Shown here piece after piece: positions 1 to 25,096 of a stretch of 25,096 nt of DNA; the stretch's first letter is position 1; each line of letters starts with the position of its first letter. The notes below the pieces were generated by a model. That model was not told where the DNA came from. It worked only from the letters and a program-made list of their open reading frames with translations, and did not search any database. The stretch lies in the NCBI GenBank assembly GCA_031549365.1, contig JAVBPX010000008.1, positions 1 to 25,096 on the forward strand, in the 5' to 3' direction. This DNA comes from Alphaproteobacteria bacterium (GTDB lineage: Bacteria; Pseudomonadota; Alphaproteobacteria; Rs-D84). A program made the position numbers and the translations under genes.

Positions 1-1
1 A

Positions 2-277
2 TGCAACATTGTTTCATGTAACACAAACTATACTCTGATTGGCGGATCATGCATATTAACGAACCAAACCCGGCCATGTACAATTACAAACGGGACTGGG
101 GAACAAACATCAACTAATGGCGGCGTAACATGGGGAACATGTAACATTGTTTCATGTAACACAAACTATACTCTGGTTGGCGGATCATGCGCATTAACGA
201 ACCAAACCCGGCCATGTACAATTACAAACGGAACCGGCGAACAAACATCAACGGACGGCGGCCAAACTTGGACAAAT
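2..277 (+). repeat. 138-bp (46-aa) in-frame tandem repeat, 2 copies visible
   Basis: 2..139 and 140..277 encode CNIVSCNTNYTL(I/V)GGSC(I/A)LTNQTRPCTITNGTGEQTST(N/D)GG(V/Q)TW; near-identical DNA over the first ~110 bp. Confidence 0.9.
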
Positions 278-1948
278 TGCGAAATTACATCTTGCGATAC
301 CGGATATTATGCAGATTCTCCGACAGATGCAATGTGCAGACAATTAAAATGCGATCGTGGTAAATATGTATACGAATGGGAGCTAGGTTACGACGTTGAA
401 AATAACCTGGGATTAACATGTAAAGAATGTAAAAGCAACACATACCAACCTAATTTTAATACAACCGTAACATCATGCACAGAATGCCCAGTTGGATATT
501 GGTCTGTTTACGGACAATATGAATGTCAACAATGCTATATCGGAAGAAACAGTGACGGATCAGGAATGGCAAATGATGTTATTGAATGGGAAACGCCTCA
601 TGGTTGCGTTGCCAAAACATGCAAAGAAGGCGTTATCAAAATTGGAAATTTATGCAAAAAACCAAATCAAACAAGCGGATGTATTGTACCAAGCAAACAA
701 GGGACTGGTTTAATGTCATCAACAGACGGTGGCGTAACATGGGGCGATTGTATACCAAATTCATGTAACGCAAATTATCATGCCGAAAATAATGATTGCA
801 AACCAAATATAGAATCTTGTGTGGCTGAAAACGCAACGGCTGCATCACGAACATGGAACGGCACTTGGAATAACGGAACTTGGAATGCTTGTATCCCATC
901 AGCATGTACATTTGAATATCACATGGAAACCAACGCATGTGTATCTGATTTTCGCGGATGCGACACAGCATATGGTTCTGGATATATTAAATGGACATCC
1001 GAAAACGGGTGGAACAATGAATGTGTTTCTGAATCATGTGGCGCCGGACGCCACGCAGAAGACGGCAAATGTGTATTAAACACTGTGGCATGCACTGCGA
1101 CTAACGGCATTGGTCAAAAGACCTGGAATACTGGGACATCTGCTTGGTCCGAATGTGCATTAACAAAATGCAACACCGGATATCATTTGGATAATAATAC
1201 TTGTGCTTCAAATAGCCGCACATGCGTAACTGGCGATGGATACCAAACATGGAATGAAACAACATCAACTTGGAACGATTGTGCTCCGTCAACCTGCGAA
1301 CCAGGATATGAATTAATTGGCGGCACCTGCCGGACATGCGGCAAACAAAACGTTGCAACATATTCGTCCGCTTGCATAATTGCAACCTGCATATCGGGCT
1401 ATCATTTATCTGGCGGACAATGTATACCCAGCGAAAAACCTTGTTCTGTTGCTTATGGTTCTGGCGTCCAACATTGGACAGATATAAAATGGGGCGACTG
1501 CGAAATCACCGGATGTTCAACCGGATATCACTTGGAAAACGGAATCTGTACATCAAACACCAAAAGCTGCACTGTCGGTTCCGGGGGCACAGAAATCAAT
1601 GGCACCGCATCACAAACCTGGATTGGCGAATGGAATGAAAGCCCAATAACTGGCTGGGGCGAATGCACCGCAACATCATGCAACCCTGGATATTATTTGC
1701 CAAATGGATCTGATATCTGTGAACCATGTGAAAATCAGTATGATATAAATGGCGATTTGGCCGCATCAACATATTCATCCGGCTGTACAATATCCACCTG
1801 TATGTACCAGGGCGAATTATACAAACTGGAAAATAATAAATGTGTTCCAATTTGTATTGAAAACTTTGATGAAACCGGCGAAACAAAAATCAATACCGTT
1901 GCTCATAAGTGTGAAACAACATGTACTCCTGGATATAAAAAGTGGTAA
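2..1948 (+). CDS. Large cysteine-rich repeat protein, probably surface/secreted (5'-truncated by window edge)
   Basis: Frame 2 is open from base 2 (CNIVSCNTNYTLIGGSC...) into the track ORF 332..1948, so ATG 332 is internal. Many ~45-50 aa modules of form C...G.G.Q.W...W..C....C..GYHL....C; ends CTPGYKKW-TAA. Confidence 0.85.
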   Translation, partial: CNIVSCNTNYTLIGGSCILTNQTRPCTITNGTGEQTSTNGGVTWGTCNIVSCNTNYTLVGGSCALTNQTRPCTITNGTGEQTSTDGGQTWTNCEITSCDTGYYADSPTDAMCRQLKCDRGKYVYEWELGYDVENNLGLTCKECKSNTYQPNFNTTVTSCTECPVGYWSVYGQYECQQCYIGRNSDGSGMANDVIEWETPHGCVAKTCKEGVIKIGNLCKKPNQTSGCIVPSKQGTGLMSSTDGGVTWGDCIPNSCNANYHAENNDCKPNIESCVAENATAASRTWNGTWNNGTWNACIPSACTFEYHMETNACVSDFRGCDTAYGSGYIKWTSENGWNNECVSESCGAGRHAEDGKCVLNTVACTATNGIGQKTWNTGTSAWSECALTKCNTGYHLDNNTCASNSRTCVTGDGYQTWNETTSTWNDCAPSTCEPGYELIGGTCRTCGKQNVATYSSACIIATCISGYHLSGGQCIPSEKPCSVAYGSGVQHWTDIKWGDCEITGCSTGYHLENGICTSNTKSCTVGSGGTEINGTASQTWIGEWNESPITGWGECTATSCNPGYYLPNGSDICEPCENQYDINGDLAASTYSSGCTISTCMYQGELYKLENNKCVPICIENFDETGETKINTVAHKCETTCTPGYKKW

Positions 1949-1961
1949 AATAAAATATCGC

Positions 1962-1989
1962 TTGCAAAACAAACCGTTGTTTGCATAAT
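1962..1989 (+). promoter_or_regulatory. Putative sigma70 promoter for SRP RNA
   Basis: TTGCAA (1962-1967) - 16 bp - CATAAT (1984-1989), just upstream of the structured RNA. Confidence 0.55.
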
Positions 1990-1993
1990 ACAT

Positions 1994-2069
1994 AGCGGGC
2001 GGACGGGGGTCAGTGCCAGCGGGTCAGAGGGAAACCAGCAGCCCAGCACCAGACACCGGGTCGCCCACT
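1994..2069 (+). ncRNA. ffs: Signal recognition particle RNA (4.5S), minimal form
   Basis: GC-rich island folding as one long hairpin (GGGCG/CGCCC, GTC/GAC, GTGC/GCAC, GGG/CCC) with apical GCCAGCGGGTCAG-AGG-GAAA-CC-AGCAGCCC, matching the SRP helix 8 pattern GGTCAG..GNRA..AGCAGCC; promoter upstream, T-run downstream. Confidence 0.8.
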
Positions 2070-2089
2070 TTTTATACAAAAATCTACAA

Positions 2090-2117
2090 TTGACAAACAA
2101 AAAATACTCGATATAAT
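2090..2117 (+). promoter_or_regulatory. Consensus sigma70 promoter
   Basis: TTGACA (2090-2095) - 16 bp - TATAAT (2112-2117), upstream of ATG 2151. Confidence 0.75.
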
Positions 2118-2150
2118 AAACCCATAAAACCAAACCTTGGGGATAGTATA

Positions 2151-2514
2151 ATGGGCACATATTCAAAATATATTCTGAAACAAGTCCAAGAAAAACTTAA
2201 CACCGGACTTAACGTTACCGTGGCATTGCGGGAATTGGGCATTTCTCAGTCAACATATTATAACTTCCTGCGTGATAACCCAGATTTCAAAATTATTAAA
2301 CCAAAAAAAAGACACAAAATTATCTGGGAAAAAATCATCAACCGATGCAACAAACCAATCTTTTGCAATTAATTACAAAATTAAAATAATTTCCAAAATA
2401 TTATCTGACATGGAAAAATATAACATTGATGAACAGACTGCCTGTGAACGAAACTGTATATCCCCTGCTTTCTTTCGCGAACACCGCAATATTGTCGCAC
2501 AAAATTCTTTATAA
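2151..2514 (+). pseudogene. Small HTH DNA-binding protein split by a frameshift (ORFs 2151..2372 and 2272..2514)
   Basis: ORF1 has HTH-like VTVALRELGISQSTYYNF; the overlapping +1 frame has a second HTH-like EQTACERNCISPAFFREHR. Removing one A from the A8 run (2303-2310) fuses them into a 120-aa protein. Confidence 0.55.
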
Positions 2515-2518
2515 CTCC

Positions 2519-2547
2519 TTGACATTTGAATAAAATTACATCACAAT
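2519..2547 (+). promoter_or_regulatory. Putative rpsA promoter
   Basis: TTGACA (2519-2524) - 17 bp - CACAAT (2542-2547). Confidence 0.6.
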
Positions 2548-2651
2548 GAGTCAGCAAATTGGGACCGTTTGGGTGCGCAAACAAAAATCCCAACAAATTA
2601 ATCGCACAAGACCTCTGCATAACAGACGGCAAATATCAAAAGAAATTCTTA

Positions 2652-4406
2652 ATGAAAGATTTATCCAAAGATATTTTTAATCCTATTGCGAACGAAAATT
2701 TCGCAGATATGTTCAATCAAACATACGGCAAACAAGAAACATTACAAGGTTACGCAACCAAAGGCACAGTCAAAGATATTATTTCAGACTTCGTATTGGT
2801 TGATGTTGGTTTGAAATCCGAAGGCCGCGTTGATTTACGCGAATTCGGTGCAAATCCACCACGCGTTGGCGACATTATCGACGTATTCGTTGAACGTTAC
2901 GAATCCCGCGATGGCACAGCTGTATTATCATACGCCAAAGCACGCGCTGAAAAAGCATGGAAAGAATTGGAAAAAATTGTTGCCGCGGGCGAAGATCCAG
3001 AAGGAACAATTATCGAAGCTGTACGCGGCGGATTCACTGTTGACATCAACGGAGTATTTGCATTTATGCCTTCATCCCAAGCAGACACTCGTCCAATTCG
3101 CGATTCACATTCCTTGGTTGGTTTGACTGACAAATTCCGCGTATTAAAAATGGATTCTTTGCGCACAAACGCTATCGTTTCCCGTCGCGCAATTATGGAA
3201 GCAGGACATCTGGAAGCCAAAAAAGAAATCATGAAAAACATCAAAGTTGGATCAACAGTCGAAGGTATCGTAAAAAATATCACAGATTATGGTGTATTTG
3301 TTGATTTGGGCGGCATAGATGGATTGTTGCATGTAACAGATTTATCCTGGAAACGTGTAAACCACCCTCGCGAGATGTTGTCTGTTGGCGATAAAATCAA
3401 CGTAAAAGTTATCCAATTCGACCCAGAAACACACCGTATTTCTTTGGGTATGAAACAATTGGAATCCGACCCATGGGCAAACGCATCACGCGCATACAAT
3501 GTTGGCGATGTATTGGCTGGCAAAATCAGTTCTTTAACTGATTACGGCGCATTCGTTGATTTGGGTAACGGAGTAGAAGGTTTAGTCCACATGTCAGAAA
3601 TCAGCTGGACAAACAAAAACATCAACCCATCCAAAGTATTCAACGTTGGCGACGAAGTCCGCGTTACAATTTTGGGCATTGATATGGACAAACGTCGTAT
3701 TTCATTGGGAATCAAGCAAAACTTGGAAAATCCATGGAAAAAATACGCAGAATCACATAAAATTGGCGATGTAATCTCTGGCGCAATTAAAAACATGACA
3801 GAATTCGGATTGTTCGTATCATTGAACGACGAATTGGACGGAATGGTTCACATTTCTGACTTGTCATGGGATGTTGCCGGCGAAGAAGCCATCAAACAAT
3901 ACCAAAAGGGAATGGAAGTATCTGCAAAAATCTTGGATATTAATGCAGAAAAAGAACGCATTACTTTGGGTATCAAACAATTAACTGAAAACAAAAACGC
4001 AAAACCTGCGGCACTCCGCAAAGGCGCAACAGTTACTGGAACAATTTCCGAAGTAACTGGCGAAGAATTGGTTATTGATTTGGGCAACGGGGCAACCGGC
4101 ACAATCAAAAAAACTGAAATTTCTCGCGAAAAATCGGAACAGAATACATCGACATTTAACGTTGGCGATTCTGTAACTGCCGCTGTTGCGTTGGTTGAAA
4201 AAGATGGTTCGATCAAATTGTCGATCCGCGCACTGGAAGCTGCCGCTGAAAAAGCAGCCGTCAAAGAATACAGCAACAACGCTGATTCTGGCGCAGTATT
4301 GGGCGATATTTTGGGCGCAGCAATCGAAAGCAGCAAATCTTCAAAAAAAGAAACTGCCTCAACGCCAGCTACTAAAAAAACCACAGCCAAAAAGAAAGCT
4401 GAATAA
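2652..4406 (+). CDS. rpsA: 30S ribosomal protein S1
   Basis: Repeated S1 OB-folds (VDVGLKSEG, KNITDYGVFVDLGGIDGLLHVTDLSW, LTDYGAFVDL..GVEGLVHMSEISW, RISLGIKQ). Start placed at ATG 2652 because the upstream TTG lies in the structured leader. Confidence 0.96.
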   Translation: MKDLSKDIFNPIANENFADMFNQTYGKQETLQGYATKGTVKDIISDFVLVDVGLKSEGRVDLREFGANPPRVGDIIDVFVERYESRDGTAVLSYAKARAEKAWKELEKIVAAGEDPEGTIIEAVRGGFTVDINGVFAFMPSSQADTRPIRDSHSLVGLTDKFRVLKMDSLRTNAIVSRRAIMEAGHLEAKKEIMKNIKVGSTVEGIVKNITDYGVFVDLGGIDGLLHVTDLSWKRVNHPREMLSVGDKINVKVIQFDPETHRISLGMKQLESDPWANASRAYNVGDVLAGKISSLTDYGAFVDLGNGVEGLVHMSEISWTNKNINPSKVFNVGDEVRVTILGIDMDKRRISLGIKQNLENPWKKYAESHKIGDVISGAIKNMTEFGLFVSLNDELDGMVHISDLSWDVAGEEAIKQYQKGMEVSAKILDINAEKERITLGIKQLTENKNAKPAALRKGATVTGTISEVTGEELVIDLGNGATGTIKKTEISREKSEQNTSTFNVGDSVTAAVALVEKDGSIKLSIRALEAAAEKAAVKEYSNNADSGAVLGDILGAAIESSKSSKKETASTPATKKTTAKKKAE

Positions 4407-4426
4407 TTATTATTCTGTAAACTTTT

Positions 4427-4454
4427 AAAAACCGGGGCCCTCCCCGGTTTTTTT
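4427..4454 (+). terminator. Rho-independent terminator after rpsA
   Basis: AAAAACCGGGG-CCCT-CCCCGGTTTTTTT. Confidence 0.85.
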
Positions 4455-4496
4455 ACATTGATTTGCCATCCCTTCAACTTTTTGCATATAGGATAT

Positions 4497-4557
4497 CAAC
4501 AATATTAAAAAATATGTCATAGCTCGGGGCTCACGGCTCCGCGGCAATCATTGCAAC
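4497..4557. repeat. Degenerate REP/RPE-like intergenic element
   Basis: TGTCAT...CTCCGCGGCAATCATTGCAAC (4515-4557) resembles 24860-24901; CAACAATATTAAAAA (4497-4511) is identical to 25032-25046. Confidence 0.5.
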
Positions 4558-4634
4558 TAATCTTTCGATTTTTCTTGCAATCCCATGAACTTTTATATAA
4601 AATACCAACATTCCCCAAACATAGAAGGATTATA

Positions 4635-4949
4635 ATGAGCCAGTATCAAAAAAAAGGCCACCAAATGGGATCAATGATTCAGCGCTGTCATAAATGGCGC
4701 CAAAATCGTAAACGTTTCCTGGACCAAGCACGCATAACATCTGATGAAATTGAACGCGAACGCATGTTCCAAATGGCTGAACATTATGGCCGAATGGTAT
4801 CATCGGAACAGGGTAAAATCGACGGAATCCGAGATGTCCGTGAAAAACCAATTGAACCAGTTGTATGCGATAATGACGCGGACGACACTGATGATTTAAT
4901 GGCCGAGGTTACCTCTGGCGGAGTTCTGCCCGACTTCCTAACCAACTAA
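4635..4949 (+). CDS. DUF4167-like alphaproteobacterial protein
   Basis: RFLDQAR...DEIERERMFQMAEHYGRM resembles the family motif (KY..LARDA...D....E...QHAEHY.R); RBS GAAGGA before ATG 4635; candidate promoter TTGCAA-17-TAAAAT at 4575-4603. Confidence 0.65.
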   Translation: MSQYQKKGHQMGSMIQRCHKWRQNRKRFLDQARITSDEIERERMFQMAEHYGRMVSSEQGKIDGIRDVREKPIEPVVCDNDADDTDDLMAEVTSGGVLPDFLTN

Positions 4950-4969
4950 ATAAACAATTTTCGAAACAA

Positions 4970-4997
4970 AAAAAATGCACCGAACGGTGCATTTTTT
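4970..4997. terminator. Bidirectional terminator between convergent genes
   Basis: AAAAAATGCACC-GAAC-GGTGCATTTTTT. Confidence 0.85.
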
Positions 4998-5604
4998 ATT
5001 TTCGTATCCCTGTTTTGGGGTCAACCCAAATTTGTTCCCCTGCCAACCGCATCATAGGCAAATCTTTTTTAGAATCAGAATACGCACGCACAACGCGATA
5101 TTCGATTCCTCGTTGCTTGGCCCACGCATTTAAACGATTAACCTTTTCCGCGCCCAAACACAAATCGCCAATTGCGCGCCATGGTTCATCCGGATCCATA
5201 TTCGAACACATTACCAAATCAAATCCAAAATCGGCTGTCAACGGGTGAATTAAATAATTTCGCGACGCTGATATACAAATCGCCGTCAATCCGGATTCTT
5301 GGTCATTTTTTACACGTTCGTGTGCCCAACCAAATATATTCCTTTTGTGTTCACGAATAAAATCTGGGACAAAACGCGTAATCATATCCGGCGTTAAAAA
5401 ACACAACATCCGTTGATTCATATAATTTTTTGAAATCAAATTCAAACCACCCAACAAACCATAAAATCCAATCATCGGCAAAAATGCCCATGGGCGAATT
5501 GAATGTTTAAAACAATATTTCCAAAATTCAACCACACTGTCGTGCGCACACAACGTCCCGTCAAAATCATACAATGCCAATTTTACAATTTTGTTTTTTG
5601 CCAT
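4996..5604 (-). CDS. HAD-superfamily IB phosphatase (SerB/PgpC-like)
   Basis: Motif I YDFDGTL, motif II ISAS, motif III K (GAEKV), motif IV YSDSKKDLPM; start overlaps the RND stop by 1 nt. Confidence 0.88.
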   Translation of the reverse strand: MAKNKIVKLALYDFDGTLCAHDSVVEFWKYCFKHSIRPWAFLPMIGFYGLLGGLNLISKNYMNQRMLCFLTPDMITRFVPDFIREHKRNIFGWAHERVKNDQESGLTAICISASRNYLIHPLTADFGFDLVMCSNMDPDEPWRAIGDLCLGAEKVNRLNAWAKQRGIEYRVVRAYSDSKKDLPMMRLAGEQIWVDPKTGIRK

Positions 5605-8600
5605 TATTTTTTCTTTGCCTTTCTGCCACGTTTTTTAACATCCGTTATTTTTTTACGACCATGCGACGGATGAAATAATACATCCAATTTCCAGAACAAT
5701 ACTGGAACCAACACAAACGTAAATACCAACGACCCAAGCATTCCTCCGATAATAACAGCCCCCATTGAAACCTTGGCCTGATCCACAGACCACAATTGCG
5801 GCACCATCCCAGACATAACAGCAATAGTCGTCATTAAAATCATACGGTATTTTTCCTTGAACATTGTCCATAATGAATCTTGAATATCTCCACCCTTGGC
5901 AACTAATTGAATTGTTGGCTCTAATACTAAAATCGCATTATTAACCGCCAATCCGACCAACATAACAATCGCTAACATAGCAGCAATATTAATCGACGCC
6001 CCGGTTAAAAACATCATAACAAACACACCTGCAAACGAAGTAATAATACAGGTCGCAATTGTAAAAGGATGCAACAAAGAATTCAATATCGCAGCCAAAA
6101 TCATATACGTCATAATCGTCGCCAATAAAAACGCCTTGGCGATTTCGCCAACAGATTCGGATTGGGTTTCACTCATCCCTGCGAAATAATAGCCATAGCC
6201 TTGGTCAAATTGCATATTTTGGTTTAATACTTCCGTAACTTTTGCTTGAACCGGCCCCAATGTTGATTTACCCAACAATACAGATATCTCGACAATACGA
6301 TTACGGTCGCGACGTTTAATTGTAGCATCCCCAGGTTCTATTTGGATTTTACCCAATGACGAAATTGGCACCAAACCCTTGTAAGTGTTTACATAAATTT
6401 TCGAAAAAACTTTTGGATTATCTTTGTACCGATCTCCCAATTCAATAATAATTGGATATTCAACACCATCTTGTTTAAACACATGGTCATCATCTCCGAA
6501 CAAAGAATAACGAATTGTTGCCGCGACCTGTTGATTCGATACTCCATAAAAATTCATAGACTCTTGATCTGGAATAAATCTAAACTCTGGCTTTGGATTT
6601 TTGGACGCAACAGTTGCCGATTGAATTTCCGTAATCCCATTCATCAATTGAACCATTTGTTCAGCATATTCATCCATTTTCTTTTGGTCTTGGCCATAAA
6701 CATTTATAATCATATCCCCAACAGTTCCACCCATTGTTTTACCTGCAACTACTTGAATTTCGGCATCAACAATCTCGGCCAATTTGGGCATCATTTCTTG
6801 AACCAAATCTTTGTCAGATTTTGAACGTTCCGCAATTGGAACCAGTTCAACCTTGATAGAAATATTTTCAATACCACGATCCCCAATCTGCGAAGAAACA
6901 GATTTAACTTGTTTAAATTCACGTAATTTTTTTTCAATATTCATCGCAACTTCGGCGGATTTTGTATACGTGGATCCCTGGGGGGCTTTTACAGACAAAC
7001 TAATTTCATTAACATCAGTCGAAGGCATAAATTCATTACCCACATACTTCATCAACTTGGCAGAACCAAATAACGCAACAAAACACAAAATCATAACCAA
7101 ATACGGATGACGGAACAGCCATTTATAAATGCCTTCGTACGCATCCAAAGTTGATTGCATCATGCCATCACTCCAACGTGTTAACGTCGAAATAAAACGG
7201 CTCTTTTTTTGTTTTGCTTGCTCTGATTTTGGTTTAAATAACAGCCTTATCATCATCGGGGTTAAACTCATTGAAAACATCAAAGATAATAAAGTCAAAT
7301 ATACAACCGACAACCCGAACTGTTGCATAAATTGCCCAGTTAATCCGCCCATAAAAGCAATCGGCAAAAACACAACAACATTTGTCCCAGTCGCCGCCAA
7401 CACAGCAACGACAACACGCTTGGTCCCAGTAATCGCAGCATCAAAAACATTATCCCCACGATCAATTAAAAACAATGAACTTTCGATAATAACAATCGCA
7501 TTTGAAATCAAGGTTCCCAACGCAGTTGCCATCGCCAACAAAGTCATTGAATTAATCGTAAATCCACTGGAATTCATAAAAAAGAATCCCGAAAATAATG
7601 ACGCAGGAATAACCACAGCGGAAACGATTGTTGCCGGAAAACTGCCTGTAAATATCAATAACACAGCAATGGTCAACAATAATCCTAAAATAATTCCTTC
7701 CCATGTGGACACTGTTTCATCAACAACCGCAATGGATGAATCATTTGTGATTTTTAATTCCATGCCTTCTGGCAATTCTTTCTGAATTTCTGGGAACACT
7801 TTATGTAACGCACTGGAAATTTTAACAGCATTACCATCGGATGCTTTTACAATCGACAACAGCACAACGTCTTGACTATTGTACATGGCCCCTGTCTCGG
7901 TACGCCTTGCCGCATCCTCTACTACCGCAATGTCTTTCAGAAAAAATCTTTTCCCCTCGGCCGTAACAATCGGCATATTTTTAATGTCATCCAACGTTTG
8001 GAATTCGCCAAAAAATCTGACATTAATAGAATCCGTTGTTTGATCAATTTTACCACCTGGGAAATTAATATTATACATTCGCATAGCATTTGAAACATCC
8101 AAAATAGTAACATATTTTTCATTCATAATTTCTGGATCTAAATAAATTCGCACAGCGCGTTCGGACCCTCCGAAAACCTTGACCGAAGCAACCCCAGCCA
8201 CCGCAGTTAATTTGTTTTTCAACTTTTGATCCGCGTATTCATACAAATCGCGCCCAGAAATTGTATCCGAAGTTAAAACCAAATCCAAAACAGATTCTTG
8301 TAACGGATTTAATTTTTCAATTCTTGGCTTTTTAACACCATCCGGCAAATCATTTAAAATTGCCTCGACCTTATCTTTTACCTCGATTGATTTTTGATTA
8401 ACATCTGCGCCAATATTAAATTCGACCAAAATAAATCCACCATTTTCGAAAGATTCAGAAGTAACTTTTTTAATCTCAGAAACCTCGGCAACTGCATCCT
8501 CAATTGGTTTTACAACCAATTCTTCCACCTCTTTTGGCGACGCCCCTGGATAAACAACGGTTGTTGACACCATCGGGAAATCAATGGCTGGCGTTCTTTC

Positions 8601-8696
8601 GACATTCATGGTTGGATAAGCAACCAAACCCAACAACACGAAAAACAAAACAAACATCACCGTTGTAACGGGACGTTTAACGAAAAATTCAATCAT
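5604..8696 (-). CDS. RND efflux transporter permease (AcrB/AcrD/AcrF family), atypical TM4/TM10
   Basis: 1030 aa; MIEFFVKRPV start, YPGASPKEVEELV, two large periplasmic domains and two TM clusters, RMILMTT, IIGGMLGS. Confidence 0.93.
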   Translation of the reverse strand: MIEFFVKRPVTTVMFVLFFVLLGLVAYPTMNVERTPAIDFPMVSTTVVYPGASPKEVEELVVKPIEDAVAEVSEIKKVTSESFENGGFILVEFNIGADVNQKSIEVKDKVEAILNDLPDGVKKPRIEKLNPLQESVLDLVLTSDTISGRDLYEYADQKLKNKLTAVAGVASVKVFGGSERAVRIYLDPEIMNEKYVTILDVSNAMRMYNINFPGGKIDQTTDSINVRFFGEFQTLDDIKNMPIVTAEGKRFFLKDIAVVEDAARRTETGAMYNSQDVVLLSIVKASDGNAVKISSALHKVFPEIQKELPEGMELKITNDSSIAVVDETVSTWEGIILGLLLTIAVLLIFTGSFPATIVSAVVIPASLFSGFFFMNSSGFTINSMTLLAMATALGTLISNAIVIIESSLFLIDRGDNVFDAAITGTKRVVVAVLAATGTNVVVFLPIAFMGGLTGQFMQQFGLSVVYLTLLSLMFSMSLTPMMIRLLFKPKSEQAKQKKSRFISTLTRWSDGMMQSTLDAYEGIYKWLFRHPYLVMILCFVALFGSAKLMKYVGNEFMPSTDVNEISLSVKAPQGSTYTKSAEVAMNIEKKLREFKQVKSVSSQIGDRGIENISIKVELVPIAERSKSDKDLVQEMMPKLAEIVDAEIQVVAGKTMGGTVGDMIINVYGQDQKKMDEYAEQMVQLMNGITEIQSATVASKNPKPEFRFIPDQESMNFYGVSNQQVAATIRYSLFGDDDHVFKQDGVEYPIIIELGDRYKDNPKVFSKIYVNTYKGLVPISSLGKIQIEPGDATIKRRDRNRIVEISVLLGKSTLGPVQAKVTEVLNQNMQFDQGYGYYFAGMSETQSESVGEIAKAFLLATIMTYMILAAILNSLLHPFTIATCIITSFAGVFVMMFLTGASINIAAMLAIVMLVGLAVNNAILVLEPTIQLVAKGGDIQDSLWTMFKEKYRMILMTTIAVMSGMVPQLWSVDQAKVSMGAVIIGGMLGSLVFTFVLVPVLFWKLDVLFHPSHGRKKITDVKKRGRKAKKK

Positions 8697-9387
8697 TCAA
8701 ACCACCATCTTTTTCACGTTCAACTAACAAATCATCACGCAGCGGACCTACATCGCTTGTAATAACAACGTCCCCAACATTTAAACCAGATTTAACAACC
8801 ACACGATACTGATTGGACAAACCCAAAACAACATTGCGCTTTTTTGCGCGATTATTTTCAATCACCCATACGAAATACGATTTATCTTCGTCCTGCCAAA
8901 CCAATGAACGATCAATAATAATTTTATCATTCACAGTTTCTGATTCCGCCCCAACCTCGTAAAAAGGTTGCACATCCAAATCACTTGCAACAATACTTAT
9001 TCGAACAACATACAAACCAATATCCAAATCAATTTTGTTTGCAATTGATTCAATACGACCATTATATGTTTTATCATGATACTTTAATGTAACACGACCG
9101 CCCGTGGCCAAAGTACTTTTGTCATCAGGCCCGACATACGCTTTGAAAATATTTGAATTTCCAACACGAACAACCGTCAGAGGCTGATAAAATGTTTCGC
9201 TGAATTTTGCAACATCCACCCCAGTCACAGGCAATCCAACCTCTTGGTGCAAACGATCAATATTATAAACAGTTTTTCTAGCCTCTAAATGAATAATGGA
9301 CATACGACCAGCAACCAAAAACACCATCAACCCGGCAAAAATAATAAAGCGATAATAACGTTTGTGCTTTGCAATTGTTTTAATCAT
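8689..9387 (-). CDS. RND periplasmic adaptor (MFP), unusually short
   Basis: N-terminal TM; C-terminal VWVIENNRAKKRNVVLG...GLNVGDVVIT typical of the MFP membrane-proximal domain; overlaps both neighbours by 8 nt. Confidence 0.82.
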   Translation of the reverse strand: MIKTIAKHKRYYRFIIFAGLMVFLVAGRMSIIHLEARKTVYNIDRLHQEVGLPVTGVDVAKFSETFYQPLTVVRVGNSNIFKAYVGPDDKSTLATGGRVTLKYHDKTYNGRIESIANKIDLDIGLYVVRISIVASDLDVQPFYEVGAESETVNDKIIIDRSLVWQDEDKSYFVWVIENNRAKKRNVVLGLSNQYRVVVKSGLNVGDVVITSDVGPLRDDLLVEREKDGGLND

Positions 9388-10693
9388 TAACGTTCTCCGT
9401 CAATTTTTGAATCGTTGCTTCGGTCAAGGCCAAATCATACAGAGTATTTGCCAAACCAACCTGGGTACGAGTCAGAGATTGTTCAACATCATTCAATTCA
9501 ACCGCAGACGTCTGACCTGCTTGAAAACGATCCAACGACATATTATATGATTTCCCTGCCAAAACATTTGCTTCCTGTTGTGCTTTGTAAACATCAACCA
9601 TCCTGTGATAGCGATCAATCGCATCTATCAAATCTTTGCGCTTCATTTTTTTGGAATAATGCAAATCCTGGCGCGTTTTCGAAGCTTCCTGATATTCCTG
9701 GGTTGCCGCAGCAGACGCAGCACCACCATCAAACAACGGAATGGTCAATCCCAATGAAACACTGGCCGATTGTTGTTTCATCCCGTGCCACATATCTGCA
9801 TCGGTATGTAATGCATAATAATCATACCCGGCTTGCGCACCCAATGTTGGATAACGCGCGGCTTGCTTGGAACTGGCCATATATTCATGATATTTAACTT
9901 TGGAATCCAATAATGCAAATTCTGGATTTGCTTCTAACTTTGCCAATAAATCTTCCTGGCTGAATTTTTTAAATTCCTTTGGAAAATCATCAACCAATTT
10001 AATTGGCTCATTGTCGTCAATTTCTGCCATAACTCGCAATAAACGATATGCTTGATCTTGATGAATCTTTGCATCTTCCAATACTGGTTTACGTGCGGCA
10101 ATATCCGCTGAAACCTTGATCAAATTCGCCCGATTTGCACGTTGGGCTCCTGAATTTTTCAATAATTTTTCAGACTTTTCTGCATTTTTCAATGATTTTT
10201 CAGCAATCACAACCAATTCATCCGACATTTTCGCAGCATAATAAATCTGAACCGCCATCGCACGAATTTCACGTCTATAAACTTCACGTTCGTATGTGGC
10301 CATTGTTAACGCGCTCTTGGCGCTCTTAACTGCTTGACCAATCTGACCGAATGTATAAATTGGCTGGGTCAAAGACACGCCCAGATTTCCAATATTATTT
10401 GGAATTTCCAAACCTCCAACTCCCGGAATTCCCGCCGGCAATACGGCCGGATCACCCGGTTGGCGAACATTAATATTATTCGTATATGATGCATTTCCAT
10501 CCAGCGTAAACCAACGTTTGGAATTTGCTTGATCAACCACAGCTTCCATTTTTTCAATATTCATTTCCGCTTTTTTCAAATCATCGGACACAAACATAAT
10601 TTTTTCAACAGCCTGATCCAATGTCAACGAAATCGCCCCTGCGATATTCGGAATAATTGCAAACAATAAAAATAAAACTTTTTTATAACACAT
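9380..10693 (-). CDS. TolC-family outer membrane efflux protein
   Basis: Signal peptide then LTLDQAV; SLTQPIYTFG, ARYPTL, GLTIPLFDGG, RFQAGQTSAVEL. Start at ATG 10693 with RBS GAGGTG. Confidence 0.9.
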   Translation of the reverse strand: MCYKKVLFLLFAIIPNIAGAISLTLDQAVEKIMFVSDDLKKAEMNIEKMEAVVDQANSKRWFTLDGNASYTNNINVRQPGDPAVLPAGIPGVGGLEIPNNIGNLGVSLTQPIYTFGQIGQAVKSAKSALTMATYEREVYRREIRAMAVQIYYAAKMSDELVVIAEKSLKNAEKSEKLLKNSGAQRANRANLIKVSADIAARKPVLEDAKIHQDQAYRLLRVMAEIDDNEPIKLVDDFPKEFKKFSQEDLLAKLEANPEFALLDSKVKYHEYMASSKQAARYPTLGAQAGYDYYALHTDADMWHGMKQQSASVSLGLTIPLFDGGAASAAATQEYQEASKTRQDLHYSKKMKRKDLIDAIDRYHRMVDVYKAQQEANVLAGKSYNMSLDRFQAGQTSAVELNDVEQSLTRTQVGLANTLYDLALTEATIQKLTENVND

Positions 10694-10751
10694 TAAATAC
10701 ACCTCTAAAATTTTAATAAAAAAAGGTGTTACACACCTGCAACACAAATAA

Positions 10752-10779
10752 TTTATATCACTTTTACCAAATAATGCAA
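10752..10779 (-). promoter_or_regulatory. Putative promoter of efflux operon
   Basis: Minus strand TTGCAT - 16 bp - TATAAA, with TG extended -10. Confidence 0.5.
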
Positions 10780-10814
10780 GTATTTTATAATTCTAAAATC
10801 GCTTTATACAAAAC

Positions 10815-10842
10815 TTGACTTTTCTGATAAAATGCCTATAAT
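10815..10842 (+). promoter_or_regulatory. Putative promoter of hydrolase gene
   Basis: TTGACT (10815-10820) - 16 bp - TATAAT (10837-10842). Confidence 0.65.
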
Positions 10843-10876
10843 TGGAACACACAACAAAGGATTTAAGAAAAAAGCC

Positions 10877-11842
10877 ATGTCATCAGACCCTCTCTTATGT
10901 AACACTGAAAAAAGTTTTGATATAAAAAAAATTACAGCTAAAACCAAAACAAATAAACTTGATGTCAATGTCGAAATCAAGACGCATCGTGATTACAAAA
11001 ATTGCGCCACAGCAATCATGATCCACGGATTATTGGGCGATTGCGATGAAATTTTAATGAAAACATTTGAACGAAAACTTTACGCACGTGGTTGTAATGT
11101 TGCTAAAATACGAACTCCACTATCCATTAAACAAAGTGGGGATGTGTCCGAATTAACATATCAAAATCATTATGAATCATTGTCTGTTGGGGTTGATGTT
11201 ATTGGGAACGAAACTAATTTAACCGAAAAAAAATGTTTTGGCGTGGGCCACAGTTTGGGGGGCACAACGTTAATTAATTATATTTCTGAACATAAAACAA
11301 ACCCATTTAACGGAATAATTTTAATATCCCCCTATGCGGACAAGGATTTAGCCACACGTCGTGCAGCAATAAAATTCGGCGAAAGGACCCCTGAATACAA
11401 AGATTTTATGCATCAAAGCAACTTAAACGGCATCCAAATCATACCCGAAATTGCAAACCAAATGGCTATGGAATACGGGAAAAAAACGCCAACTTTTTCT
11501 GAATTTTTAAAACGCACAAAAATTATAAAAATGGAAATCGGCGGGATTAAATATGAACGTTCTTGCCCCTCTGCCATTTTTGGCGAGGTCAGCAACCTAA
11601 ACCCAGAATTCTTTGACCCAACAAAAATCGATTTACCTGTATTTACATTAATGGGGGCAAACGATACCGAAGTTCCGGTAAAATCAATCGAAAAATTCGT
11701 AAAAAATCTCCCGAACAAAATGAAAGTAAAAATAATATTACCAGGCGAAGGACATTTATACCAAGGCATTGAAAATCAATCCAGCTTTTGGCGTTTATTC
11801 AATATTCACGCAAAAAACTTTCTCTTGTCCCACGAAATATAA
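10877..11842 (+). CDS. Alpha/beta-fold hydrolase (serine esterase/lipase-like)
   Basis: IHGLLG oxyanion region, GHSLGG nucleophile elbow, GANDTEVP acid, GEGHLY His. ATG 10832 lies inside the promoter, so ATG 10877 is preferred. Confidence 0.87.
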   Translation: MSSDPLLCNTEKSFDIKKITAKTKTNKLDVNVEIKTHRDYKNCATAIMIHGLLGDCDEILMKTFERKLYARGCNVAKIRTPLSIKQSGDVSELTYQNHYESLSVGVDVIGNETNLTEKKCFGVGHSLGGTTLINYISEHKTNPFNGIILISPYADKDLATRRAAIKFGERTPEYKDFMHQSNLNGIQIIPEIANQMAMEYGKKTPTFSEFLKRTKIIKMEIGGIKYERSCPSAIFGEVSNLNPEFFDPTKIDLPVFTLMGANDTEVPVKSIEKFVKNLPNKMKVKIILPGEGHLYQGIENQSSFWRLFNIHAKNFLLSHEI

Positions 11843-11857
11843 ATTTGACCACACAAC

Positions 11858-11890
11858 AAATAATCCCCGAAATTTTCGAGGATTATTTTT
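11858..11890. terminator. Bidirectional terminator
   Basis: AAATAATCCCCGAAATTTTCGAGGATTATTTTT hairpin between convergent genes. Confidence 0.7.
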
Positions 11891-11914
11891 ATTTTACAAA
11901 ACATTTCAAAAGTT

Positions 11915-13897
11915 TTACTTACGACTTTTTTTTGATACCGATTTCGACACCGGCACGGACGAAGTTTCACGCGGTAACGGCTTAACCTCTTTACGTTTAA
12001 TCGTCTTACCTTTGGCCAATGCTTCAATTTCGTCTTTGTCCAATGTTTCATATTGAATCAACGCATCGGCAATTGCTTTGACCCGCGCTTTGTTTTTCGT
12101 AATGATTTTTTTGGAATCCGTATATGCTTCATCAATCATGCGACGGACTTCGGCATCAACCAATTCGGCTGTTTTATCCGATACATTTTCCAATGGACGA
12201 ACCTGGCCCCATGGCACTTCGGTTTCGGATACAGCAACCATTCCAACTTTTTTCGATAACCCGGCCAACGTAACAGCACGACGCGCCATCGATGTCGCAG
12301 ATTGAATATCACCCGCGGCACCCGTTGTAATTTTATCCGGCCCAAAAAATAATTCTTCGGCGACGCGACCCGACACAGCAATCGATAAATCAGCACGAAT
12401 TTCTGCCAAAGTCATTGAAACCTTGTCATCAATTGGCAAACGTTGAACCATACCCAACGCACGGCCGCGCGGAATAATTGTTGCCTTGTGAATTGGATCT
12501 GTAATATCTGCATAATGAACGGAAACAAACGCATGCCCAGCTTCGTGATACGCAGTCAATTTAATATCATTTTGGGACATTTTTTTACCTTTTTTCGGTC
12601 CCATCATGATTTTGTCTTTGGCTTCTTCGATATCATCCTGCATGATTGACACATGATTTGCTCGAACGGCCAATAATGCGGCTTCGTTTAATAAATTTTC
12701 CAATTCTGCCCCTGAAAACCCGGGTGTTGCACGTGCAACAACGGACAAATCCACATCATTATCCATTGTAACTTTTTTGGCATATAATTCCAAAATTTCC
12801 AAACGACCACGAACATCCGGCAAATCAATATATACGGATCGATCAAAACGTCCCGGACGCATTAACGCGGCATCCAAAACATCGGGACGATTTGTCGCAC
12901 CAATAATGATGACCCCGGAATTTGCTTCGAACCCGTCCATTTCAATTAACAATTGATTTAATGTTTGTTCTCGATCCTGATCGGATGGCATAATACCCTT
13001 GCCACGATGTTGCCCAATCGCATCAATTTCATCAATAAACACAATGCACGGCGCATGCTTTTTCGCAGTTTCAAATAATTCTTTGACACGACTGACGCCC
13101 AATCCAACCAATATCCCCGAAAAATCCGATCCGGATGCTGTAAAAAATGGAACATCGGCCTCGCCCGCAATGGCGCGCGCCAATAATGTTTTACCCGTCC
13201 CAGGAGCACCATACATCAAAACACCACGTGGTGAACGACCGCCCAAACGTGAAAAACGCGCAGGATTACGTAAAAATTCGACCAATTCTTCAACTTCGTG
13301 TTTCGCCTCGTCAATGCCAGCAACATCTTTGAATGTAACTTTTCCTTTGACCTGGCTGACAGCCATAACACGACGCCCAATCATACCACCAATTCCACCA
13401 CCAGCCGAACCACGCATTCCGCGAAATAACCAAAATAATAACAAAACACCAAAAATCAATGGCAATGCCCCGCCAATCACTTCCAATACGCTCATGGAAT
13501 CATCAACCGACACATCAACACCCATATCCGATAATTTTGATAACAATTCCGCGTCATACACAATAGTGGCGCGATACGCATTGCCGTCAACTGTTTTACC
13601 TGTTGCCTCGGTTTTCTTTAAAACCACAGTACTTAATTTTTTATCCTTGGCCGCATTCATAAATTCTGAAAAAGACAATTTTACAATTTCGCCCTTTTTT
13701 GCAGATTGTTCGGCCGCCATTTTAATAATGTTTGGTGTTTCTTTTTTTGCAACAGGCTTGTCCGTAATAACTTGTTCTGTAACGGTCGACGGAGCCTTGA
13801 TCACAGAATCACGACGTTGTTTAATCGGCATTGCCAATATTCCAATCAAAACCACCAACGCGACAATTGCATAAATTATTGATTTATCTTTTTTCAT
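11915..13897 (-). CDS. ftsH: ATP-dependent zinc metalloprotease FtsH
   Basis: Two TM segments, TFKDVAG, Walker A GAPGTGKT, Walker [34 protein letters not shown]; adjacent to tilS as usual. Confidence 0.96.
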
Positions 13898-13959
13898 TTT
13901 TCATCCTTATTTAATACCCGTTAAACATAATACAAAATAGCCAAAAATACAAGGCCAAA

Positions 13960-14943
13960 TTAACAATTAAAAGACTTACTTTCACCCTCGCGCGTAATTA
14001 AAACTCGACCATTTAAAATTCGAATATAACAACGGTTCAATGTCATTGCATTATCTGGATCATTTAAAATCATATTTAAAATTCGTTTAATTGATTCGAA
14101 CTTGGCAGGATATTCGCCACCGCCAATTTTTTGAATTAAATGACTCACCAACTTCAATTGAACCTCGACCGGCAAATCCAATAAAATATTTGATTTAAAT
14201 ACAACACGATTATCAGCAATTTCCAATTCCGAAATTACTCGGTCTATTGTATGTTCAACAGAATCGCGAACACGCCCCAAATGGTTAATAGCCAATAAAA
14301 TCCGATCATCCGTTATTCCCAACATTTCGTCCATAACATGGCGATTTTTTCGAACACGAACGCGCAATAAATCCATATCATCATTCATTGGATCCATAAC
14401 ATATTCCAAATTATTCTGTTTGCAATATTGCTCCAAATCGATACGCTTGTAATTTAATAACGGACGAACCAGATTAACAGAATCCCGTTTTGAAACAACG
14501 CGCATTCCAGCTAATCCAAATACACCAGACCCACGGCCTAAATTAATCAAAAAGGTTTCAATCTGATCATCTGCATGATGAGCCAAAAACAAATTTGAAA
14601 TATTATTTTTTTTACAAAATTCAATCATTAAATTGTATCGTGCCGTCCGGGCAGCCTCTTCCACACCAGTATCCGGTTTGTCCCCAGACCAAGCCAAAGT
14701 AAAATGTTCCAGTCCAAAATCACGAGCATATCGTTTAACCATGCGCGCTTCGTCCGCGGATTCAACGCGCAACCCATGATCAACTGTTAAAACGGTAATT
14801 GAAATTTTATAAATCTTTGAATATTCGGCCAACATATGCATTAACGCCATGCTGTCCGCACCCCCGGATACAGCAACAACCACCCGCGTCCCTGGATATT
14901 TTGAAACAAAGCCATTCATAAAATTATTAAATTTTGAATTCAT
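13960..14943 (-). CDS. tilS: tRNA(Ile)-lysidine synthetase
   Basis: AVSGGADSMAL, TVDHGLR, EEAARTARY, LAHHADDQIETFL..L.RGSG..GL, RPLL, DPMN. Start ATG 14943 preferred over 14997. Confidence 0.93.
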   Translation of the reverse strand: MNSKFNNFMNGFVSKYPGTRVVVAVSGGADSMALMHMLAEYSKIYKISITVLTVDHGLRVESADEARMVKRYARDFGLEHFTLAWSGDKPDTGVEEAARTARYNLMIEFCKKNNISNLFLAHHADDQIETFLINLGRGSGVFGLAGMRVVSKRDSVNLVRPLLNYKRIDLEQYCKQNNLEYVMDPMNDDMDLLRVRVRKNRHVMDEMLGITDDRILLAINHLGRVRDSVEHTIDRVISELEIADNRVVFKSNILLDLPVEVQLKLVSHLIQKIGGGEYPAKFESIKRILNMILNDPDNAMTLNRCYIRILNGRVLITREGESKSFNC

Positions 14944-14986
14944 AACAAATGAAATAGCACACAAGCCGGAAAAAATCAATAACCGT

Positions 14987-15015
14987 TTGGCAAACATTCA
15001 AAAATATGGTATAAT
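14987..15015 (+). promoter_or_regulatory. Putative promoter of LOG gene
   Basis: TTGGCA - 17 bp - TATAAT with TG extended -10. Confidence 0.6.
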
Positions 15016-15045
15016 GCGCGCATATGAAATAACAAAGGATTTAAA

Positions 15046-15609
15046 ATGATGAACAATGGTAAAAAATTTGCAATGGCTGTATATTGCGGCGCCCGCGATG
15101 GGATTGATCCAATTTACCGTGAAATGGCTGAAAAATTGGGTAAATTAATGGCCGCGGAAAAAATCGGATTGGTATATGGCGGCGGCGATACGGGATTAAT
15201 GGGAACAGTTGCACGTTCGGTCCTCGAAAACGGCGGATCTGGCATCGGGATTACCACAGAATTAATATCAAAACGCGAACCTGTCTTGGCCGGAATGCCA
15301 ACCGAAGTCAAAGAAGATTTATTAAAACGCAAGGCCCGAATGATTGAATTATCCGACGCATTTTGCATTTTACCGGGCGGAATGGGCACAATGAACGAAG
15401 TAACCGACATCATGACCATGCACCAAATCGGCGAAACAAATTTACCAATCTACTTTTTAAACACAAACGGATACTGGAACAGATTTGGCGCAGTATTAAA
15501 CCACATGGTATCCCAGGGCTTCATCGGATCACAAACAGAATACAACATGACAATCTGTGACACCCCCGAAGACATAATCAAAGCATATAAATCACGTTTT
15601 TTTGAATAA
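15046..15609 (+). CDS. LOG-family (TIGR00730-like) nucleotide phosphoribohydrolase
   Basis: VYCGA, LVYGGG..GLMG, RKARMIELSDAF, PGGMGTMNE motif. Confidence 0.9.
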   Translation: MMNNGKKFAMAVYCGARDGIDPIYREMAEKLGKLMAAEKIGLVYGGGDTGLMGTVARSVLENGGSGIGITTELISKREPVLAGMPTEVKEDLLKRKARMIELSDAFCILPGGMGTMNEVTDIMTMHQIGETNLPIYFLNTNGYWNRFGAVLNHMVSQGFIGSQTEYNMTICDTPEDIIKAYKSRFFE

Positions 15610-15626
15610 AATTATATGATTTGCAC

Positions 15627-15654
15627 TTGACCCGAATCGAAAAGTCATTATAAT
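15627..15654 (+). promoter_or_regulatory. tRNA-Cys promoter
   Basis: TTGACC (15627-15632) - 16 bp - TATAAT (15649-15654), 10 nt upstream of the tRNA. Confidence 0.7.
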
Positions 15655-15664
15655 TATGCGTACT

Positions 15665-15738
15665 GGCCGGGTGGCAGAGTGGTTATGCAGAGGACTGCAA
15701 ATCCTTGTACGTCGGTTCGATTCCGGTCTCGGCCTCCA
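15665..15738 (+). tRNA. tRNA-Cys (GCA)
   Basis: 74 nt: acceptor GGCCGGG/CTCGGCC, anticodon arm GAGGA-CTGCAAA-TCCTT, T-loop TTCGATT, U73 discriminator, encoded CCA. Confidence 0.97.
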
Positions 15739-16169
15739 GTAATAAAAATATCCCCATTTATTGGGGATTTTTTGTTACTCCGATACTGGGATCGAACCGC
15801 GGTTCGCTTCGGAGTTGGGTTTTGCAAGTGTAACGCCGCGAAACTCTTACGAGAATGGAAAGGGGCCCACGAGTTTACGAGTGGGAATTACATTCCGGTC
15901 TCGGCCTCCAGAAAATAATAAACCATTCATACGAATGGTTTTTTGTTTTTTGGGGCAAAGGCCCTGGAATTGAACCGACCGCAACAAAGTTGCTCGGTTC
16001 GCTTCGGAGTAGGCAAGAACGAGCATTGCGAAGTTCGAGCCGTACGAGAATGGAAAGGGGCCCACAAATATATTTGTGGGAATTACATTCCGGTCTCGGC
16101 CTCCAGTAATAAAAATATCCCCATTTATTGAGGATTTTTTGTTACTCCGATACTGGGATCGAACCGCGG
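15720..16169 (+). repeat. tRNA-3'-end-linked tandem array of structured units (172 bp, 195 bp, plus 83-bp partial)
   Basis: ATTCCGGTCTCGGCCTCCAG at 15720, 15892 and 16087; shared blocks CGGTTCGCTTCGGAGT, TACGAGAATGGAAAGGGGCCCAC, GTGGGAATTAC; 16087-16169 matches 15720-15802 at 82/83. Confidence 0.92.
15739..15779 (+). terminator. Terminator-like hairpin after tRNA-Cys (analogues at 15911-15950 and 16106-16145)
   Basis: GTAATAAAAATATCCCCA-TTTAT-TGGGGATTTTTTGTTAC. Confidence 0.7.
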
Positions 16170-16324
16170 GCAAGAAAAATAACAAAGCTCAAAACATTTT
16201 AAATTACGATGATACGGCGGGTTCTTTTTATTTTCGAGAAAATCAAAAATATATAAAACACATCAAAACGAGTCATATAGACATTTTGTTTTTCAAAAAC
16301 CAAAGAGCGCGTACCATTTAAATG

Positions 16325-16452
16325 TAAAATCAGTCAAAACGTATCAGATGGTTGGGTTATTTTATTTTCAAGGGGTTGAGCGTATATAAACATACGTGAT
16401 ACCTCCGAGAAAATAAAAAACGCATCCAGATGATGCGTTTTCATTGATTTTA
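16325..16452. mobile_element. ERIC/RPE-like palindromic miniature element (128 bp, TA-flanked)
   Basis: Termini TAAAATCAGT / ATTGATTTTA; internal arms AAAACGTATCA/TGATGCGTTTT and TTTTATTTTC/GAAAATAAAA; core GAGCGTAT-ATAAAC-ATACGTGA; right TA coincides with the rpoD stop codon. Confidence 0.65.
16411..16441 (-). terminator. rpoD terminator nested in the palindromic element
   Basis: Minus strand AAAACGCATC-ATCTG-GATGCGTTTTTTATTT just after the stop. Confidence 0.65.
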
Positions 16453-18516
16453 ATCTTCGACAAAACTGCGAAGTTTCCGCGCCCTCGAAGGATGCTTCAA
16501 TTTATTCAACGCCTTTTGTTCAATCTGACGAATACGTTCACGTGTAACGCCAATGTATTCTCCAACTTCTTCCAATGTTGATGTTTTGTTCGTGCTCATC
16601 CCGAAACGTTGACGCAATACTGTTTCTTCCTTTGGATCCAATGTCGATAAAATCGAAGTAACAATGTTACGCAAATTCTTTTGGGCGGCGGATGTAAACG
16701 GATCAATCGCATTGTCGTCCTGGATAATATCCATACGTGTACTGTCGTCTTCGTTACCAACCGGGGATTCCAAACTGATCGGCTTTAAATTAATCTTCAT
16801 CGCTTTGTGAATTTTATCCACAGGCATATAAACAATTTTCGCCAATTCTTCGGCCGTCGGAGTACGTCCATGCTTGTGTAAAAATTGACGCGATGCCTTT
16901 TTAATTTTATTAATATTTTCAATCATATGAACTGGGATTCGAATTGTTCTGGCCTGATCCGCGATTGAACGGGAAATACCCTGTTGAATCCAACATGTTG
17001 CATACGTTGAAAATTTATAACCCAAACGATAATCAAATTTATCCACAGCTTTCATCAAACCGATATTCCCATCCTGGACCAAATCTGGAAATTCCAATCC
17101 CAATCCACGGTTTGAATATTTTTTCGCAGATTTGATAACCAAACGCAAATTGGCTTCGATCATTTCACGTTTTGCACGTGCAGCTTCGGTCTGACCTTTT
17201 TTTACCAATTCAACAACCTTGCGATATTCACCGGTCGGCAAGCCAGTTTCGGTCGCAATAGCACTGATTTCTGATTGAATTTTTTGAATATCCTTGGCGT
17301 GATTTTTCACAAATCTTTCCCACGCAGGCGACTTGATTTTTGAAATCTTTTTAATCCAATTTGGATTCAATTCGTTACCCTGATATTGTTCCAAAAAATC
17401 TTCGCGTTTAACTTTGGATGCCAGAGCCAAACGTAATAATTTACCCTCTAATCCCATCAATAATTGATTGCGGGCGGTCAAAGCTTCCAATATTTCGTTA
17501 ACTCGATCATCGTGCAAACGAATTTTTGTAACCAATTCGAATAATTCAGCACGAACTTTAACATATTTCTTTTCCAATGCTTCATCCGATTTGTTTGATT
17601 CAATCAAATCGAACAAACGTTGCTTTTGCAATTTTTCAAATTGTGTAAATATTTTTTTAATTTGCGCAAACAAATCCAATACAACAGGCAATAAATTTTC
17701 TTCCATTACTGAAATCGGCGTACCGGACGCACCACGATTCATATCATCTGAATCTTCGCCCAATTCTTCGGTTTCATCCACCACAGATTCTTCATCCAAC
17801 GTATCTTCCAAATCTTCGTCATCCAAACCATCAATATCATCAACACCCTTGGCACGCATAACCATATCCAATTCTTTGACCGACTTCATATCAGCATCAG
17901 ACGAATACATAACATCCAAATTAATAATGTAACGTAATTTTATTTCGTCATTCAATAATTGTTGATACCAATTTAACATAGATCGAATTGTCATAGGCGA
18001 TTCACACAAACCATAAACCAATAAACGGCTGGCTGCTTCAATTCGTTGGGCAATTGCAACTTCGCCAGGCCCAGATAATAATTGAATCGAACCAATTGCC
18101 TTTAAATACGATTGAACAGAATCTTGAACCATTGTAACTGGCCCAATATTCGAATTATTTAATTGTTTTGCATAAAAATCATATTCTTCGTCATCAAATT
18201 CCAACAAATCATTATTAGCATCAAAAGGATTACGATTTTTCATTCTGGAATTTGTTTCGTCTTCTTCCTCTTCAACACGTTCCAAAACCGGAACTTCAGA
18301 CTCCAAAATTTCCAACCCTAAATCTTGTTTAAAAAATGATAATACTTCGTCCAATTGATCATCAACCAATTCGTCATTTTCGGCCGCGGCATTAAATTCC
18401 ATTAACGAGAGATAGCCCGATTCACTTGCGTGTTGGGCTAAATCTTTTAAATTTTCCGGCAAAGTATCAATTAAAAACTGTGTCGCAGTATCAATATTTA
18501 TATTTGGTTTCGTCAT
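16450..18516 (-). CDS. rpoD: Primary RNA polymerase sigma factor sigma70
   Basis: 688 aa with region 1.1, acidic non-conserved region, EANLRLV, GNIGLMKAVDKF, ADQARTIRIPVHMIE, TLEEVG...VTRERIRQIE.KAL.KLKHPSR. Confidence 0.96.
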   Translation of the reverse strand: MTKPNINIDTATQFLIDTLPENLKDLAQHASESGYLSLMEFNAAAENDELVDDQLDEVLSFFKQDLGLEILESEVPVLERVEEEEDETNSRMKNRNPFDANNDLLEFDDEEYDFYAKQLNNSNIGPVTMVQDSVQSYLKAIGSIQLLSGPGEVAIAQRIEAASRLLVYGLCESPMTIRSMLNWYQQLLNDEIKLRYIINLDVMYSSDADMKSVKELDMVMRAKGVDDIDGLDDEDLEDTLDEESVVDETEELGEDSDDMNRGASGTPISVMEENLLPVVLDLFAQIKKIFTQFEKLQKQRLFDLIESNKSDEALEKKYVKVRAELFELVTKIRLHDDRVNEILEALTARNQLLMGLEGKLLRLALASKVKREDFLEQYQGNELNPNWIKKISKIKSPAWERFVKNHAKDIQKIQSEISAIATETGLPTGEYRKVVELVKKGQTEAARAKREMIEANLRLVIKSAKKYSNRGLGLEFPDLVQDGNIGLMKAVDKFDYRLGYKFSTYATCWIQQGISRSIADQARTIRIPVHMIENINKIKKASRQFLHKHGRTPTAEELAKIVYMPVDKIHKAMKINLKPISLESPVGNEDDSTRMDIIQDDNAIDPFTSAAQKNLRNIVTSILSTLDPKEETVLRQRFGMSTNKTSTLEEVGEYIGVTRERIRQIEQKALNKLKHPSRARKLRSFVED

Positions 18517-18561
18517 GATAATCCTATGGGCTGTGCGTTATCGATGAAAAGCGTTGCGAAA

Positions 18562-19110
18562 TTATTCCGCAACAACTTCTTTTTTCGAATCAGATTTCTT
18601 TTTGGCTTTGGCCACGGCTTCTTGAACGCTACCCTCGGTTGTTAATCCCAACACAATCGGATTTTGAATCGTAGCAGATCCCAACGAAGAATGTGTTTTA
18701 TTGCGCAATGCTTCCACAGTTTTTTTTGTTGAACGTAATAACTTTGCAATCTGAGTATCTGACAATTCTGGGTAATTTTTTAACAACCATAAAATCCCGC
18801 CAATTCTGTTTTGACGATGAATCAATGGTATATATCTTGATTTGTTTGGTTGTGATTTTTGTGCTGCAATCGCGCTATCATTTAATTCCAAACGCGCTGC
18901 TGGATCAGATTCGCAACGTAAAATTTCATCACGAGTCAATTGACCGTTTAAAATCGGATTCAAACCCTGCATTTTTCTGGTTTCAGCATTTGCAATAGCA
19001 GTAACTTCCAATTCATGCAATCCACAAAAATTTGCAATCTGTTCAAAAGTTAATTTTGTATTTTCGATCAACCATTGTGCGGTCGACGTTGGCATATATG
19101 GGTAAAACAT
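18562..19110 (-). CDS. trcR: DUF1013 family protein / cell-cycle transcriptional regulator TrcR
   Basis: MPTSTAQWLIENTKLTFEQIANFCGLHELEV, NPILNGQLTRDEI, WLLKNYPELSDTQIAKL, NPIVLGL match my recollection of the family. Confidence 0.82.
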   Translation of the reverse strand: MFYPYMPTSTAQWLIENTKLTFEQIANFCGLHELEVTAIANAETRKMQGLNPILNGQLTRDEILRCESDPAARLELNDSAIAAQKSQPNKSRYIPLIHRQNRIGGILWLLKNYPELSDTQIAKLLRSTKKTVEALRNKTHSSLGSATIQNPIVLGLTTEGSVQEAVAKAKKKSDSKKEVVAE

Positions 19111-19255
19111 GAAAAATCTCCGGGTTCAAAAATAGGATAACGGGGTATATATAACTCATTTGAAGGCGAATTTCAAGTAAAAATCGTTAAAATCACCAAA
19201 ATAGTTTCTTGATTTTCAATCTAAATTATGCAACGGTTATCTAGCAAGAAAGGAA

Positions 19256-19708
19256 ATGGATAAAATGTCCCAAAAAACATTGGATTATCAACAGCTGTTG
19301 GAAAATGCGCTGATCGGCATCGTACGCGAAGCATTACGCCTCACCCAATCATACGGTTTGGTTGACGATCATCATTTCTATATCACATTTAAAACACGAT
19401 TCCCAGGCATTAAAATTCCTGATTTTTTGCGCGTAAAATACCCAGATACTATGACAATCGTTTTACAAAACGCATTTTCAAATTTAAACGTAGCCGAGGA
19501 TGAATTCGGAGTAACCCTAACATTCGATGGCCGCCCATTTTTTGTCCGCATCCCATTTGCCGCATTGATTGAATTTCGCGACCCATCCGTCGAGTTCACA
19601 CTACAATTTCACCCAGACGATGAAATCAATGACGAACCCAAATTGGAATTACCACTGGAAGACGAAAACGAAAAAATCATCCAATTGGACACCTTTCGCA
19701 AACACTAA
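19256..19708 (+). CDS. sspB: ClpXP specificity-enhancing factor SspB, alphaproteobacterial type
   Basis: HHFYITFKTRFPG, YPDTMTIVLQN, FGVTLTF, IPFAAL..F.DPSVEF.LQF and C-terminal IIQLDTFRKH ClpX-binding motif; start may be 19265. Confidence 0.9.
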   Translation: MDKMSQKTLDYQQLLENALIGIVREALRLTQSYGLVDDHHFYITFKTRFPGIKIPDFLRVKYPDTMTIVLQNAFSNLNVAEDEFGVTLTFDGRPFFVRIPFAALIEFRDPSVEFTLQFHPDDEINDEPKLELPLEDENEKIIQLDTFRKH

Positions 19709-19783
19709 TTTTCATAATTTATAGTAATATTAACTGACAAAAAATAATCAAAACAATTTTTAAACATAATATAAGCACAACTG

Positions 19784-19810
19784 AAAAACGCGTGATAATC
19801 ACGCGTTTTT
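19784..19810. terminator. Bidirectional terminator between sspB and lysS
   Basis: AAAAACGCGTGA-TAA-TCACGCGTTTTT. Confidence 0.85.
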
Positions 19811-19865
19811 AAATTTTATATTAATCTGTAAAAAGTAATCAAAACGAGTCGTATAGACGTTTTCG

Positions 19866-21332
19866 TTACTTTTTCTCTTTAAGGATTGGAAAAGCAACTA
19901 TATCCCGTATTGACTGTTTATTCAACACCAACATAATCAACCGATCAATTCCAATTCCAATACCGCCTGTGGGTGGCATGGCGTATTCCAATGCTGTAAT
20001 GAAATCTTCGTCCATCATGTCGGCTTCGTCATCGCCACGATCACGCGCTGCGGCTTGTTTTTCCAATCGCGCACGCTGATCACGCGGATCGGTCAATTCG
20101 GAATAAGCATTGCATAATTCCATCCCAAACATACGTGTTTCAAAACGTTCAACCAAACGTTCACACCCACGATGTGTTTTGGTCAATGGCGAAATTTCGA
20201 CAGGATAATCAATAACATGTACAGGATCAATTAATGATTCTTCGACGCGTTCGTTAAACACTTCTTCGACCACATGCCCCCAAGTTGCATCTTTTTCAAC
20301 ATCAACCCCCAATTCTTTGGCTTTGGCACGGGCGGCAACATCATCATGAATTTCCATGAAATCAACGCCTGTTTTTTCACGAACCAAATCCAACATCGGA
20401 GCACGACGCCAAGGCGGAGTAACATCAACCGTATGATCACCAAAAACCATCTTGGACGAACCATTAAATTTCATATTCAACGAATAAACCAATTGTTCAA
20501 CCAAATCCATCATATCGTTATAATCGGCAAATTGTTGATATGCCTCCATCATTGTGAATTCAGGATTATGTGTTGTATCGGTCCCCTCGTTTCTGAAATT
20601 TTTACCAATTTCAAATACGCGTTCCATCCCACCAATAATCAAACGCTTTAAATATAGTTCCGGCGCAACACGCATAAACAAATCGCGATCCAATGAATTA
20701 TGATGCGTAATAAATGGTTTCGCCGTTGCCCCACCTTTTTGTTCTTGTAAAATTGGTGTTTCAACCTCCAAAAAGCCCCGTCCTTCCATAAAATGACGAA
20801 TTTCAGATGTAATTTTAAATCTATTTGTTAATGTCTCGCGGGAATCCTCATTCATAATCATATCCAAATACCGCTGGCGATAACGCATTTCTGTATCGGA
20901 TAATCCATGAAATTTCTCAGGCATAGGCAACAGAGTTTTCGCCAACACAACAATTTCTTGGACTGTGATTGTTAATTCACCGGTTGATGTTTTACCCAAT
21001 GTCCCTGTAACACCGATCCAGTCCCCAACACGTAATAGTTTTAATACAACGGCTGTTGTTTCATCCAGCGCGTTTTTATTTGCAAACAATTGAATTTTAC
21101 CAGACGCATCACGAATATCCATAAACATACCGGAATTACGGTACGCATAAATTCGTCCGGCAACAGTTGTTACATCCGTTGTTTTTTCATCAGCTTTTAA
21201 TCCTTCGTATTTTTTCTGTAAATCGGCTGCTTTTGCTTGGGGTTTAAAAATATGAGGATAAGCACATACACCCAATTCTTCCAATTTATTTAAACGCTCG
21301 ACATAACTTGCGCGCTGCGGATTTTCTGCCAT
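19866..21332 (-). CDS. lysS: Lysine--tRNA ligase, class II
   Basis: OB-fold then RYRQRYLD, FLEVETPIL, GGATAKPF, motif 2 FRNEG...HNPEFTMMEAY, NAYSELTDP, motif 3 MPPTGGIGIGIDRL. Confidence 0.96.
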   Translation of the reverse strand: MAENPQRASYVERLNKLEELGVCAYPHIFKPQAKAADLQKKYEGLKADEKTTDVTTVAGRIYAYRNSGMFMDIRDASGKIQLFANKNALDETTAVVLKLLRVGDWIGVTGTLGKTSTGELTITVQEIVVLAKTLLPMPEKFHGLSDTEMRYRQRYLDMIMNEDSRETLTNRFKITSEIRHFMEGRGFLEVETPILQEQKGGATAKPFITHHNSLDRDLFMRVAPELYLKRLIIGGMERVFEIGKNFRNEGTDTTHNPEFTMMEAYQQFADYNDMMDLVEQLVYSLNMKFNGSSKMVFGDHTVDVTPPWRRAPMLDLVREKTGVDFMEIHDDVAARAKAKELGVDVEKDATWGHVVEEVFNERVEESLIDPVHVIDYPVEISPLTKTHRGCERLVERFETRMFGMELCNAYSELTDPRDQRARLEKQAAARDRGDDEADMMDEDFITALEYAMPPTGGIGIGIDRLIMLVLNKQSIRDIVAFPILKEKK

Positions 21333-21367
21333 GATATATTCCTTTGTTCGTGTAAAATCACGCGCTG

Positions 21368-21395
21368 ATTATAACACACATCACTATGATTTCAA
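21368..21395 (-). promoter_or_regulatory. lysS promoter
   Basis: Minus strand TTGAAA - 16 bp - TATAAT. Confidence 0.7.
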
Positions 21396-21400
21396 GTAAA

Positions 21401-22756
21401 TTAACGGAATTTTTTGCGAAAATTCAACAAATTGCGAACAGCCTGCCCCATTTTTAATTCCGGCATTTTATAATATTTGCTATACAAATAATCATTATGT
21501 GGAATAAAATACTCAATTAAATTTGCATCATCTGACAACTTCGCGATAAATCTTGTTTCATCATTACCGTTTGGACAAAAAGCCAAATCATTTTCATCCT
21601 CGAATCTTGCCTTGTAAATTTCATCCAATAAAATTTTATTTTTATCCCCTGATCGTAAAATTGTAAATGAATCCCATGGCTCTAAATTATCTTTAAACTT
21701 GGTTGCCCATAATAATCTTTCATCCCTTTTACTTATGCTCAAACAATGTACACCTTTAAATAAAACCCGCATACCGTCATTTGACATTAATCCCGCATAA
21801 AATCTACCTTGATTTGGCAATTGATATGAAAACACATTTTCTTGAAACCTTGTATCTTCACGCAAACCGTTTCCCTTGCCTTCGGAAAAATTAATGGCTT
21901 CCATTAATAATGTTTTTCCGTCACGTGTGTATAATTCGGACATACTGCTCGACTCTTTCTGTGCAACCAGCGCACCATTCGTCATCGGCTTGATACGATA
22001 ATAATTGTTTAACAATAATTCATTAAAATCATCCGACACCATGGATAGCCTTGATCTTGCATTTGGGTTTTCCAATAAATCCGATGTTTTATAATAAACC
22101 AATATATTCGGATAATATTTCATTTTTGACAAGCCAACAACACCATCCAATAAAACCCGACGTCCATCCTCGGAAATTAATATCTTTTCTTTTTTATACT
22201 CAATTTTTGCGTCTAGATTTACGTTCAATCTCTGATTAAATTCATACCCCAAAGTAAATTTTGGATCAATATAGCAATGATTAATACGATCCGATTCAGA
22301 AACATAAACCAAGCTATCATGAATATATATTTTTTTAACTAATCTCCCGTCACGATGTCCCAAACGGATCCTAACATTTTTGTTTTTTTCGAACATAATA
22401 TTATGTTTTTCAGCCAATTTTTTGGAACCAGCATCCATATTGGATAACATTCGATCTGCCAATAAATCATTTTCTTTTTCAAAATCTGAAATTGATTTTA
22501 CAGGCTCTGGCCTACAAACAACCTCTAATACATACTGTGTCGACATCGTAATATTTGGCATTTTTGGAGGACCAACTAACACAACACCAGACGTATTTCC
22601 TGCAGACATTTTGTTATTATCCTTGGCCTCGGCTTCCAGGGCCTTGAATTGATCACGTAAAATTTGTAATTTATCCATGGCTTCCAAGTCAAAATCCCCC
22701 AACATGTTTCCATGAATTGGCGTTTTATATTTATTATGCTTTGGTTTTTTTGCCAT
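21401..22756 (-). CDS. Hypothetical protein (451 aa) with S/T-x-D-G repeats
   Basis: Long ORF with RBS GAGGA and own promoter; no family recognised. Confidence 0.75.
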   Translation of the reverse strand: MAKKPKHNKYKTPIHGNMLGDFDLEAMDKLQILRDQFKALEAEAKDNNKMSAGNTSGVVLVGPPKMPNITMSTQYVLEVVCRPEPVKSISDFEKENDLLADRMLSNMDAGSKKLAEKHNIMFEKNKNVRIRLGHRDGRLVKKIYIHDSLVYVSESDRINHCYIDPKFTLGYEFNQRLNVNLDAKIEYKKEKILISEDGRRVLLDGVVGLSKMKYYPNILVYYKTSDLLENPNARSRLSMVSDDFNELLLNNYYRIKPMTNGALVAQKESSSMSELYTRDGKTLLMEAINFSEGKGNGLREDTRFQENVFSYQLPNQGRFYAGLMSNDGMRVLFKGVHCLSISKRDERLLWATKFKDNLEPWDSFTILRSGDKNKILLDEIYKARFEDENDLAFCPNGNDETRFIAKLSDDANLIEYFIPHNDYLYSKYYKMPELKMGQAVRNLLNFRKKFR

Positions 22757-22787
22757 TTTATCCTCGAGATCCTGTTCTTACCGATTT

Positions 22788-22815
22788 ATTTTATCCTAAA
22801 ACAACAAATTGTCAA
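22788..22815 (-). promoter_or_regulatory. Promoter of hypothetical gene
   Basis: Minus strand TTGACA - 16 bp - TAAAAT. Confidence 0.65.
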
Positions 22816-22869
22816 CTTTATTTTTATGCTTTATATGATTTTAATCCAAATGTCCAGCGAAAGTTTTTT

Positions 22870-22898
22870 TTGACATCCACGACAAAATTCGCTACCCT
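22870..22898 (+). promoter_or_regulatory. Putative promoter of outer membrane protein gene
   Basis: TTGACA - 17 bp - TACCCT. Confidence 0.5.
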
Positions 22899-22952
22899 AT
22901 CAACCAGGACTCTTTACAAGTCCTGAATTTAACTAAAAAAAAGGTAAAACAA

Positions 22953-24026
22953 ATGAAGAAAACTTTGATGGGAGCATCATTCCTGGCCTTGACTATCGCT
23001 GCTGGCTCGGCATTCGCTGCCCCTACCAACATGGAAAACCCACTGTACGCACCAGCCAAAGGAAATTTTTATTCAAAAACTTCTGTTGGTGTTATGTACA
23101 AAGAAGTAGATAATAACTACATTGAAAAAGCCAAAGGCGACGCCGGCGAATCACAATGGCCAGTATATCGCGTTTACGAAGATCTTGGATTCGGAATCAC
23201 AGACCGCTTGGCAATGTGGGGCGCAGTATCATACACAGACAACAGTGACGCAGATCGTTCTGGATTATCAAACGGACGTTTGGGCTTAATTTATCGTATC
23301 TTGTCTGAAAAAAGCCCAATGATTTGGGACGTATACGGGGACATTCACTTGGCTGGCGTATCCACAATGGAAGCAGATTTGGTATTGGCTCAAAACCCTC
23401 AATTGAAACCATTGGTATTCAATTACAAAAACTATACCACTGGCCGTTATGGTATCGTTGGCGGAACTCGTTTTGGAAAAACATGGGATGATTTCACAGC
23501 TGCTGTTTTTGCTGAAATCCACCACAGCTTTGGCGATGACAACAACGAAATCAACAACGAAGTTCCAGATGCATTCTTTAATGCTTTGGCTGGCGGGGCA
23601 CCAATCGCTGCTGCATTTCCAACAACAATCAAAGTTGATTTGAAATCCACAAACGATTACTCCACTGGTTTAAAATCCATGTGGCAAATTGATGAAAAAT
23701 GGTCATTGGGCGGTTCTTTCACATATAAATATCACGCAAATAATAAAATTGCAGATGTTAATATTGATTTAAAATCACTGGGCAACCCTCTGCTTGACGG
23801 TGGCGCGACAGCTATCGCCAATGGATTAAAGGCAGCAAATATGGGCAACCAAAAAGATGGATTTAACGAATACATCTTTAATGCGTCCATTGCTCGCCAA
23901 TTATCAGACAACACCCAGGTTGCATTGTATGCAGAATACACAATGGACGATGCGTTCAGCGATAATTCTCAGAACACAACCAGTGTAAAAGTAGAAGGCG
24001 GAGCACGTCTGAACTTGCAATTCTAA
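22953..24026 (+). CDS. Outer membrane beta-barrel protein (porin-like)
   Basis: Sec signal MKKTLMGASFLALTIAAGSAFA; amphipathic strands; C-terminal GGARLNLQF BAM-type signal; strong terminator. Confidence 0.8.
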   Translation: MKKTLMGASFLALTIAAGSAFAAPTNMENPLYAPAKGNFYSKTSVGVMYKEVDNNYIEKAKGDAGESQWPVYRVYEDLGFGITDRLAMWGAVSYTDNSDADRSGLSNGRLGLIYRILSEKSPMIWDVYGDIHLAGVSTMEADLVLAQNPQLKPLVFNYKNYTTGRYGIVGGTRFGKTWDDFTAAVFAEIHHSFGDDNNEINNEVPDAFFNALAGGAPIAAAFPTTIKVDLKSTNDYSTGLKSMWQIDEKWSLGGSFTYKYHANNKIADVNIDLKSLGNPLLDGGATAIANGLKAANMGNQKDGFNEYIFNASIARQLSDNTQVALYAEYTMDDAFSDNSQNTTSVKVEGGARLNLQF

Positions 24027-24085
24027 TAGATTTTTCGTCATGCTGAATTTATTTTGGCATCTCGAAAATTTAATTGGAACAATTC

Positions 24086-24109
24086 GCCCGGGGCCACCCC
24101 CGGGCTTTT
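24086..24109 (+). terminator. Rho-independent terminator
   Basis: GCCCGGGG-CCAC-CCCCGGGC-TTTT. Confidence 0.85.
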
Positions 24110-24293
24110 ATTTATTGTCATTGTTGACCACAACATGGCGCGGCAAAGCTATTGAAACAAATTTATTCCAATACTTTATTTTACATAACAAAATAAAATG
24201 CCCCATTAATCCATGGGATAAAACATCCTTTTTCCTCTTGCCTAAAAAAACCATCCTGTGCTAGAATATCCATATAAGAGAAAGAGGTCATTC

Positions 24294-24857
24294 ATGAAAA
24301 AATCACTATTCGCATTATTGGCAGCCGTTGCTGTATCTGCATGCGCACCATCGTCGAATCCCAACAAATCTGTATATGATGCTGATGCCTATGCCTCCGG
24401 CGGGGACGAGGCACCATATTTAAACGAACGCACAATGCGTTTTATGGAATCTGAAAATGCCTATGCAAATGTTGATACATATCGCCCAAAAACTGACGAG
24501 GAAAAAACCCGCATGGCCGAGCGTTGGGAATCATCACGCGTTGACACAAAATGGGAAGAATATCGCGGCACAATGGTAAAAATCCAAATATTATTAGGAT
24601 CATCCGATTTGCGTGAAATGCGTTTACAATTAATGCAAAATTCATCCGGCGGTGACATTAACGCAAATTCCCGCGAAGTATTAACAACCGTATCCGAACA
24701 CATGATGCGCCATGTTTGTGGTCGTAATGTAAAATCAACATTATTGGTATACGATCGTCCATCATTTAACGTTGTTCGCCCAACACCATTCTTTGACTAT
24801 CGCGTCGAAGACGAAGGCGCAACAATGCGCGAATACGGCTTCCGCTGCGTATATTAA
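24294..24857 (+). CDS. Hypothetical lipoprotein
   Basis: MKKSLFALLAAVAVSA-C lipobox; RBS GAGGT before ATG 24294; candidate promoter TTGCCT-18-TAGAAT at 24238-24267. Confidence 0.8.
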   Translation: MKKSLFALLAAVAVSACAPSSNPNKSVYDADAYASGGDEAPYLNERTMRFMESENAYANVDTYRPKTDEEKTRMAERWESSRVDTKWEEYRGTMVKIQILLGSSDLREMRLQLMQNSSGGDINANSREVLTTVSEHMMRHVCGRNVKSTLLVYDRPSFNVVRPTPFFDYRVEDEGATMREYGFRCVY

Positions 24858-24859
24858 AA

Positions 24860-25096
24860 TATCATCCCTCTGTGCCACAACTCCGCAACAATCATTGCAA
24901 CACAACACAAATGTCATTGCGAGCGCAGCACACCAATCTCAACAATACCCCTCATCAAACCCTTGGTCATCCGTATCGCATAGCCGAGAGGATCCAGTAA
25001 AAAACCATTGCAACGCAATGTATATAGATCACAACAATATTAAAAACCTCGCCCCTGGTGGGCGAGGCAACAAAACCCGACAATTATTTGTCGTGG
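24860..25096. repeat. Cluster of degenerate REP/RPE-like palindromic elements
   Basis: TGTCATTGCGAGCGCAGC..CAATCTC (24912-24940), GTCATCC...GGATCCAG (24966-24997), CATTGC-AAC-GCAATG, CCTCGCCC-CTGGT-GGGCGAGG (25047-25067), CGACAA-TTAT-TTGTCG. Confidence 0.55.

What the first reader, a model, noticed from the sequence alone, without database searches (positions are those of the whole stretch)
15720..16169. tRNA-Cys-anchored array of structured RNA-like cassettes with conserved scaffold and variable hairpins
Seen: the tRNA 3' end plus one base (20 bp, including CCA) recurs at 15720, 15892 and 16087. Units 1 and 2 share fixed blocks (CTGGRATYGAACCG; CGGTTCGCTTCGGAGT; TACGAGAATGGAAAGGGGCCCAC; GTGGGAATTAC) separated by four segments that differ in sequence yet each still forms a hairpin: ATCCCCA/TGGGGAT vs AACCATTC/GAATGGTT; no insert vs GCAAC/GTTGC; GGGTTTTGC/GCGAAACTC vs GGC..GAAC/GTTC..GCC; CCCAC-loop-GTGGG vs CCCACAAAT/ATTTGTGGG. 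Structure kept despite sequence turnover implies selection on a single-stranded form. Known analogues: E. coli tyrT repeats carrying the tRNA 3' end, and att-site duplications. No integrase is in the window. Inference: non-autonomous tRNA-targeting mini-elements or a processed ncRNA array; best candidate for an undescribed system.
Basis: partly seen in the sequence, partly recalled or inferred. Interest (0 to 1): 0.85.

Follow-up and report, generated by a model that had tools for sequence, protein, structure and literature searches.

The report
Structured cassettes that copy tRNA ends
Behind the tRNA-Cys gene lie two and a half copies of a small folded DNA/RNA cassette, apparently undescribed, that in one family of tiny-genome gut bacteria settles behind many different tRNA genes and each time carries a copy of that tRNA's own 3' end.

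Summary
The 19-nt tRNA-Cys 3' end occurs three times exactly (0 expected), and units 1 and 2 share the stated blocks and hairpins. A third unit is cut off at 16169.

The same scaffold sits elsewhere in this 0.91-Mb alphaproteobacterial genome. One copy follows tRNA-Arg(CCT) and one follows an unidentified tRNA-like-ended RNA, and each carries that RNA's own 3' end.

A covariance model of the core finds it in 124 of 151 genomes of the same family, with up to 18 copies per genome. In other families of the order it was found in 1 of 29 genomes. Of 64 copies examined, 55 follow a same-strand tRNA, covering 18 isoacceptors.

Each cassette has four parts:
- its own terminator;
- a decayed inverted copy of the tRNA's T-arm and acceptor 3' strand;
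- a conserved core of three covarying helices with invariant joints;
- tRNA positions 61-76.

At the tRNA-His locus of 30 species, 14 are occupied, 13 are empty and 3 are uninformative. Cores cluster both by locus across species and by genome across loci.

Rfam 15, phage, plasmid and viral collections gave no real match, and four literature searches found no description. No reverse transcriptase or transposase is present.

Best reading (0.5): a non-autonomous mobile or duplicative structured cassette that targets tRNA gene 3' ends. Main rival (0.27): a tRNA-linked processed ncRNA. The mechanism is unresolved.

The parts
15627..15654 (+). Sigma-70-like promoter of tRNA-Cys (TTGACC-16-TATAAT)
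   Evidence: 11 of 12 consensus positions. It is the only promoter-like site on the + strand in 15550-16500.
15665..15738 (+). tRNA-Cys(GCA), with encoded CCA. This is the host gene of the array.
   Evidence: Rfam tRNA, 57.8 bits.
15739..15910 (+). Cassette unit 1, complete, type A. It runs terminator, arm, core, then the tRNA 3' end.
   Evidence: Model R1 matches 15801-15909 at 90.4 bits.
15750..15774 (.). Unit 1 terminator-like hairpin ATCCCCA/TGGGGAT plus a T run. It has the same form on both strands.
15780..15799 (+). Unit 1 'arm': an inverted copy of the tRNA-Cys T-arm and acceptor 3' strand. It can pair with the 3' copy at 15892-15904 (P1).
   Evidence: pair I3: 85% complementary to 15713-15732. 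One search gives a duplex of -18.7 kcal/mol.
15793..15806 (+). P2 palindrome CGAACCG|CGGTTCG. Its second half (GGTTCG) is the T-arm-5'-half look-alike that opens the conserved core.
   Evidence: (D5, I13).
15807..15865 (+). Unit 1 long irregular hairpin. It comprises the P5 flanks, P3 (GGGTTTTGC 15817-15825 with GCGAAACTC 15838-15846), and the invariant joint TTACGAGAATGGAAAGGGG.
15866..15885 (+). Unit 1 P4 hairpin CCCAC-loop-GTGGG.
   Evidence: The loop sequence is nearly identical to that of the cassette on contig C14.
15886..15891 (+). Invariant joint AATTAC, which together with the following AAT/ATT forms a T-loop 3'-half look-alike.
15892..15910 (+). Direct copy of the tRNA-Cys 3' end. 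Bases 15895-15910 correspond to tRNA positions 61-76.
15911..16105 (+). Cassette unit 2, complete, type A. It has a different terminator (15920-15941), arm (about 15960-15979), extra P2 hairpin (15981-15993), P3 (16012-16020 with 16033-16041) and P4 (16061-16080). Its tRNA 3' end copy is at 16087-16105.
   Evidence: R1 matches 15996-16104 at 102.6 bits.
16106..16169 (+). Truncated unit 3: terminator-like hairpin (16117-16135, with one G-to-A change) plus the arm (16147-16166). It stops at the P2 centre.
   Evidence: family D1: an 83-nt repeat of 15720-15802 at 99% identity..

Best explanation
The array consists of copies of a small (about 150-195 nt), gene-less, structure-bearing cassette that colonises the 3' flank of tRNA genes. 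It belongs to a family confined, in the genomes searched, to one family of 0.6-1.1-Mb gut Alphaproteobacteria. Named relatives are Candidatus Enterousia MAGs.

Shown:
- A cassette begins directly after the tRNA's CCA.
- It brings its own terminator-like hairpin, so the tRNA gene keeps an intact end and a terminator.
- Next comes a more or less decayed inverted copy of the tRNA's T-arm and acceptor 3' strand.
- Then comes a conserved core. The core opens like the 5' half of a T-arm (GGTTCGA), folds into three covarying helices joined by invariant single-stranded blocks, and closes with AATTACAAT.
- It ends with a direct copy of the host tRNA's positions 61-76.
- Cassettes pile up in tandem. They are present or absent at the same locus in related species.
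- They are found behind at least 18 different tRNA isoacceptors, with the ends matched to each.

Inferred:
- The cassette is a non-autonomous, selfish insertion/duplication element. It enters, or is copied in, across the last 16-24 nt of the tRNA gene: the tRNA end plus a few A/T-rich bases.
- New copies land next to the tRNA, and older or partial copies are pushed distally.
- It can move to a new tRNA locus within a genome, where both the direct and the inverted target copies are made from the new target.
- The conserved folded core is the cis-acting part, read as a single strand (RNA or single-stranded DNA) by a trans-acting host or helper enzyme that I could not identify.
For: Position and make-up:
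- 55 of 64 R1 matches examined have a same-strand tRNA just upstream (57-85 nt to the core for first units). They cover 18 isoacceptors and 12 amino acids.
- 34 of those 55 carry the tRNA's last 16 nt exactly.
- In the own genome the same scaffold follows tRNA-Cys, tRNA-Arg(CCT) and another RNA, each with its own 3' end.

Selfish-element hallmarks:
- Copy number runs from 0 to 18 per genome, with matches in 124 of 151 family genomes.
- At the tRNA-His locus of 30 species, 14 are occupied, 13 have no copy and 3 are uninformative.
- Empty sites (L072, L088) and occupied sites (L069, L085) share their flanks. The insert lies exactly between the CCA plus TTATAAAA and the native terminator.
- In L082 and L083 the cassette's own terminator differs from the native distal one.
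- Truncated and degenerate copies are common.
- Many copies lie at contig ends.

Movement between loci:
- Seven G014 cassettes at six different tRNAs (Val, Tyr x2, Ser, Arg-TCT, Leu, Glu) form one clade (98/41). The six without Val group at 99/94*.
- Window unit 1 and the cassette on contig C14 share an almost identical variable P4 loop.

Structure under constraint:
- In P3 and P4, 97.0% of cells pair, against 78.5% in shuffles. Ten of 13 pairs show double-sided changes, the covariation score is 0.444 against 0.127, and 0 of 500 shuffles reach it. All slid registers score far lower.
- For P5, the helix score with a cassette's own partner is 9.68 against 8.15 with permuted partners, with 0 of 2000 permutations reaching it.

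No promoter-like site precedes the cassettes, and each is preceded by a terminator.
Against: - No enzyme was found. G000 has no reverse transcriptase, no IS110 transposase, no Y1 transposase and no TnpB above cut-off. It has only two Xer-like recombinases, one catalytically degenerate P4-like integrase homologue and one large serine recombinase.
- G014, with 18 copies, has 3 tyrosine recombinases and no RT.
- I can offer no worked-out reaction that makes both a direct and an inverted copy of each new target.
- The core is a four-way junction with about 35 invariant unpaired bases. That looks more like a functional RNA than like the simple hairpins of known DNA recombination sites.
- Arg(ACG) cassettes of 7 genomes form a locus-specific clade (100/96*), so much of the spread is vertical.
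- Presence/absence can also arise by deletion between the direct repeats.
- Genome-specific clades can arise by gene conversion rather than transposition.
- No excision joint or empty-site variant was seen in the one DNA run laid (contigs only).
- The covariation counts were made on an alignment fitted to the model and on related sequences.
Confidence: 0.5

Rival explanations
1. A host-used family of tRNA-linked non-coding RNAs. Read-through from the strong tRNA promoter would transcribe the cassette. It would fold into a cloverleaf-like four-way junction: P1 from arm and 3' end, then P2, P5/P3 and P4. Alternatively it would fold into an acceptor/T-arm mimic, with the core inserted where T-loops tolerate insertions (after position 58). 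It would be trimmed at the same CCA context as the tRNA and act with, or as a decoy for, tRNA-binding factors.
For: - The conservation pattern is that of functional RNAs: variable, covarying stems and invariant joints.
- Minimum-free-energy folds of 20 cassettes repeatedly give the four-way junction.
- In the paired columns G.U-type pairs (9) outnumber A.C-type pairs (3) on the + strand.
- In older cassettes the 3' copy departs from the tRNA only in mid-acceptor, the same way in three genomes (Asp cassettes).
- Cassettes persist in very small genomes in 124 of 151 family members, and by locus across species.
Against: - A terminator-like hairpin precedes every cassette and no promoter-like site does.
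- Distal units of arrays would sit behind several terminators.
- Occupancy is erratic: 13 of 30 His loci lack a copy, and copy number runs from 0 to 18.
- Decayed copies are common.
- The arm often covers the CCA and bases beyond it, as a DNA copy would.
- The duplex-energy comparison of the two strands was inconclusive: -314.7 against -300.2 kcal/mol summed over 19 cassettes.
Confidence: 0.27
2. An RNA-guided system. The core would be a protein-binding scaffold and the 16-nt tRNA end at its 3' side would be a guide, as in TnpB omega RNAs or in the delocalised crRNAs that home type V-K CRISPR transposons to tRNA genes. The near-universal T-loop next to the target would serve as the adjacent motif. 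The cassette's own AATTACAAT in place of TTCGAAT would mark 'self'.
For: - The architecture is a scaffold of about 100 nt, then 16 nt identical to a genomic target, then a terminator.
- The bases before the guide differ from the tRNA's own T-loop in Leu, Val and Arg cassettes.
- Tandem accumulation next to an intact target is what repeated homing would give.
Against: - G000 has no TnpB above cut-off (best 20.7 bits in a 62-aa frame) and no IS110 recombinase. IscB and Cas12 were not searched.
- No conserved neighbouring gene was seen in the loci read.
- A nuclease guided to an intact, essential tRNA gene would be suicidal.
- No transcript is shown.
Confidence: 0.08
3. Scars of classical integrative elements. 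On this reading each unit is what is left of an island or prophage (its attP arms plus the attR core) that entered the tRNA gene through its own tyrosine integrase and later lost its genes.
For: - Direct repeats of the tRNA 3' end starting in or next to the T-loop are the signature of tRNA-targeting integrases (recalled knowledge).
- P4-like integrase homologues occur in these genomes.
Against: - None of the 64 cores examined lies at the far end of a gene-bearing island. All are 57-430 nt from the tRNA, at locus starts, or behind the unidentified RNA.
- The units have uniform boundaries.
- The same core serves 18 tRNA isoacceptors.
- Searches of phage records and plasmid records gave no match. 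The two IMG/VR pattern hits are coding sequence.
- The number of integrases per genome (3-7) does not follow cassette number.
Confidence: 0.06
4. Purely local tandem duplication of the tRNA gene's 3' flank by slippage or unequal crossing-over, as proposed for the E. coli tyrT repeats, with no mobility and no function.
For: - Partial terminal copies and near-identical neighbouring units occur: the 83-nt repeat in the window, L016, L018 and L021, and G014.
Against: - The same core occurs at three loci of this genome and behind 18 isoacceptors in the family.
- Neighbouring units can be of different types or differ in every stem.
- The stems covary.
Confidence: 0.05

Closest known systems
E. coli tyrT-locus repeats / rtT RNA (Rfam RF00391). 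Biology recalled, not read here.
   Same: Tandem units of about 170-180 nt behind a tRNA gene, each containing the last roughly 19 nt of that tRNA including CCA, with a partial last copy.
   Different: The tyrT repeats belong to one locus and one tRNA. Here one conserved core is combined with the ends of at least 18 isoacceptors in 124 of 151 genomes of a family. There is no Rfam match to rtT at gathering or E-value thresholds. Each unit also has its own terminator and an inverted target copy.
Integron cassettes with folded attC sites, and the folded single-stranded attP of CTX phage (recalled).
   Same: Gene-poor units stacked in arrays at one site. Structure is conserved while sequence turns over. 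An inverted and a direct copy can fold into a duplex that imitates the target site.
   Different: No IntI-type integrase was recognised: 3 tyrosine recombinases in G000, two Xer-like and one degenerate P4-like. The fold is a multi-helix junction with long invariant joints, not a single imperfect hairpin. The target is a tRNA gene end that changes from locus to locus.
Integrative elements at tRNA genes and their non-autonomous derivatives (CIMEs, tandem accretion) (recalled).
   Same: Insertion directly at the tRNA 3' end, flanked by direct repeats of that end. The tRNA gene is kept intact. Elements accumulate in tandem and lack their own integrase.
   Different: These units are only 150-195 nt with no genes at all. 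One scaffold serves many tRNA targets. An inverted target copy is present. No active helper integrase that follows the cassette distribution was identified.
Guide-bearing RNAs of mobile elements: TnpB omega RNA, IS110 bridge RNA, and the tRNA-homing crRNA of type V-K CRISPR transposons (recalled).
   Same: A structured scaffold joined to a short stretch (here 16 nt) identical to a genomic target. The stretch sits at the 3' side of the scaffold, at the edge of an inserted unit.
   Different: G000 has no TnpB above cut-off and no IS110 recombinase gene. No transcript is shown. The target stays intact next to the cassette.
MITEs and REP/REPIN-type extragenic repeats (recalled).
   Same: Small, non-coding, multi-copy, hairpin-rich repeats in intergenic DNA of bacteria. 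They are mobilised, if at all, in trans.
   Different: There are no constant terminal inverted repeats, because the inverted parts are copies of the local tRNA. Location is strictly behind tRNA genes. No RAYT/Y1 transposase is present.

Membership tests
rtT RNA / tyrT repeats | Match to the Rfam model RF00391 | tested here: not met
   cmscan of the window at gathering threshold, of 15600-16450 at E up to 10, and of L029 1425-1650: no rtT match.
rtT RNA / tyrT repeats | Units contain the 3' end of the upstream tRNA and lie in tandem behind it | tested here: met
rtT RNA / tyrT repeats | Repeat confined to one tRNA locus and derived from its own flank | tested here: not met
   The same core occurs at 3 loci of G000 and behind 18 isoacceptors.
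Integron attC cassette array | Integron-type tyrosine integrase (IntI) with attI next to the array | tested here: not met
   PF00589 gives 3 matches in G000, none on the window's contig. The third is a P4-like homologue without catalytic residues. IntI-specific models were not run.
Integron attC cassette array | Single imperfect hairpin with conserved R''/R' core sites | tested here: not met
   The fold is a multi-helix junction. I saw no attC core motif in the sequences read, but I ran no motif search for it.
Integrative element at a tRNA gene (with or without its own integrase) | Direct repeats of the tRNA 3' end flank the insert and the tRNA gene is restored | tested here: met
Integrative element at a tRNA gene (with or without its own integrase) | Integrase encoded in the element, or an identifiable helper whose presence follows the element | tested here: not met
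   The units contain no genes. The integrase count does not follow the cassette count. The conserved P4-like homologue lacks catalytic residues and was not found in G014, which has 18 cassettes.
MITE | Constant terminal inverted repeats and a short target-site duplication | tested here: not met
   The inverted segments are copies of each local tRNA. The duplicated target is 16-24 nt or more.
TnpB/IscB omega RNA | Adjacent or genome-resident TnpB/IscB gene | tested here: not met
   PF07282: best match 20.7 bits, below the cut-off, in a 62-aa frame on contig C7. IscB was not searched.
IS110 bridge RNA | IS110-type DEDD recombinase | tested here: not met
   PF01548: 0 matches in G000.
Retron ncRNA / retroelement | Reverse transcriptase | tested here: not met
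   PF00078: 0 matches in G000. Present in 1 of 5 high-copy genomes, and none in G014.
tRNA or tmRNA gene | Recognised by ARAGORN or by the Rfam tRNA/tmRNA models | tested here: not met
   Only tRNA-Cys is called in the window. The genome's two-piece tmRNA lies on contig C2.
Structured RNA (generic) | Helices supported by compensatory changes | tested here: met
   P3, P4; P5. Caveat: the alignment was fitted to the model and the sequences are related.
Structured RNA (generic) | Transcribed as a discrete RNA | tested here: inconclusive
   Only contigs of one metatranscriptome were available. They cover the two flanking genes but not 15610-16443, which is no evidence either way.

The most novel reading that the evidence does not exclude
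The cassettes are a self-retargeting mobile RNA (or single-stranded DNA) element of a kind not yet described. A conserved, ribozyme- or RNP-like core uses the near-universal T-loop of tRNA genes as its landmark. It copies the adjacent tRNA end both directly and in inverted form when it lands. It spreads through a tiny genome without any element-encoded protein, relying on a host tRNA-handling or recombination enzyme. The family-wide, catalytically dead P4-like integrase homologue is one conceivable DNA-binding partner.
Probability: 0.2. Interest if true: 0.92.

Novelty: new variant of a known kind. Interest (0 to 1): 0.78.

Why it matters
If the reading holds, this is a new class of small non-coding repeat with three unusual properties together. 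It is strictly tied to tRNA gene ends. It is re-addressable to any tRNA. It is built around a conserved multi-helix fold. It is abundant (up to 18 copies) in genomes of under 1 Mb, where spare DNA is normally purged.

It raises a concrete, testable question: how can an element without a transposase, integrase or reverse transcriptase copy a target both directly and in inverted form? It may lead to a new recombination or guide principle, or to a new tRNA-mimicking RNA family.

Practically, the cassettes break assemblies of these gut bacteria, since many lie at contig ends. The covariance model built here would let them be annotated.

Tried and rejected
- Exact two-block pattern in 60 relatives: 0 of 60 matched. 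The pattern was too strict, because the covariance model later found the family in 124 of 151 genomes.
- JGI metagenome scan: only 2 loci.
- Phage records and plasmid records: no match. The 2 IMG/VR pattern hits are coding sequence, that is chance.
- Rfam at permissive thresholds gave nothing meaningful.
- RNA evidence: contigs of metatranscriptome run X2 cover the flanking genes (15034-15602 and 16444-17048) but nothing in 15610-16443. Run X3 has nothing on the stretch. With contigs only, this says nothing about expression.
- Strand test by arm:3'-end duplex energy was inconclusive. The G.U versus A.C count of 9 versus 3 gives only a weak lean to the + strand.
- Enzyme searches in G000: RT, IS110, TnpB, Y1 transposase and RtcB were absent or below cut-off. 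RT was found in 1 of 5 high-copy genomes.
- The third tyrosine recombinase looked promising, being P4-like, which is the tRNA-targeting type. It lacks the catalytic Arg, His-x-x-Arg and Tyr in 9 aligned homologues and was not found in G014. I therefore do not claim it as the mobilising enzyme.
- I considered whether the unidentified host RNA on contig C14 is the tmRNA. It is not: the alpha-type tmRNA is on contig C2.
- I considered tmRNA-like, RNase P-like and T-box-like readings of the GGTTCGAC and GGAAAG motifs. No model supports them.
- Literature: four searches (search listings and abstract starts only, no paper read) found no description. This is not proof that none exists, and supplements were not available.
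Full report
OBSERVATION. The window is contig C5 of a 911-kb, 15-contig genome estimated 97.6% complete. The genome is alphaproteobacterial: it has a two-piece alpha-type tmRNA (158 bits) on contig C2. tRNA-Cys(GCA) lies at 15665-15738 behind a near-consensus promoter. Its last 19 nt recur exactly at 15892 and 16087. No further site matches with up to 3 mismatches, and none appears in 100 shuffles. Two things were missed. First, 15720-15802 and 16087-16169 are an 83-nt repeat with one mismatch, so the third unit is only a terminator plus 'arm' and breaks off at 16169. Second, each unit contains an inverted copy of the tRNA's T-arm and acceptor 3' strand, for example 15780-15799 against 15713-15732 at 85%. 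DNA unitigs from an invertebrate-gut run cover the whole stretch without alternative joints.

ANATOMY. A unit reads, 5' to 3' on the + strand, as follows.
(i) An intrinsic-terminator-like hairpin with A and T runs on either side, of the same form on both strands.
(ii) The arm.
(iii) A short palindrome or hairpin, P2, whose second half is GGTTCG(A), the 5' half of a T-arm.
(iv) A long irregular hairpin. P5 is a 3-5-bp helix between the bases right after GGTTCGA and those right before GGAAAGG. Then come the conserved internal loops GATAGTTGG and CCTTACG, and then P3, often with a central G.A/A.G pair.
(v) The invariant GGAAAGGGG.
(vi) P4, CCCA...TGGG, with a variable top.
(vii) The invariant AATTAC plus AAT.
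(viii) tRNA positions 61-76: T-stem 3' strand, acceptor 3' strand, discriminator and CCA.
The 'ACAAT' belongs to the scaffold, not to the tRNA. It stays the same where the tRNA's own T-loop differs, as in the Leu, Val and Arg cassettes. The core therefore looks like an insertion into the T-loop of a copy of the tRNA's 3' part, preceded by an antisense copy of that part.

THE SAME SCAFFOLD WITH OTHER RNA ENDS. In the own genome the core recurs behind tRNA-Arg(CCT) at C1:108686-108854. It also recurs at C14:11398-11559 behind an RNA that neither ARAGORN nor Rfam recognises. Each copy is followed by that RNA's own 3' end. Two further cassettes have the same architecture but a different core ('type C', ending TTACTACAC plus 13 nt of the tRNA end). 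They follow tRNA-Lys(CTT) and tRNA-Glu(CTC). In another genome an array alternates type A with a 'type B' whose 3' domain differs.

DISTRIBUTION. A two-block pattern found 11 loci in species-representative genomes. They are labelled Alphaproteobacteria or Candidatus Enterousia, plus one labelled Muribaculaceae that is probably a mis-binned contig. The same pattern found 2 loci in JGI metagenomes. All are directly behind a tRNA and a terminator. A covariance model, R1, built from 13 long-form cores matches 124 of 151 genomes of the same family at E <= 1e-3. That covers 12 of 18 genera, and 106 of 109 genomes in the largest genus. There are more than 500 matches, up to 18 per genome, and many lie at contig ends. 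In a sample of the order at E <= 1e-5 it matches 78 of 91 genomes of this family and 1 of 29 genomes of five other families. Of 64 stronger matches that I tabulated, 55 have a same-strand tRNA upstream. These cover 18 isoacceptors and 12 amino acids. The other 9 lie at locus starts, behind the unidentified RNA, or (one, L103) behind nothing I identified. Thirty-four of the 55 carry the tRNA's last 16 nt exactly. The other 21 differ at 1-9 positions, mostly in the middle of the acceptor strand, and a few of these counts are affected by Ns or interrupted copies.

STRUCTURE. On the alignment of 58 matches (54 distinct), 97.0% of cells in P3 and P4 pair, against 78.5% after shuffling. Ten of 13 pairs show changes on both sides. 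The covariation score is 0.444 against 0.127, and 0 of 500 shuffles reach it. Every slid register scores far lower. P5 is register-variable, so I tested it without an alignment. The helix score with a cassette's own partner averages 9.68 against 8.15 with other cassettes' partners, and 0 of 2000 permutations reach it. Examples are ACCCG:CGGGG, AGCCG:TGGCG, ACACG:CGTGT and TCTGC:GCGGA. Minimum-energy folds of 20 cassettes mostly give a four-way junction closed by arm:3'-end pairing. Three caveats apply. The alignment is fitted to the model. The sequences are related. Palindrome-templated mutation in DNA could also produce paired changes. Which strand folds is not settled. Among paralogs whose joints are identical, the stems differ at almost every position. 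This holds for window units 1 and 2, and for the G014 Arg, Leu and Glu cassettes. I cannot explain it.

INSERTION BEHAVIOUR. I examined the tRNA-Ala/tRNA-His locus of 30 species of the largest genus. Fourteen have one or two copies of the tRNA-His end downstream. Thirteen have none within 3 mismatches, though three of those show other cassette-like remnants. Three loci end too early to tell. Empty and occupied sites share their flanks. In the occupied sites the insert of terminator, arm, core and tRNA end lies exactly after CCA, and a few A/T-rich bases are shared on both sides. In two species the cassette's own terminator differs from the native, distal one. Arrays commonly end in a partial unit of terminator plus arm, as in the window. 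The arm carries an element-specific motif, (A/G)TGAGAACC, where the complement of the T-loop would be expected. It often extends over CCA and beyond, so it is a copy of the gene rather than of the mature tRNA.

DESCENT. In a tree of 62 distinct cores, Arg(ACG) cassettes of seven genomes form one clade (100/96*). That indicates vertical descent at a locus. Seven cassettes of genome G014 at six different tRNAs form another clade (98/41), and the six without Val group at 99/94*. That indicates spread or homogenisation within a genome. The alignment has few columns and many forks are unresolved. Window unit 1 and the C14 cassette share a nearly identical P4 loop.

ENZYMES AND EXPRESSION. G000 has no RT, IS110 transposase or Y1 transposase, and no TnpB above cut-off. 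It has two Xer-like recombinases, one large serine recombinase and one P4-like integrase homologue. That homologue is conserved in 90 of 91 family genomes sampled. It lies in conserved gene order in five of the six genomes for which flanks were fetched (L108-L110, L112, L113). It has lost the catalytic Arg, His-x-x-Arg and Tyr. It was not found in G014, which has 18 cassettes. G014 has 3 tyrosine recombinases and no RT. No promoter-like site precedes the cassettes. The only RNA data available, contigs of one metatranscriptome, do not bear on the question.

INTERPRETATION. The erratic occupancy, tandem growth, decayed copies, contig-breaking copy numbers and genome-specific clades are the marks of a selfish repeat. 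The strict position, the carried terminator and the target-matched ends point to entry at the tRNA gene's last 16-24 nt. The conserved multi-helix core must matter for propagation or for the host. I therefore put 0.5 on a non-autonomous mobile or duplicative cassette whose folded core is its cis-acting part. I put 0.27 on a host-used tRNA-linked ncRNA, and smaller weights on an RNA-guided system, classical island scars and pure local duplication. How both a direct and an inverted copy of each new tRNA end are produced without a recognisable recombinase, transposase or RT is not explained by any step I could show.

COMPARISON. The array looks like the E. coli tyrT/rtT repeats but fails the model match and the single-locus criterion. 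It behaves like integrative elements at tRNA genes and their gene-less derivatives, but has no integrase and many targets. It shares the 'folded single strand imitates the target' idea with attC and the attP of CTX phage, and the 'scaffold plus 16-nt target copy' layout with omega RNAs, but their proteins are absent. Four literature searches (listings only) and Rfam 15 gave no description. I rate it a new variant of known kinds of small non-coding mobile repeats, with a 0.2 chance of being something categorically new.

Noticed in passing
L003:1286-1396 (= G000:C14:11286-11396, + strand). Also L037 (reverse strand, about 1318-1428) and L043:1-140.: An RNA-like unit of about 105-110 nt with its own sigma-70-like promoter. 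It has a perfect T-arm and a tRNA-like 3' end (...GGTTCGAATCCTCTCGGGCACGCCA), but no matching 5' acceptor strand. ARAGORN and Rfam do not call it. In two other genomes a counterpart ending ...GGGCGCGCCA precedes cassettes that carry the tRNA-Arg(ACG) end.
   Followed up: partly
G000:C6:16746-16935 and G000:C15:34974-35134. An arm-only remnant lies near C15:35290.: Cassettes of the same architecture but with a different core ('type C', ending TTACTACAC plus 13 nt of the tRNA end). They follow tRNA-Lys(CTT) and tRNA-Glu(CTC). A possible further degenerate cassette follows tRNA-Glu(TTC) at about C1:2517-2730.
   Followed up: partly
L043:300-850: The array alternates type A units with a 'type B' unit that shares the P5/P3 domain. 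In place of GGAAAGGGGCCCA...TGGGAATTAC it has CCCCGACGGCAC-AAA-GTGCCAAGGGAATCC.
   Followed up: no
L024:880-1968 (= G000:C15:48241-49329). Homologues in L108-L115.: A P4-like integrase homologue (Arm-DNA-bind_3 plus Phage_int_M). It is conserved at about 36-45% identity in 90 of 91 sampled genomes of the family. It lies in conserved gene order in five of the six genomes for which flanks were fetched (L108-L110, L112, L113). It is shortened and lacks the catalytic Arg, His-x-x-Arg and Tyr. It looks like a domesticated DNA-binding protein.
   Followed up: partly
window:16170-16449: A 280-nt AT-rich non-coding stretch after the truncated unit. It contains degenerate direct and inverted repeats (families D3 and D4, pair I1), two weak promoter-like sites on the minus strand, and a bidirectional terminator at 16417-16441 that ends the convergent 688-aa gene.
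   Followed up: no
L014:1836-1900: In this tRNA-Leu(CAA) cassette the copy of the tRNA end is interrupted after CCGACCAG by about 44 nt of unrelated sequence, and then resumes with CACCA plus the terminator.
   Followed up: no
L011 (contig CAZJGX010000008.1): This cassette-bearing contig is labelled Muribaculaceae (Bacteroidota), whereas all other named hits are alphaproteobacterial. It is probably a binning error rather than a transfer.
   Followed up: no
L059 (= G000:C8:49297-49749 region): A 509-aa large serine recombinase lies about 3 kb from tRNA-Ser(GGA). It may mark a prophage or island.
   Followed up: no

Follow-up and report, generated by a model that had tools for sequence, protein, structure and literature searches.

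Transfer RNA genes are the classic landing sites of genomic islands, and the rule is that one protein integrase reads one tRNA. Integron attC sites and the folded attachment site of CTX phage are imperfect inverted repeats folded from one strand, variable in sequence and fixed in layout, and SCC-type cassettes are placed at the 3' end of rlmH by large serine recombinases. Islands that target tRNA genes are described, in an excerpt of PMC4383910, as leaving an exact repeat of the tRNA 3' end at their borders; they split the gene and carry a replacement end. According to an excerpt of PMC6323972, CIMEs have no recombination genes. In IS608, as outlined in part of PMC3201880, TTAC is both cleavage and target site and is read by a guide AAAG located 5' of the hairpin foot.

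A geneless cassette of 150–200 nt that lies behind tRNAs of 24 anticodon types departs from the one-integrase-one-tRNA rule. We analyzed such cassettes starting from the window, a 25,096-nt stretch of an alphaproteobacterial genome (G000; here G-numbers denote genomes and L-numbers loci), in which tRNA-Cys is followed by an array of two different cassettes and a truncated third copy (Table 1). The 83-nt segment at 15720-15802, which begins with core copy 0, recurs as a 99% repeat at the end of the array, and the array stops at position 16169, a palindrome centre. The three copies of the tRNA end are identical, and the positions in Table 1 correct those given in the earlier note; antisense tract 2 is the segment 15964-15979 reported there plus an extension. 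In cassette 1 the degenerate sense T-arm copy CGGTTCGCTTCGGAG (15800-15814) is predicted to form a local hairpin with antisense tract 1, and in cassette 2 the sense copy TCGGTTCGCTTCGGAG is predicted to pair with the 3' part of antisense tract 2. Our leading interpretation, in which we have moderate confidence, is that both units are insertion cassettes of miniature size and without genes, whose target is the tRNA T-loop.

Table 1. Features of the array behind tRNA-Cys, in window coordinates.
Feature	Position	Strand	Evidence
sigma-70-type promoter of tRNA-Cys, TTGACC / 16 nt / TATAAT	15627..15654	+	11/12 matches
tRNA-Cys(GCA), intact, CCA encoded	15665..15738	+	ARAGORN; Rfam tRNA 57.8 bits
Core copy 0: native 3' end of the tRNA, from A58 of the T-loop through CCA, plus G	15720..15739	+	repeat search
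Terminator hairpin 1 and T run, part of cassette 1	15750..15774	+	empty sites: terminator is inserted DNA
Antisense tract 1, complement (17/20) of 15713-15732 in the tRNA	15780..15799	+	repeat finder; 1/2000 shuffles
Palindrome CGAACCG/CGGTTCG, then degenerate sense T-arm copy CGGTTCGCTTCGGAG	15793..15814	+	repeats, folding
Variable hairpin H2, cassette 1	15817..15846	+	folding
Conserved 3' module, cassette 1: TACGAGAATG, GAAAGGGG, hairpin H3 (15866-15885), GGGAATTAC (15883-15891)	15848..15891	+	
Core copy 1: tRNA-Cys 3' end repeated exactly over 20 nt	15892..15911	+	
Terminator hairpin 2 and T run, cassette 2; sequence unrelated to terminator 1	15920..15947	+	
Antisense tract 2, gapped complement of the entire tRNA 3' end with CCA	15951..15979	+	0/2000 shuffles
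Tip mini-hairpin GCAAC-AAA-GTTGC, then sense copy TCGGTTCGCTTCGGAG	15981..16009	+	repeats, folding
Variable hairpin H2, cassette 2	16012..16041	+	folding
Conserved 3' module, cassette 2: H3 (16061-16080), GGGAATTAC (16078-16086)	16043..16086	+	repeat search
Core copy 2 (16087-16106), terminator 1', antisense tract 1' (16147-16166)	16087..16169	+	repeat finder

On the + strand of 15400-16600 the only promoter-like site found is that of tRNA-Cys, none being found for the units, and an intrinsic terminator stands ahead of each unit. No open frame with a family match lies within the units. DNA contigs from one run of a single study back the array piecewise over 15000-16900; their depth is 20-27 in the units against about 31 in the flanks, a difference too weak to call heterogeneity. 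RNA contigs from two runs of the same study cover the flanking genes (15034-15602 and 16444-16900) and leave 15603-16443 uncovered; being contigs only, they are uninformative on transcription.

The proposal in the earlier note that each unit carries an antisense copy of the tRNA T-arm and acceptor was confirmed, with 17 of 20 and 13 of 14 positions complementary. A repeat finder pairs 15713-15732 with 15780-15799 (20 nt, 85%) and 15711-15724 with 15966-15979 (14 nt, 93%), and it recovers the 20-nt tract again in the truncated third copy. As a null we used 2000 dinucleotide-preserving shuffles per 5' region, which scored about 7 on average with a standard deviation of 1.3; the observed antisense score of 14 was matched by 1, 0, and 0 of the 2000 shuffles in the three 5' regions.

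We also followed the covariation of the tract with the adjacent tRNA in homologues, which the same note had put forward as a check. Compared with non-cognate tRNAs, the tracts of 30 among 102 units reached the top 5%, where about 5 such units were expected, and those of 13 surpassed every non-cognate tRNA; tracking is thus above chance, but most copies do not show it. In another 30 of the 102 the tract fell under the non-cognate median, and in Pro-GGG, the largest subgroup, the 5' region is weakly antisense. The host tRNA is tracked clearly by the antisense tract in about one third of copies only. Across the 92 alignable units of these 102, antisense:sense mismatches comprised 82 G.U, 85 A.C and 386 others, and since G.U and A.C are about equally frequent, RNA-type pairing is not conserved. 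The long inverted repeat made of core, terminator and antisense tract is about 75% paired, shows no wobble bias and is weak in many units. The tract is target-derived sequence that is not maintained and decays without G.U bias. The sense copy before TTCG, the left half-site, tracks its cognate tRNA weakly (4.12 versus 3.28 of 8 positions), and 29 of 98 units have a local hairpin at this half-site with an exact complement of at least 6 nt. The window's GAGAATGGAA complements TTCCGGTCTC of the core; such in-body pairing was ruled out as a general feature, the segment upstream of GAAAGGG being among the best 5% in 5 of 112 units.

Folding in silico brought out the backward pairing that the earlier note had described: in the structure predicted for an RNA spanning 15665-15805, at -67.8 kcal/mol (z -6.7), the terminator is enclosed by pairing of the tract with the T-arm and acceptor of the tRNA. 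The forward alternative, a cloverleaf-like closure on the unit's own end, is predicted for unit 2, whose 3' end takes part in an outer GGCC stem (z -4.5), but not for unit 1, where the tract pairs locally with CGGTTCGCTTCGGAG and the fold is no better than shuffles (z -1.6). Both folds would suit an RNA device co-transcribed with the tRNA, in which the tract either unfolds the precursor, as a maturation switch, or closes a CCA-ending tRNA-like RNA, as a tRNA mimic. Likewise in keeping with a device, the units always lie on the same strand as the tRNA, each has its own terminator at its end, and the G.U-type pairs of hairpin H3 occur on the + strand only. The comparative data speak against it, however, in the nearly equal G.U and A.C counts, the many transversion-type mismatches, the 30 of 102 tracts below the non-cognate median and the lack of core tracking upstream of GAAAGGG, as do the good terminator ahead of each unit, the failure to find a promoter, and the fold of unit 1. 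Rfam 15, including its tRNA-like and T-box families, matched only the tRNA itself in 15400-16500 and nothing at a second G000 locus up to an E value of 1. Patchy presence and empty sites (see below) suit selfish DNA better than a maturation device. Because host tracking is weak and the mismatches carry no G.U bias, neither the mimic nor the maturation switch is supported; we find no support for the tract acting as an RNA switch, and consider an RNA device very unlikely.

The units belong to a family of non-coding cassettes of about 150-200 nt in gut Alphaproteobacteria (Candidatus Enterousia and kin). The pattern GAAAGGGNCCCNC...GNGGGAATTAC occurs in at least 118 stretches, nearly all from metagenome-assembled genomes (MAGs) of gut Alphaproteobacteria, and in 86 of 301 genomes of the order, all of one family, with 78 of 234 genomes of the largest genus; control matches numbered 0. 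The host genomes are smaller than 1 Mb and hold few mobile elements. Among the matches listed, 131 units could be parsed, and 106 of these follow a tRNA on the same strand at a distance of less than or up to 200 nt; the remaining 25 comprise 7 tandem copies, 3 units behind cargo DNA, 11 at a locus edge and 4 with no upstream tRNA. One unit lacking an upstream tRNA (L111) was rejected as a chance match in coding DNA. A match with two mismatches (C15:43461) also lies in coding DNA. The host tRNAs, again among the matches listed, represent 24 anticodon types and 14 amino acids. A conserved hairpin module at the unit end is followed by a copy of the host tRNA 3' end from T-loop A58: the bases after GGGAATTAC equal the exact tRNA 3' end over at least 17 nt in 81 of 116 units, over 10-16 nt in 13 and over fewer than 10 nt in 22. 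Among the matches listed, no body was found inside a complete tRNA gene, and none stood apart from tRNA ends. Small inserts with the same layout and unrelated bodies also stand behind tRNA-Lys-TTT and tRNA-Glu-CTC of G000, and behind tRNA-Cys of G018.

Comparison of syntenic loci reveals insertion polymorphism of the cassettes. The tRNA-Pro(GGG) locus is empty in G024, G013, and G044, with no terminator hairpin, and in G042 it holds a related cassette consisting of terminator, 5' region, body, and second core. Because these empty sites occur in sister species, the insert comprises terminator, 5' region, and body alike. At tRNA-Cys, 0 of 29 relatives carry a unit. The repeat of the tRNA end is exact and starts in the T-loop; as a direct repeat of the tRNA 3' end it bounds the element, and the tRNA is regenerated intact. 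Units also share traits within a genome, which points to spread inside genomes: GGTTCGCTT is common to G000 units only, the H3 loop is nearly equal in Cys unit 1 and the Arg(TCT) unit of G000, and GGGACCC is present in 9 of 9 G014 units.

These observations bear on the third function that had been offered for the tract, inverted-repeat ends for mobilisation, which comes nearest of the three and is partly supported. The units are insertions and the tract was inserted with them, but its pairing partner does not behave as a transposon terminal repeat: this 3' copy acts like an att site that repeats the tRNA end in direct orientation. They also bear on an origin with no mobile element, in which the inverted repeat of the T-arm would give rise to template switching during replication, or to fold-back repair, and local duplication would ensue. 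The succession of tRNA end, inverted copy, and sense copy resembles the order in inverted triplications, a palindrome is centred at 15799/15800, the array stops exactly on such a centre, and the tract decays as if neutral. Such events would leave unexplained a conserved foreign body at 24 tRNA types in 86 of 301 genomes, and equally a terminator that arrives with the insert, so that we regard this origin as extremely improbable.

We searched for a recombinase that could be assigned to the cassettes, and no unit adjoins an integrase. Phage_integrase-family matches in G000 comprise two Xer-sized frames and one P4-like frame, none near the array. Every genome checked has 1-4 non-Xer integrases, and P4-like integrases occur in four of five unit-rich genomes; an Arm-DNA-bind_3 integrase is missing from G014, the genome with most units. 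Resolvase-domain frames of 503-548 aa are present in four of the five unit-rich genomes examined and a resolvase-domain match in all five; the large serine recombinase genes do not adjoin units, and the one in G000 lies near tRNA-Ser(GGA), where the tRNA end repeat is absent. An IS110 bridge-RNA element was rejected, since none of 5 genomes, G000 and G014 among them, yielded the DEDD transposase PF01548. A reverse transcriptase was likewise rejected (0 in G000). Neither the genomes nor the viral contigs yielded an autonomous element with the same attachment site, although MAGs may lack plasmids and phages.

Integrases and islands in these genomes raise the prospect that the cassettes are immobile, CIME-like deletion remnants of integrase islands, the tract being an inverted arm- or core-type site of an old attachment site. 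The hallmark of tyrosine-integrase islands is a restored tRNA end together with a fragment that has been displaced (PMC4383910, in part), and islands do sit at tRNA ends here: an 11-kb defence island shares tRNA-Arg(TCT) with a unit in G000, and cargo of 5.2 kb and 1.5 kb lies at tRNA-Gln. The non-Xer integrases counted above also fit. Set against this, the same conserved 45-nt module occurs at 24 tRNA types with genome-specific signatures, so that many parallel identical deletions would be needed. Among the matches listed, none of the 118 genome loci holds a full-length element with the module, and a search of viral contigs for it gave 0 matches. Moreover, in the only integrase island examined, that at tRNA-Arg(TCT), the identity block starts in the anticodon loop and not in the T-loop. 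Dead remnants are thus an unlikely source of the family.

The right-end module contains a hairpin, H3, that folds on one strand only, the + strand. Over 106 distinct motifs its fourth pair is G.T in 51, A-T in 47, G-C in 6 and A.C in 0, and its stem reaches at least 8 pairs in 56. RNAalifold on 75 modules found no double changes among the five basal H3 pairs, four of which the search pattern had fixed; support for H3 consequently rests on the inner stems and the fourth pair.

If only the body between GGTTCG and TTAC were mobile, it might be an HUH IS200/IS605-type miniature or a leftover omega-RNA-like scaffold with guide, inserted 3' of TTCG in the T-loop of a pseudo-tRNA end, with the antisense and sense flanks as older host scaffolds. 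A fixed tetranucleotide stands 5' of the body with no target duplication, the strand-specific right-end hairpin is followed by 6 nt ending in TTAC, and AAAG lies 5' of the hairpin, as in IS608 (PMC3201880, in part). Tandem units at L092 have identical 3' bodies and unrelated terminators and 5' regions, and the order of scaffold, target of about 19 nt, and terminator is like that of a guide RNA. Yet GGG separates AAAG from the hairpin foot, short units lack the left-end hairpin, and, among the matches listed, the body keeps to tRNA ends and was not found in complete tRNA genes. The enzymes are scarce as well: Y1 HUH transposases number 0 in G000 and match in 5 of 101 family genomes (4 over the cut-off), and a TnpB-type domain (PF07282), as an omega-RNA or Cas12-type guide reading would have it, exceeds the cut-off in 0 of 101 genomes including G000, where one sub-threshold zinc-ribbon match was found. 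We consider mobility of the body alone decidedly unlikely.

We return to whole cassettes that target the T-loop. In this mechanism insertion would occur between G57 and A58 of the T-loop. The left end of the cassette would bring a terminator of its own together with a new 3' end for the tRNA, from A58 to CCA, and so leave the tRNA gene intact. The old 3' end would be displaced downstream, flush against the right-end module (GAAAGGGG, H3, GGGAATTAC), and serial insertion would stack the cassettes. The target (T-arm and acceptor 3' strand) would be present in inverted orientation as the antisense tract, inserted with the cassette and now decaying, and the left half-site (GGTTCG) would follow it as a short sense copy. 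In a single-stranded cassette, whether recombining DNA or possibly RNA, the tract might pair with the split sense copies to give a fold-back duplex resembling the tRNA target, from which the conserved module would branch off where the crossover takes place, perhaps much as in integron attC or the folded CTX-phage attachment site. Catalysis would be by an enzyme acting in trans, and the tract could be dispensable after insertion, hence its decay. Since it is weak in about 30 of 102 units and in Pro-GGG, the fold-back site is not essential to the resident copy.

Several observations weigh against T-loop-targeting cassettes. No recombinase could be assigned, and recognition of a site by protein alone hardly explains 24 tRNA types for one family. 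Neither a circular form nor excision was seen, DNA contigs of one sample showing no joints, and a circle of 170-195 bp, if double-stranded, would have very little flexibility. Finally, partial repeats close several arrays at differing points (16169 in the window; L115, L147, and L219), a pattern not expected from simple crossover at the core. A bolder proposal, which we advance tentatively and regard as rather doubtful, is that the cassettes form a new class of mobile DNA that inserts into T-loops by nucleic-acid-programmed recognition: sense and antisense target copies would fold into a target mimic, rewritten on each move to a new tRNA, and the enzyme would be a host or novel one, not a dedicated integrase.

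Every copy contains sequence that matches the tRNA it follows, and where preservation is better the match is present in both orientations. If these matching sequences direct insertion, the cassettes would be a very small retargetable insertion system and would explain many odd 'tRNA tail duplications' in uncultured bacteria. For annotation, the extra tRNA ends and terminators can be mistaken for pseudo-tRNAs, island borders, or small-RNA genes. Such cassettes are undescribed in the literature searched, mostly abstracts.

Set beside known systems, the units resemble attC cassettes and the CTX site in being small and stacked with a strand-specific hairpin (G.T 51, A.C 0), but their target is the tRNA T-loop and not attI or dif, pairing between antisense tract and core is not conserved, no integron integrase or attI was identified, and the junction TTAC/A is unlike the attC core. 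With SCC they share stacking at the 3' end of a conserved gene, some cassettes lacking a recombinase, bounding by direct and inverted repeats, and resolvase-domain frames of 503-548 aa in four of five unit-rich genomes; they differ in target, in recombinase genes that do not lie beside the units, and a hundredfold in size. IS200/IS605 PATEs and REP/RAYT are likewise tiny hairpin elements inserted 3' of a tetranucleotide with no duplication, and have in common with the units a top-strand-specific hairpin near the end and the AAAG and TTAC pair of IS608 (PMC3201880, in part), whereas the units always lodge where a tRNA end is duplicated next to an intact tRNA, their terminator and 5' region come with the body, and the Y1 HUH enzyme is nearly absent from genomes of the family that bears them. 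P4-type islands, prophages, and CIMEs differ in that the units are geneless, 150-200 nt long and use one module for 24 tRNA types, carry an inverted target copy and a strand-specific hairpin, and yielded no integrase-bearing partner. They are alike in splitting the target and bringing a replacement end, which in the units forms an identity block of about 19-20 nt from T-loop to CCA, in accretion of tandem copies and, for CIMEs, in the lack of recombination genes.

The tRNA-Cys gene of the window is followed by two non-coding units that occupy the intervals between three copies of its own 3' end, termed here core copies. Each unit consists, in order, of a terminator, an antisense tract complementary to the T-arm and acceptor of the host tRNA, a short sense copy, a variable hairpin and a conserved module, which in both units lies directly flush with the next core copy. 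Apart from tRNA-Cys, no Rfam match reached the gathering score in 15400-16500. The segment 15720-15802 is repeated at 16087-16169 with 99% identity, and the array ends at 16169, in the middle of the palindrome CGAACCG/CGGTTCG. The spacer that separates this point from the end of the sigma-factor gene on the minus strand (16170-16460, mainly 16325-16455) is built of dispersed repeat modules, chief among them an imperfect ~130-nt palindrome around a bidirectional terminator (16417-16441), which has kin at 15 or more other places in the window's own genome, G000 (contigs C1, C3, C4, C8, C10, C11, C12, C13 and C14), one of them inside an insert behind tRNA-Arg(ACG) on C4.

Features of the tRNA-Cys array and further copies of the module in the same genome
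Feature	Position	Strand	Remarks
Promoter, near-consensus	15627-15654	+	Sole promoter-like site on + strand in 15400-16600
tRNA-Cys(GCA)	15665-15738	+	ARAGORN, sole tRNA in window; Rfam 57.8 bits
Core copies	15720-15739, 15892-15911, 16087-16106		20 nt: tRNA-Cys from T-loop A58 to its CCA end, with one G after it
Terminator hairpins with T run, units 1 and 2	15750-15768; 15920-15941		
Short sense copy of T-arm start, CGGTTCGCTTCGGAG	15800-15814; 15995-16009		After antisense tract in each unit
Conserved module	3' end of each unit		In order: TACGAGAATG, GAAAGGGG, hairpin H3, GGGAATTAC
Further module	C1		Behind tRNA-Arg(CCT)
Further module	C14		Behind displaced tRNA-Arg(TCT) end

The complementarity described in the earlier note was reproduced: 15780-15799 pairs with 15713-15732 at 17/20 positions, and the unit 2 tract (15966-15979) with 15711-15724 at 13/14. 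With gaps allowed, the latter starts at 15951 and complements the entire tRNA 3' end including CCA. The observed score was equalled in 1, 0 and 0 of 2000 dinucleotide-preserving shuffles for the three regions, respectively. From this pairing the note had proposed two alternative RNA folds. The backward one is indeed the ViennaRNA prediction for 15665-15805 (-67.8 kcal/mol, z -6.7), while the predicted fold of unit 2 shows forward closure only partially (z -4.5) and that of unit 1 (z -1.6) does not, pairing the tract instead with the adjoining sense copy. An RNA that alternates between these folds as a tRNA mimic or maturation switch is not supported.

The note had further expected the tract to covary with the adjacent tRNA, and this holds for a portion of the copies. 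We aligned the 5' region of 102 distinct first units to the reverse complement of the last 30 nt of their own tRNA. The cognate score exceeded that of every non-cognate tRNA in 13 units and fell in the top 5% in 30 (vs ~5 expected), with the window copies among the best trackers (rank 1 of 110), but it lay under the median in another 30; the tract is thus target-derived yet well preserved in only about a third of copies. The largest group, Pro-GGG (20 sequences), has a 5' region that is conserved within the group and weakly antisense. The sense copy before TTCG matches its cognate tRNA weakly (4.12 vs 3.28 of 8 positions), and the segment directly 5' of GAAAGGG shows no tracking of the core. 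A helix under selection in plus-strand RNA is expected to show G.U far above A.C. In 92 alignable units, tract mismatches comprised 82 G.U, 85 A.C and 386 others beside 1658 Watson-Crick pairs, a pattern indicating that pairing between tract and tRNA end is not being maintained. In contrast, hairpin H3 of the module shows the wobble-type pattern of a conserved plus-strand helix: its fourth pair is G.T in 51, A-T in 47, G-C in 6 and A.C in none of 106 distinct motifs, and its inner stem, variable in sequence, nevertheless forms at least 8 pairs in 56 of them. H3 is a genuine plus-strand hairpin, in RNA or single-stranded DNA.

Scanning for the module pattern with one genome per species yielded at least 118 stretches. 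Among the matches listed, nearly all came from gut or rumen Alphaproteobacteria MAGs, many of them Candidatus Enterousia, and a few from bins under other taxon labels. The 131 units parsed lie mostly within 200 nt 3' of a same-strand tRNA (106); the others are tandem second or third copies (7), at a locus edge (11), 3' of 1.2-5.2 kb of other DNA (3) or without an upstream tRNA (4: the C14 displaced tRNA end, L059, the second L156 copy and L111). We rejected L111 as a chance match within a coding region. Hosts in this set cover 24 anticodon types and 14 amino acids. In 81 of 116 listed units, the sequence 3' of GGGAATTAC is an exact copy, over at least 17 nt, of the end of the unit's own tRNA from A58; the exact stretch is 10-16 nt long in 13 units and <10 nt in 22, so some displaced copies have decayed. 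Within the order, the pattern occurred in 86 of 301 sampled genomes, all of one family (85/271 besides G000; 78/234 in the largest genus), and in 0/29 genomes of the other five families; control matches numbered 0. A diverged look-alike (GAAAGGGGCCCAC ... GGGAATATCC) was seen at locus L029 of G038, from another family of the order, oriented opposite to tRNA-Ser(GCT) and bounded by direct repeats that comprise the 3' end of this tRNA plus adjoining flank; related cassettes may therefore exist beyond the strict-pattern family.

Empty and occupied sites are visible at tRNA-Pro(GGG), whose context is common to five species. In three of these species (G024, G013 and G044) this tRNA runs directly into the neighbouring gene without a terminator hairpin, whereas in G042 it is followed by the terminator, 5' region, GGTTCG, body and second core of a related cassette, and then by the native flank. 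Terminator and 5' region, antisense tract included, therefore came in together with the body. The window's unit was absent at tRNA-Cys in all 29 relatives whose locus was read; one, G018, carries there an unrelated ~130-nt insert of like logic, with a 10-nt antisense piece and a 16-nt tRNA-end repeat. Several signatures point to spread inside genomes: GGTTCGCTT is common to G000 units only, Cys unit 1 of G000 has nearly the same H3 loop as its Arg(TCT) unit, GGGACCC occurs in 9/9 units of G014, and in the tandem pair at L092 the 3' bodies are identical but the terminators and 5' regions unrelated. Such patterns could also result from gene conversion between bodies.

Transfer RNA ends are busy integration sites in these genomes. 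Several of the 45 G000 tRNA genes have extra downstream 3'-end copies (Lys-TTT, Arg-CCT, Arg-ACG, Cys, Glu-CTC, Asn and, on another contig, Arg-TCT) with differing insert bodies, and those of Lys-TTT and Glu-CTC open with a short piece antisense to the cognate T-arm. The tRNA-Arg(TCT) gene that closes C7 (C7:101429-101505) continues onto C14:1-11396 (L215) with an 11-kb defence island; the two contigs are probably adjacent. The island encodes a P4-like integrase truncated at the contig end, HamA, type I restriction-modification (R, S, M) and a Fic-domain protein. The tRNA fragment that it displaced begins in the anticodon loop, and a family unit comes next. In this integrase island, the one examined, the crossover point differs from that of the units. 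In two other genomes, cargo separates tRNA-Gln(CTG) from the unit: 5.2 kb at L070 (oriented, 145-5400) and 1.5 kb at L074 (oriented, 2960-4480), the latter with a 387-aa frame whose CxxxCxxC motif is typical of radical-SAM enzymes. Each cargo terminates in a degenerate ...CCCCAACCA copy, and a separate element family therefore makes use of this tRNA end. ARAGORN found no tmRNA gene in G000 (45 tRNA genes, 97.6% complete) and gave one aberrant tRNA-like prediction, at C14:155784-155856, whose anticodon has 2 nt.

G000 (911 kb) encodes two tyrosine recombinases of Xer size and two P4-like integrases, none adjoining a unit. The second P4-like integrase (362 aa, C15:48241-49329; L204:8242-9330) matches the catalytic domain weakly (25 bits, profile positions 2-124 of 172) and is surrounded by housekeeping genes (acyl-ACP thioesterase, LpxI). 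No tRNA-end repeat was found nearby; it may be domesticated or decaying. Five genomes have 3-6 tyrosine recombinases each, and no Arm-DNA-bind_3 match occurs in G014, which carries 9 units. All five unit-rich genomes contain a resolvase-domain match, in four (G000, G014, G005 and G243) as a large frame of 503-548 aa that is not beside units. The G000 serine recombinase (509 aa, C8:49249-50775) lies ~1.8 kb from the tRNA-Ser(GGA) 3' end with two small frames between, and no duplicated end of at least 10 nt was found near it. No reverse transcriptase was detected in G000, no IS110 transposase in five genomes and no module pattern in viral contigs; across 101 genomes, among them G000, no TnpB-type domain exceeded the cut-off. 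A partner enzyme may act in trans, since MAGs often lack plasmids and phages. Alternatively, the body by itself could be a single-strand element of the IS200/IS605 type: its AAAG, placed 5' of the hairpin, and the TTAC at which it is cut resemble the IS608 guide and cleavage sites (PMC3201880), but the corresponding enzyme is nearly absent from these genomes, with Y1 transposase matches in 5/101 family genomes and none in G000.

With moderate confidence, we regard the units as insertion cassettes; their anatomy corresponds to site-specific integration into a tRNA gene whose end is regenerated. With low confidence, we propose further that the antisense tract of a cassette in single-stranded form would base-pair with the split sense copies on either side (GGTTCG on one, A58 to CCA on the other), yielding a duplex look-alike of the T-arm target from which the conserved module would branch at position 57/58. 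A similar fold-back logic operates at integron attC sites and at the attachment site of CTX phage. The tract decays in a neutral-looking way, which fits either a function confined to the moment of insertion or a mere by-product of insertion. Among titles and abstracts, we found no description of gene-less tRNA-end cassettes of this kind; what seems new is integration at tRNA ends without any gene and with target copies in both orientations. Regeneration of the tRNA end is the rule for tyrosine-integrase islands, according to the part of PMC4383910 consulted, and the units share that anatomy, shrunk to a gene-less cassette. In lacking genes they resemble cis-mobilisable elements (PMC6323972, in excerpt), but they are unusual in using one conserved module for 24 tRNA types among the matches listed, in the strand-specific hairpin within that module and in the inverted target copy that they carry.
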